Source: an uncultured Gammaproteobacteria bacterium
GTDB taxonomy: Bacteria > Patescibacteriota > Microgenomatia > Woykebacterales > RBG-16-39-9b
Direction: 5' to 3'
Assembly: GCA_964367355.1 (NCBI GenBank)
Contig: CAYIWY010000002.1
Coordinates: 137,296-176,858, forward strand
Length of the DNA stretch: 39,563 nt
Shown: piece by piece, positions 1 to 39,563 of the stretch
Numbering within the stretch: the stretch's first letter is position 1
Layout of the letters: each line of letters opens with the position of its first letter
Made by a program: the position numbers and the translations under genes
Notes under the pieces: model-generated
Databases searched by the model: none
Told to the model about the DNA's origin: nothing
The model's input: only the letters and a program-made list of their open reading frames with translations

Positions 1-1094
1 GCATCGGCCAATTTCCCACCAGCTGACTCTTCCCGATCGTCCCAGAGAACTTCGATGCCTTTTTTAGTTAATTTTTCGTAAATATTTTTAGCTTCTTTAT
101 TAACTTCTTCATTATTTCCAAGACTAATTAAATGAATCGCGAATGGTGCTACTTCTTCCGGCCAGATTATTCCCCGCTCATCATGAAAAGCTTCAACAAT
201 TGTCGCCATTAATCGTCCCAATCCAATGCCATAACAACCCATGACAATTGGTTTTTCTTTGCCATCTCGGTCAACAAAATTGGCTCCCATAGCAGCTGAA
301 TATTTCGTCCCCAAAGAAAAAACCTGTCCAGCTTCAACTGCCGGGATTTGTTCATACTCTTCGCGTTCACTTTCCGGAATTTCGTCAAGAAGTTCTTTGT
401 TGAAAGCTTTCCCAGTTTTCTTGTTTAAATAAACTGTGTCTTCCCCTACCTTTGTTGGCACCTGGAATTCGTAAGTTGTGCTACCACCAATCGAACCGCC
501 TGACGCTTTGGTGATAATCGGTTTGATGCCGCAGCGATTAAAGACTTTTTCATAGACCTCAATCATTTTTTCAAAATATTTTTCCAGATCCGCTTCGCTT
601 TCATGAAAACTGTAAAGATCCTTCATGACAAACTCACGTACTCGGAGTAAACCACCAGTAAAACGAAGCTCATTGCGGAATTTATTTTGAATTTGGTAAA
701 GGGCAAACGGGAGGTCCTTGTAACTCTGGACTCGGCGACGAACTAAATCAGTAATGACTTCTTCGTGGGTTGGTCCAAGAGCAATTTCTTTGTCATGGCG
801 ATCTTTTAATGTAAATAGTTTAGGATCATATGTAGCCCAACGCCCAGTTTCTTCCCAAAGGTTTTTTGGAGACATTGCTGGCAACAAGATTTCCTGGCCA
901 CCGGCAGCATTCATTTCTTCGCGGATAATGTTTTCGATTTTTTGATGCACTCTCAACCCCAGGGGTAGAAAACTATAGACCCCGCTCATCAGCTGATCAA
1001 TAAAACCACCACGAACGAGATACTGGTGCGAAATAGCCGAAGCATCCGCCGGAGCTTGTTTTAAAGTTTTACCAAAAAGTTGAGATTGCCGCAT
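1..1094 (-). CDS. proS: Proline--tRNA ligase (3' end runs off the window)
   Basis: Read manually from the ATG at 1094: MRQSQLFGKTLKQAPADA...SHQYLVRGGFIDQLMSGVYSFLPLG...LWEETGRW...LGPTHEE...KFRNELRFTGGLLRVREF...MGCYGIG. These are class II ProRS motifs. Absent from the ORF track because it is truncated. Confidence 0.97.
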   Translation of the reverse strand, partial: MRQSQLFGKTLKQAPADASAISHQYLVRGGFIDQLMSGVYSFLPLGLRVHQKIENIIREEMNAAGGQEILLPAMSPKNLWEETGRWATYDPKLFTLKDRHDKEIALGPTHEEVITDLVRRRVQSYKDLPFALYQIQNKFRNELRFTGGLLRVREFVMKDLYSFHESEADLEKYFEKMIEVYEKVFNRCGIKPIITKASGGSIGGSTTYEFQVPTKVGEDTVYLNKKTGKAFNKELLDEIPESEREEYEQIPAVEAGQVFSLGTKYSAAMGANFVDRDGKEKPIVMGCYGIGLGRLMATIVEAFHDERGIIWPEEVAPFAIHLISLGNNEEVNKEAKNIYEKLTKKGIEVLWDDREESAGGKLAD

Positions 1095-1100
1095 TGTTGA

Positions 1101-1142
1101 AAGTATAAAGTATCAAGAATCAGGTATCAAGTATCATGAATT
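1101..1142. repeat. Six imperfect 7-bp tandem repeats (AAGTATC-like) overlapping the proS promoter
   Basis: aagtata/aagtatc/aagaatc/aggtatc/aagtatc/atgaatt. On the minus strand they form TTGATA-N17-TATACT, 7 nt before the ATG. Confidence 0.65.
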
Positions 1143-1160
1143 GAGTTGTACAAATAAAAT

Positions 1161-1385
1161 CGCCGTTGCGAGCAGCGTTAAGAAGAAATTAAACAAAGCG
1201 AGATATTAAGTCGGACGTGTTTGACCCGCCAACCGGCGGGGAGTTGTCGACGTATACGAGCGAATTAAATTTTTCTAGCAGCGCAAGCAAGGCGAAAGTT
1301 TTGTTTACTTTTCAAAAAGTAAAATGAACTAAGGCAAAGTAGTTAAGCTGGAAAGTTTGGTTCAACCTTTGCTGTAAAGGTTGAA
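1161..1385. repeat. Structured intergenic repeat, copy 1 (two terminal hairpin modules)
   Basis: Shares CCGTTGCGAGCAGCGT and AGTTTGGTTCAACCTTTGCTGT(C)AAAGGTTGAA with 4431-4671. Long imperfect inverted repeat with an internal palindrome CCCGCCAACCGGCGGG at 1225-1240. Confidence 0.7.
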
Positions 1386-1395
1386 ATAATTATTG

Positions 1396-1433
1396 AAAAA
1401 GAGAAAGTCCGCAACAAGGTGTTGTTACGGACT
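1396..1433 (-). terminator. Rho-independent terminator, near-identical to 1858-1893
   Basis: Minus-strand hairpin AGTCCGTAACAA...TTGTTGCGGACT with a G-U pair, followed by a T-rich tract. Confidence 0.75.
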
Positions 1434-1440
1434 TAACGTC

Positions 1441-1800
1441 TCATTTCTCCACCGCCCAATTAAGCAGTCCCATATAAAAGGATCCGTCTTTATGGAACCA
1501 AACAGTCGCCCAGAAATTAAAACCCAGAGGGCCTTCTTTTTCGAGAAAAAGTGTTCCGTGTAATTCTCTCGAACCATTCATCCGATCTTTAAACCGAATC
1601 TCATCTACTATGATTACCCGTTCGATAGTTTCCTCAAAAACCTTTTCTTTTTGTTCAATTAAAACCACCTTGAACGGTGCTCGTCTTAACCAGTGTCTCC
1701 AAAGGCCTCTTTTGCTGGGAAACGTTTCAATGCTTGCAAATACTGACCCGCCTGGTTCAAGTCTTCTTGCATCTATATACGCATCGAGTGCAGACGCCAC
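1441..1800 (-). CDS. Hypothetical protein (orphan unit)
   Basis: 119 aa. GTG start with SD AAGGAGAG, own TTGACT-N17-TACATT promoter and terminator. Confidence 0.75.
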   Translation of the reverse strand: MASALDAYIDARRLEPGGSVFASIETFPSKRGLWRHWLRRAPFKVVLIEQKEKVFEETIERVIIVDEIRFKDRMNGSRELHGTLFLEKEGPLGFNFWATVWFHKDGSFYMGLLNWAVEK

Positions 1801-1857
1801 TTTATCTCTCCTTTACTATGTAATTAATGTAACGTCGCTAGAGCTGAAAGTCAAACC

Positions 1858-1893
1858 AAAAGGAAAAGTCCGCAACAATTTTTGTTACGGACT
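1858..1893 (-). terminator. Rho-independent terminator abutting the next -35 box
   Basis: Minus strand AGTCCGTAACAAAAATTGTTGCGGACT-TTTCCTTTT, then GGTTTGACT. Confidence 0.75.
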
Positions 1894-1904
1894 CGAATTT
1901 TACT

Positions 1905-2435
1905 CTAAATCGTCTTCAACCTTGGTTGGGATTTCTTACCCTGGAACAATTGCCGAACACTTTCAAAAAGAATAACGATTGCTCCCAAATAAAGAATCAT
2001 ATCTCCGATACTGGCAACCCCTCTTGTGCCTCTGATGTTAAGAGCAATACGGTCAGAAAGCAAATTTAGACGAGCCTTATCCTCATCAACAAATGCATGG
2101 CTCCCTTTTATCCAACTACCCACCGGAAGTTTTTCAGCTCTTTCAAGAAGTTTTGACTTCTTGCGCACCTTCCCGATGTCTGATCGTTGCACCGGCATCA
2201 AACCTTTGTTCGCCAATACGACCAGTAGATTTGCCGCCGTTCCAATCATGGCAATTCTTATCCCGGCTTCCTTCCTTCTCGGCAAAAGAGAAATAAAACC
2301 GTAGATTAACGCAATCGGCAATAGAATCCTAACCAGCTTTTCTGATGGAGAAAACCTGATTAAAAGCCTCAACGTTACTGCAACAAAGACCCCTTTCAGA
2401 AATTTCTGAAGTGCTTCCTTAACTTCTTTGTTCAC
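1905..2435 (-). CDS. DUF5317-like membrane protein
   Basis: Motifs G..ANLLVVLANKGLMPV...LLSDRI...SIGDMIL. The likely start is the GTG at 2435 after GGAGAGAGAGG; promoter TTGACA-N16-TATTAT. Confidence 0.7.
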   Translation of the reverse strand: MNKEVKEALQKFLKGVFVAVTLRLLIRFSPSEKLVRILLPIALIYGFISLLPRRKEAGIRIAMIGTAANLLVVLANKGLMPVQRSDIGKVRKKSKLLERAEKLPVGSWIKGSHAFVDEDKARLNLLSDRIALNIRGTRGVASIGDMILYLGAIVILFESVRQLFQGKKSQPRLKTI

Positions 2436-2535
2436 TTTTCCTCTCTCTCCTTTTGTTTGTTCGTTGGATAATATCAAAAATAACTAAATTGTCAAACCAA
2501 AAGGAAAGTCTGCATTTTCAAAATCTAGGAAATGT

Positions 2536-3678
2536 TTAGCCGAAAAGGCGCCCGGTGGCGATTTTCACCACATCATTAAAGGCAATCAGTACAAAAAGAA
2601 CAATTAAAATCATGAACCCAACAGTGTGAATTCGATTCTCAATTTTGGCAGGAACTTTTTTACGGAAAATGGCTTCTATGTAGAAGAAAAATAGTCGTCC
2701 ACCATCAGCTGCCGGAATCGGCAACAAGTTGAAAATTCCAAGTAGTAAACTAATCATCGCTGTCAGCAGCAAAAGACTTCGAAAAGCTTCTACCCCACCG
2801 CCTTGCAATACAACTGAAAAGATGGCGATTATTCCGATCGGCCCGGAAGAATTTTTAGTAATTGGCTCAACTGATTTTTCTTTAACTGACTGGGAAAATA
2901 GACTAGACATACCGGCCCATTGGTACTGCAGCATATTTCCAGAGTGCAGCACTCCGGAAAAGATTTTTTCCACTGGAGTGTTGTAAGCCAAAGTCGAGCC
3001 TTGCTCAAGAGCGACTCCCAGTGCACCCTGACCTTTTGGTGGGTTTTCTCTTGGCGTAACTGAAATATCCCGCTGAGTATTGTCCTTAATATTTTGGACA
3101 ATTACGTCAATTTCTGACCCCGCGTGGTCTTTGATATAACTACGAAGTTTTTCAGAATCAGTCATTGCTGTACCATCGATTTTCAAGATTTTGTCACCGG
3201 GTTTAAGTCCAACTTCTTTGGCTGGGGAGCCATCCTCAACATAGGTGACTAATCCATAATAAGTTTGGGTTCCAAAAGGAAACTGGTTTGGAATTCTAAG
3301 GTTAAAATCTTGCTTAAAACCCATCGAAGCAAGCAGCGCAGTAAAGATCAAAATCGCCAAAATAATATTGATCACTACTCCAGCTCCAGCAATGACAATT
3401 CTTTTCCAAACACTTTGGGCAGAAAAACTCCTAGGGTCATTTTCATTGGCTCCAGACTCCTCGCCGTAAAGACGAACAAAACCTCCCGCCGGTAGCCAAT
3501 TGATCGAATAGGTTGTCTCTCCTTTTTTGAATGACCAGATCTTCCCGGGAATCGGAAAACCAAAACCAAATTCTTCGACTTTAACACCAAACATTTTGGC
3601 GGCCAAAAAATGCCCAGCTTCGTGGACAAAAATCAATAGACTTAAAACTAAAATTCCAATAATTATGGAGAGAATCAT
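2536..3678 (-). CDS. rseP: RIP metalloprotease RseP (M50 plus PDZ)
   Basis: HEAGH, GFG loop, PDZ (SPAKEVGLKPGDKI), NLLPIPAADGG; lies between frr and proS. Confidence 0.95.
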   Translation of the reverse strand: MILSIIIGILVLSLLIFVHEAGHFLAAKMFGVKVEEFGFGFPIPGKIWSFKKGETTYSINWLPAGGFVRLYGEESGANENDPRSFSAQSVWKRIVIAGAGVVINIILAILIFTALLASMGFKQDFNLRIPNQFPFGTQTYYGLVTYVEDGSPAKEVGLKPGDKILKIDGTAMTDSEKLRSYIKDHAGSEIDVIVQNIKDNTQRDISVTPRENPPKGQGALGVALEQGSTLAYNTPVEKIFSGVLHSGNMLQYQWAGMSSLFSQSVKEKSVEPITKNSSGPIGIIAIFSVVLQGGGVEAFRSLLLLTAMISLLLGIFNLLPIPAADGGRLFFFYIEAIFRKKVPAKIENRIHTVGFMILIVLFVLIAFNDVVKIATGRLFG

Positions 3679-3720
3679 TTATATTTCGCGAAGTTCGCTG
3701 TCTTTAGCTTTCACGACTTT
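3679..3720 (-). pseudogene. Displaced duplicate of the frr 3' end (KVVKAKDSELREI*)
   Basis: 11/13 aa identical to the frr C-terminus KVVKAKDTELKEI*. Its TAA abuts the rseP ATG. Confidence 0.85.
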
Positions 3721-3765
3721 ACTTTTGCTTAGCAAATGATTCTTATACTTTTGCGCCAGCAAATG
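3721..3765. repeat. Two ACTTTTGC-N3-4-GCAAATG mini-hairpins
   Basis: Copies at 3721-3738 and 3747-3765. The same motif occurs at 39077-39094 and, inverted, at 39330-39347. Confidence 0.8.
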
Positions 3766-3771
3766 AAAGTC

Positions 3772-4326
3772 CTAAATTTCTTTTAATTCTGTATCTTTCG
3801 CTTTTACGACTTTATCAATTTCACCGGTCATCTCGTCAGTAATCTTTTGGACCGATTCAATATAGCGATGGGCTTCGTCTTTAGAGATTTTACTATTTTT
3901 CTCTTCCTTTTGGATAGAGTCAATCGTGTCACGGCGGATTGAGCGGATTGCGACCCTGGCTGATTCCCCTTTCTCATTAACAAGCTTTATCAAATCGTTA
4001 CGTCGCTCTTCATTTAAAGCTGGCACGGCCACTCGAATCAGGTTGTCTTCAACGATTGGGTTAAAACCCATCCCCGAATCACGAATCGCTTTGGCAATCG
4101 CGTCTTTATTACCTTGATCCCAAGCTTGAACGATTAAAAGCCTGGCTTCAGGTACATTTATAGAAGCGAGTTCTTTGAGAGCCATCATCCCTCCATAAGC
4201 ATTGACTTTTATTCCCTCAAGTAAACTTGGATTAGCCCGACCGGAACGAACTGAAAGTAGCTCTTCGAGTAAATGCTCAATCGCTTTCTGCATTTTTTGT
4301 TTTGCTTGCGAAATTTCTGTTTCCAT
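3772..4326 (-). CDS. frr: Ribosome recycling factor
   Basis: RSGRANPSLL, VPALNEERR, RVAIRSIRRD. Likely start METEI at 4326. Confidence 0.97.
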   Translation of the reverse strand: METEISQAKQKMQKAIEHLLEELLSVRSGRANPSLLEGIKVNAYGGMMALKELASINVPEARLLIVQAWDQGNKDAIAKAIRDSGMGFNPIVEDNLIRVAVPALNEERRNDLIKLVNEKGESARVAIRSIRRDTIDSIQKEEKNSKISKDEAHRYIESVQKITDEMTGEIDKVVKAKDTELKEI

Positions 4327-4430
4327 TTGTAAAGCCCAGTATAAGTTATTGGGTATCTTCAATCAAGTATTTTACCAGCGTTACTCTTTAAACCCTTCAG
4401 TGAAGTAAGTGTTATTGGATTTGTTTTCAA

Positions 4431-4671
4431 CACCGTTGCGAGCAGCGTCTTGATCAAAATAAAAAACCGCGTTACAAGCAAGCAGAAACCGCCGTTGGAT
4501 TAGTCAGCGTTAAGAAAATTGAGTTTTGTAAACTGGTTCCGAAGGAAAATTTTTCAACTGTTTGACGCTTCTTTGAAGAGGAGTTTTGGAAAATTAAGTG
4601 AACAAAACGAGATTTTTAGCTGGAGGATCCAAGGCGGCAGTTTGGTTCAACCTTTGCTGTCAAAGGTTGAA
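4431..4671. repeat. Structured intergenic repeat, copy 2 (where pyrH usually lies)
   Basis: Shares blocks with 1161-1385. Nested stem CCGCCGTTGGAT...ATCCAAGGCGG and a terminal hairpin. Confidence 0.7.
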
Positions 4672-4677
4672 GAAAGA

Positions 4678-5139
4678 TTAGTCTCCTAAGGAAAACCTAG
4701 CAATCTTTTTCACCTGAATATTCTCACCAGTTCGGGCAACTACTTCAGTTATTAACTGCTTAATAGTCTTACCCGGTTCTCGGATATAGTCTTGTTCTAT
4801 AAGTTCATCTGTACTCGTAGGATTCATCGCAGCAACCTGCATCGCCAGCTCTTTTGCAAGATTTTTAAACTCCTCGGTCTTAGCGACAAAATCGGTCTCA
4901 CAAGCCAGATAAACCATCGCTCCAACTTTACCACCGGAGTGAACATAAGTTTCAATCACACCTTGTCCTGTTTCCCGCTCGCTTCTTTTGGCAACAGCTG
5001 CTTCACCTTTGCTTTTCAAAATCTCTTTTGCTTTGGTTTCGTCTCCAGAGGTTTCAAGTAAAGCTCGGCGAACATCCATTACCCCAGCGCCTGTCTCTTC
5101 ACGGATTTTTTTAACTAATTCTGCAGATATATCGGTCAT
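4678..5139 (-). CDS. tsf: Elongation factor Ts (short form)
   Basis: MTDISAELVKKIREETGAGVMD...CETDFVA. Starts 1 nt after the rpsB stop. Confidence 0.97.
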   Translation of the reverse strand: MTDISAELVKKIREETGAGVMDVRRALLETSGDETKAKEILKSKGEAAVAKRSERETGQGVIETYVHSGGKVGAMVYLACETDFVAKTEEFKNLAKELAMQVAAMNPTSTDELIEQDYIREPGKTIKQLITEVVARTGENIQVKKIARFSLGD

Positions 5140-5140
5140 A

Positions 5141-6040
5141 CTAATCCTCCTTTTTTGTTTTTGTAACTTTAGTTGCTTTTTTAGCAACGGCTTTCTTTTC
5201 GGTTTTAATTTCTTTTTTGACATCTACTTTTTCTTTTGCTTTTGGCTTTTCCTTAACTTCAGCTTTGATTTCTGAGTCAGCAAATGTAGCTCCTTTTTCT
5301 TTGGTTTCAACTTTTGCTACCTTCTTTTCTTCAACTTTTTCTTCCTTAGCTATCTTTTTGGCATGCATTTCCTTACCTTCAAGATAAGCATCAGCGATTG
5401 TTTTGACAATTATCGAAATCGACCTAATGGCATCGTCATTACCTGGAATCGGGTAGTCAATTACTGTTGGGTCGGCATTGGTATCGACTAAAGCAATCGT
5501 GGTAACGTTCACTTTCCTAGCTTCTTTGACAGCGTTGTCTTCTTTGCGCGAATCGACAATGAAAAGCGCTTCCGGCAAGGCGGACATGCCACGAATCCCC
5601 CCAACATAACGCTCGAGTTTATCCAGCGCGCGAACCATCAGTAGTTGCTCGCGTTTAGTGTATTTGTCATCTTTCGAAGTACCCTCAAGCTCAGTCATTT
5701 TGGCCAAGGATTTATTGACCATTTCAAAATTGGTGAAAAGTCCACCGAGCCAACGGGTGGTCATATACATTGCACCGGATCTTTGAGCTTCGGCTTTAAC
5801 AATTTCGCTAGCTTGTCTTTTCGTTGCCAGAAAAACAATTTGCTTTCCTTCAGCACCCAATTTTTGGACATAATCAACTACTTCTTGCAAAGCTTTTTCA
5901 GTTTTTTCGAGGTCAATAATGTGGATTTTTTCTTTGGCGGTAAAAATATACTTCGCCATTTTTGGGTTCCAACGTTTGGTTTCGTGACCAAAGTGAACAC
6001 CGGCTTCAAGCAATTCTTTTAAACTAGGTAAATTCGACAT
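5141..6040 (-). CDS. rpsB: 30S ribosomal protein S2 with a Lys/Glu-rich tail
   Basis: LLEAGVHFGH..RWNPKM, RWLGG, DTNADP, IPGNDDAIRS. Confidence 0.99.
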   Translation of the reverse strand: MSNLPSLKELLEAGVHFGHETKRWNPKMAKYIFTAKEKIHIIDLEKTEKALQEVVDYVQKLGAEGKQIVFLATKRQASEIVKAEAQRSGAMYMTTRWLGGLFTNFEMVNKSLAKMTELEGTSKDDKYTKREQLLMVRALDKLERYVGGIRGMSALPEALFIVDSRKEDNAVKEARKVNVTTIALVDTNADPTVIDYPIPGNDDAIRSISIIVKTIADAYLEGKEMHAKKIAKEEKVEEKKVAKVETKEKGATFADSEIKAEVKEKPKAKEKVDVKKEIKTEKKAVAKKATKVTKTKKED

Positions 6041-6047
6041 TTTAAAT

Positions 6048-6130
6048 TGTGGCCTCCTTTAGCCGCCGCTCAAGAAACGATTGAGTCAATGATTCAACCG
6101 CAGGAAGTTTATAAAATTTGAGCGTGTGAA
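6048..6130 (-). promoter_or_regulatory. rpsB 5' leader RNA (t44-like autoregulatory structure)
   Basis: Minus strand CACACGCTCAA...TTGAGCG...GGAGGC with nested stems, directly upstream of rpsB. Confidence 0.55.
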
Positions 6131-6166
6131 TTTTCTAACTGGGGTAGTATATCAAAAAGTGTCAAC

Positions 6167-6204
6167 AAAAAGGAAGCCCTCAGTGCAAATTTGCAAAGAG
6201 GGCT
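6167..6204 (-). terminator. Rho-independent terminator
   Basis: AGCCCTC..TGCAAATTTGCA..GAGGGCT stem with a TCCTTTTT tail. Confidence 0.7.
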
Positions 6205-6210
6205 CGTTAC

Positions 6211-6408
6211 TTAACTAACAACTGGTACGAGACTTCTGTGAACTGGTACCTCCTTTTCCCCTTCGTAAACCCGATAGCGCCTTGCAGTGGATCTGTCGAT
6301 GAAACACCTGAAACTGATGCCACCGTGAACGCCCTTACCATCGTCGCGAATGTCGTTCCCTTTCTCCCGTAGACTCTTGATCGTCTCCTGATCAGTAGTG
6401 ATTCGCAT
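6211..6408 (-). CDS. Small hypothetical protein (orphan unit)
   Basis: Likely start MRITTDQ at 6408 after SD GGGGAG; 65 aa; terminator follows. Confidence 0.6.
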   Translation of the reverse strand: MRITTDQETIKSLREKGNDIRDDGKGVHGGISFRCFIDRSTARRYRVYEGEKEVPVHRSLVPVVS

Positions 6409-6610
6409 TTCCACTCTCCCCGAACTCTTACCCCTTAAAAAACGAAAAACCACACATTTGTGTGGTTTAAAAATCAGTTGGTTGGACTGCTGAAAAGATT
6501 GGGCATCTTCATAATTTAACGATAAACTTAATCTTACGGCTTGGCAAGTCGCCAAAAAAGCTTGATTTATAAGGAAATTTTCAAGGCATTAAAATAGCAC
6601 CGAAGAAGTT

Positions 6611-7273
6611 TTATATAATCGAATTTATTCTAAGTACTTCTACAATCTCTTCGTGGATTTTATTTTTACTTTTCAACTTGCCTTTTCCGTCAATGCAATT
6701 TATTACCAACCAGTTTTTATCACGGCTTGCCATTTTTAAATAAACTTTTCTAGCTTCTTCCATATAGGCTGCTTCAGTCTCATGAATATCTTTCTTGCGG
6801 GGAATTTTTTTAAGTAATTGAAAGGAAGCACTAACTGGCATATCCAACAAAATGACGAAGTCTTCCCTGGGCATTTTATTAACTTTGTAATCCAGTTCGT
6901 CAAGCCAATGTAAAAACTCATCTCTTTTTGGCTCGATCATCTTGGCAGCTTGGTGAGCTTTGTTACTCGGAGCATAACGGTCGCAAATAATTATTTTACC
7001 TTCATTTAAATCATCAAAAAGTTCTTCCTTTACCGTAACTCTGTCCATGGCATAAGCCAAGGAAATTAAATAAGGAGAGACCTCACTAATTGTCCCAAAT
7101 TCGCCACGTAAAAATTTGGTAATGGTTTTTCCATGAAAAGTTTTCTGGTACTGCGGAAATTTGTAATAAGAAAACTTCTTTTTGTTTTTAGTTAAATAAG
7201 CTGTCAGGAGTTTGACCTGAGTACTTTTCCCAGTTCCGTCAGTTCCTTCAAAATCAATTATTTTTCCATGCAT
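6611..7273 (-). CDS. tmk: Thymidylate kinase
   Basis: P-loop FEGTDGTGKST, FP.Y, AYAMDR, ICDRY..SN.AHQ. Confidence 0.93.
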   Translation of the reverse strand: MHGKIIDFEGTDGTGKSTQVKLLTAYLTKNKKKFSYYKFPQYQKTFHGKTITKFLRGEFGTISEVSPYLISLAYAMDRVTVKEELFDDLNEGKIIICDRYAPSNKAHQAAKMIEPKRDEFLHWLDELDYKVNKMPREDFVILLDMPVSASFQLLKKIPRKKDIHETEAAYMEEARKVYLKMASRDKNWLVINCIDGKGKLKSKNKIHEEIVEVLRINSII

Positions 7274-7300
7274 AGGTTAATAATATACTATAAGTTGAAT

Positions 7301-7346
7301 AAAAAGAAAAACCTAGATCTGCATTTCAGCCGAACTAGGTTTTTTT
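7301..7346. terminator. Terminator hairpin (T tracts on both strands)
   Basis: AAAAACCTAG...CTAGGTTTTT. Confidence 0.65.
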
Positions 7347-7356
7347 AGTCGAAGAG

Positions 7357-7581
7357 CTAAAATCCATCAGAGCCCTCATCACCAATCACAAAAACGGTAG
7401 TTTCCTTGGTAAATCCATGATCTTCAAGAATTTCCCGAACCAACTGCGTGTAACCTATCTGACACATCTGGTCAATCACATCCTGAATTTCCTTACCCAC
7501 CAAACCAGTTTGGTTGCGCTTGAGATTTTCCAAAAGTTCGGTCAACTTCACACCCAACGCGACTGCCCGATCGAAATCCAT
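7357..7581 (-). CDS. Small hypothetical protein
   Basis: Likely start MDFDRA after AAGGGG; about 74 aa. Confidence 0.6.
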   Translation of the reverse strand: MDFDRAVALGVKLTELLENLKRNQTGLVGKEIQDVIDQMCQIGYTQLVREILEDHGFTKETTVFVIGDEGSDGF

Positions 7582-7597
7582 CTTTTCCCCTTTCACT

Positions 7598-7907
7598 TTA
7601 TTTTACTTTGCCAAGACGAATCACTTCGCCAGAAGGATAGTGAATTTCCTCAATAAAAAAGTTAATTACGTAACTTATGTCATCGAGATCAATTTTCTCA
7701 CCGCGAAGATGAACAACCTCTCCGCCCAAAAAACAAACATTTGGACAAATCAGAATTCGCTCGCGTTTTTTGAAATCGTAAAAATCATCATCGACTTCCA
7801 TAATCTCATACGGCACCAAACAACGATCACCACTCCAAGCATCGCTTTTTGGTCCAAGAACTCGGACAACTAAGTGCTTTCCTTTCTTGCAGATAGTTTT
7901 CTCCCAC
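7598..7907 (-). CDS. Cys/His-containing hypothetical protein, 5' end uncertain (possible 1-nt indel)
   Basis: The frame stays open upstream of 7819 to 7906 (EKTICKKGKHLVVRV...ICPNVC). A GTG at 7907 with SD GAGGTGG is one base out of frame. Confidence 0.5.
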
Positions 7908-7970
7908 TAAAGCACCACCTCATGTTGGTCATGCTTTTTCCTAAGATTTCCAAAATTTGAAAACCTTGGG

Positions 7971-8001
7971 AAAAACGACTTGGTTTATTACTCCAAGTCG
8001 T
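7971..8001 (-). terminator. Rho-independent terminator
   Basis: ACGACTTGG...CCAAGTCGT followed by TTTT. Confidence 0.7.
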
Positions 8002-8010
8002 CTTGCACCT

Positions 8011-8232
8011 TCACATGACACTAATTAACCCAGCAACAAAGGTTGGTAGCGAAACAAGAATACCAGCAAAAGCTACGATCATATTTAACGCAGCTCTGCG
8101 CCGGTAACCTCCAACAGACAACAAGTCGTCAGGCGAAATCTTCTTGCCCTGTGGACCCAGAACGAAGACACTGTAGTAACATGTCCACAGTCCGAGGATC
8201 AACCCAACCGAACCAAGAATTATGAAGATCAT
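8011..8232 (-). CDS. Small two-TM membrane protein (orphan unit)
   Basis: SD GGAGG before MIFIILG; two hydrophobic helices. Confidence 0.65.
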   Translation of the reverse strand: MIFIILGSVGLILGLWTCYYSVFVLGPQGKKISPDDLLSVGGYRRRAALNMIVAFAGILVSLPTFVAGLISVM

Positions 8233-8326
8233 TCCCTTTCCTCCCAAATTCAAAAGCATGAACTCTTTTGTTCACGTCATTTGTGTCCCATAGTTTAGCA
8301 TTTTATTTTGGAAAAATCAAGTTTTA

Positions 8327-9892
8327 TTAGTTTTTTACCTGGATAGATTTTTTTCCACGTTTAACATACCGAGTTGGGGCATCAATTTTCTCTTGAAAAT
8401 CTTGAGTAACTGCTTGCGAAGCAACATCAATCCGGCGGTCTTGTTTCCAATCGTGCAGATTGTAATTTAAAGCGATCTCAGCTTTTTGCAGTTCCGCTCC
8501 AAGATCGAGGGCGTGAAAGGACATTGAAATTAGTTCCCACTCACCGATTTGTTTAATGATTTCTTTGGCAGTTTTCCCATGAAACATCGTCAGTTCCGTC
8601 GCCATATCGTTGGTCATTAGTTTTGCCAGAATTAACTTATTCTCCCAGTCAATATCAATCAGCCAATTCCCCCGCGGGTCAATCTGGAAATGAAACCCTG
8701 GTTTATACTTGGCAGTTTCTTTGATATAGTATTTTTCGAGTAAATCGGCGGCCGTATTCCAATCATCAGCGTACATGTGGGCACTGTGGGTAATCATCGT
8801 CAACTTACCCATCGAGTAGCCGGCCGAGTCGGCAATTTCTTTTTGGAGTTTGCGGGCCGCAAACATATTGCGCGGCCAACCGTGGAACATATCTTGGGAC
8901 CGGACGTGGACGGTCATAAAGAACTTTTTGTCCTGTACCCCACCAATAATTTGGGTAATGCAAGGTGTATCGCCAGTATTGGCCGCCGCCCAATCAACCT
9001 TAACATTGTATAAAGAAGCGATCATTTTTTTGCTGTCCGGACGGTTTTGCAGCAGTTTTTTAATTTCTTCGATTTGGTTAATTCCTTCCATATTACGCAT
9101 CCGCTCGCCATAGTTGTAGGCCATTCCGGGGATACGTCGAGCAGTTAGCCATTCGGGGTAATAGGCTTTTAATTCATTTGTAGTAAATGGTAAATATTCA
9201 GGAAAATATTCATTTTCCGGATCTTCGTCGGTGACAACAGCGTTGAGGTTAAGGATTTCTTTTAATTCGTTAGTCGTGGCATAACGAGTGGATTTAACTC
9301 GACCATATTTTGTCACCATGTTGAGAACTTTTAACCAGAGGGCTGCCACCGTCGGCGCTTCAATCCGAAAACTCACTTGTTCGCTTGGCCAAGTGGTTAC
9401 CTTTTTCTCAGTCGCCGGAAAAATTTCAGCTTTAGCTCGGAAAGGTTTTTCTTTTTTAAATTTTTTAACAGCTGCAACAACTTCTTCTTTTGGTTTACCG
9501 CGCATGTCGACTAGTTCAACATTTTTACGAAAATCTTCTACAGCGTCTTTTGGAATTTCCGGCTCAATTTGTCCGGGTGCATCAATAATTTTGTAATCGT
9601 TGTCAATTCCTTTTTCCATAAAATTCCGTAGCGACGATCCAGAACCCGACATATCCGCTCCCCACATAACTAAATGGCGGATCGATGGGTTGGCCAAAAC
9701 ATTGCGCATCATGTGGTTGATCCCGGCTGGGCTGTAGAGGTTGCCAATGGCAGCGTAATCTTTTTTCTCAAGTGAATCTTTGATTACATCACGTTCTGTC
9801 CACAAAGTGACCACCCCAACTGATTGGTCCGGATCACCAACCCGCAAAATGTTTTCGTATAAAATCGGCCACTTTTCTGTTCTAGCTGCCAT
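8327..9892 (-). CDS. thyA: Thymidylate synthase fused to an N-terminal MtrA-like and a C-terminal DUF4346-like domain
   Basis: TS motifs YNYGER, TPC, RSQD..HGWPRN, SAHMY. N-terminus GINHMMRNVLANPSIRHL resembles MtrA. C-terminus has DPRG...HALDLGAELQKAE...QD. Confidence 0.85.
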   Translation of the reverse strand: MAARTEKWPILYENILRVGDPDQSVGVVTLWTERDVIKDSLEKKDYAAIGNLYSPAGINHMMRNVLANPSIRHLVMWGADMSGSGSSLRNFMEKGIDNDYKIIDAPGQIEPEIPKDAVEDFRKNVELVDMRGKPKEEVVAAVKKFKKEKPFRAKAEIFPATEKKVTTWPSEQVSFRIEAPTVAALWLKVLNMVTKYGRVKSTRYATTNELKEILNLNAVVTDEDPENEYFPEYLPFTTNELKAYYPEWLTARRIPGMAYNYGERMRNMEGINQIEEIKKLLQNRPDSKKMIASLYNVKVDWAAANTGDTPCITQIIGGVQDKKFFMTVHVRSQDMFHGWPRNMFAARKLQKEIADSAGYSMGKLTMITHSAHMYADDWNTAADLLEKYYIKETAKYKPGFHFQIDPRGNWLIDIDWENKLILAKLMTNDMATELTMFHGKTAKEIIKQIGEWELISMSFHALDLGAELQKAEIALNYNLHDWKQDRRIDVASQAVTQDFQEKIDAPTRYVKRGKKSIQVKN

Positions 9893-9894
9893 AA

Positions 9895-9950
9895 TTTCTT
9901 TAGCTTACGCTGCAAGGTGCAAGTTTGGTGCTACCTTTCAAAAGGTAGCT
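9895..9950. repeat. Truncated copy of the structured intergenic repeat
   Basis: TAGC...CAAGGTGCAAGTTTGGT plus the hairpin GCTACCTTTCAAAAGGTAGC; aligns with 1276-1323 and 4617-4671. Confidence 0.55.
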
Positions 9951-9958
9951 AAAATAAT

Positions 9959-10447
9959 CTATTCTAGTTCTTCACAAAGTTTAGACTCTTCTAGTTTTTT
10001 GTGATCATAACGACTAGTTTGAACTTCAACTTCTTGGTCAACTTCCTCAAATATTAGTTGAGCGATTGCAAGGCCCGGCCTTGTTAACACAGGTTTGTTT
10101 GAAAGATTTTTCAAAGTAAAAAGCGGTTTCCCTGCAAAATTTGGTGCTAAAATATCAGCTTCAAAAGTACACAGTACCCCTAGTCGAGCTAAACTTGATC
10201 GTGGAACAATCCGAGCAATTAAATTAGCTGGCAATTCGATAAATTCCAAAGCATTAACCAAAATAAAATTATCGTTTGTTAAGTAGTAATTATTTAATGA
10301 CAACTCCTTGTTCTTTGCAGGATCTAGCGCAACCGAATCTAGGTGCAAATCAATCGAAACAGTACCAACTGAAGCTTCATCAAAAGGGTTAATTTTTATT
10401 TTCTTTTCCGTAATTAATTTTTCAATTGACTGTTTCGAAAGAATCAC
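9959..10447 (-). CDS. dCTP deaminase/dUTPase-family paralogue lacking the catalytic Asp and Glu
   Basis: MILS, SIDLHL, PRSSLARLG and IAQL are present. DPG..G...LE is replaced by APN..G...FT. Confidence 0.85.
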   Translation of the reverse strand: MILSKQSIEKLITEKKIKINPFDEASVGTVSIDLHLDSVALDPAKNKELSLNNYYLTNDNFILVNALEFIELPANLIARIVPRSSLARLGVLCTFEADILAPNFAGKPLFTLKNLSNKPVLTRPGLAIAQLIFEEVDQEVEVQTSRYDHKKLEESKLCEELE

Positions 10448-11071
10448 CTATTTAACCCTCACAGACTTTTTTCCGTGTTTAATATAACGAGGTTCTTCGC
10501 TACTCATTTCTTGTGAAATACGGCTAGCATCCGGGCTTTTTTGGTTGGCATATTTTGCATTCTTTCTCTTATTATAGGGATTATCCGATGGGCTAGAAAG
10601 TTCCTCAAAGGTAAAAGAGCAAATCTTCATTCCTGGGTAAAGAGCGACTGGTAAAACCCCAATGTTTCCTAATTCTAATACTGGTGTACCATCCCAACCA
10701 GGATCAAAACGAGCCGCAGTCGAATGAACGATTATTCCAATTCTACCTAACGAGCTCCGCCCTTCCAACCTGCCTAATAAATCATCGGCGATTTTTAAAC
10801 TTTCGGTTGTTGTGGCAAGACAAAATTCTCCTGGACGCATGATAAAAGCTTCTCCCGTGCTAACAACAATATCTTTCATAATTTCACTTGATAAACTTGG
10901 ATTTCTCGGATCGATGTAAGGGTATTTAGAATGGTTGAAAATTTTAAAAGTATTCCCAAGATGGAAATCTATTGAACAACTACCTAGTTGGTCTTCGTAA
11001 TTTGGTGCAGGTTTAATCGCAATTTTACCTTCAGTGATATTGCGGCGAATATCGTGGTCGGAAAGAATCAT
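10448..11071 (-). CDS. dcd: dCTP deaminase
   Basis: MILSD (ATG at 11071), EGRSSLGR, HSTA, FDPGW.G..VLE, KY..Q. Confidence 0.95.
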   Translation of the reverse strand: MILSDHDIRRNITEGKIAIKPAPNYEDQLGSCSIDFHLGNTFKIFNHSKYPYIDPRNPSLSSEIMKDIVVSTGEAFIMRPGEFCLATTTESLKIADDLLGRLEGRSSLGRIGIIVHSTAARFDPGWDGTPVLELGNIGVLPVALYPGMKICSFTFEELSSPSDNPYNKRKNAKYANQKSPDASRISQEMSSEEPRYIKHGKKSVRVK

Positions 11072-11166
11072 ATAGTTTGGACGGCCCTCCGATTCACCGG
11101 AGACCCCCTTTGCGTTAACACTATAACAGAGATAATTATAATTAAGAAAGTAGTTCAAAAGGTATC

Positions 11167-11202
11167 AAAAAAGGACTGTTGCAATTATTTACAACAGCCC
11201 TT
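11167..11202 (-). terminator. Rho-independent terminator
   Basis: GGGCTGTTGTAA...TTGCAACAGTCC-TTTTTT. Confidence 0.75.
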
Positions 11203-11210
11203 CGCGATTT

Positions 11211-11423
11211 CTACTCCATTTTCGCCTCTATTTTCGTTCGTTCTTCGACAACTACCTGATGAACTCTCTGTCTACTTACTTTAAAATGCTTCGCCAACCC
11301 AGACTGAAGACCAGTTCGCACACCCTCAACCATGCTCTCTTTTTGGAGAAGGTAGCGAACAGCGATCCGAAGTTTCTCCGTTCGCTTTGGATCCCGCTTC
11401 TTCACTAGTTCTTGCGTTACCAA
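11211..11423 (-). CDS. Small HTH protein (sigma region 4-like)
   Basis: QSGLAKHFKVSRQRVHQVV helix-turn-helix; SD GAGGAGG. Confidence 0.75.
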   Translation of the reverse strand: MVTQELVKKRDPKRTEKLRIAVRYLLQKESMVEGVRTGLQSGLAKHFKVSRQRVHQVVVEERTKIEAKME

Positions 11424-11711
11424 TTACACTCCCTCCTCGATTGACTTGAGGTGAACACATCGCTTTGCTGAAAGAAAACCACCCCCGTGCTCACAATCCT
11501 GAAGAACAAACGAGCAACGTTTGTGCATGTAGGCAAAATCCACTTTGCAGTTCTCACAAGTGGAAAAATGCTGCACAAATGGAACCATCGGCCCTGGAAG
11601 TAAGATTCCGTTCTCCTCCAGACGATTGATCGCTGAACAAACACTCCTTGCGTGAGCCCAAACCTCCTTACAATCTTCTACCTTGTCTAGGTCCGACACT
11701 TTTTTGGACAA
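11424..11711 (-). CDS. Zinc-binding anti-sigma (ZAS/zf-HC2)-like protein
   Basis: DCKEV...QHFSTCENC (HxxxCxxC) plus extra Cys/His residues; SD AAGGAG; stop abuts the HTH gene start. Confidence 0.65.
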   Translation of the reverse strand: MSKKVSDLDKVEDCKEVWAHARSVCSAINRLEENGILLPGPMVPFVQHFSTCENCKVDFAYMHKRCSFVLQDCEHGGGFLSAKRCVHLKSIEEGV

Positions 11712-11830
11712 GTCCTCACTCCTTAAAGACTATGTCCCGCCACCAGAACGTTCACTATGGATTATATCAGAGGTTGCAAGCCGCTTGGTCTTTGACAAAT
11801 ATTATAAGTTGCGCAATAATGCTTTTGCTT

Positions 11831-12259
11831 ATGAAAACTTTTGAACGCAGCTCTTTAGTTAAATTTAGTCCACTGCTTGTCTTAGCAATCGTATTTTTTG
11901 TTCTCGCCCTTCTTAATCCACCATTGTTTAAGGGTGAAAACTCAGAAAAATTATCTACAAAGAAAGTAGTTGAAAATAAATCTCCAGAAATAAACATAGC
12001 AACTGAGTCTTCCGGGGATAATTCTGTTAAAGTCAATATCGATAACTCAAATACAACTTCTAATACAAATTCTCAAACAGGAACTTGTACTGTAACAAAA
12101 AACGGCAAAACTGAAATAGTTCCGGCTGGCTCAGTAAATATTAATGAAAAAAGCAGTGGGGATATAAATGTAAAAGTGGATTGTAATTCTTCTTCGAGTA
12201 CTTCCAACCAAACTTCAATCAAAAACGACGTCAATGTTAAAGTAGACACTTCCAACTAA
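11831..12259 (+). CDS. Ser/Asn/Thr-rich membrane-anchored or exported protein
   Basis: Likely start MKTFERSS downstream of TTGACA...AATAAT; one N-terminal hydrophobic helix; a Cys pair. Confidence 0.75.
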   Translation: MKTFERSSLVKFSPLLVLAIVFFVLALLNPPLFKGENSEKLSTKKVVENKSPEINIATESSGDNSVKVNIDNSNTTSNTNSQTGTCTVTKNGKTEIVPAGSVNINEKSSGDINVKVDCNSSSSTSNQTSIKNDVNVKVDTSN

Positions 12260-12386
12260 TATTTAATTCAAAAAAAGAGTTTTGAAAAAAGGAAATGGGT
12301 GCTTTCGTCTTCTCGATTGCTCGAAAAGATTTACAGCACCCACTTGATTGCTCTTCGTGGCGGGGTGTCCAACGAAAAGCTTTTTG

Positions 12387-12800
12387 CTATTGGCAGTGTG
12401 TTTCGACCAGGCTGGATTTTTGAGTTCCATCCGGTGAAACAGGGGCTGCCGTGATTGCGTCGCACCTTGTCTCGATGTCACGTACCTGCGCCCTTTGGAT
12501 ATGACGTAACCTCAAGGCTGCGTCGATGCGAGACCACTTGTCCTGTTCGATAAGACTGAGCTCAGACCAGCGGATGTCGCTGCGGAGCTTTTCCAACCGA
12601 ACTTCAATCTCCTGCTTCTTGATCTCGTCGACATTGCTGTCGAGTAAATCCTTGGCAAGAGTTTGTCCGACCGTCAAATCGTCCTTGAGGGATTCTTGTT
12701 CGGACAAAGCGAACGTTCCGATCAGCTTGACACCCACCACAACGGTGAGAATCAAAACTAACACGGTAACAATCGCAGCGAACTGTGCTGTTACTCTCAT
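12387..12800 (-). CDS. Hypothetical protein with an N-terminal TM helix (orphan unit)
   Basis: SD AAGGAGG; hydrophobic N-terminus; downstream stem TGGGTGCT...AGCACCCA with a T tract (12286-12342). Confidence 0.75.
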   Translation of the reverse strand: MRVTAQFAAIVTVLVLILTVVVGVKLIGTFALSEQESLKDDLTVGQTLAKDLLDSNVDEIKKQEIEVRLEKLRSDIRWSELSLIEQDKWSRIDAALRLRHIQRAQVRDIETRCDAITAAPVSPDGTQKSSLVETHCQ

Positions 12801-12839
12801 GAACTCCTCCTTAACTAATTCCCCCGCAATAAAGTTAAA

Positions 12840-12861
12840 TATATCGTTAAGAAACTCATAA
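12840..12861 (-). promoter_or_regulatory. 22-bp motif identical to the dprA promoter
   Basis: TTATGAGTTTCTTAACGATATA, an exact match to 17428-17449. Confidence 0.65.
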
Positions 12862-13006
12862 GTCTTAACTTATAACCCTAGTGTGGAAAAATCAGGTTGA
12901 ATTTAAACTATCTTATAGTATAACCGGTTTAGGTTCCAAAGTCAAGTTATTGAGTGTATAATTCTTTATCTTGACTAGTCTAATATTTTGTGTAAATATT
13001 TAGATA

Positions 13007-13294
13007 ATGTTAACTAAGGAAGATTTTAACCAGATACAAAAACTGTTTCAAAAACAATTCAAAGAAGGTTTGATGGGTTTTTGGGATGAAGTTTTAGAAC
13101 CTGTTATGGCAACTAAATCCGATCTAGAAAAACTAGCGACAAAAGAAGAATTAACTGAAGTAAAAGAAGAATTAACTGAAGTTCATCACAAAGTTGATTC
13201 GATTGACCGAAAGTTAGAAGCAGAAATTTCCTACCGCGATCGACTTGAGAAACGGTTTGTTAAGGTTGAAACTAAAGTTGGAATTAACAAATGA
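13007..13294 (+). CDS. Short coiled-coil protein
   Basis: MLTKEDF...ATKSDLEKLATKEEL heptads. Perfect 21-bp tandem duplication at 13141-13182; palindrome TCCGATTAAATCGGA downstream. Confidence 0.8.
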   Translation: MLTKEDFNQIQKLFQKQFKEGLMGFWDEVLEPVMATKSDLEKLATKEELTEVKEELTEVHHKVDSIDRKLEAEISYRDRLEKRFVKVETKVGINK

Positions 13295-13402
13295 CGTCCT
13301 CCCTTCCGATTAAATCGGAGTGGTTTCCGACATTTTCTTCAGGATTCTACTTTCATTCTAAGCTCTTATGCTCTGGTTTTCCTGTTAGGAAATAATTATT
13401 AT

Positions 13403-15412
13403 TTAAGCCTCAGCGACTGGTTGAGAAGGAATGTTTTCCAGAGCCGGGTTTTTCCAACTCATCCATTTACATTTTGGATAAGCGCTACAACCAAAGAACG
13501 GTCTGCCTTTTTTGGTACGTCGGATCACGACTGGATCGCCACTATCCGGACAAACTGCTTCGACTTTTTCTTCGAAGTTTTTGGTAAATTTGTGTTCCGG
13601 AAATTTCTCGCAAGCTAGAAATTTTCCAAATTTTCCATATCTTATTACTAGTGCGTGACCTTCTGGACACTTCTCATCAGTGGTTTCGGCAACGACTTTA
13701 ACTCGCTCGCTTTCTTTGTAAACCTTATCTAATAAAATAGCGAAAGGGTCATAAAATTCTTTGATCAAAGGCACCCACTTCACTTCCCCATTGGCAACAC
13801 TGTCGAGATCATCTTCAAGTTTGGCAGTAAAACTCAGATCCAAAAGTTGGGGGAAATTCAAGACCAAGAAGTCATTAACCGCAACTCCAAGCGGCGTTGG
13901 TTTAAATTTTCTTTCTTCCCGCTCGACATAATTGCGATCGAGAATAGTGGAAATAATTGGCGCATAAGTACTTGGTCGGCCAATTCCCTTTTCCTCAAGG
14001 GCTTTGATTAACGATGCTTCTGTATAACGTGGTGGTGGTTGGGTGAAATGCTGCTCGGGAAAAAGTTGTTTCAACTCTAGGCTGTCGCCTGCTTTTAACA
14101 ATGGCAATTTATTTTCTTCAATCGTGTCCCCTTCTTCACGGCCGTAAACTTTAAGCCAACCGGCAAATTTTATCAGTGAACCATTGGCCCGCAATAAATA
14201 ATCTTCTTTACTCTTGGCCGAAATATCCATTGAAATTTGATCGTAGATCGCGTCCTCTACTTGGGAAGCGAGAAATCGGTTCCAGATCAAATCATAAAGT
14301 TTTTTATGATCGTTACCTAAAGTTATTTTTTCTTTTTTAACATCAATTTTGGTTGGACGAATCGCTTCGTGAGCCTCCTGGGCAACTTTGGATTTTGTTT
14401 TATAGACACGGTTGCCTTCTGGCAAATATTCTTTACCAAGATTTTTCTCAATAAATTTTCTTGCTTCACTCAACGCTGAAGCAGCTAAATTCAGCGAGTC
14501 AGTTCGGTGGTAAGTGATAAAACCTTCTTCGTATAAATCTTGGGCCAATTTCATCGTCTTTTTTGAAGTGAAGCCAAAACGGTTGGCCGCAGTTTGTGTC
14601 AAAGTTGAGGTTGTAAATGGTGGGTATGGTGATTTTCTTGTGTCTTTTTGATTTACTTTGGCAACAGAGTATTTTGCGTTTTCTAGATCCTCAACAATTA
14701 CTTTCGAGTTTTTCTCGTTTTTCAATTCGATTTTTTTGCCTGCTTTTTCGAGTAAACTGGCAGTAAATTCATCCCCAGCTTTGGTTAAAAGAGCATCAAC
14801 CGACCAATACTCAATTGCAACAAATTTTTCAATTTCCCGCTCCCGATCAACTATCAAACGGACTGTCACTGATTGCACTCGACCAGCGGATAGCCCTTTT
14901 TTAACTTTGTACCAGAGCAAAGGAGAAAGTTTGTAACCAACTAGTCGATCTAATATTCGTCGTGCCTGCTGGGCATCAACTAGTTTCAAATCAAGCTGTC
15001 TAGGATGGCCCATAGCTTCTTTAATTGCATCTTCAGTAATCTCATGAAAAACGATTCTTTTGAGAGTAGTTGACTCTGCGTTTTCCTGAGCTTTTGTTTT
15101 TTTGCCCTTAACTTCCGAGACAATATGAGCAACATGCCAGGCAATTGCCTCACCTTCTCGGTCCGGGTCGGTTGCCAGAATAACTTCGGAAGATTTTTTG
15201 GCTAGTTCCTTAAGTCTTTCAACAGTTTTTCGTTTATCACGCGGAATAACGTATAGGGGCTCAAAATCCTTTTCAACTTCAACTCCAAGTTTGGCTTTGG
15301 GCAAATCACGAACATGACCCATCGAGGCTTCAATTACAAAATCGTTACCAAGAAAACGCGACAAGGTGCGAGCTTTAGTTGGGGATTCAACGATAATTAA
15401 AGGTTTTGACAT
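13403..15412 (-). CDS. topA: DNA topoisomerase I
   Basis: IVESPTK, ATDPDREGEAI, SAGRVQS, ITYHRTDS, AHEAIRPT, GIGRPSTY, C-terminal Zn ribbons. Start MSKPL at 15412. Confidence 0.98.
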   Translation of the reverse strand: MSKPLIIVESPTKARTLSRFLGNDFVIEASMGHVRDLPKAKLGVEVEKDFEPLYVIPRDKRKTVERLKELAKKSSEVILATDPDREGEAIAWHVAHIVSEVKGKKTKAQENAESTTLKRIVFHEITEDAIKEAMGHPRQLDLKLVDAQQARRILDRLVGYKLSPLLWYKVKKGLSAGRVQSVTVRLIVDREREIEKFVAIEYWSVDALLTKAGDEFTASLLEKAGKKIELKNEKNSKVIVEDLENAKYSVAKVNQKDTRKSPYPPFTTSTLTQTAANRFGFTSKKTMKLAQDLYEEGFITYHRTDSLNLAASALSEARKFIEKNLGKEYLPEGNRVYKTKSKVAQEAHEAIRPTKIDVKKEKITLGNDHKKLYDLIWNRFLASQVEDAIYDQISMDISAKSKEDYLLRANGSLIKFAGWLKVYGREEGDTIEENKLPLLKAGDSLELKQLFPEQHFTQPPPRYTEASLIKALEEKGIGRPSTYAPIISTILDRNYVEREERKFKPTPLGVAVNDFLVLNFPQLLDLSFTAKLEDDLDSVANGEVKWVPLIKEFYDPFAILLDKVYKESERVKVVAETTDEKCPEGHALVIRYGKFGKFLACEKFPEHKFTKNFEEKVEAVCPDSGDPVVIRRTKKGRPFFGCSAYPKCKWMSWKNPALENIPSQPVAEA

Positions 15413-15545
15413 AATTCTTCTAACTATATCAGTAAGCCGCAAGCGGTGGCAATTTGCAAAGTTTCCAGTACTTGAAAGTTTTCTATATTTACAGTACAAT
15501 CCTGCGCTGAGAGAAAAATAAACAAGGAAGTTAAGGAGGATTGGT

Positions 15546-16277
15546 TTGGATAATAATCACGGCAGGGACGTCCATCCGCGTGACATGCATGTGCGACCAG
15601 GAAAAACACCGCCAGTAACACCGACACTGATGGAACTGGCTGCAGATGAAAATCCAATGGCCTTGATCAATGATCTTTTCGTTGATAACTGGCGACCCTG
15701 GATCGCAATTTATTGTGGAGACGGACGTTGGGCAGACAAAGTGGCTTCGGCAATTTGTTCCTACAATGCCGGTGGGACTGACCAAATCTCTGTTATGGGA
15801 AGTGTCAGTACTCTGGCGAAGTTTATTCGGAACGAAAAACGTTGGTACCATCGACTCAGGAACTTTTTTGGTCTCGATCGCGATGGTGCTCTTGAACTTC
15901 TAACCGAGCAAATCATCTTCGCTCACGAGCACCACAACATCAGAGGAATCCAAGTGATCACCCACCCACTTTGCGGTGGAACCAAGGATCGGGTTATTAA
16001 ACGAGTTAAAGGAGCACAACTTGTTTATTCGAGCCCAACAAAAGCTCTTCCCGAACTGGTGCAAGTAACACGAAGGGCTGAACTGGAAATTCATCGGGAG
16101 GACTTGGACGTTTTCCGCGATTGGGTGTTTGCGCGTTTTCCATTCATTGACGCAGTCGAATATCTACGATCGACAAAATCTCGTTTGGAACCGTTCTCGC
16201 ATCATGAAATGGCCAATTGCGCGCAAATCGAACGAATGCTGGCCGAAGGAAGGTTGAAGGAAAGCGATTTAACGTAA
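15546..16277 (+). CDS. Putative beta-carbonic-anhydrase-fold Zn protein (orphan unit)
   Basis: CGDGR and HPLCGG match the CxDxR/HxxC ligand pattern; SD AAGGAGG. Confidence 0.6.
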   Translation: MDNNHGRDVHPRDMHVRPGKTPPVTPTLMELAADENPMALINDLFVDNWRPWIAIYCGDGRWADKVASAICSYNAGGTDQISVMGSVSTLAKFIRNEKRWYHRLRNFFGLDRDGALELLTEQIIFAHEHHNIRGIQVITHPLCGGTKDRVIKRVKGAQLVYSSPTKALPELVQVTRRAELEIHREDLDVFRDWVFARFPFIDAVEYLRSTKSRLEPFSHHEMANCAQIERMLAEGRLKESDLT

Positions 16278-16283
16278 CTATAT

Positions 16284-16327
16284 AGCCGATTGTTTCTAAA
16301 TTTTGAAACAGTCGGCTTTTTCTTTTG
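16284..16327 (+). terminator. Rho-independent terminator
   Basis: AGCCGATTGTTTC...GAAACAGTCGGCT-TTTTCTTTT. Confidence 0.8.
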
Positions 16328-16334
16328 GATAAAA

Positions 16335-17417
16335 TCAATTTTGCAGCCGATAACTTCCGTTTCCTAGACAACTGATTTTCCCTTTTAACTCCATTGTTAC
16401 TAGCAGTCCATTTAATTTGTTTGATGAAAATTTACTCTCACGTAGAAGCTGGTCAATATGTTTTGGTTCGTTAGCTAGTAATTTAATTATTTCTTCTTCG
16501 TCTTTATTATCCGGAATTATTTGCTTCACCTTTTGTGCTTTTTGCTTTTGTTCAATATTTAGTTCTTCCAGAATATCAGCAGCTGAAGTTACCAGTTTTG
16601 CGCCTTGTTTAATTAGCCCCGATGGGCCTTTGGAAAGTCTGGAATAAATTGGCCCAGGAACAGCAAAAACCTCGCGGTTTTGCTCAAGTGCCTGGCTTGC
16701 AGTAATCAATGAACCGGATTTTTCGTCAGCTTCGGTGACTAAAGTTCCTAAAGAAAGCCCTGAAATAATCCGGTTGCGGGCTGGAAAGTGACCTGGAATC
16801 GGCTCTGTTCCCGGTGGATATTCACTAACAAGAGCGCCATTTTTAATAATTTCTTTCGCTAACATCACGTTTTGCGCTGGATAAACGATGTCAACGCCAC
16901 AACCTAAAACTGCTATCGTTCGGCTACCATTGTCAACGGCAGTTTTATGCGCCAGTGAGTCGACCCCACGAGCTAAACCAGAAACGATGGTCAGACCGGA
17001 ATTTGCCAATTCACGAACCAGAGTTTCGGTCACTTCCCGACCGTAATTTGTTATTCTTCTAGTTCCTACTACTGCTAAAGCGAGATTGTCTTCTGGTTTT
17101 AACTCACCTTTAATATAAAGAACCGGTGGTGGGTCAAATATTTCTTTAAGTTTTTCCGGGTAAGTTTTATCTGTTAAAGTTACAACCTGAATATTTTTCC
17201 GATAAATTTCTGCAAGTAATTTTTCTGGATCAACACTTTGGCGAAATTTATTGAATTTTTCGAAAACTGAGGGGTCGAGAACTTGTTTAAGGAGTTTTTC
17301 AGGTGATTCCCAAACTTCGCGGGCGGATTTAAAATTTTCGGTTAAAACTTTAAACCGCTTTTGCCCAATGCTTGGAGCTTGGGAAAGTGCAACGTAATAT
17401 GGCAAGTCTTTGTTCAT
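16335..17417 (-). CDS. dprA: DNA-processing protein DprA
   Basis: DPPPVLY, AVVGTR, IVSGLARGVD, FPARNRIISGLS, SGSLITA, C-terminal winged helix. Confidence 0.97.
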   Translation of the reverse strand: MNKDLPYYVALSQAPSIGQKRFKVLTENFKSAREVWESPEKLLKQVLDPSVFEKFNKFRQSVDPEKLLAEIYRKNIQVVTLTDKTYPEKLKEIFDPPPVLYIKGELKPEDNLALAVVGTRRITNYGREVTETLVRELANSGLTIVSGLARGVDSLAHKTAVDNGSRTIAVLGCGVDIVYPAQNVMLAKEIIKNGALVSEYPPGTEPIPGHFPARNRIISGLSLGTLVTEADEKSGSLITASQALEQNREVFAVPGPIYSRLSKGPSGLIKQGAKLVTSAADILEELNIEQKQKAQKVKQIIPDNKDEEEIIKLLANEPKHIDQLLRESKFSSNKLNGLLVTMELKGKISCLGNGSYRLQN

Positions 17418-17425
17418 TTGGGAGA

Positions 17426-17449
17426 ATTATATCGTTAAGAAACTCATAA
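17426..17449 (-). promoter_or_regulatory. dprA promoter (TATAAT 8 nt before the ATG) carrying the shared 22-bp motif
   Basis: TTATGAGTTTCTTAACGATATAATtctcccaaATG. Confidence 0.7.
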
Positions 17450-17465
17450 TTTATGCAATTATAAC

Positions 17466-17495
17466 AAAAAAGAGGCTAGATAAATTTATCTAGCC
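17466..17495 (-). terminator. Terminator of the Zn-ribbon operon
   Basis: GGCTAGATAAATTTATCTAGCC followed by TCTTTTTT. Confidence 0.75.
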
Positions 17496-17504
17496 CCACA
17501 CTGT

Positions 17505-17726
17505 TCAGGCAATGACCGCTTCAAAGTTTACACCGACAATCGAACCTAAAGTAAAATGATTCGCAACTGTCACGAAGTCCTGACCGCAAACGCAGAAAAT
17601 TTTCTCAGAAACTGTTTTTCTATCCTTGACAACTGCATGTTGTTCTGATAATTCGTCAAGCTCTGCGACCTCAACCAATTGTCTTACCAAACGCTCAACT
17701 TTAGTGTTACAACCTGGGCAGATCAT
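17505..17726 (-). CDS. Zn-ribbon microprotein 4
   Basis: CPGC...CVCGQDF; SD AAGGAG; ATGA overlap with the upstream gene. Confidence 0.8.
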   Translation of the reverse strand: MICPGCNTKVERLVRQLVEVAELDELSEQHAVVKDRKTVSEKIFCVCGQDFVTVANHFTLGSIVGVNFEAVIA

Positions 17727-17947
17727 GTCCCTACTCCTTCGGTAACAAGAGAATGAAGTAAGTAAGCGTGTTGCACATCGCTCCTCAATTCAAACAGTTG
17801 CCCACAATCATGAGAAGCTCTTGCTCCTTCAAAACCAACCTTTAGCAAAGTTTTCACACTAGTGGGCTGCACAACCTGACCCTTCAAAAGTTCAATGGTC
17901 AGGCTCTGTAATGGTTTTCTACAACCTGGACAATTAGGCCACTCCAA
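17723..17947 (-). CDS. Zn-ribbon microprotein 3
   Basis: CPGC...HDCGQLF; SD AAGGAG. Confidence 0.8.
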   Translation of the reverse strand: MEWPNCPGCRKPLQSLTIELLKGQVVQPTSVKTLLKVGFEGARASHDCGQLFELRSDVQHAYLLHSLVTEGVGT

Positions 17948-17968
17948 TTGCGTTCTCCTTTCTTGAAA

Positions 17969-18217
17969 TCACCTTGTGGTATTTACTGGCGAAGAAACAC
18001 GAACTTTAGCTGTCTTCATTGGTCTGAGAATACCAACTGCAACAAGAACAAATTCCCAACCGCAATCGTGTTCGTACGTAGAGGAAACCTCACATTTCCC
18101 CTCCACTCCCAGAAATCCGTCTGGATACTGAGCAGGTAGTTGTGTGGTTTTGATCCTTCCACTTTGAGTGATCTGCAGGGATTTGACTTCCTTCCCACAA
18201 CTCGGACAGTTAACCAT
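17969..18217 (-). CDS. Zn-ribbon microprotein 2
   Basis: CPSC...HDCGWEF. Confidence 0.8.
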   Translation of the reverse strand: MVNCPSCGKEVKSLQITQSGRIKTTQLPAQYPDGFLGVEGKCEVSSTYEHDCGWEFVLVAVGILRPMKTAKVRVSSPVNTTR

Positions 18218-18226
18218 ACCTGATTC

Positions 18227-18466
18227 CTAACTCGGTGCTATTACAATAATTTTCGCCGCTTCAGGCCAACTGATGTAAAGATGGTTATCGAAGCCATGAA
18301 GAACCTCAAAACTTGTCCCACATTCGTGGGTTACAAGTTCTGGAGCCAAATCGTCAGGTATAAGTTCAACCCTACTTTTGCTGTCAGTGCTTACAGAAAT
18401 AGTGAAACTTGCTGGCTCCGCCGTAGTCAACCTAGATATTTGACTGTTGCAACCAGGACATTGCAT
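18227..18466 (-). CDS. Zn-ribbon microprotein 1
   Basis: CPGC...HECGTSF; SD GGAGGT; TTGACT promoter right after the guaA stop. Confidence 0.8.
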   Translation of the reverse strand: MQCPGCNSQISRLTTAEPASFTISVSTDSKSRVELIPDDLAPELVTHECGTSFEVLHGFDNHLYISWPEAAKIIVIAPS

Positions 18467-18521
18467 AACTCTACCTCCCTTTCTACCAACGGATATTACT
18501 ACTGGAAATTTTCAAAGTCAA

Positions 18522-20053
18522 TTATTCGTATTCAATTGTTGCTGGAGGTTTTTGAGTAATGTCGTAAACCACTCGGCTGACACCTTTAACTTCATTAACA
18601 ATTCGAGCGGAAATCTTTTCTAAAATATCTGGGTCAAATTTAACCAATCTGCTGTCATACCATCGAAACTGTTAACCGCTCGCAGCGAAATTATATAACC
18701 ATAATTGCGCCGATCTCCGATAACACCCACACTTTTGTTAGTCAAAAGAACAGCAAAAGCCTGCCAAATTTGATCGTAAATTTTGGCTTTGTGTAACTCT
18801 TCCAAATAAATTGCGTCGGCTTGTTTGAGAATTTTCAGCCGCTCGGCTGTAACATCACCAATTATTCTGATAGCAAGTCCTGGTCCAGGAAAAGGATGGC
18901 GCCAAAGCTTTTCTTCAGGCAAACCTAAATCTGTACCAATTTCCCGCACTTCATCTTTGTAGAATTCAGCTAAAGGTTCGATCAATTTGAATTTAATGTT
19001 TTTTGGAATAATTAGATTGTGGTGTGACTTTATCTTATCAGCTCCGCTCGAAGCTTTAGCTGATTCGATACGGTCTGGATAAATTGTCCCTTGTGCTAAA
19101 AATTTTACCTTTTCTTTCTTACCGATTTTCGTTTCTTCTTTTGTAAAAACTTCGATGAAGATCTTACCGATAATTTTTCTTTTCTTTTCTGGATCAGTGA
19201 TATTTTTTAATCGTTTTAGGAAAAGTTTACTTGCATCGATAACACGAAATTTACTAAATTTGAGTTTTTTAAAAAGGTCCTTAACTTCTTTAACTTCGTT
19301 TTTTCTAAGTAACCCGCTGTCAACAAAAACTGGGTATATCTGATTCTTTACTGCTTTGTGAATTAGAGTCGCCGCAACCAACGAATCAACTCCACCAGAA
19401 ACTGCAATTAAAACCTTCTTGTTCCCAATTGCTTGCTTAATTTCTAATACTAAATCGTTAATTTGATCGCGGGCATTCCAACTTCTTTCTACTCTGCAGA
19501 TTATTAAGAAGTTATCGAGTATTTGTAAGCCATTTTCTGTATGGGTAACTTCTGGGTGAAACTGAACTCCAAAAACCTGCCTGCCGACAGGCAGGTATTC
19601 ACTTTCAAAGGCTGCAATTGGGCAATTTTTAGTTTTTCCGATTGTTTTGAAACCTTTTGGTAATTTCGAAACCTGATCTCCATGAGAAAACCAAACTTTT
19701 TGGTTTTTATTTAAACCAGCAAAAAGTTTGCTAGCGCCGATACTTAAAATTTCCCGGCCAAATTCGCTCTGAGCACCTTTTTTCACTAAACCACCTAAAT
19801 TTTTGGCTAGGTAATGATGACCGTAGCAAATTCCTAAAATCGGAACTTTTAATTTTAAGTTTGAAAGTGGGGTTTTTGGGGAAAACTTATCATAAACCGA
19901 AGAAGGTCCACCGGAAAGAATAATTCCTTCTAAATTTTCAATTTTTGTTAAATTTGTTTCCGGAGAAAAGATTTCAGCGCGGACTTTCAACTGCCGAATA
20001 CGTCTGGCGATAAGATGAGTATATTGACCACCAAAGTCAATTATTGCAACCAT
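18522..20053 (-). CDS. guaA: GMP synthase with a 1-nt frameshift near 18644
   Basis: DFGGQY, GICYG, QFHPE, SGGVDS, IKSHHN, PFPGPG. The conserved tail [27 protein letters not shown] continues in another frame to 18522. Confidence 0.95.
19575..19596. repeat. In-frame palindromic mini-repeat in guaA (YLPVGRQV)
   Basis: ACCTGCCTG-CCGA-CAGGCAGGT; related to 30180-30199. Confidence 0.75.
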
Positions 20054-20090
20054 ATTTAATTTTAACTTAAGGTAAGGAATTGATCAAGCT

Positions 20091-20606
20091 TTAAGAATTC
20101 TTTAGAAAACCAAAAGGAACGTTGTGTTCTTTGAGATAAGCTCGGAGAATATCGACATCGTCCCCAAAAGTATCCAGCCAAAGAGAATCATCAGTGTATT
20201 TTGATTTAATAAAAAACTTGGTCGGCCTCACAAAAATCTTTCCAAATAATCCAGGAGATTGCAAATATTTCATATCATAACTAGTCATCAAGTCCCAAGC
20301 GATAAATTTCTGCTCTTCTTTTTTCCCAAAGTTGTGTTTATACACACCTCGTTCAGTTAGATATACCTCATAAGATTCGCTGATTGCTTTTAAACTTTTG
20401 AAAAATTCCGGCAGTGTCGAGATAACAAGCAAAAGTAAAATTATTGGAATTGCGAGTGGGACAATACTGGTACTTTTGTTAATTATAAAAATCCAAGTGA
20501 AACTAATTAAAAAAAGTGTTAAAACAAAAGAGAAAATAAGCGTCGCCGGCAAAATTGACTTGCTTCTAGCAATTGTCCAGCTTGAAAGAGTTGTTTCGTC
20601 CATCAC
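20091..20606 (-). CDS. Two-TM membrane protein with a soluble C-terminal domain
   Basis: 171 aa, overlaps the mrdA stop by 4 nt. Confidence 0.8.
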   Translation of the reverse strand: MMDETTLSSWTIARSKSILPATLIFSFVLTLFLISFTWIFIINKSTSIVPLAIPIILLLLVISTLPEFFKSLKAISESYEVYLTERGVYKHNFGKKEEQKFIAWDLMTSYDMKYLQSPGLFGKIFVRPTKFFIKSKYTDDSLWLDTFGDDVDILRAYLKEHNVPFGFLKNS

Positions 20607-22495
20607 AACTTAAAGTACCACTTAAAAATATTTTTCACAACTGGGGCGGAAACTTCGCTACCATGACCCGCTCGCTCTACCATAACCGTTACGGCCAATT
20701 TTGGTTGGTCGTACGGCGCATAACCAGTGTACCAGGAATGAGAATTGTTTTCTCCACCGCTCTCAGCACTTCCAGTTTTCCCGGCGGTTTTGATCGGAAA
20801 ACTTTGGAACAAGTAAGATACATTACCATCTCCGACCGTATTTTGATACATCCCTTCTTGAACAATTGCAATGTTTTCTGCCTTTCCTAGATTCTCACGA
20901 ACTATTTTTGATGATTTATTGTGGGTAAGCGTTGGTGTGATCAATTTACCGCCATTAGCAAAAACAGAAGTCACTTGATTTAATTGTAATGGACTCACCA
21001 AAAGATAGCCTTGTCCGATAGAATAGTTGATTGTTTCACCCGGAAACCAGATTTGATCAAAATTTTCCTCTTTCCACGCTCGAGTTGGGACAAGCCCAAG
21101 AGTTTCCCCAGTTAGTTCGATCCCAGTTTTTGCTCCTAGTCCAAAGTTTTTGGAAAACTCAGCGATTTTATCAACTCCCAGGCGATAGCCAAGATTGTAA
21201 AAGAAAGTATCATTTGAGCGAGCAATCGCACGGACCACACTGATTTCTCCTTCAATCTGACGATGATCTGTCCAGAGCCAATTGTTAAAGACAACATCCC
21301 CAAGTGTAAAAAACCCAGTATCATTAATTTTTGTATCTTTGTTAATCGTCCCTGTTTCCAAACCAGAGAGCGCCATTATCAGTTTAAAGGTTGATGCCGG
21401 TGGGTATGACGAGCCGATTGCCCGATTTAGTAAAAGATGACCTGGATCATTAATTAGATCACTGTACGCTCTGGCGGAAATTGCATTGGAAAAAATATTA
21501 GCATCAAAAGTTGGCACGCTAACCATTGCCAAAACTTCCCCGGAATTTGGGTCGGTAACTATTGCGGAACCTCCAGTACCACCTTTATCCTGCAAAACCT
21601 TTGTCAGATTTTCATAGACGAATTTTTGCAATTCGCTGTCAATACTTACAGTCACATCATTTCCAGCTACAGGTTTTGTTTCAAATAAAATGCCCTGCTG
21701 CTTACCTTGCGAATCAACTTTGATTAACTGATACCCATTGGCCCCGCGAAGAGTTGATTCAAAACTCTCCTCAACCCCTGACTTCCCCACCTGATCACCA
21801 GCTGAATAAGGCGTGGTGTCAGTACGTTTTAGATCTTCTTTTGAAGTTTCTCGGGTATAACCTAAAACCGTAGACAAAGCTTCCTTATAAACATATTCTC
21901 GTTTTGGATTTAGCTCAATATCAAGCCAGGGAAATTTATCCGAACTAGTTTTTAAAGTAATAATCTGCTCGTTAGTCAAGTCTTGCGCAATGGTGACTGA
22001 ATCAGTTTTGGATTTTTTGACCAAGTCGACCATTTCAGTTTTACTTTTTCCAATCAAAATTGAAAGTTCGTCGATTTTTTTCTCCCAATTTTTTGGTAAG
22101 TCAACTTTTCGAACTGCTAGGCGAAACCCTGGTTTGTTACGCACTAAAACTTTACCGTTTCGATCGTAGATTACCCCACGTGGAGCATGAGAGATTTTAA
22201 TTAAAACATGGTTGCCTTCAGAACGATTTAAAAAATTTGCTCCTTCAATAACCTGCAACTTAAAAGCTTGGGCGCCAAGTAGAATTATTAAAAAAGCAAA
22301 AACTATTTGTACAGGAACTAATCGCCAAGGTGAAATGCTGGCGGTTTTTTCACTCTGGATCTCACCTTCTTCCCAAGCAAGAGAATTTTTCATTTGCTCG
22401 TCTGAAGGCAATCTTAATTTAGATTCCATTCCAATAACTGAATCACCAAAGGAAAGACCAAAATCAATTTTTCTTTTTTTTATTGGTTTCTTCAT
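20603..22495 (-). CDS. mrdA: Penicillin-binding protein 2
   Basis: APRG.IYDRNG, STFK (SxxK), SND.FFY, KTGSAE; follows mreBCD. Confidence 0.95.
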   Translation of the reverse strand: MKKPIKKRKIDFGLSFGDSVIGMESKLRLPSDEQMKNSLAWEEGEIQSEKTASISPWRLVPVQIVFAFLIILLGAQAFKLQVIEGANFLNRSEGNHVLIKISHAPRGVIYDRNGKVLVRNKPGFRLAVRKVDLPKNWEKKIDELSILIGKSKTEMVDLVKKSKTDSVTIAQDLTNEQIITLKTSSDKFPWLDIELNPKREYVYKEALSTVLGYTRETSKEDLKRTDTTPYSAGDQVGKSGVEESFESTLRGANGYQLIKVDSQGKQQGILFETKPVAGNDVTVSIDSELQKFVYENLTKVLQDKGGTGGSAIVTDPNSGEVLAMVSVPTFDANIFSNAISARAYSDLINDPGHLLLNRAIGSSYPPASTFKLIMALSGLETGTINKDTKINDTGFFTLGDVVFNNWLWTDHRQIEGEISVVRAIARSNDTFFYNLGYRLGVDKIAEFSKNFGLGAKTGIELTGETLGLVPTRAWKEENFDQIWFPGETINYSIGQGYLLVSPLQLNQVTSVFANGGKLITPTLTHNKSSKIVRENLGKAENIAIVQEGMYQNTVGDGNVSYLFQSFPIKTAGKTGSAESGGENNSHSWYTGYAPYDQPKLAVTVMVERAGHGSEVSAPVVKNIFKWYFKL

Positions 22496-22830
22496 TGCAA
22501 AATTCTACTAGAGAGCAGTAACCCAATATTGGCTAATGGTAAAGATATTGCTACAATAACCACTTTCGTAATTCTGTTATCAGGAAATAACTTTCTGGCC
22601 AAAAAAATCACCAACATCGAGAGCGTAAAAGCTATCAAAACAACTCCAAAATTTATATTTCCAAATACAGAAACCAGGAAGGCAACCGCTACAATCCAAC
22701 TGACGAATCGAAAATCTGCAACAAATAAACTTTGGGCTACCAAAAAAGCAAATCCAAAATTTATGGGAAAAGTTGTCACCTGAAGTAGCGTTAATAAAAT
22801 TAACATTAACACTCTTGCTGTAATTTCCAT
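22492..22830 (-). CDS. mreD: Short MreD-like membrane protein
   Basis: Very hydrophobic, 112 aa, between mreC and mrdA. Called mainly on position. Confidence 0.55.
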   Translation of the reverse strand: MEITARVLMLILLTLLQVTTFPINFGFAFLVAQSLFVADFRFVSWIVAVAFLVSVFGNINFGVVLIAFTLSMLVIFLARKLFPDNRITKVVIVAISLPLANIGLLLSSRILQ

Positions 22831-22831
22831 A

Positions 22832-23635
22832 TTAAAACCTTATGACGTAAACCAGACTAACATCGTTTAGATTGATCGTTGAAACTACATCGGCACTTTG
22901 AAAGAAATCTTTTTCCACTTTATTTACTTTCTCAATTTTTCCAAGCACAAGCCCTTTTGGCCAACTATTTCTGCCTGAAGTTTTTATAAATTCACCTTTG
23001 ACAAGAACTTTTTCCTGGACAACATCTGTCAATTTAATACCCACTCCGAACTCTCCCTGGATGATTCCTTCAGCACCTGTATCGGTAATTGCCGGAATCT
23101 TGGTATCCGGATCGCTGAGAAGTTGGACACTAGAGAGTTGCGGGGAAACTTGAATCACCTGCCCAATTAGAATATTGCCGATAATGACAAGATCGCCATT
23201 TTTAATATTGTTTGCACTTCCTTGGTCAATTAGTAAAACATTTTTTACTCCGACAGCACCGTTACCGATCGGACGGGCAGTTGCGATAATTTTCAAATCC
23301 TTAGTTTGAGTTTTTAGTTGCGCTCGCAGGCTTTCGTTTTCCTTTTTCAACATTTTCAAACTATCATTCTCAGCCTTAAGTAAGGAATTTTGCAAACTAA
23401 GATCAGAATTTTCTTGTCGCAAACTACCGATTTGGGCAATGGTTTCAATAAAACTCCCTATGCCTCTGGTTGATTGGTAAAAGGAAGTTTGTACTGGAAC
23501 AGAAATCACCTGAAAAGCACCAATAAAGGGTTTCGCCAGGTCAGTTTTTGCCAAGAAAAATATTATTAGTCCTAAAATAATTAGAATAATAAACTGTCGA
23601 AAATCATTTATTTTTTCTATTTTTTTGCCGCGCAT
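22832..23635 (-). CDS. mreC: Rod shape-determining protein MreC
   Basis: TM helix, coiled coil (LRQEN..L), IDQG, TSG...PKGL..G. Confidence 0.92.
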   Translation of the reverse strand: MRGKKIEKINDFRQFIILIILGLIIFFLAKTDLAKPFIGAFQVISVPVQTSFYQSTRGIGSFIETIAQIGSLRQENSDLSLQNSLLKAENDSLKMLKKENESLRAQLKTQTKDLKIIATARPIGNGAVGVKNVLLIDQGSANNIKNGDLVIIGNILIGQVIQVSPQLSSVQLLSDPDTKIPAITDTGAEGIIQGEFGVGIKLTDVVQEKVLVKGEFIKTSGRNSWPKGLVLGKIEKVNKVEKDFFQSADVVSTINLNDVSLVYVIRF

Positions 23636-23636
23636 T

Positions 23637-24689
23637 TTAGTTTAATCCAGAGGTAATAACTATTTGGGATAGCAGATCCGGATCATCGAGCAGCTTGCCG
23701 GTTCCCTTGACGACAGTTGTCAGAGGATCATCATCGATAGTTACCGGAACTTTAGTTTCTTTTTCAACTAATTCTTTCAAACCAGGAAGAAGTGAACCCC
23801 CACCAGTAATAACAATTCCGTCCTGAAGTAAATCGCCAATCAATTCCGGAGGGGTTTCTTCGATTATTTCTTTGATAGCATCAACGATCTGGTTAAGTGT
23901 TCCGCCAATTGCCTCACGGATCTCTCCAGAACTTATCTGAATTGTACTCGGTAACCCGGTTGCGAGATCACGACCACGCAGCGTTAATCTAATCTCTGCT
24001 TTTGTTGGATAGGCCGAAGCTCCAGCAACCTTTACCTCCTCAGCGGAACGCTCACCTAGCAATAAATTGTAACGGCTTCTGGCGTAGTTAATGATGTCCT
24101 GATCCATCTCATCACCGGCAATACGGATCGACCGGCTAACCACTATCCCGCCGAGCGATATAACCGCTATCTCTGTCGTCCCTCCACCAATATCAACAAT
24201 CATACTTCCCTTTGGATCGTGAATCGGTAGACCGGCTCCAATTGCTGCTGCCATTGGTTCCTCTATCAAAAAAACTTCCCTAGCACCAGCTTTTATAACA
24301 GCATCACGCACTGCTCGGCGTTCAACTTCAGTTACTCCAGATGGGATCCCGACAATTACTTTTGGTCTTGGAATCTTAGGGAATCTGGATGGTGTTTCGT
24401 GAACTTTGGCGATAAAATGTTTGATTAAAGCTTCGGCGGCGTCAAGATCGTTAATAACTCCATCCCGCAACGGTCTGGTAGAAATAATGTTAATCGGGGT
24501 TTTACCCAACATTTTTTTGGCTTCTGTACCAATCGCCAATACTTTTTTTGATTTTTTGTGTTGCGTAACTATTGTGGGTTCACGAATTAAGATCCCCTTA
24601 CCGCGAACATAAACTAATGTATTTGCGGTTCCAAGATCAATACCAATATCATGTGAAAATAAACCTAAAATATTATCAATAAGAAGCAC
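23637..24689 (-). CDS. mreB: Rod shape-determining protein MreB
   Basis: IGIDLGTAN, TEVERRAV, EEPMAAAIGAG, DIGGGTT. Confidence 0.98.
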   Translation of the reverse strand: MLLIDNILGLFSHDIGIDLGTANTLVYVRGKGILIREPTIVTQHKKSKKVLAIGTEAKKMLGKTPINIISTRPLRDGVINDLDAAEALIKHFIAKVHETPSRFPKIPRPKVIVGIPSGVTEVERRAVRDAVIKAGAREVFLIEEPMAAAIGAGLPIHDPKGSMIVDIGGGTTEIAVISLGGIVVSRSIRIAGDEMDQDIINYARSRYNLLLGERSAEEVKVAGASAYPTKAEIRLTLRGRDLATGLPSTIQISSGEIREAIGGTLNQIVDAIKEIIEETPPELIGDLLQDGIVITGGGSLLPGLKELVEKETKVPVTIDDDPLTTVVKGTGKLLDDPDLLSQIVITSGLN

Positions 24690-24772
24690 AAAGAATTCCT
24701 CCTGCTGTCGGACTAGAGTTTAGCACACATTAGCTTAATAATTAACAATTCAAATGTGTTAATATTTTCTCA

Positions 24773-27070
24773 ATGAAATTAAGTAAGATTTGCTCGGAAA
24801 TCATTACCTACAGCTTTTACACTCTCTTTTTTGCGGTTCCGCTTTTCTGGCTTCCGGTCAATTCTGAGCTTTTCGAATTCAACAAAATGCTGCTTGTTTA
24901 CTTTTTGACTGTTGTAATCCTAGCCGGGTGGATTATCAAAGGTTTAGCGAAGAAAGAATTAATAATTAAAAGAACGCCACTCGATATTCCAATTCTAATT
25001 TTTTTGCTTGCCAATATTGCTTCAACTATTTTTTCACTTGACCCACATACCAGTATTTTTGGTTATTACGGCCGCTGGAACGGCGGCCTACTTTCCACTA
25101 TTGCCTATATATCACTTTACTACGCTCTAATTTCCAATTCCGATAAAAAACAAGCTGTCTACTACCTCGCAACAATCCTATTCTCAGGAATTTTAGTCGC
25201 TCTCTACGGTGTTCTTCAGCACCCAAATCCTTTTTTTCAAGAAAAAGTTGGCGCGACGACAATCTTTCATGGAATTGATTACGACTTTTGGGCGGTCGAT
25301 GTCGAAAACCGAGTTTTCGGAACTTTGGGTCAGCCAAACTGGTTAGCAGCTTTTGCCGCAATGATAATTTTTCCGTTGCTCTCTTTTTTGTTTATTTTTA
25401 AAAAATATTGGCAGAAAACAATAATTTTTTTGTTCCTTGCAGTTGTCTATCTAGCGTTTACTTTTACTTATTCCCGAGGTGGGACAGTCGGACTTTTGGC
25501 AGGTACGGCTACTTTTGTAATTTTACTTCCGTTTTATAGTCGCCGCAGAATACCATCTATTTTTAGTCCATGGATTAATGCGAAAGCGACTACAGTCTTC
25601 CGAGCCGGACTCTCTTCTGCGGCTCGTGTAAACTTGGCAAAAACCGAGGACTTTAAACTCTCGGAAGTTTATAAAGAGACCTTGTTTAGAAAGATTCTTC
25701 ATAAAGTTCCGTTTGTCGATTTAAACTTTCTCTTAAACCGCTTTAAAAATTATTTTGGTTTTTTTTTAGCGCTTTTAATTTTAGTTTTGGTGGTAAATCA
25801 ATTTTTTGGCAACGCTATTTCGCGCCGAGGCGGTTTAACAACCACAACTTCAGGAATAAATACTCAAACTGTTAATCAACCAAGACCACAACCGACCCAG
25901 CTTGAGGTTGGAGGAACACAAACAGCCAAAATTCGAACTATTGTCTGGACAGGCAGTATCAATATATTTAAACATTATCCAATCTTTGGAACGGGTTTGG
26001 AAACCTTTGGCTACAGTTATTACCTATTCCGTCCGGTCGAACATAATCTTACCGCTGAATGGGATTATCTTTACAACAAAGCCCACAACGAATATTTAAA
26101 TTACCTTTCCACTACTGGCAGCTTTGGGTTTTTAAGCTACCTTTTTTTGATTTTATTATTTGAATTTGTAGCAATAAAAATAATTGTAAAATCCGAGTGG
26201 ACAACTGGGCGGTTTTTGTCGCTTGGGTTACTATCTGGTACCAATAGTTATCTCCTGCAGAACTTTTTTGGTTTCTCAGTTGTTCCAATTGCCTTACTTT
26301 TTTTCTTATTTCCAGCTCTCTTTTTTGTTATTAATCAAACTTTCGTAAAAAAAGAAGTGACAATATTTTCAGCTGCTAAATTTAAATTTTTACGATCCAA
26401 ACTCGGCTTGGTAAGTCTTAGCCTAATGGTTGGCATTTTTTCAGTTTATCTATCTTCTGTTGTAATTTCGATGTGGTTGTCTGATTATTTTTACAACAAC
26501 TCTTTATCCTCTACTAACTATCAAACCTCCATCCGACAACTTAGGGTTGCAACGAAATTAACTCCAGGTGAACCAATCTACAAAACCGAGCTGGCTGTAA
26601 ACCTAGCTGGTTTGGCAAGTGCAACAAAGAACAAAGTAACCATTAAACAATCAAAAAAAGAAGCGCGGGAGATTATTAACAAAGTTGTCGAGGAGCATCC
26701 AAACAATACCTATCTATGGCAAACAAAAAGACAGATTGATTTCACCTTAAGTCAAATCGATAAGTCCAACTATTTAGAATTACTTAGATCAGCTGAAAAG
26801 TTAAAAAAACTGGCACCAACCGACGCAGCAATCCAATACAATATTGCTTTGGTTTATAGCTTTATCGACGAGCCTAATAAAGCGGAGAAACAACTTGAGA
26901 AAGTAACGAAACTAAAAACCGATTACCAAGAAGCGATAATAATGCTCGCTAGAACTTATAATGAAAACAATAAAAAAGCTATTGCGATTAAACTATTGAA
27001 AGATTGGCTCAAAAAAAGCCCAAATGATAGCGAAGCTCAAGACTTATTAAATCAGCTGTTAACCAAATAA
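24773..27070 (+). CDS. O-antigen ligase-like membrane protein with TPR C-terminus
   Basis: Multiple TM helices, GTLGQPN, TYSRGG, R...W, FGTG, KAHNEYL, TPR-like tail. Confidence 0.88.
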   Translation: MKLSKICSEIITYSFYTLFFAVPLFWLPVNSELFEFNKMLLVYFLTVVILAGWIIKGLAKKELIIKRTPLDIPILIFLLANIASTIFSLDPHTSIFGYYGRWNGGLLSTIAYISLYYALISNSDKKQAVYYLATILFSGILVALYGVLQHPNPFFQEKVGATTIFHGIDYDFWAVDVENRVFGTLGQPNWLAAFAAMIIFPLLSFLFIFKKYWQKTIIFLFLAVVYLAFTFTYSRGGTVGLLAGTATFVILLPFYSRRRIPSIFSPWINAKATTVFRAGLSSAARVNLAKTEDFKLSEVYKETLFRKILHKVPFVDLNFLLNRFKNYFGFFLALLILVLVVNQFFGNAISRRGGLTTTTSGINTQTVNQPRPQPTQLEVGGTQTAKIRTIVWTGSINIFKHYPIFGTGLETFGYSYYLFRPVEHNLTAEWDYLYNKAHNEYLNYLSTTGSFGFLSYLFLILLFEFVAIKIIVKSEWTTGRFLSLGLLSGTNSYLLQNFFGFSVVPIALLFFLFPALFFVINQTFVKKEVTIFSAAKFKFLRSKLGLVSLSLMVGIFSVYLSSVVISMWLSDYFYNNSLSSTNYQTSIRQLRVATKLTPGEPIYKTELAVNLAGLASATKNKVTIKQSKKEAREIINKVVEEHPNNTYLWQTKRQIDFTLSQIDKSNYLELLRSAEKLKKLAPTDAAIQYNIALVYSFIDEPNKAEKQLEKVTKLKTDYQEAIIMLARTYNENNKKAIAIKLLKDWLKKSPNDSEAQDLLNQLLTK
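25539..25673 (+). mobile_element. 135-bp IS200/IS605-like non-autonomous miniature inserted in frame
   Basis: Flanked by TTTATA at 25533-25538 and 25668-25673. Contains three consecutive hairpins and adds 45 atypical residues. Confidence 0.6.
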
Positions 27071-27118
27071 ACCTGTACACCTCCGAGGTGTACAGGTTGT
27101 CCATCCCCGGAATGGACA
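27070..27118. repeat. Two adjacent REP-like palindromes
   Basis: AACCTGTACACCTCCGAGGTGTACAGGTT and TGTCCATCCCCGGAATGGACA. Confidence 0.7.
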
Positions 27119-27127
27119 TTTAGGAAG

Positions 27128-27409
27128 ATGGAAAATCTAAAAAGAATAATTGAGAAAAAGAAAGCCAAAAAACCAGCGCCTATTTATATTCATTTTGAAT
27201 TTCAAGATTACGGTGTTTACCTCTCGGAAATTCTTCATGACCCAAAACACAAAGCCTTGTATATAAAACTGGCTAAAGAAAAACCCCGCGGCCTTTTGGA
27301 AGAAGCCAAAGGCTTTGCCAAAGATTACAACACAAAATCAGTCAATCGCGGGAAGTTGTTTATGTGGAAACTGAAGGAGCTAGAAAAAGAACGGGAAGAT
27401 AAAAACTAA
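27128..27409 (+). CDS. Small basic hypothetical protein
   Basis: 93 aa with genome-like composition. Confidence 0.8.
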   Translation: MENLKRIIEKKKAKKPAPIYIHFEFQDYGVYLSEILHDPKHKALYIKLAKEKPRGLLEEAKGFAKDYNTKSVNRGKLFMWKLKELEKEREDKN

Positions 27410-27441
27410 GCAAATACTATTACAATGGTATAATCTTCCCA

Positions 27442-28773
27442 ATGATTTTAAAAATAACTAAAAACAGCGACCCTGTTTGGAAAAAGAAATTTGTCGATAT
27501 TGATCCGAGTGATCAAAATCTCAAACGAATAGTTTCTGATATGCAAGAAACCTTGAGCTTCACCATGGGCGTTGGGCTGGCTGCCCCACAAGTTGGTTTC
27601 CCATATAGAATGTTTATTGTCGATTACGCTGATCTCAAAGAAACTTTTATCAATCCGAAAATACTTTCAAAAAATACCGAAACAGATTTTGTTGAGGAGG
27701 GCTGTCTCTCGATCCCAGGAGTTCGTGGTTTAGTCGAGCGCCAAACTGAGATCGAAGTCGAATATTTTAACCTTAAAGGAGAGCACAAAAAAGCAAAACT
27801 GACTGGTTTTTACGCCCGCATTGTTCAACACGAATACGACCATCTGAGTTCAACTTTTTATATCGGCAGAATTAAGAAAGCAAGACATATTTATCACTTC
27901 GAACCAATCAAAATCGTCTTTTTTGGCAGCAGCGAGTTTTCCGCTTCCTTATTATTTAGTCTACTGGGACAAAGTATGGTCGGTGACTATGAAATCCAGC
28001 TAGTGGTAACGTCTCCCGACAAACCTGTTGGTCGTGGTCAAAAGCTGCAACCTTCGGTTGTCAAAACCATGGCCGAACAATTCAAAATTCCAGTAGTAAC
28101 TCCTGAGAAATTGGCAAAAAGAGAAGGTACTAATTTTATACTCACAAACGGCGAATTTTACCAACAGGTCAAGAAACTTAACCCTGATATTTTAGTACTC
28201 GCTGCTTACGGAAAGATCTTACCAAAAGAAATTTTGGAAATTCCAAAACTTGCGCCAGTTAATGTTCACCCATCCCTCTTGCCAAAATACCGTGGTCCCG
28301 CTCCAATCCAGGCACCAATATTGAGCGGCGATAAATATTCCGGTGTAACAATCATGAAAATGAACGAAAAAATGGATGAAGGTGATATTTATCTCAAGGC
28401 ACGTTATTTATTAAAACCTGATGAAACCTCTGAAAGCCTCGCTTTAACCTTAGAAGGTTTGTCAAAAGACCTTTTGCACCACGTCTTGCATTACCTAGCT
28501 CTCAATAAAATGAAATCTAAGCCACAGGACCATACAAAGGCTAGTTATACCAAATTTATTCAAAAAGAAGACGGAAAATTTGATCTAGAAAATCCGCCAA
28601 AGAAACTTGATCGAATGATCCGCGCCTATTATCCTTGGCCGGGAGTTTGGTGCGAGTATAACGGGAAAATTTTGAAACTATTGCCGAAGCAAATGGTCCA
28701 ACTCGAAGGCAAAAATCCAGTGAGTTTAAAAAATTTCAAGTCTGGCCACAAAGATTTCACCCTAACTTGGTAG
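27442..28773 (+). CDS. def-fmt: Peptide deformylase / methionyl-tRNA formyltransferase fusion
   Basis: GVGLAAPQ, EGCLS and QHEYDH, followed in one ORF by IVFFGS, PDKPVGRG, NVHPSLLPKYRG and MDEGD. Confidence 0.93.
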   Translation: MILKITKNSDPVWKKKFVDIDPSDQNLKRIVSDMQETLSFTMGVGLAAPQVGFPYRMFIVDYADLKETFINPKILSKNTETDFVEEGCLSIPGVRGLVERQTEIEVEYFNLKGEHKKAKLTGFYARIVQHEYDHLSSTFYIGRIKKARHIYHFEPIKIVFFGSSEFSASLLFSLLGQSMVGDYEIQLVVTSPDKPVGRGQKLQPSVVKTMAEQFKIPVVTPEKLAKREGTNFILTNGEFYQQVKKLNPDILVLAAYGKILPKEILEIPKLAPVNVHPSLLPKYRGPAPIQAPILSGDKYSGVTIMKMNEKMDEGDIYLKARYLLKPDETSESLALTLEGLSKDLLHHVLHYLALNKMKSKPQDHTKASYTKFIQKEDGKFDLENPPKKLDRMIRAYYPWPGVWCEYNGKILKLLPKQMVQLEGKNPVSLKNFKSGHKDFTLTW

Positions 28774-28855
28774 TCTTTCTAACCGGTTTATGAGTTTTAC
28801 CTTTGAACCAATCTGGGGTTCTAAATCCTGGTTTCTTTGGCGGCTTCTTACCCAT
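28757..28855 (-). CDS. Candidate 32-aa basic microprotein
   Basis: MGKKPPKKPGFRTPDWFKGKTHKPVRKTTKLG*, with TTGATA-N17-GATAAT 5 nt upstream. Confidence 0.4.
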   Translation of the reverse strand: MGKKPPKKPGFRTPDWFKGKTHKPVRKTTKLG

Positions 28856-28940
28856 TTTTAATTATCTAGTTCCACTAACTTTGTATCAATCTATTGATAG
28901 ATTAAAACATTTAAATTCAATTTGTTTAAGAATCTAAGTT

Positions 28941-28978
28941 AAGAAAGAAAAAGCGCTGCAGGTTTTGCAACGCTTTTT
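28941..28978 (-). terminator. Rho-independent terminator
   Basis: AAGCGTTGCA...TGCAGCGCTT-TTTCTTT. Confidence 0.7.
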
Positions 28979-29000
28979 AAGAACTTATGCTTCTTTTCCA

Positions 29001-29468
29001 CTACTGTTCCAGCAACCTAGGACCGGAAACGAGTTTCAAGGTCACCTTAAGTGTTGATCCTGGTAAATATGGTTCTCCAGGAAAACTGGGGCGATCCGGG
29101 GTCTGAAAGACTTGAGTGAAGGTTTTCCAATCACCAGCTGAATTGATAGGAAACGGAGCACTTCTCAAGTAATCCCTTCCCAGTTCGGCCCCTGAATTGG
29201 CGACCAGGTCAAAGTAAACAATATTGTCACTTTCAGCTGACCTGTTACCGTAGATACCGAAGCGAATACGTCCACCTTGTTCGTTGGTTGGAATCTCCCC
29301 GAAAAACCGCTTCAGGTCAAAGGGATCGTGTTGGACGGCGTGAACTTCACCAACCTTTTTCCTGTTGATGAAAACCGCTACCACTATTTCCTCTGGGTTT
29401 TCCACTTCCAACTTTTTGTAATGCCGAGGCAACATGATAGTTCCGAATGTCGTCGTTGATGTGGCCAT
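29001..29468 (-). CDS. Hypothetical protein (orphan unit)
   Basis: 155 aa; SD GAGGAG/GAGGT; TTGCAT-N17-TATAAT promoter. Confidence 0.78.
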   Translation of the reverse strand: MATSTTTFGTIMLPRHYKKLEVENPEEIVVAVFINRKKVGEVHAVQHDPFDLKRFFGEIPTNEQGGRIRFGIYGNRSAESDNIVYFDLVANSGAELGRDYLRSAPFPINSAGDWKTFTQVFQTPDRPSFPGEPYLPGSTLKVTLKLVSGPRLLEQ

Positions 29469-29534
29469 AACCTCTACTCCTCTCTAACTTGCTTAGGAAA
29501 TTATACTAACGGCTAATTTGGAATGCAAATTAAT

Positions 29535-29567
29535 AAAAGGAAAGCGCCGTAAAGTTTTTACGACGCT
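29535..29567 (-). terminator. Rho-independent terminator similar to 28941-28978
   Basis: AGCGTCGTAAA...TTTACGGCGCT-TTCCTTTT. Confidence 0.7.
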
Positions 29568-29576
29568 CTTAGTATC

Positions 29577-30071
29577 TCAAGCAATTTTGAACTCAAGCAA
29601 TTCCGCGGTTTTGTTCCTGAGTTCCTCGTTTCGTTCCTTCCACTGAACCTCGGCGTAATCCAAAGCTTCGCTTAAAGTGCTCAAAAACTTTATGAGCCAC
29701 TCGACGATTTCCAAGGAATTGTCTCCGGGTATTGTTAGCCCTTTAGGAAAGATAACCTTCGTACCAAAAGTGTCGAAGCTCCCACTTCGAAGCAAAATGC
29801 ACTTTTCGCTGATCCGGACTCCCCTTCGAATCGAATTCGGGAAAACAATTTCTTTCTCTGCAAAGGCAAGTACCGACTGAATTGCGCAAACTGCGTCAAC
29901 AACCACAGAGGTTACGCTGGTTCTAATTTGTTCAACCGGACGCTCGTTCTCACCATCAACGTAGCTAACCAATCTTGGGAGCTCTTTTAGAACTTCCGCA
30001 AAGTTCCTTCTTTCTTCGGAAAAACGATAACCACCAACACTTACTATTGAAGATCTTCTTGCCCTAGGCAT
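29577..30071 (-). CDS. Hypothetical protein (orphan unit)
   Basis: 164 aa; SD AAGGAGGAG; TATAAT upstream. Confidence 0.78.
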   Translation of the reverse strand: MPRARRSSIVSVGGYRFSEERRNFAEVLKELPRLVSYVDGENERPVEQIRTSVTSVVVDAVCAIQSVLAFAEKEIVFPNSIRRGVRISEKCILLRSGSFDTFGTKVIFPKGLTIPGDNSLEIVEWLIKFLSTLSEALDYAEVQWKERNEELRNKTAELLEFKIA

Positions 30072-30126
30072 CTCTCCTCCTTACTGGAACTAGCTATTTT
30101 TTGGATTATAGTAGAAAACTTGAAAT

Positions 30127-30408
30127 TTAAGCAACTGAAACTTCTTCTTTGGGGGTTTCGGTCTTAACTTTGGAGGACTCCTGCCTGGCGGCAGACAGGT
30201 CTTTTTTAACTTCTTCGGTTACACGTGGGTACATTTTGCGAATGATACGAGTACACTTGGTGCACAAACGCATAGTTTTGCTTTGGCCTTCGACCTTCAC
30301 AGTTATTACGTGGAGGTTGGGAATGCTTTTTGTTTTGGTTCGGCGGTGTGAATGGGAAACATTCATCCCAACTTGGTAACCCATTTGACAACGATCACAA
30401 ATATACAT
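30127..30408 (-). CDS. rpmB: 50S ribosomal protein L28 (Zn-type, extended C-terminus)
   Basis: CDRC..G..VSHSHRRTK...PNL...LCTKC. Start MYIC at 30408. The tail contains the palindrome at 30180-30199. Confidence 0.9.
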   Translation of the reverse strand: MYICDRCQMGYQVGMNVSHSHRRTKTKSIPNLHVITVKVEGQSKTMRLCTKCTRIIRKMYPRVTEEVKKDLSAARQESSKVKTETPKEEVSVA

Positions 30409-30480
30409 AAATTTAAATAATTCTTTTAACTCTGGTTTTGAACTGGTACAATATATCAGACTTGCGCAAATCAAGCAACT

Positions 30481-31101
30481 ATGACTAATTCAGCCGATTT
30501 TGTTTCCATATTTTTAAATCTCCTTCTGATAATGGGCACGTTGGCTGTTTCTATCAGTTTCCACGAAGCTGCCCATGCCTGGACAGCTTTAAAACTTGGG
30601 GACCCAACTGCCAAACATATGGGCCGAGTCAGTTTAAACCCTTTTGATCATATTGACCCAGTTGGAACTGTCATTCTACCTTTATTTTTAATGATTAGTG
30701 GTTTACCGGTCTTTGGTTGGGCCAAACCGACTCCTTTTAACCCCTGGAACTTAGCAAACCCAAAACGCGATTCTGCCTTAATTTCTTTGGCTGGACCGGT
30801 TTCTAATTTTATTTTTGCGATAATAATTAGCTTAATTTACCGAATAACGCAGTTCGACCTGCTCTTACCAATAATTCAACTTAACTTAGTTTTAGGTTTT
30901 TTTAACTTAATTCCGATTCACCCATTAGACGGATCCAAAGTTGTCGGAGGCTTACTCCCAAAAAATCTTTATTACCAATGGGTTTCGTTGGAACGCTACG
31001 GACCGCTATTTTTGCTAGCACTTTTCTTATTTGGCGGAAGCTTTATCTCAATTTTAATTTTGCCTCCAATCAAGTTTGCACTTCAATTGTTGGTTGGCTG
31101 A
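30481..31101 (+). CDS. Site-2 protease family (M50) protein
   Basis: HEAAH, LGDPT, GWAKP, AGPVSN, NLIPIHPLDG. Confidence 0.95.
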   Translation: MTNSADFVSIFLNLLLIMGTLAVSISFHEAAHAWTALKLGDPTAKHMGRVSLNPFDHIDPVGTVILPLFLMISGLPVFGWAKPTPFNPWNLANPKRDSALISLAGPVSNFIFAIIISLIYRITQFDLLLPIIQLNLVLGFFNLIPIHPLDGSKVVGGLLPKNLYYQWVSLERYGPLFLLALFLFGGSFISILILPPIKFALQLLVG

Positions 31102-31158
31102 TACTTAAGTGAAAGCTTGTTTGTTGCTTTAATGATTTTTCTTTGCTATAAATTAACC

Positions 31159-31373
31159 GTGATCAAAAAAGATCAACGCTCAAGGAAGTAACGAGAGAAA
31201 AACAGCTGAATTACTTTCTTTCTCGTTTTTCAATTACTTCGGGAAAAACTCGGACGTCTCCTGTATCGATATGTCGAACTCGAGCAGAGTTCCCACTTAA
31301 AGTTTTGGAAAGAAAAGCTTCAACTATTAAAGCAAAATTCCTTGAGCAGAAATCATTATTTTGAAAAAGGTTA
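31159..31373 (+). pseudogene. Possible small gene disrupted in an A6 run, or a structured RNA
   Basis: Promoter TTGCTT...TATAAA, GTG at 31159, an open +1 frame from 31163 to 31373, and a terminator at 31371-31397. Confidence 0.35.
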
Positions 31374-31420
31374 GCCACAAAAAGGCTGATCTTTTTTAAT
31401 CAATAAGCTTTTAAATTTGT

Positions 31421-32683
31421 TTATATTGGGGTAATCTTTTTTCGGTTCTTGAGCCAAACAACACCAACGCTAATCAAAGCGACAAATCCAAGTAGTATCA
31501 TTGCCCAGCCAATATTGCGGAAAGTTTGTCTCTGCTGTGCAATACCAGCTACCTTAACTTCGAAATTTTGCGTGCCTGCTTTACCGGACATGAGAAGAGT
31601 ATCGTCTGCTTTAACCTCCAACGTTACAGTTTTATAAACCTTACCGGCAAACTCGAATTTTACTTCCTGCTTGGCTCCGTAAACATCGTAAAGGGTTGCA
31701 ACACCATGACTATCTGTAACAGCGCTGTTATTACCTGTGGTCAAAATCACCTTAACACCACTTAACGGAATTCCGTTTTCATCGATTACTTTAATAGTTA
31801 TTGTGTAACCTTTAGTTTTGAAAGTTCCGGTACTATTAGCTTTATTTCCAGCTTTATCAACACTTGTAATTTTGAATTGGAAGAGCGTTCCGGGGATTAT
31901 TAGAGACGTTGGTAAAACCACTTTATGAGCCGTTGTGAAACCCTCAGTGCCGACGGAAGAACCATAAATTTCGGTTGGACCAAACTCAACATTTGAAGTT
32001 GCATCTTCGTTTGTTGTCCAAACAATCGTTGCGGCTTTGTAGGACACATCTGTCACCGAAACACCACTGATCTTCGGTGCTGTTATATCGGTTGTAGTAA
32101 CTGTAGGGGCTGAAGTTGAGGTTGACGGTGTCTTTGTTGTCGAAGAAGGTGGTGTCGTCGCTGGTGGGTTAGTTGTTGGTGGTGTTACTACTGGAGGCGC
32201 TGTTAGAGTATAAGTCCCGCCTGAAGTTGATCCTAAGATATCGACAAAATCCGGAACCCTAATGACATACGAATCAGTAGTGGAAATACCAATTGTGGTA
32301 GTTCCCGAACCAACAAGAACCTTGAAAGTAACTTTTGCAAAAAACTGATCTCCTGTGAACGTGCCAGGACCATAACCAGCAACGGTAACTACACCACTGC
32401 CACCGGAATACGGACCATCTGGAAAATTACTGTTGGGTTTACTTACGCCCACATATTCAAGTTTAGCAGCGTCATAGGTGAGTTTAGCTTGAGCCGCATT
32501 GATTGTTTCGGACCCGCTATTAACCATAACTGTTACGTCAAAAGTATTATTTACCTGGTAACTGCCTGAAGAGGGTGACAATGAAAGGGTGGCAGTTCCG
32601 GCAGCAGAAGTTTTTGAGGATAGCAGCAGAAATGATTCAGCCACTAAAACAAGTAATATTAATTTCGATAGCAGTTTAGTCAT
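31421..32683 (-). CDS. Membrane-anchored cohesin-domain protein (anchoring scaffoldin-like)
   Basis: Signal peptide, cohesin-like domain (LSLSPSSG...FDVTV.VN...INAAQAKLTYD...FAKVTFK), Pro/Thr linker, FN3-like and Ig-like domains, C-terminal TM with a basic tail. Confidence 0.8.
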   Translation of the reverse strand: MTKLLSKLILLVLVAESFLLLSSKTSAAGTATLSLSPSSGSYQVNNTFDVTVMVNSGSETINAAQAKLTYDAAKLEYVGVSKPNSNFPDGPYSGGSGVVTVAGYGPGTFTGDQFFAKVTFKVLVGSGTTTIGISTTDSYVIRVPDFVDILGSTSGGTYTLTAPPVVTPPTTNPPATTPPSSTTKTPSTSTSAPTVTTTDITAPKISGVSVTDVSYKAATIVWTTNEDATSNVEFGPTEIYGSSVGTEGFTTAHKVVLPTSLIIPGTLFQFKITSVDKAGNKANSTGTFKTKGYTITIKVIDENGIPLSGVKVILTTGNNSAVTDSHGVATLYDVYGAKQEVKFEFAGKVYKTVTLEVKADDTLLMSGKAGTQNFEVKVAGIAQQRQTFRNIGWAMILLGFVALISVGVVWLKNRKKITPI

Positions 32684-32740
32684 TTATTCAATTCTTGTTA
32701 ACAAAATTATACCAAAGTAACAAGCGATCAACAAGTAAAT

Positions 32741-34933
32741 CTAACCAGTCCAGTTAAAGAACAGCATTGAAGCGTCGAAGATATCAACCCTTCCGTCGTG
32801 ATTGAGATCATAGGCCGGAGTAGTGGTGCTGTTCCAGTTGAAGAAAAGAATGGAGGCATCAAAGATATTTACAGATCCATCACCATTTATATCCCCAACT
32901 TTTGTGCTAACAGTGCTAGTAACCGTGACATTACTAAACTGCGCACTGCTGGAAAGCGTATTGTTGTGTGAAGTTACTGCCAGACCAACAGTTACGCTTG
33001 CTGTCATTGGTAAGCTGAAGGTAGTGCCAACCTGAGTAAAGCTCACCCCATCACTGGATTTAAAGGCACTGATATTGTTACCGGTTCTTTGCAGTTTAAG
33101 CCAGACGGGGTAAGTGAAAGCTCCGCCATTAAAGTATGTACCTACCCCGTTAGTAGCCGAGCGGTACTGTAGATCAAGACCACTTCCGGTTGTGGTGGTG
33201 AGCAAAACATTGATTGAACCCGCAGCGGTAGTTTCCCGAATCATAACACCTGCCTTGGCCCAAGGATCGGTGTTGGTTTGAGAATTAACTTTAGCAACAA
33301 TTGTGCCGTCTCCATTTAAGGGTTGGTAAACATAACGGAAAGCATCGGCAGCGTTCCAAATATCATCTCCGGAACCACTGATAGTAAATGTTCCGGTAGT
33401 GCTGCTGTAAATGGCCGAACCGCCAATCCCAACTGCACCAATATCCGCACTCACCCAAGGAGCTGGTGGAGCCTGAGCATTAAGATCTACAATTACGGTA
33501 ATGGTTTGTAGGCTAGAAGCTTGGTTGATAGTGTCATAGGCTTTAGCCGAGATAGTGTGGGATCCAGTTAGTCCGGTTGTACTCCAGGGATAAGAATAGG
33601 GTGAGGTTGTATCGGCTGGAGATTTAAGCGCGCCATCAACATAGAATTCAACCTTGCTGATACCGGTGTCGTCAGTTGCATTAGCCGTAATATTTACGCT
33701 TGAAGTATTGACCAAAGCTCCGTTAGCTGGACTAGTAATACTAACTGTTGGTGGGTTATCGACTGCAGTCCCAAAATCAGGAGCCCAAGCTACTCTGGGT
33801 GTTCCCCCACCAGCTCCTTGGGTACCGGCAGAAGTTTTCACGGTATTGTAATTATTCAGATTCCAATTGGTAACAACATTTAGTCTAGAAATGAAACTAA
33901 ATAGCTCGGGTTCGAGCGGATTATCACCAAACCCATATCCGTAGCGTGACCGCAAAACATCATCCCCATTATTTTCTACATTAAAAGTGAATGGGTCCCA
34001 GCAAGGATTAGTATCAACGATATATACACCGTAGTCTTGCATAGCATGGCCAATTCTTTTACCAAAAGGGGTTGTAGCTAAACTATCTACATTAACACTC
34101 GGTGGTAAAGCAACCAGAGCCCCCATGACGGCAGCTGGAGTTGAACCGCTATAAGAAAAACAATCACTACCGTTCCAACCACTGTCGGCTCTGACGGCAG
34201 GCCATTTAAAACCAGTCGTAGATTTCGACAAAACAGCAGTTGGCACAGTTAGTTTTAGGGCGTGTCTAATCGGTTCGTCATTTTGAATCTCCCAATGTCG
34301 AATCGAACCTCCGACGGCTGAAAGTCCTGAACCTCCATGACCCCCACCCTGACCACCAACTATTCCTGAACCGTAGATATCATGAGTTCCCAATTGCCCA
34401 TAACCCCAATATAGCGGTCCGGTGCCAGCACACCTGGCAATCCAAATACCCTCTTGGATCGTTCGACCATCAGAATTTAAGGCCCCACCGGTATTGTTTG
34501 GTAAAAAGCTACCGGATGTTAAAGGAGTTGTCAGACCATCTGGTACGTGAAAACTACCAAAATCTGTACCGCCTAAACAGGTAGCGTTCCATTGGCCTGT
34601 TCGCATATAGGTCGGCCTCAAGGGGCTGGCCGGGTCAATCATTATCATTTCATCTTCGGTATTTACTCCATTCCCAGTAGAGGCTGGGAAATTCGCAGGA
34701 CTATACGTTGCACTAGCACCGATTGGCAAATTCCAGATTCCGCTTTTGTCAAAAGGCCACTTGCCAACTTCACGACCAGCTGCATTTACCGATGGTTTTT
34801 TAGCTACCTCTTCACTTTTTTGAACCAGATAAACAGTTAGAGGAATCGCAAGTAATATTAATGTAGAGGCTGAAATAATAAGAAGATTATTTACTGAGTT
34901 TTTTTGGACAATTTGAGCCAGGTGTTTTTTCAT
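32741..34933 (-). CDS. Dockerin-bearing exported protein (unknown globular domain, Ig, lectin-like beta-sandwich)
   Basis: N-terminal TM, Gly/Trp-rich domain, Ig (PPTVSITSP...KVEFYVDG), W.KAGVMIRE sandwich, dockerin GDINGDGSVNIFD...DLNHDGRVDIFD. Confidence 0.85.
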   Translation of the reverse strand: MKKHLAQIVQKNSVNNLLIISASTLILLAIPLTVYLVQKSEEVAKKPSVNAAGREVGKWPFDKSGIWNLPIGASATYSPANFPASTGNGVNTEDEMIMIDPASPLRPTYMRTGQWNATCLGGTDFGSFHVPDGLTTPLTSGSFLPNNTGGALNSDGRTIQEGIWIARCAGTGPLYWGYGQLGTHDIYGSGIVGGQGGGHGGSGLSAVGGSIRHWEIQNDEPIRHALKLTVPTAVLSKSTTGFKWPAVRADSGWNGSDCFSYSGSTPAAVMGALVALPPSVNVDSLATTPFGKRIGHAMQDYGVYIVDTNPCWDPFTFNVENNGDDVLRSRYGYGFGDNPLEPELFSFISRLNVVTNWNLNNYNTVKTSAGTQGAGGGTPRVAWAPDFGTAVDNPPTVSITSPANGALVNTSSVNITANATDDTGISKVEFYVDGALKSPADTTSPYSYPWSTTGLTGSHTISAKAYDTINQASSLQTITVIVDLNAQAPPAPWVSADIGAVGIGGSAIYSSTTGTFTISGSGDDIWNAADAFRYVYQPLNGDGTIVAKVNSQTNTDPWAKAGVMIRETTAAGSINVLLTTTTGSGLDLQYRSATNGVGTYFNGGAFTYPVWLKLQRTGNNISAFKSSDGVSFTQVGTTFSLPMTASVTVGLAVTSHNNTLSSSAQFSNVTVTSTVSTKVGDINGDGSVNIFDASILFFNWNSTTTPAYDLNHDGRVDIFDASMLFFNWTG

Positions 34934-34947
34934 TGGTTGGCGTTGTA

Positions 34948-36510
34948 TCAACCAGTCCAGTTAAAAAATAGCATTGAGGCATCAAAGATATCAACTCTTC
35001 CGTTGTGGTTGAGATCGTAGGCCGGTGTGGTTGTACTATCCCAGTTGAAGAAAAGCATTGACGCATCAAAGATATTCACTCTTCCATCCCCATTTAAATC
35101 ACCCACTCTCGGTGGAGCTGGAGTCGTGGCCGGCACTGAAGTCGAATCAATAGAATTACCAATTGTATCTTTTGCCCGGATAAAGTAGGTGTAGGTAGTT
35201 GAGGGAACCAAACCAGTATCAGAAAAACTGGTGGTCGTTAGTGAAGTAGAATTTACCTTAGTTGCGTTGCGATAAATATCATAAGTCACACTGCTTAAGT
35301 TATCCGTACTCGCAGTCCAAGAAAGGTTTATTTGGGTATCGCTAATAACGCTCGGCGTTAAAATTGGTTTGGAAGGTGCTTGATTGTCAACGGTAAAGGA
35401 AATGATCTGAGTACCAATATTACCCGCCGCATCATAGGCTTTAACAGTTAACTGGTGGACAGCATTTGTCAGGGTTGTAGTATTCAAATTAGTTGAGTAA
35501 GGAGAAGTTGTGTCAGCAACCGGAGCATTTGTATCGACAATAAACTCCACTGTTGTAACCGCATTATTATCAGTTGCGGTTGCCGTTAAATTAAAGGAAC
35601 CATTGATTACTTGTGCATTAGAAGGGCTTGTAATCACCGGCACCGGTTGCAGATTATCAACCTTGACTGTAACCGTTGATGCCGGGTTCGAAACTCCGCC
35701 TGACCCATCGACCGCTTTAGCAGTTATCGTATGGTTAGCGTTTGTTTCCAAAGTTGTATCCCAGTTAAATTGATAGGTACTAGTTCCAGGATTTGGAACA
35801 GTTACGGATTGTTTCGGAGTTAAACTACTATCGATGTAAAAATCAACTCGACTAACGCTGATGTTGTCAGTAGCATCAGCCTTTACAGTTACATTCCCAC
35901 GAAGTGCGGCAGCGGCAATCGGCGAAGTGATACTTATTGTAGGCAAAGGGTCAACAATTGTAATTGTTGCTCCGGTAGTTGTCCCTAAAATATCAACCCC
36001 ATCGGAAGGTCTAATTACATAGGTACCATCGGCTACTCCAGTAACAAAATTAATCGGGGTTGCTCCGGGCGCAACCTTTGCTTTGAAGGTTACTTTAGCG
36101 ACAAGCTGATCTCCCGTAACTGTAGGGTTTACTGTAGGGTTTGTTAAACCAAAAGTTTTGACAACACCACCTGCTCCAACATCACGTGTTGGATCGCCAT
36201 TGGGGAAAGCGCTCCCAGTTTTGTCTAAGCTAATAAAATCAAACTTAGTGGCGTCATACGTAAGTTTTATCTGGACAGCATTAACTAATTCCGTACCGCT
36301 ATTTTCTCGTATATCAAAAGTAATATTACTGTTGACAGTCACATTACCCGTTGCTGGAACCAAACGGATAGTACCCGTACCCGCCGCATTTCCGCGCTCA
36401 TCCCTCTGATTAATAACAGTAATAACCGTCAAGGGAAGTGCCAACAACAGAAATGCAACTACAAAAACAGTAATTGAATCTTTTGTATTAAATTTAATTG
36501 GCAGTTTCAT
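34948..36510 (-). CDS. Cohesin + 2 Ig + FN3 + dockerin protein (adaptor scaffoldin-like)
   Basis: N-terminal TM, cohesin-like domain (VNAVQIKLTYD...VAKVTFK) similar to the one in 31421-32683, C-terminal dockerin. Confidence 0.85.
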   Translation of the reverse strand: MKLPIKFNTKDSITVFVVAFLLLALPLTVITVINQRDERGNAAGTGTIRLVPATGNVTVNSNITFDIRENSGTELVNAVQIKLTYDATKFDFISLDKTGSAFPNGDPTRDVGAGGVVKTFGLTNPTVNPTVTGDQLVAKVTFKAKVAPGATPINFVTGVADGTYVIRPSDGVDILGTTTGATITIVDPLPTISITSPIAAAALRGNVTVKADATDNISVSRVDFYIDSSLTPKQSVTVPNPGTSTYQFNWDTTLETNANHTITAKAVDGSGGVSNPASTVTVKVDNLQPVPVITSPSNAQVINGSFNLTATATDNNAVTTVEFIVDTNAPVADTTSPYSTNLNTTTLTNAVHQLTVKAYDAAGNIGTQIISFTVDNQAPSKPILTPSVISDTQINLSWTASTDNLSSVTYDIYRNATKVNSTSLTTTSFSDTGLVPSTTYTYFIRAKDTIGNSIDSTSVPATTPAPPRVGDLNGDGRVNIFDASMLFFNWDSTTTPAYDLNHNGRVDIFDASMLFFNWTG

Positions 36511-36609
36511 TTATTTACTTATATCAAAATTGTATATCACAAAAAATAAAAGATCAAATATGGATTAGTCCCAGGTTTTAATAATTGTTTGAAAAGGCTT
36601 GGAACAGTA

Positions 36610-38859
36610 TCAACCAGTCCAGTTAAAGAACAGCATTGAGGCGTCAAAGATATCAACTCTTCCGTTGTGGCTGAGATCGTAGGCCGGTGTGGTTGTACTA
36701 TCCCAGTTGAAGAAAAGAATGGAGGCATCAAAGATATTTACTTTTCCATCGCTATTTAAATCCCCAGGTATGCCGTTTGCTTTTAGTTTAAGCGAGATTG
36801 CACTTAAGGACCAAGCCTCCCACTTGGTATTCCATAACATGGTGGTCGAAACTGATCCGGATTTATAACTCCCAGCTCCTTTAGTATCGCCACCGGAATA
36901 CAGATTCCAAATTTGTGTTTGGCCTAAACCAGCACTAACCGCATCTGAAAAAAGGTTTGGCGTTGACAAAACATCCTGCACTATCGCCGTAGTTGAACTG
37001 GGAATAGTAACAGCCGGGTTTGCACTGAAACCAATCGCTCCTTGGTAACTAATATTCGCTTGATCAACCCCGTACCAACCCACTGCACTCGCCACAGATC
37101 CACCAGGAATCCCTGTCAAAGTAACCACAATTTGTTTACGTCCTGAGGAAGGCGCCGAAAATTTCCAAAATTCCGTCCGTGCTGCACCTTGGTCAGAAGA
37201 ACCAACTAGAGTTAAGGGTAACCCATCGTATGTAACGCCTTGAGCAGAAACTGAACCTGCTTTTCGAATACTTAAAGCAACGATTAACATTCTATCTGTA
37301 CCTAAACCAGTTGTGTGAGACCAACTGTAACTTGCCAGAGCATTTCCAATTTTACTGGAAGTGTAGTCCAATTCTGGTCTGGACAAAGCTGGTGCAGTTA
37401 AATTATTTGTCGCAGTCGATAAAGGACTAGAGTCAGCCGAAGTATTATCAATAGAATCTGAGGCAGAAACCGTATAAGAATAATTGGTATTGGGTAAAAC
37501 AGAAAAATCTGTAAGCGTTGTAGTATTTACTCGAGCAATTTCCACGCCGTTTCTTTTCACTACATAATAATCAACCACAGCTCCAGTCGAAAGACTCCAA
37601 GTTAAGGTTAGCTTATTTGAGTAAATATCTGATGCGGTTAAACCTGTTGGAACGGACGGTGGTATTACATCATAAAGAAGTTGCTCGCCACTATTTAACG
37701 CGCTATCCCAATCTCCAATAAAATCCCACCAGTTACTCGCTCCGGGAACAGTGTTATTTTTCCCCGGCATATTTTGCCAGCGCCAAGTGTGATACTTAGT
37801 TTCATTACACAACCAAGTGTTACAGTTTATATAGGTTTTTTGTCCCGACCCATCTGGTCTCCAATCTTCACAGTCTGTCCAAGCATACCTTGTATCATAG
37901 TAATCGTAGAGATCACTAACCATAGCTGGTGTTTTCATTGTATTTGGCGGTTCGTGTGTCCAACCGCAGCGATGAAAACTGCTACCAGAACCGTCGTTGC
38001 TATAGTATGTCGTCCAAGGACCAATATAGTTATTTTGCATCATATTGTTGTCAACATGTTCAAGCATAATTTCTATTTGATGGCCGTGGTCGTGCACTGC
38101 CTCGTTCGTACCTCGGCCATAGTTATAGTTGTAAAGAACATATGATTTTGAACAAACTGGCATATTTAACGCGCCACCACCGCTGTTACTAGTGTCGCCA
38201 TGCGGGCCAGACATAACCGATTCTGCCGGCTCAATATTGCCGTAATGCCAACCGTATAACCACACTTCTCTAAGGCCTTGATTGTTGACATAGTTGCAAA
38301 TATTTAGATCAGTGAGAATCTTTCCGTAATCAGGTCGGTAAACCCCTTGTCCTGGTTTCCAAGGAACTTCAATACCGATTGGCAAAGCTGTAAGATATTC
38401 CTTCTGATCAATTATGGAATAATTTAAAGCCGGAGTTGCAGTCGGATCTTTGTACCCGTGATAAATACTTCCAGCTTGCAGGGCGTCTTTTGTTTCACTG
38501 GTTATTTGATCCACATGTGAGCGAATATTACTTAAAGTAACGTTTATACCCGTAATATTTGAATCTAAATTCACACCGTCTTGAGTTGGAAAATATTTTA
38601 AAACTAAAACCGGCATCGCGTAGCTGGTATTTTTATTTACCGGCGTCGCGGCTTTACTTCGATCGTCTCTACTGTTAAGGGCTACAAGTACTGTCAGAGG
38701 AATTGACAAAAGAATAAAAAGTGTTGAAAAAATTACTGTCAAATCCTTCGGCTCATATGGTGGTGTTAGCGATTTCCAATAGCTTCTTGCAGCTTTTTTT
38801 AATTTATGGTGCGGTTTTACTGGAGATAAATTTTGTTCAAAAAGATCGGCAGCGTTCAT
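36610..38859 (-). CDS. Dockerin-bearing exported protein with a putative metallopeptidase-like domain
   Basis: N-terminal TM, HDHGHQIE motif and CGWTH, FN3, beta-sandwich, C-terminal dockerin. Confidence 0.8.
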   Translation of the reverse strand: MNAADLFEQNLSPVKPHHKLKKAARSYWKSLTPPYEPKDLTVIFSTLFILLSIPLTVLVALNSRDDRSKAATPVNKNTSYAMPVLVLKYFPTQDGVNLDSNITGINVTLSNIRSHVDQITSETKDALQAGSIYHGYKDPTATPALNYSIIDQKEYLTALPIGIEVPWKPGQGVYRPDYGKILTDLNICNYVNNQGLREVWLYGWHYGNIEPAESVMSGPHGDTSNSGGGALNMPVCSKSYVLYNYNYGRGTNEAVHDHGHQIEIMLEHVDNNMMQNNYIGPWTTYYSNDGSGSSFHRCGWTHEPPNTMKTPAMVSDLYDYYDTRYAWTDCEDWRPDGSGQKTYINCNTWLCNETKYHTWRWQNMPGKNNTVPGASNWWDFIGDWDSALNSGEQLLYDVIPPSVPTGLTASDIYSNKLTLTWSLSTGAVVDYYVVKRNGVEIARVNTTTLTDFSVLPNTNYSYTVSASDSIDNTSADSSPLSTATNNLTAPALSRPELDYTSSKIGNALASYSWSHTTGLGTDRMLIVALSIRKAGSVSAQGVTYDGLPLTLVGSSDQGAARTEFWKFSAPSSGRKQIVVTLTGIPGGSVASAVGWYGVDQANISYQGAIGFSANPAVTIPSSTTAIVQDVLSTPNLFSDAVSAGLGQTQIWNLYSGGDTKGAGSYKSGSVSTTMLWNTKWEAWSLSAISLKLKANGIPGDLNSDGKVNIFDASILFFNWDSTTTPAYDLSHNGRVDIFDASMLFFNWTG

Positions 38860-38924
38860 ACGGTAATTTAATTATCGTTTAACCACGAAAAACTGTCAAA
38901 TAATATAGTTGAGGTAAAAGTTTC

Positions 38925-38999
38925 TGGAGCTGGCGGAGGGATTCGAACCCACGACCTACTGTTTACAAAACAGTTGCTCTACCACTGAGCTACGCCAGC
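38925..38999 (-). tRNA. tRNA-Thr(TGT)
   Basis: Cloverleaf GCTGGCG...TGT anticodon...GTTCGAATC...CGCCAGCTCCA. Confidence 0.97.
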
Positions 39000-39060
39000 A
39001 AAAACGCAGAACGCGTCAGCGATCTTAGATTTCTTAATCGCAGAGCGCTTTTAGCGATCC

Positions 39061-39185
39061 ACAAAACAGTTGCTCTACTTTTGCGAAGCAAATGCAAGCC
39101 TTGCTTACCGCTGAGCTATCTCGGCATTTACTGTGCGAAGCGGAAGGACAAGTTGAAAACTAGCCTACCGCTGAGCTATCTCGGC
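39061..39185 (-). pseudogene. tRNA-Thr-like 5' fragments, one interrupted by a mini-hairpin
   Basis: GCCGAGATAGCTCAGCGGTA occurs twice (39106-39125, 39166-39185). GTAGAGCAACTGTTTTGT (39061-39078) is identical to the intact tRNA-Thr. Confidence 0.75.
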
Positions 39186-39186
39186 C

Positions 39187-39273
39187 TGGTGCCGGGTGAA
39201 GGATTCGAACCTACGAAGACGTAAAGTCGCCTGATTTACAGTCAGGTGCGTTTGGCCACTTCGCTAACCCGGC
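39187..39273 (-). tRNA. tRNA-Tyr(GTA)
   Basis: CCTGA-CTGTAAA-TCAGG anticodon arm, long variable arm, encoded CCA. Confidence 0.97.
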
Positions 39274-39350
39274 AAGTTTGCTAATAAATTATAAAGTACT
39301 TCTACTATTTTGGTCTTAAACGCACCTTGCATTTGCTTCGCAAAAGTTAT

Positions 39351-39378
39351 GTGCGTTTGGCCACTTCGCTAACCCGGC
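39351..39378 (-). pseudogene. Exact duplicate of the first 28 nt of tRNA-Tyr
   Basis: Identical to 39246-39273; adjacent to the mini-hairpin at 39330-39347. Confidence 0.85.
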
Positions 39379-39379
39379 A

Positions 39380-39453
39380 TGGCAGGGGTGGTCGGAATCG
39401 AACCGACAGTCTGGGTTTTGGAGACCCATGGTTTACCATTAACCGACACCCCT
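39380..39453 (-). tRNA. tRNA-Trp(CCA)
   Basis: TGGGT-CTCCAAA-ACCCA anticodon arm, encoded CCA. Confidence 0.97.
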
Positions 39454-39563
39454 AAGAACAGAACAGATTTTACCTTAAAGTTGAGGTTAATTCAACTTAA
39501 GAATACAAAGAAGCTTGCCAAGCCAAGTTTCTTTTGATAAAATTCCCAAGTTAATTTTAATTT

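Follow-up and report, generated by a model that had tools for sequence, protein, structure and literature searches.

A conserved basic C-terminal tail shared by dCTP deaminase and thymidylate synthase in a dcd-thyA gene cluster

Results

The window, the whole analysed stretch of 39,563 nucleotides, contains a dcd1-dcd2-thyA-tmk cluster (Table 1) in which the products of the first and third genes have a common ending. The dcd1 reading frame as listed runs from 10448 to 11158 on the minus strand and ends in SSEEPRYIKHGKKSVRVK before its stop codon, and the database form, P0001, comprises 207 residues with its ATG at 11071. Its product gave a Pfam DCD match of 147.5 bits and scored as a dCTP deaminase with TIGR02274 (197.4 bits, cut-off 92.8), with profile positions 1-180 of 180 aligned to residues 2-185. 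The product of dcd2, which starts with a GTG directly after the dcd1 TAG stop and in the same frame, matched Pfam DCD at 97.7 bits and TIGR02274 at 90.3 bits, slightly below the cut-off. ThyA, whose reading frame ends in QEKIDAPTRYVKRGKKSIQVKN before the stop, belongs to the three-domain CPR/DPANN type, with PF04208 (63.1 bits), PF00303 (62.5 bits) and PF14251 (52.8 bits) in this order and above their cut-offs, and its core was nearest to TIGR03283, at 113.7 bits, below the cut-off of 174.55. DUF4346 was found inside the fusion ThyA only, and our literature search returned no paper on this domain.

Table 1. Positions of the cluster genes and of the tail, linker and leader features, numbered from the first letter of the window.
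Feature	Position	Strand	Remark
dcd1 (dCTP deaminase, 207 aa + TAG stop)	10448..11071	-	first gene of the dcd1-dcd2-thyA-tmk cluster
Dcd tail RYIKHGKKSVRVK, residues 195-207	10451..10489	-	predicted beta-hairpin
Dcd acidic linker SQEMSSEEP, joins C-terminal arm to tail	10490..10516	-	
dcd2 (Dcd/dUTPase-like paralogue, 162 aa)	9959..10447	-	without tail, C-terminus acidic
thyA (three-domain thymidylate synthase, 521 aa)	8327..9892	-	MtrA-like, archaeal-type ThyA core, DUF4346
ThyA tail RYVKRGKKSIQVKN, residues 508-521	8330..8371	-	predicted beta-hairpin
ThyA variable linker, residues 480-507	8372..8455	-	conserved Glu 7 residues before R-Y
dcd1 5' leader: AAAGGGGG, hairpin, GCCGUCC, seven bases, AUG	11072..11111	-	
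tmk (thymidylate kinase)	6611..7273	-	last gene of the cluster, without tail

A first-pass annotation of the sequence had claimed that Dcd and ThyA end in the same basic peptide. We confirmed a common ending, R-Y-[IV]-[KR]-x-G-K-K-x-[IV]-x-[IVL], with 9 of 13 aligned residues identical between the two tails, and a six-frame regex scan of the 1.12 Mb genome returned these two copies only. Three of the nine identical residues use different synonymous codons in the thyA and dcd DNA (CGG/CGT, AAA/AAG and GTA/GTT). The tails are 12-14 residues long, carry a net charge of +4 to +7 and contain Tyr, Val and Ile. Upon comparing 569,778 pairs of C termini from 1,068 ORFs, we found at least 9/13 identity in only 4 non-homologous pairs, Dcd/ThyA included; C-terminal identity at this level within a single genome is uncommon, though other cases exist, and the reality of the tail is settled because it is conserved in orthologues of both proteins. 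Its position beyond the enzyme folds, also claimed before, was borne out by the profile ends, as TIGR02274 is complete at Dcd residue 185 and Pfam DUF4346 stops at ThyA residue 479. Tmk, which the annotation had counted in the set, carries no tail.

The tail was kept in 79 Dcd homologues among the 120 matches listed for Dcd and in 25 ThyA homologues among the 120 listed for ThyA, persisting down to 59-66% body identity. The orthologues of close relatives had been named earlier as the place where the idea could fail, and the tail was present there, leaving the idea standing. The mean majority fraction of the tail (0.81 in Dcd, 0.77 in ThyA) was close to that of the enzyme body (0.83 and 0.82), with lower values for the linker (0.54 and 0.56). 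Residues R1, Y2, G6, K7 and K8 were nearly invariant, with K7 and K8 almost never replaced by Arg and R1 almost never by Lys. At the DNA level, each of these five residues was encoded by 2-5 synonymous codons across 14 distinct Dcd and 11 distinct ThyA tail DNAs, and all synonymous codons of the invariant residues were in use. Judged from these codons, the tail is maintained by purifying selection acting on the peptide, in line with the selection suspected at the outset. The linker, first described as acidic, turned out to be variable and mostly acidic: it spans 6-16 residues in Dcd, with a net negative charge in 74 of 79 tails, and 17-31 residues in ThyA, net negative in 19 of 25. A Glu seven residues before R-Y is common to Dcd and ThyA, and in ThyA this residue, E501, was present in 100% of the tail-bearing proteins; the shared Glu suggests that the ThyA tail may have been copied from the dcd 3' end. 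Following the motif, the 79 Dcd tails had 0 residues in 30 cases, 1 in 23, 2 in 19, 3 in 1 and 4 in 6.

Structure prediction gave a beta-hairpin for the tail in both proteins. AlphaFold2 placed strands at residues 196-199 and 202-205 of Dcd, with pLDDT values of 56-61, and at residues 509-512 and 515-518 of ThyA, with block pLDDT values of 68 and 80, the ThyA model having a mean pLDDT of 91.4 and values below 50 at linker residues 497-500. A search of PDB chains with the tail profile (hmmsearch) found no match up to an E-value of 10, and the ESM Atlas searched with the tail part returned only scores of 0.80-0.82, which equal the chance level. A complex prediction for the ThyA body (residues 1-496) with a C-terminal Dcd fragment (residues 165-207) scored 0.00 in two runs made without controls, a result that we weigh neither for nor against binding. 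On reading the sequence, we noted a weak resemblance of the tail to the Dcd arm, in that it opens with [KR]-Y, has K-S midway and closes with R-[IV].

The tail was limited to one family-level clade. At 40 genome loci with dcd and thyA, both proteins were tailed in 3 and Dcd had no tail in 37; for these 37, the ThyA tail was found at 0 of the 35 loci with a complete ThyA end. Both tails also stood together on four metagenome contigs. At loci with both genes, the tail is hence all-or-none, on both proteins or on neither. Of the 17 family genomes, 10 were tail-bearing and 7 tail-less. Tail-bearing family genomes mostly had exactly two copies, and Dcd was tailed in every such genome in which dcd was found (in one genome, G010, 83% complete, there was no dcd). 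The second carrier varied between genomes, being ThyA, a pyrK remnant or a nucleotidyltransferase. In two genomes, G001 and G011, a tailed Dcd goes with a canonical ThyA that has no tail.

The nucleotidyltransferase, a sugar-1-phosphate enzyme at locus L154, carries the same tail; the tail is portable between unrelated folds, as would be expected of the shared tag that had been proposed from Dcd and ThyA. A complete tail copy also lies directly past pyrK in genome G011, in the -1 frame. The A5 run in this pyrK was identical in contigs of four runs from one study (three of these runs being possibly the source), so that a single assembly error does not account for the frame shift, and the copy after the G011 pyrK is out of frame. 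We rejected pyrK as a third carrier, as an in-frame tail was present in none among the 120 pyrK matches listed (the query and 119 others). Two GNAT acetyltransferases (L121 and L152) are not carriers either, since their motif match belongs to the fold. None of three pattern matches on viral contigs was a tail, and a looser pattern found no additional tails in five family genomes. At the same position, unrelated K/R-rich tails occurred in non-RY homologues (23 of 120 for Dcd and 26 of 120 for ThyA among the matches listed), and an RGRP core was seen only in two non-RY ThyA tails, P0159 and P0178, among the 120 matches listed. Five of six tail-less family Dcd proteins still finish with a short K-rich stretch.

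Upstream of dcd, tail-bearing genes share a leader of the pattern AAGGAGG, variable hairpin, GCCGUCC, 2-10 bases, AUG, in which a Shine-Dalgarno-like run would be paired with the GCCGUCC box just before the start codon. This box stands ahead of all 12 tail-bearing dcd genes and of none of the 37 tail-less ones, a correlation drawn from no more than 2-3 independent contrasts (sign test, p 0.5). At the loci examined, gain or loss of the tail went along with that of the leader, and in G001, the only genome of this kind, a degenerate tail (Y replaced by N) goes with a degenerate leader. A genome search returned no second copy of the leader, and the box was absent upstream of thyA, tmk, the nucleotidyltransferase and the G011 pyr genes. 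Matches to Rfam were all sub-threshold, RNAalifold gave no consensus structure on a MAFFT alignment, and 3 of 11 leaders folded better than shuffled sequences at z < -3. We regard the leader as no more than a candidate ligand of the tail.

Several receptors and known classes of tag were rejected. As an obligate receptor, Dcd2 was dismissed because it occurs in 13 of the 17 family genomes, some of which have no tail, is missing from the tail-bearing genome G005, and is absent at locus L035, which reads dcd1-thyA-tmk. The DUF4346 or MtrA-like domain was dismissed as a receptor since G001 and G011 are without DUF4346 and yet have a tailed Dcd. No residue of the Dcd body tracked the tail, the sole candidate, S31, being the outgroup state, and the differences between the bodies of tailed and tail-less ThyA are clade marks. 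An encapsulin cargo-loading peptide and a bacterial microcompartment (BMC) encapsulation peptide were set aside, as neither PF04454 nor the shell protein PF00936 had a match in the 100%-complete genome and, for the latter, AlphaFold2 gave two short strands and not an amphipathic helix in both proteins. For a ClpX tag (MuA-type C-terminal signal or SspB XB tail), the best TIGR00382 match in the same genome had 29.4 bits (cut-off 370.75) and the N-terminal zinc domain PF06689 had none. The RY tails are not AT-hooks, reading [HKR]-G-K-K without the RGRP core, and not PDZ-type C-terminal ligands, since 0-4 residues past the motif leave the distance to the carboxylate unfixed. An assignment to the Dcd arm or dUTPase motif V fails because the family profile stops before the tail, which is also present on ThyA and the nucleotidyltransferase. 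Overall, we consider it unlikely that the receptor is Dcd2, DUF4346, encapsulin, a BMC shell or ClpX.

Discussion

We tentatively propose, from sequence comparison, that the tails are one portable tag that may hold Dcd and ThyA on a common polyanion ligand, most likely a nucleic acid, a reading to which we give somewhat less than an even chance. The tag would confer identical binding specificity on Dcd and the three-domain ThyA, and candidates for the ligand are the nucleoid and RNA, for example the leader of the operon itself. R1, K7 and K8 would touch phosphates, Y2 would stack or pack, and G6 would form the turn, and avidity would come from the oligomeric state of the enzymes, Dcd being a trimer or hexamer and ThyA a dimer. 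We favour nucleic-acid binding over a protein hub because sister lineages have K/R-rich or AT-hook-like tails and because a leader stem-loop stands before every tail-bearing dcd. In a narrower form, which we consider unlikely, the tail would be an RNA-binding hairpin that lets Dcd and ThyA control, by feedback, how their operon is translated: each would attach to the dcd 5' leader and, when the enzymes are in excess, stabilise its closed form. Against nucleic acid as the ligand, K7 and K8 are almost always Lys and R1 almost always Arg, more in keeping with a specific contact than with simple charge attraction; the ThyA tail pLDDT, which reaches 80 in the monomer model, could reflect packing on protein; and only two proteins per genome are tailed, where a tether to the nucleoid at large might also have been looked for on Tmk, Ndk or ribonucleotide reductase. 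On the same side stand the small number of independent tail/leader contrasts, the absence of the leader box before the nucleotidyltransferase and the G011 pyr genes, the RNAalifold result without a consensus, the few leaders that fold better than shuffled ones, and AT-hook-like cores in no more than 2 of 120 sequences.

The main rival, possible though less probable, is a protein docking motif, in which the hairpin plugs into one protein receptor, giving a dTTP-synthesis metabolon in which dUTP and dUMP would be channelled; the receptor could be the Dcd oligomer, with the other carriers mimicking Dcd's own tail, or a hub. Docking would account for the strict motif in which K and R are not interchanged, for tails that occur in twos, with Dcd tailed wherever dcd was found and the second carrier varying, and for two carriers that are steps of one pathway, and it is consistent with the pLDDT of 68-80 for the ThyA tail in the monomer model and with the upstream Glu that suggests copying of the tail from the dcd 3' end. 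However, none of the receptor candidates, Dcd2 and DUF4346 included, follows the distribution of the tail, and no Dcd body residue co-varies with it. The pairing of a tailed Dcd with a tail-less canonical ThyA in two genomes also argues against docking, and a peptide of charge +4 to +7 whose place is taken by unrelated K/R-rich tails in sister lineages is more suggestive of a polyanion binder.

The first-pass annotation had offered, without choosing, a shared tag (for a metabolon, or for nucleic-acid, membrane or scaffold binding) or a degron; of this the conserved, portable tag held, and a ClpX-type degron is unlikely, as ClpX and its zinc domain were not found. In a degron scheme, a common protease (Lon, FtsH or a ClpP partner) would shut dTTP synthesis in step. 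An exposed, portable C-terminal tag on a flexible linker in few proteins per genome would suit this role, the genome encodes ClpP and Lon, and the ending K-K-[SA]-[VI]-x-[IVL] resembles the MuA-type ClpX signal. We nevertheless hold it to be improbable, given that ClpX was not found in the 100%-complete genome, that a conserved 12-residue hairpin far exceeds known degron needs, and that the distance from motif to C terminus varies by 0-4 residues.

Membrane anchoring, with the hairpin on anionic lipid and the enzymes near nucleotide or DNA uptake, is slightly less probable still. The charge of +4 to +7, the presence of Tyr, Val and Ile, and the K/R-rich replacements of sister lineages would be compatible with it, but the predicted fold is a hairpin and not an amphipathic helix, lipid binding needs no strict motif, and the RGRP cores of relatives point to DNA. 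We give the same low standing to a catalytic or regulatory lid, an arm that would reach over the nucleotide site of its own enzyme or of a dUTPase-fold trimer and contact phosphates. This is the role hinted at by the place of the Dcd tail after the known C-terminal arm and by its weak likeness to that arm, and it fits poorly with one motif on four unrelated folds, with the variable linker lengths (6-16 aa in Dcd, 17-31 aa in ThyA), with Dcd bodies that are alike with and without the tail, and with a tail-bearing genome, G005, that is without Dcd2. That the tail is a neutral 3'-end duplication inherited by descent, for which the adjoining genes (local copying being easy) and the restriction to one family-level clade might speak, is close to refuted by the codon and conservation data, with a tail that matches the enzyme bodies in conservation beside poorly conserved linkers, synonymous turnover at invariant residues, and retention to 59-66% body identity.

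A conserved 13-residue portable tag on two dTTP-branch enzymes would make ultra-small bacteria that have not been cultured directly accessible to experiment, and could reveal the way in which thymidine-nucleotide supply is organised or regulated in a minimal cell; should the ligand be the operon's own leader, it would represent a new form of enzyme-mediated translational feedback. The passages of PMC12455944 that we consulted contain no mention of the tail, and a limited literature search found no report of shared tags on free cytosolic bacterial dNTP-synthesis enzymes.

Comparison with known systems

The Dcd C-terminal arm and dUTPase motif V are flexible C-terminal elements beside the nucleotide site, of which the tail contains a weak sequence echo; unlike them, it comes after a complete arm and is found also on non-dUTPase folds. 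Assemblies for dTTP synthesis are represented by the phage T4 dNTP synthetase complex and the fused DHFR-TS enzymes, with which our case would share the idea of dTTP-synthesis enzymes kept together, but these rely on body-to-body contacts or gene fusion and not on a shared peptide tag.

Pyrimidine enzymes that bind their own mRNA include thymidylate synthase, in its autoregulation, and B. subtilis PyrR. A 1995 paper by Voeller et al. reportedly belongs to this field. As in these systems, a pyrimidine-pathway enzyme would target the leader of the operon that encodes it, and a leader stem-loop covering a Shine-Dalgarno-like run co-occurs with the tail. The known autoregulators bind RNA by the enzyme body, whereas here an appended peptide would do so, the link between tail and leader being a correlation only.

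Among nucleic-acid-binding peptides, AT-hooks (core R-G-R-P) and arginine-rich beta-hairpins such as BIV Tat come closest in form: the tail is likewise short and strongly basic, has a Gly at the turn and is predicted to be a hairpin. In contrast to them, the RY tail lacks RGRP and is rich in Lys, not in Arg, and its nucleic-acid binding is so far a proposal; two orthologous ThyA tails hold a true RGRP at the same position.

Peptide tags on pathway enzymes are already known for compartments, namely encapsulins, microcompartments and peroxisomes, where linked enzymes bear C-terminal cargo-loading, encapsulation or PTS1 targeting peptides. Unlike the encapsulin and microcompartment peptides, the tail is a basic, predicted beta-hairpin and not a known consensus or amphipathic helix, and its genome is without a shell gene. 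Like all of these peptides, it is short and portable, lies at the extreme C terminus after a flexible linker, and sits on unrelated enzymes of one pathway whose genes stand side by side.

The shared C-terminal peptide of Dcd and ThyA

In the window, dcd1, dcd2, a three-domain thyA, two small ORFs and tmk form a thymidine-nucleotide cluster on the minus strand (see table), within a genome of 1.12 Mb (33 contigs, G+C 40%) whose close homologues, by source name, are Patescibacteria near 'Candidatus Woykebacteria'. The dcd1 TAG stop runs directly into the dcd2 GTG start in the same frame; the two genes are likewise in frame at locus L002, with a gap of 6 bases, and overlap out of frame at L008.

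We found that Dcd ends in ...SQEMSSEEP-RYIKHGKKSVRVK and ThyA in ...QEKIDAPT-RYVKRGKKSIQVKN, with 9 of 13 aligned residues identical and different synonymous codons at 3 of those 9. The window's ORFs and DNA bore out the coordinates and sequences of both tails in the first-pass annotation, as well as their placement beyond the enzyme folds behind an acidic linker: the dCTP-deaminase profile stops at Dcd residue 185 and DUF4346 at ThyA residue 479, and the linkers (6-16 residues in Dcd, 17-31 in ThyA) are net acidic in 74/79 and 19/25 tail-bearing homologues, respectively. The motif carries a charge of +4 to +7 and is followed by 0-4 residues before the C-terminus. With family alignments, AlphaFold2 predicted a two-stranded hairpin in both Dcd (strands 196-199 and 202-205, pLDDT 56-61) and ThyA (strands 509-512 and 515-518, pLDDT 68-80).

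Features discussed in the text
Feature	Location	Strand	Remarks
dcd1	window 10448-11071	minus	Dcd
dcd2	window 9959-10447	minus	dUTPase-like paralogue
Three-domain thymidylate synthase	window 8327-9892	minus	521 residues; MtrA-like domain, archaeal-type ThyA core, DUF4346
tmk	window 6611-7273	minus	after two small ORFs
dcd1/dcd2 junction	window 10445-10450	minus	TAG stop, GTG start
dcd leader	window 11072-11111	minus	box form GCCGUCC just ahead of AUG
ORFs ending GRVDIFDASMLFFNWTG	window 32741-34951, 34948-36510, 36610-38859	minus	C-terminus comparison
I(M/W)PIY(G/S)LTSSF ORFs	G000:C5:45638-46837; G000:C5:82416-82895	plus; minus	window's own genome; C-terminus comparison
..SL(E/Q)DELKEI(F/L)G(L/F) ending	L041:1597-3276	plus	proteins P0144, P0146-P0149
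Tailed nucleotidyltransferase	L154:254-1042	plus	1.6 kb metagenome contig
Tail copy after pyrK	L185:3924-3990	plus	genome G011
Alternating thymidylate modules	L177-L184		family genomes G001, G004, G007, G009, G011, G012, G014, G015

Conservation and origin of the tail

When all six frames of the genome were scanned with the motif and three looser forms, only the two tails came up, plus three unrelated loose matches. Among 569,778 C-terminus pairs, however, 4 pairs of non-homologous ORFs reached at least 9/13 identities, so that such a match within one genome is rare, not unique. The decisive evidence is instead the presence of the tail in orthologues: the pattern R-Y-[IV]-[KR]-x-G-K-K-x-[IV]-x-[IVL] occurs in 79 of the best 120 Dcd homologue clusters and in 25 of the best 120 ThyA clusters, down to ~60% body identity. 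In tail-bearing sequences, the mean majority fraction over the 12 tail positions (0.81 in Dcd, 0.77 in ThyA) is close to that of the bodies (0.83 and 0.82), whereas the linkers reach just 0.54 and 0.56, which makes a tail without function scarcely credible. R1, G6, K7 and K8 (numbered from the arginine of R-Y) are invariant in the distinct tail DNAs compared, 14 from Dcd and 11 from ThyA, and Y2 changed once, while these five residues are each encoded by two to five synonymous codons. As the residues are conserved while the codons vary, the target of selection is the peptide and not the underlying RNA or DNA, in line with what the first-pass annotation had proposed.

Each tail keeps residues of its own: position 5 is H, K or R in Dcd, whereas ThyA never has H there, and P is frequent at position 11 in ThyA. 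Gene conversion is therefore not homogenizing the two. A Glu 7 residues ahead of R-Y is conserved in both proteins and in Dcd belongs to the normal family ending, which hints that the ThyA tail was first copied from the 3' end of the adjacent dcd.

Shared C-termini also occur elsewhere in this genome. Three adjacent large ORFs in the window share their last 17 residues, GRVDIFDASMLFFNWTG, with bodies similar in short stretches only, and two ORFs without body similarity share the C-terminal stretch I(M/W)PIY(G/S)LTSSF (10/13 identical).

Distribution and other carriers

Upon scanning 61 related genomes with a DNA pattern for the first eight tail residues, we found it in 9/17 genomes of the family holding the window's genome; the sole match outside, in one genome, was internal, in another frame and dismissed as chance. 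Eight of the nine had exactly two matches and G010 (83% complete) had one. Exactly 8/17 family genomes encode the three-domain ThyA, and all 8 bear tails. Both genes are present at 40 species-representative loci. Of these, 3 had the tail on both and 37 a tail-less Dcd, where all 35 complete ThyA ends lacked it too; both tails were also present on 4 metagenome contigs, and no fusion-ThyA locus had the tail on just one of the two genes. Two thymidylate modules alternate in the family, one with the three-domain ThyA and no folA. The other, found in tail-less members, has a dcd1 ending in a short K-rich stretch, together with dcd2, canonical thyA, folA, tmk and a third dUTPase-like gene. G011 and G001 have the canonical-thyA/folA module yet keep the Dcd tail, with Tyr changed to Asn in G001. 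The Dcd-body tree requires at least three tail changes, of which well-supported branches force two, and its first-branching family member bears the tail.

A metagenome-wide pattern scan yielded 66 stretches, with genuine C-terminal tails on Dcd (8 contigs), ThyA (6 contigs) and a 263-residue sugar-1-phosphate nucleotidyltransferase (..TPSPRYVKHGKKSIPVKNQ), closest to mannose-1-phosphate guanylyltransferase at a score under the cut-off. Other matches were internal or in short frames, and GNAT matches on L121 and L152 were rejected as tails since the motif belongs to the fold. G011 has a full-length copy (..KIPVEPRYIRHGKKSIRIS) after pyrK, in the -1 frame, adjoining an A5 run where one extra A would fuse it to PyrK. 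As this run is the same in contigs from four runs of one study and the tail occurs in 0/119 other PyrK homologues, the copy is either recently broken or translated at most through slippage.

Role of the tail

Overall, the tail is a real, conserved and portable C-terminal tag, predicted to form a hairpin, that is common to two neighboring dTTP-synthesis enzymes. We tentatively favor nucleic-acid (polyanion) binding as its role. Unrelated K/R-rich tails occupy the same C-terminal site in non-RY homologues (23/120 Dcd, 26/120 ThyA), two of them in ThyA (P0159, P0178) with an AT-hook-like RGRP core, and a leader precedes every tail-bearing dcd, which together point to a polyanion ligand. This leader consists of the Shine-Dalgarno-like run AAGGAGG, a variable GC-rich hairpin, the box G(C/A)CGUCC, 2-10 bases and AUG. 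It stands ahead of 12/12 tail-bearing versus 0/37 tail-less dcd genes, and of 14/14 versus 0/11 in the tree set, a correlation comprising only 2-3 independent contrasts on the tree. Most single-sequence folds enclose the inner hairpin by pairing between the GGAG run and the box, and the inner stem shows compensatory changes between L136 and L202; a clear gain over shuffles appeared in only 3/11 leader folds, and RNAalifold gave no consensus structure. There was no second leader copy in the genome, none upstream of other tail carriers and no Rfam family match. Autogenous translational control through the leader would be a rather improbable extension of nucleic-acid binding. Many outgroup dcd genes (L046-L076) have a TATACT box 6-8 bases ahead of ATG, which suggests leaderless mRNAs.

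That the tail is instead a docking peptide for a protein hub we consider somewhat less likely. A sister three-domain ThyA lineage ends, behind a long linker, in another conserved peptide, ..SL(E/Q)DELKEI(F/L)G(L/F), a candidate second docking motif at this position; the Dcd beside the L041 ThyA lacks it. As for receptors, Dcd2 is unlikely, being present in 13/17 family genomes including tail-less ones and missing from tail-bearing G005, as is DUF4346, which occurs only inside fusion ThyA and is missing from G001 and G011. Encapsulin and BMC shell genes were not found in the genome, so that these are unlikely receptors too, and no Dcd body residues tracked the tail between tailed and tail-less Dcd. 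ClpX, also not found in the genome, is an unlikely receptor, and the failure to find it speaks against a degron, which we regard as very doubtful even with ClpP and Lon encoded. A membrane anchor, or a catalytic or regulatory lid, each seems slightly more remote still. Known systems for comparison with the tail are encapsulin peptides, AT-hooks, BIV Tat, MuA/SspB tags, PyrR, thymidylate-synthase autoregulation and the T4 complex.

Follow-up and report, generated by a model that had tools for sequence, protein, structure and literature searches.

The stretch of DNA analysed here (the window, 39,563 nucleotides) carries two abutting genes of the DCD/dUTPase fold, dcd1 and dcd2, on its minus strand, with a thymidylate synthase gene behind them. 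The dUTPase superfamily is made up of textbook homotrimers with shared active sites. The question raised by this locus is what Dcd2, a protein without the canonical catalytic residues, contributes beside Dcd1. The first-pass annotation proposed that the two had suffered complementary motif losses and would together rebuild a deaminase-dUTPase site. The host is an ultra-small bacterium.

The first of the two genes, dcd1 (10448..11071, minus strand), is identified by profile and alignment as encoding a canonical dCTP deaminase of the E. coli, monofunctional type, 207 aa in length. Over the whole protein, Dcd1 scores 197.4 bits on TIGR02274 (cut-off 92.8; EC 3.5.4.13), and it aligns along its full length with E. 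coli Dcd (1xs1; E 4.2e-46). This alignment agrees with the earlier motif inventory: VHSTA (His116), FDPGW (Asp123), VLELGN (Glu133) and ICSFTFE (Ser152). The deaminase set is complete (Arg105, Ser106, Arg110, His116, Asp123, Glu133, Tyr166, Lys173 and Gln177), and Ser106, Arg110, His116, Asp123 and Glu133, which align with Ser111, Arg115, His121, Asp128 and E138 of the E. coli enzyme, are invariant in 14 orthologues. Ser152 occupies the motif-4 position, where many DCD proteins have Gln. Ser is found there in 111 of the 120 nearest homologues, and E. coli Dcd has Ala. The idea of complementary loss therefore fails on the side of Dcd1, which keeps every dCTP-deaminase motif and whose missing Gln is the state of its entire E. 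coli-like subfamily. That the motif-4 Gln decides bifunctionality is a notion backed by a few local examples rather than a tested rule. The residue set of bifunctional DCD-DUT enzymes (deaminase Glu, motif-3 Asp and motif-4 Gln) is complete in neither chain: Dcd1 has the Glu and the Asp, with Ser152 in place of the Gln, and Dcd2 has the Gln only.

On the minus strand, the junction of the two genes reads ...GTG AGG GTT AAA TAG GTG..., in which the dcd1 TAG (10450-10448) directly abuts the dcd2 GTG (10447-10445), as had been annotated. The dcd2 start is fixed by its homologues, because these begin with M[IV]LS at the same residue. A GAGG element inside the end of dcd1 (10457..10460, minus strand), 10-13 nt upstream of this GTG, resembles a Shine-Dalgarno sequence and may serve the translation of dcd2. 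A promoter and terminator scan of positions 6400-11800 gave counts no higher than those of shuffles (12 vs 11.1; 9 vs 5.4) and thus sets no operon boundary.

The second gene, dcd2 (9959..10447, minus strand), encodes a 162-aa protein that is placed in the DCD/dUTPase fold by profile, alignment and predicted structure (pLDDT 93.7). Dcd2 matches PF22769 (DCD) with 97.7 bits and PF00692 (dUTPase; cut-off 22) with 38.7 bits. On TIGR02274 it stays below the cut-off of the dCTP deaminase family (90.3 vs 92.8 bits), as it does on TIGR00576 (32.7 vs 102.55) and on NF002598, the model for DCD-type archaeal dUTPases (32.7 vs 130). At the sequence level, the E-values rule out chance matches for the dcd1, dcd2 and thyA families. 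Aligned with the M. tuberculosis DCD-DUT (2qlp), Dcd2 has Thr94 (CTFEA) in place of the His, Ala101 (ILAPNF) in place of the Asp and Thr111 (LFTLKN) in place of the Glu; both Thr residues are present in 65 of 65 homologues. Retained are the dUTPase motifs 1 (Asp33 in SIDL), 2 (Arg83-Ser85 in PRSS, along with Arg88) and 4 (Gln130 in IAQL), as well as Arg146-Tyr147 and Lys151 of the C-terminal arm. The first-pass account of which motifs Dcd2 lost and which it kept is thereby confirmed. Its motif 3 has been remodelled around Thr94, Asp98, Ala101, Asn103, Lys107-Pro108 and Thr111. The C-terminus, SRYDHKKLEESKLCEELE, contains no motif V, which is present in the canonical dut of one related genome (G153); according to one report, DCD and DCD-DUT enzymes lack motif V (PMC4827122). 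Under the known mechanism, the sequence of Dcd2 cannot support dCTP deaminase activity. All of its named homologues are annotated 'dCTP deaminase'.

Dcd2 has 66 homologues at 54-99% identity and belongs to a narrow clade, seen in two families of one Patescibacteria class. Across the 65 close homologues, Asp33, Ser85, Arg88, Gln130 and Tyr147 are invariant, with Arg83 present in 63 and Ser84 in 64, and on average the most frequent residue of a column has a frequency of 0.79. The best conserved stretch is the remodelled motif 3, where Thr94, Ala97, Asp98, Leu100, Pro102, Asn103, Gly106, Pro108 and Thr111 are each found in 65 of 65 sequences; the sole free position of this block is 101 (Pro in 52, Ala in 8, Leu in 2 and Asn in 1 among the residues listed). 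Dcd2 is only 27% identical to Dcd1 and falls in a clade of its own with 99% support, on which grounds a recent duplication of dcd1 is rejected. Judged by this separation, Dcd2 is an old, distinct clade and no copy of Dcd1.

In all 14 Dcd2-bearing genomes of the window's order, dcd2 is intact and lies directly 3′ of dcd1 on the same strand, before thymidylate synthase; of the 10 loci read, 7 have dcd genes that overlap or are separated by no more than 13 nt. A search of genome contigs for related loci returned five, all from genomes already found. It had been suggested that genomes with the pair might lack dut, and this is the case in 13 of the 14, which have no canonical dut and no dUTPase-family match outside the dcd cluster. 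The window's own genome was searched for a canonical dut, another dUTPase-fold gene, ThyX and thymidine kinase, and none was found; RNR is present, as are two MazG-like pyrophosphatases. Further downstream on the same strand lies tmk, encoding thymidylate kinase (6611..7273; PF02223, 80.7 bits).

Our leading reading, unproven and held tentatively at rather less than an even chance, is that Dcd1 and Dcd2 form a mixed trimer with a composite active site. Here, Dcd2 would stem from the lineage of DCD-type dUTPases, would have lost its own catalytic carboxylate and would now rely on the co-translated, fully competent Dcd1. Upon co-assembly, the Dcd1 hairpin (His116, Asp123 and Glu133) would meet Ser84/Ser85, Arg88, Gln130 and the C-terminal arm of Dcd2, resulting in a site that resembles those of bifunctional dCTP deaminase-dUTPases and that might convert dCTP to dUMP for the adjoining thymidylate synthase. 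The remodelled Dcd2 hairpin, placed opposite motifs 1 and 2 of Dcd1, would form a non-catalytic, probably nucleotide-binding site.

Several observations point towards such a mixed trimer. Among them are the linkage to Dcd1 in all 14 genomes and the retention of a half-site in Dcd2. The carboxylate at position 101 appears to depend on context: Glu101 is retained in three genomes of one family (f21) in which the Dcd2 relative is the sole DCD-fold gene (located after RNR, with ThyA elsewhere), and likewise in 9 of 9 sequences of their subclade when its sister P0073 is included, and is lost in 9 of 10 loci in which Dcd2 is adjacent to Dcd1. A second, unrelated paralogue, Dcd3, repeats this loss: it has Ala at the Asp site, retains motifs 2 and 4 and the arm, and is clustered with a Dcd1 in 6 of 6 loci read (directly after Dcd2/Dcd1 in five, with tmk in between in one). 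The gene content of the window's own genome, with RNR and without another dUTPase-fold gene, ThyX or thymidine kinase, is consistent with this reading, as is the canonical five-motif dut that fills the slot after a Ser-type Dcd in G153. Furthermore, all four solved DCD-type dUTPases that were aligned (9ln0, 8y1w, 2yzj and 9w59) keep the motif-3 Asp (VDPGW, IDAGY), where Dcd2 has Ala or Pro. According to two reports (PMC5519681, PMC4827122), Dut mutants with Asn in place of this Asp are practically inactive and still bind substrate.

Modelling of a trimer with two Dcd1 and one Dcd2, proposed as a check with the first-pass annotation, gave an ipSAE of 0.80 (median of three runs) vs 0.01 for the best of three controls. 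Among complexes with solved structures, 58 of 80 attain the mark applied to this score; among mismatched pairs, 2 of 110 do. The runs had at least 78% of contacts in common, with a partner pLDDT of at least 77. In the model, the Dcd2-facing residues of Dcd1 are 116-121 and 123-125, and on the Dcd2 side residues 86-99 and 101-103 lie opposite residues 30-33 and 103-112 of Dcd1, so that motif 3 of one subunit is predicted to lie opposite motifs 1, 2 and 4 of its neighbour, the exact geometry that had been put forward. The score is in line with a mixed trimer, but it may reflect mere likeness to solved DCD homotrimers, and it does not distinguish a mixed trimer from two homotrimers.

Other observations speak against the mixed trimer. 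Since Dcd1 is complete, it is expected to be active as a homotrimer. In four genomes (G006, G198, G154 and G098), the dUTPase superfamily is represented by a Ser-type Dcd1 alone, which in two of them is directly followed by the ThyA fusion, and Dcd2 is therefore dispensable for the pathway there. Taken together with the Dcd2-only genomes of f21, this means that neither protein strictly needs the other. As Dcd2 is an old, separate clade with 27% identity to Dcd1, mixed assembly would have had to evolve afresh, and a simple donor of a half-site would not need its conserved motif 3. Besides, the two MazG-like pyrophosphatases could remove dUTP.

In an alternative that we consider somewhat unlikely, a homotrimer of Dcd2 would act by itself as a dUTP diphosphatase or as another dNTP pyrophosphatase. 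Its general base would be Asp98, shifted by three residues upstream from the canonical motif-3 position 101, and Dcd2 would serve as the dUTPase that links a monofunctional Dcd1 to ThyA. The strong conservation of the remodelled motif 3 favours this reading. All members of the Dcd2 clade that were seen carry an acidic residue at position 98 or 101. In the crown this is Asp98 (65 of 65), and position 101 is not acidic; in subclade iii it is Glu98, and position 101 is occupied by Gln or His. Subclade ii and its sister P0073 carry Glu101 together with His or Gln at position 98, and G005/P0070 has acids at both. This pattern nevertheless amounts to only two or three independent events. The clade evidently works without Dcd1 in f21, where it supplies the only DCD-fold gene, although these relatives have Asn at the motif-1 Asp. 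The PF00692 score above cut-off, the dUTPase-like rather than deaminase-like Thr111 and the canonical dut in the same slot of G153 also favour a relocated base, and in the modelled trimer residue 98 is among the predicted interface (cleft) contacts and residue 100 is not. Against it, all dUTPases known to us have the motif-3 Asp. A hairpin devoid of acidic residues is seen in Dcd3, which has lost the same Asp. The reported inactivity of the Asp-to-Asn mutants (PMC5519681, PMC4827122) also weighs against a base at 98.

Dcd2 might instead be a non-catalytic, nucleotide-binding pseudoenzyme that forms its own trimer, a reading that we consider unlikely. As a putative sensor or holder of pyrimidine dNTPs (e.g. 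dTTP or dUTP), it would regulate, or hand substrate to, Dcd1 and/or ThyA without sharing of active sites. The conserved phosphate-binding residues and C-terminal arm, in the absence of both catalytic residues, are in keeping with such a role, as are the differences between subclades at the catalytic positions and the Dcd1-only genomes, which show that the pathway can run without Dcd2. Segment 94-99 of Dcd2 aligns around E. coli Ala124 and M. tuberculosis Ala115, a stretch that corresponds to the loop of DCD enzymes that shifts when dTTP inhibits them. However, one would not expect a regulator to be the sole representative of the DCD fold in a genome, which is the situation in f21, and a literature search for a cellular pseudo-dUTPase precedent gave viral matches only. 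Finally, a decaying, functionless relic of a duplicated dcd would explain the loss of the canonical catalytic residues, but is extremely improbable and is rejected by the conservation data (a frame that is intact in each of the 14 genomes, identities of 54-99% among 66 homologues and a column mean of 0.79), by the confidently predicted fold and by the finding that Dcd2 does not stem from a recent duplication.

The expected recipient of dUMP, the thymidylate synthase at 8327..9892 (minus strand), was correctly annotated as the next gene, but is a three-domain protein of 521 aa, as found by profile search: an MtrA-like domain (5-150), an archaeal-type ThyA domain (about 177-388) and DUF4346 (405-479). 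The genome has no other thymidylate synthase. Sequence comparison revealed that its C-terminal tail, RYVKRGKKSIQVKN (8330..8371, minus strand), has the same motif as the tail of Dcd1, RYIKHGKKSVRVK (10451..10489, minus strand), which extends beyond the normal DCD C-terminal arm. This common tail, RY[VI]K[HR]GKKS, is a new observation and is found on 79 of the 120 nearest Dcd1 homologues. The tail was also considered as a docking peptide for Dcd2 and rejected, because tail and Dcd2 occur independently (G006 carries both tails but lacks Dcd2; G001, G011 and G019 carry Dcd2 without the tail). In the complex model, the tail is absent from the confident contacts, which counts neither way. A metagenome scan with a degenerate DNA pattern gave at least 80 matches, at least 30 of them within 16 residues of a stop; among the matches listed, one (L097) is a real ThyA-fusion tail, and the scan is no measure of distribution. 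We speculate, as an idea more likely wrong than right by a wide measure, that Dcd1 and Dcd2, joined in sister genera by Dcd3, make up a hetero-oligomeric enzyme that would be the first natural one known in the dUTPase superfamily. Its composite sites would carry out dCTP-to-dUMP conversion and its dead sites would be regulatory, and the identical basic tails of Dcd1 and the three-domain ThyA would tie the enzymes of the thymidylate branch to a common partner, as a small dTMP 'metabolon' of a minimal cell.

With Dcd2 beside a complete Dcd1 in genomes without dut, thyX or thymidine kinase, the locus may encode a mixed trimer with composite sites (the first natural one), a dUTPase whose catalytic base has been relocated, or a pseudo-dUTPase that would be the first of cellular origin. 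Each of these, if true, would explain dUMP supply and the exclusion of uracil from DNA in minimal, host-dependent bacteria, and would correct the annotation of Dcd2 homologues as dCTP deaminases.

Among known systems, E. coli Dcd (1xs1) has all of its named catalytic and binding residues matched in Dcd1, and both lack the motif-4 Gln; Dcd1 differs by its extra 13-residue basic tail. Dcd2 has the same fold (TM 0.80-0.81), but lacks the equivalents of His121, Asp128 and Glu138 and the 20-residue insertion after motif 1. The best matches to Dcd2 are bifunctional DCD-DUT enzymes (M. tuberculosis 2qlp/4a6a, B. halodurans 4xjc and M. jannaschii 1ogh; E 1.6e-13, TM 0.80), with which it has motif 2 (SSLxRLG) and the motif-4 Gln in common. 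Motif 3 of Dcd1 together with motifs 1, 2 and 4 of Dcd2 would hold the full residue set of these enzymes, which are homo-oligomers with all residues in one chain, whereas neither Dcd1 nor Dcd2 is complete in this respect. The DCD-type archaeal dUTPases (Pyrococcus P45 9ln0, Thermococcus pacificus 8y1w and Sulfolobus tokodaii 2zdc/2yzj) are similar to Dcd2 in size (about 155-170 aa) and likewise lack the deaminase Glu and the P-loop motif V; 9ln0 is a structural match (target TM 0.86), and the S. tokodaii enzyme carries a motif-4 His, a feature also of Dcd3 and of some Dcd2 relatives. A literature search for a cellular DCD-fold pseudoenzyme, a natural dUTPase heterotrimer or a CPR dcd pair found engineered or viral cases only, and to our knowledge there is no enzyme/pseudoenzyme heteromer in the dUTPase superfamily. 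In prozyme-type heteromers (trypanosomatid AdoMetDC and deoxyhypusine synthase), a dead paralogue pairs with a live one at interface sites, although these proteins are eukaryotic and of another fold. Precedents for a site built from two diverged copies are the monomeric herpesvirus (EBV) dUTPase, in which motif 3 comes from one copy and motifs 1, 2, 4 and 5 come from the other, and the tandem-domain DCD proteins (PF06559 + PF22569, e.g. Agrobacterium 2r9q). In these, the copies are fused in one chain, while Dcd1 and Dcd2 are encoded by separate genes of different ancestry, one of which is still complete.

Every gene in this region lies on the minus strand. The upstream member of the pair, dcd1 (11071..10448), encodes a textbook dCTP deaminase of 207 aa that matches TIGR02274 at 197.4 bits (cut-off 92.8), PF22769 at 148 bits, and E. 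coli Dcd with an E-value of 4.2e-46. In the alignment, all the known residues of the E. coli enzyme are found in Dcd1 (Arg105/Ser106/Ser107, Arg110, His116, Asp123, Glu133, Tyr166, Lys173, and Gln177). The motif-4 position is occupied by Ser152 (ICSFTFE), which is Ala in E. coli and Gln in the aligned DCD-DUTs of M. tuberculosis and B. halodurans. Dcd1 is an ordinary E. coli-type dCTP deaminase.

The downstream gene, dcd2 (10447..9959; 162 aa), has a GTG start that directly abuts the dcd1 TAG, with a GAGG 10-13 nt upstream of the GTG, and this start residue is common to Dcd2 and its homologues. Its DCD fold is indicated by PF22769 (97.7 bits); PF00692 scores 38.7 bits (cut-off 22) and TIGR02274 90.3 bits, slightly below the cut-off of 92.8. 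The AlphaFold model (pLDDT 93.7) most closely resembles the M. tuberculosis DCD-DUT (TM 0.80) and the small archaeal dUTPase P45 (target TM 0.86). Compared with the former, Dcd2 carries Thr94, Ala101, and Thr111 in place of the His, Asp, and Glu of motif 3, while retaining Asp33, Arg83-Ser84-Ser85, Arg88, Gln130, and a DCD-like C-terminal arm (Arg146-Tyr147, Lys151). The motif strings quoted for both proteins in the first-pass annotation all read correctly against these alignments. Dcd2 departs from dCTP deaminases in the Glu, the His, and the score, from dUTPases in the Asp and motif V, and likewise from the defining features of DCD-DUTs. It represents an uncharacterised DCD-fold subfamily that is mislabelled in databases, where its homologues, if named, are called 'dCTP deaminase'.

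This subfamily is narrow. In a word-indexed search, 66 homologues came up (54-99% identity), and when 1.84 billion representatives were searched with a profile, only 7 clusters had E <=1e-30; the next scores fall to 1e-23, the level at which generic DCD proteins set in. The clade occurs in 14 of 21 sampled genomes of the window's order and 2 of 401 in a phylum-wide sample. In a class sample of 251 genomes, it is confined to two families, the window's own (the window's genome and 9 of the 12 others) and f21 (3 of 4). Public records assign close relatives carrying the same genes variously to Woykebacteria, Saccharimonadales, Nanoarchaeia archaeon, or plain 'bacterium', so the taxonomy given to these MAGs is inconsistent. 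In the tree, the Dcd2 clade forms one branch (99% SH-aLRT), distinct from the E. coli-like proteins that include Dcd1; this separation, together with 27% identity between Dcd2 and Dcd1, rules out a recent dcd1 copy. A decayed relic is excluded for so conserved a family. Among 65 close homologues, the best-conserved 11-residue windows are centred on residues 86-99, running from motif 2 into a remodelled motif 3 with the consensus TF[DE]ADIL[PA]PN[YF]xGKP..T.KN. Thr94, Ala97, Asp98, Leu100, Pro102, Asn103, Gly106, Pro108, Thr111, Lys113, Asn114, and Gln130 are invariant (65/65), and position 101, the canonical Asp site, is free to vary (of the residues listed, Pro in 52, Ala in 8, Leu in 2, and Asn in 1).

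Next after dcd2 comes the gene for a 521-aa fusion of MtrA-like, archaeal-type ThyA, and DUF4346 domains (9892..8327), the sole thymidylate synthase of the genome, followed by tmk (7273..6611). The ~1 kb between these two genes (7274-8326) holds only small ORFs on the operon strand, of 82 aa (hydrophobic; 8011-8259), 73 aa (7598-7819), and 79 aa (7357-7596); a 119-aa ORF on the plus strand (7514-7873) has no Pfam match. Dcd1 and the ThyA fusion share one and the same basic C-terminal peptide motif, RY[VI]K[HR]GKKS[VI].V, which the first-pass annotation did not mention (RYIKHGKKSVRVK at 10451-10489 and RYVKRGKKSIQVKN at 8330-8371, both minus strand). They are the only two proteins with this motif in six-frame translations of the whole genome, and chance predicts 0.00 occurrences of its degenerate DNA pattern in the window. 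Of the 120 nearest Dcd1 homologues, 79 carry the tail (consensus RY[VI]KHGKK[SNA][VI][RK][IVL]), and the other 41 have unspecific Lys/Arg-rich ends. Both proteins carry it in the window's genome (G000) and in G010, G016, G008, G005, and G006, neither does in G001, and only Dcd1 does in G017 and G013, where ThyA is bacterial-type. Its presence does not track Dcd2. The obvious guess is that it binds a partner common to these two enzymes of one pathway.

In all 14 Dcd2-bearing genomes of the order, dcd1 lies just upstream of dcd2 on the same strand. Layouts were read from fourteen-kb contexts, or from coordinates alone for G007, G015, and G020. The order dcd1-dcd2-three-domain thyA is found in the window, G010, G016, G008, G005, and G001, and dcd1-dcd2-dcd3-bacterial thyA in G011, G017, G013, and G019, and by coordinates in G007, G015, and G020. 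G018 has dcd1-dcd3-thyA, G006 only dcd1-thyA fusion, and G233, of the same class, dcd1-tmk-dcd3-thyA. The dcd3 gene always lies just before a bacterial-type thyA (L024 8767-9306, L025 7927-8466, L026 7784-8323, L031 6589-7131, and L165 4207-4746, minus strand; L027 6809-7348, plus strand). It encodes a separate, long-branched paralogue of 179-180 aa resembling archaeal DCD-type dUTPases (NF002598, 74 bits; cut-off 130), in which Ala replaces the Asp and Gly the Glu, while PRST, a motif-4 His, and the arm YRGQWQGG are retained. Dcd3 is a second, independent family beside Dcd1 that lacks the Asp.

The first-pass annotation had proposed a Dcd1/Dcd2 heterotrimer in which motif 3 of one subunit meets the other motifs of its neighbour, and this geometry is reproduced in a model of two Dcd1 and one Dcd2. 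The model reaches a median ipSAE of 0.80 over three runs (0.79, 0.83, 0.80; best of three controls 0.01), a mark that 58/80 solved complexes and 2/110 mismatched pairs reached in calibration. The runs have at least 78% of contacts in common, with partner pLDDT of at least 77. The contacts are those of the canonical trimer: the Dcd1 hairpin (116-121/123-125) faces Dcd2, and the Dcd2 hairpin (86-99/101-103) faces Dcd1 residues 30-33 and 103-112. Judging by the model, nothing obvious forbids a mixed trimer; the pass may reflect likeness only, given that solved DCD homotrimers exist and that all DCD proteins have the N-terminal strand MILS in common.

The reading we place first, and hold only tentatively, is that Dcd2 depends on Dcd1 as a partner with which it shares sites. 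It draws on the strict adjacency and tight coupling of the two genes, and on Dcd2 keeping precisely the half of the site with which the hairpin of a neighbour would have to combine. Moreover, all four solved DCD-type dUTPases in the alignment keep the Asp, and Asp-to-Asn Dut variants are described as inactive in two papers (PMC5519681, PMC4827122). The genome (1.12 Mb, completeness 100%) has no dUTPase-fold gene other than dcd1 and dcd2, and no ThyX or thymidine kinase above cut-off. Elsewhere, a canonical dUTPase-family match away from the dcd cluster turns up in only 1 of the 14 genomes with Dcd2 (G009, where its contig is 3.4 kb long) and in G003, which lacks Dcd2. Against this reading, Dcd1 is complete and the sole family member in four genomes, and the best-conserved part of Dcd2 is its own hairpin. 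The genome also holds one RNR, one cytidine-deaminase-like gene, and two small MazG-like genes. The cytidine-deaminase-like gene (148 aa, His-type zinc site) and a nearby gene for a 114-aa MazG-like pyrophosphatase lie on contig C8 (L008 1458-1904 and 2607-2951), and the second MazG-like gene (103 aa) beside ruvC on contig C2 (L010 1474-1785); they are possible alternative routes of dUTP or dCTP clearance, and that the MazG-like proteins could clear dUTP is a further point against this reading.

Somewhat unlikely, by comparison, is a stand-alone enzyme using Asp98 as base. Deeper members of the clade vary at the 'catalytic' positions. In the subclade of the f21 proteins and its sister P0073 (9/9 sequences), Glu stands at the Asp site and His or Gln at 98, and the deaminase Glu is absent. 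In the three f21 genomes, the Dcd2-like protein, with Asn at the motif-1 Asp, is the sole DCD-fold gene product and works alone, which speaks against dependence on Dcd1; its gene follows that of an ATP-cone ribonucleotide reductase and has a SAM-dependent methyltransferase gene on its other side (L042 3449-6860; L043 1504-4918; L041 1194-4644), with the ThyA fusion elsewhere. G005 Dcd2 has Asp98 and Glu101 together, G001 Dcd2 and its subclade combine Glu98 with Gln or His at 101 and a retained Glu111, and the crown group including the window's Dcd2 has Asp98 and no acid at 101. Some carboxylate is therefore always present at 98 or 101, which would fit a relocated base; equally, the 101 carboxylate appears lost only in lineages with a complete Dcd1 adjoining, which would fit dependence on Dcd1. 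Each pattern rests on two or three independent events. We favour the latter because Dcd3, which always sits with Dcd1, lost the Asp without a nearby acid; if it is counted, there are two independent losses beside Dcd1. That Dcd2 is a nucleotide-binding regulator is more doubtful again.

Other members of the class offer comparison. In G153, the gene right after a Ser-type Dcd is a canonical five-motif dut (L167 4374-5453), and in G043, ThyX and Tmk come immediately after a Gln-type DCD (L168 4577-6489); both layouts, though few cases, fit the motif-4 Gln going with no need of a separate dUTPase. G198, G154, and G098 have no superfamily gene besides a Ser-type Dcd1. Whichever of the three held, be it a mixed trimer in nature, a base that has moved, or a pseudo-dUTPase of cells, it would be new for the dUTPase superfamily, for which literature searches gave engineered covalent heterotrimers and viral dUTPase-related proteins but nothing else. 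A site built from two diverged copies has precedents in EBV dUTPase and the tandem-DCD proteins, and the pairing of a dead paralogue with a live enzyme has one in the prozyme.
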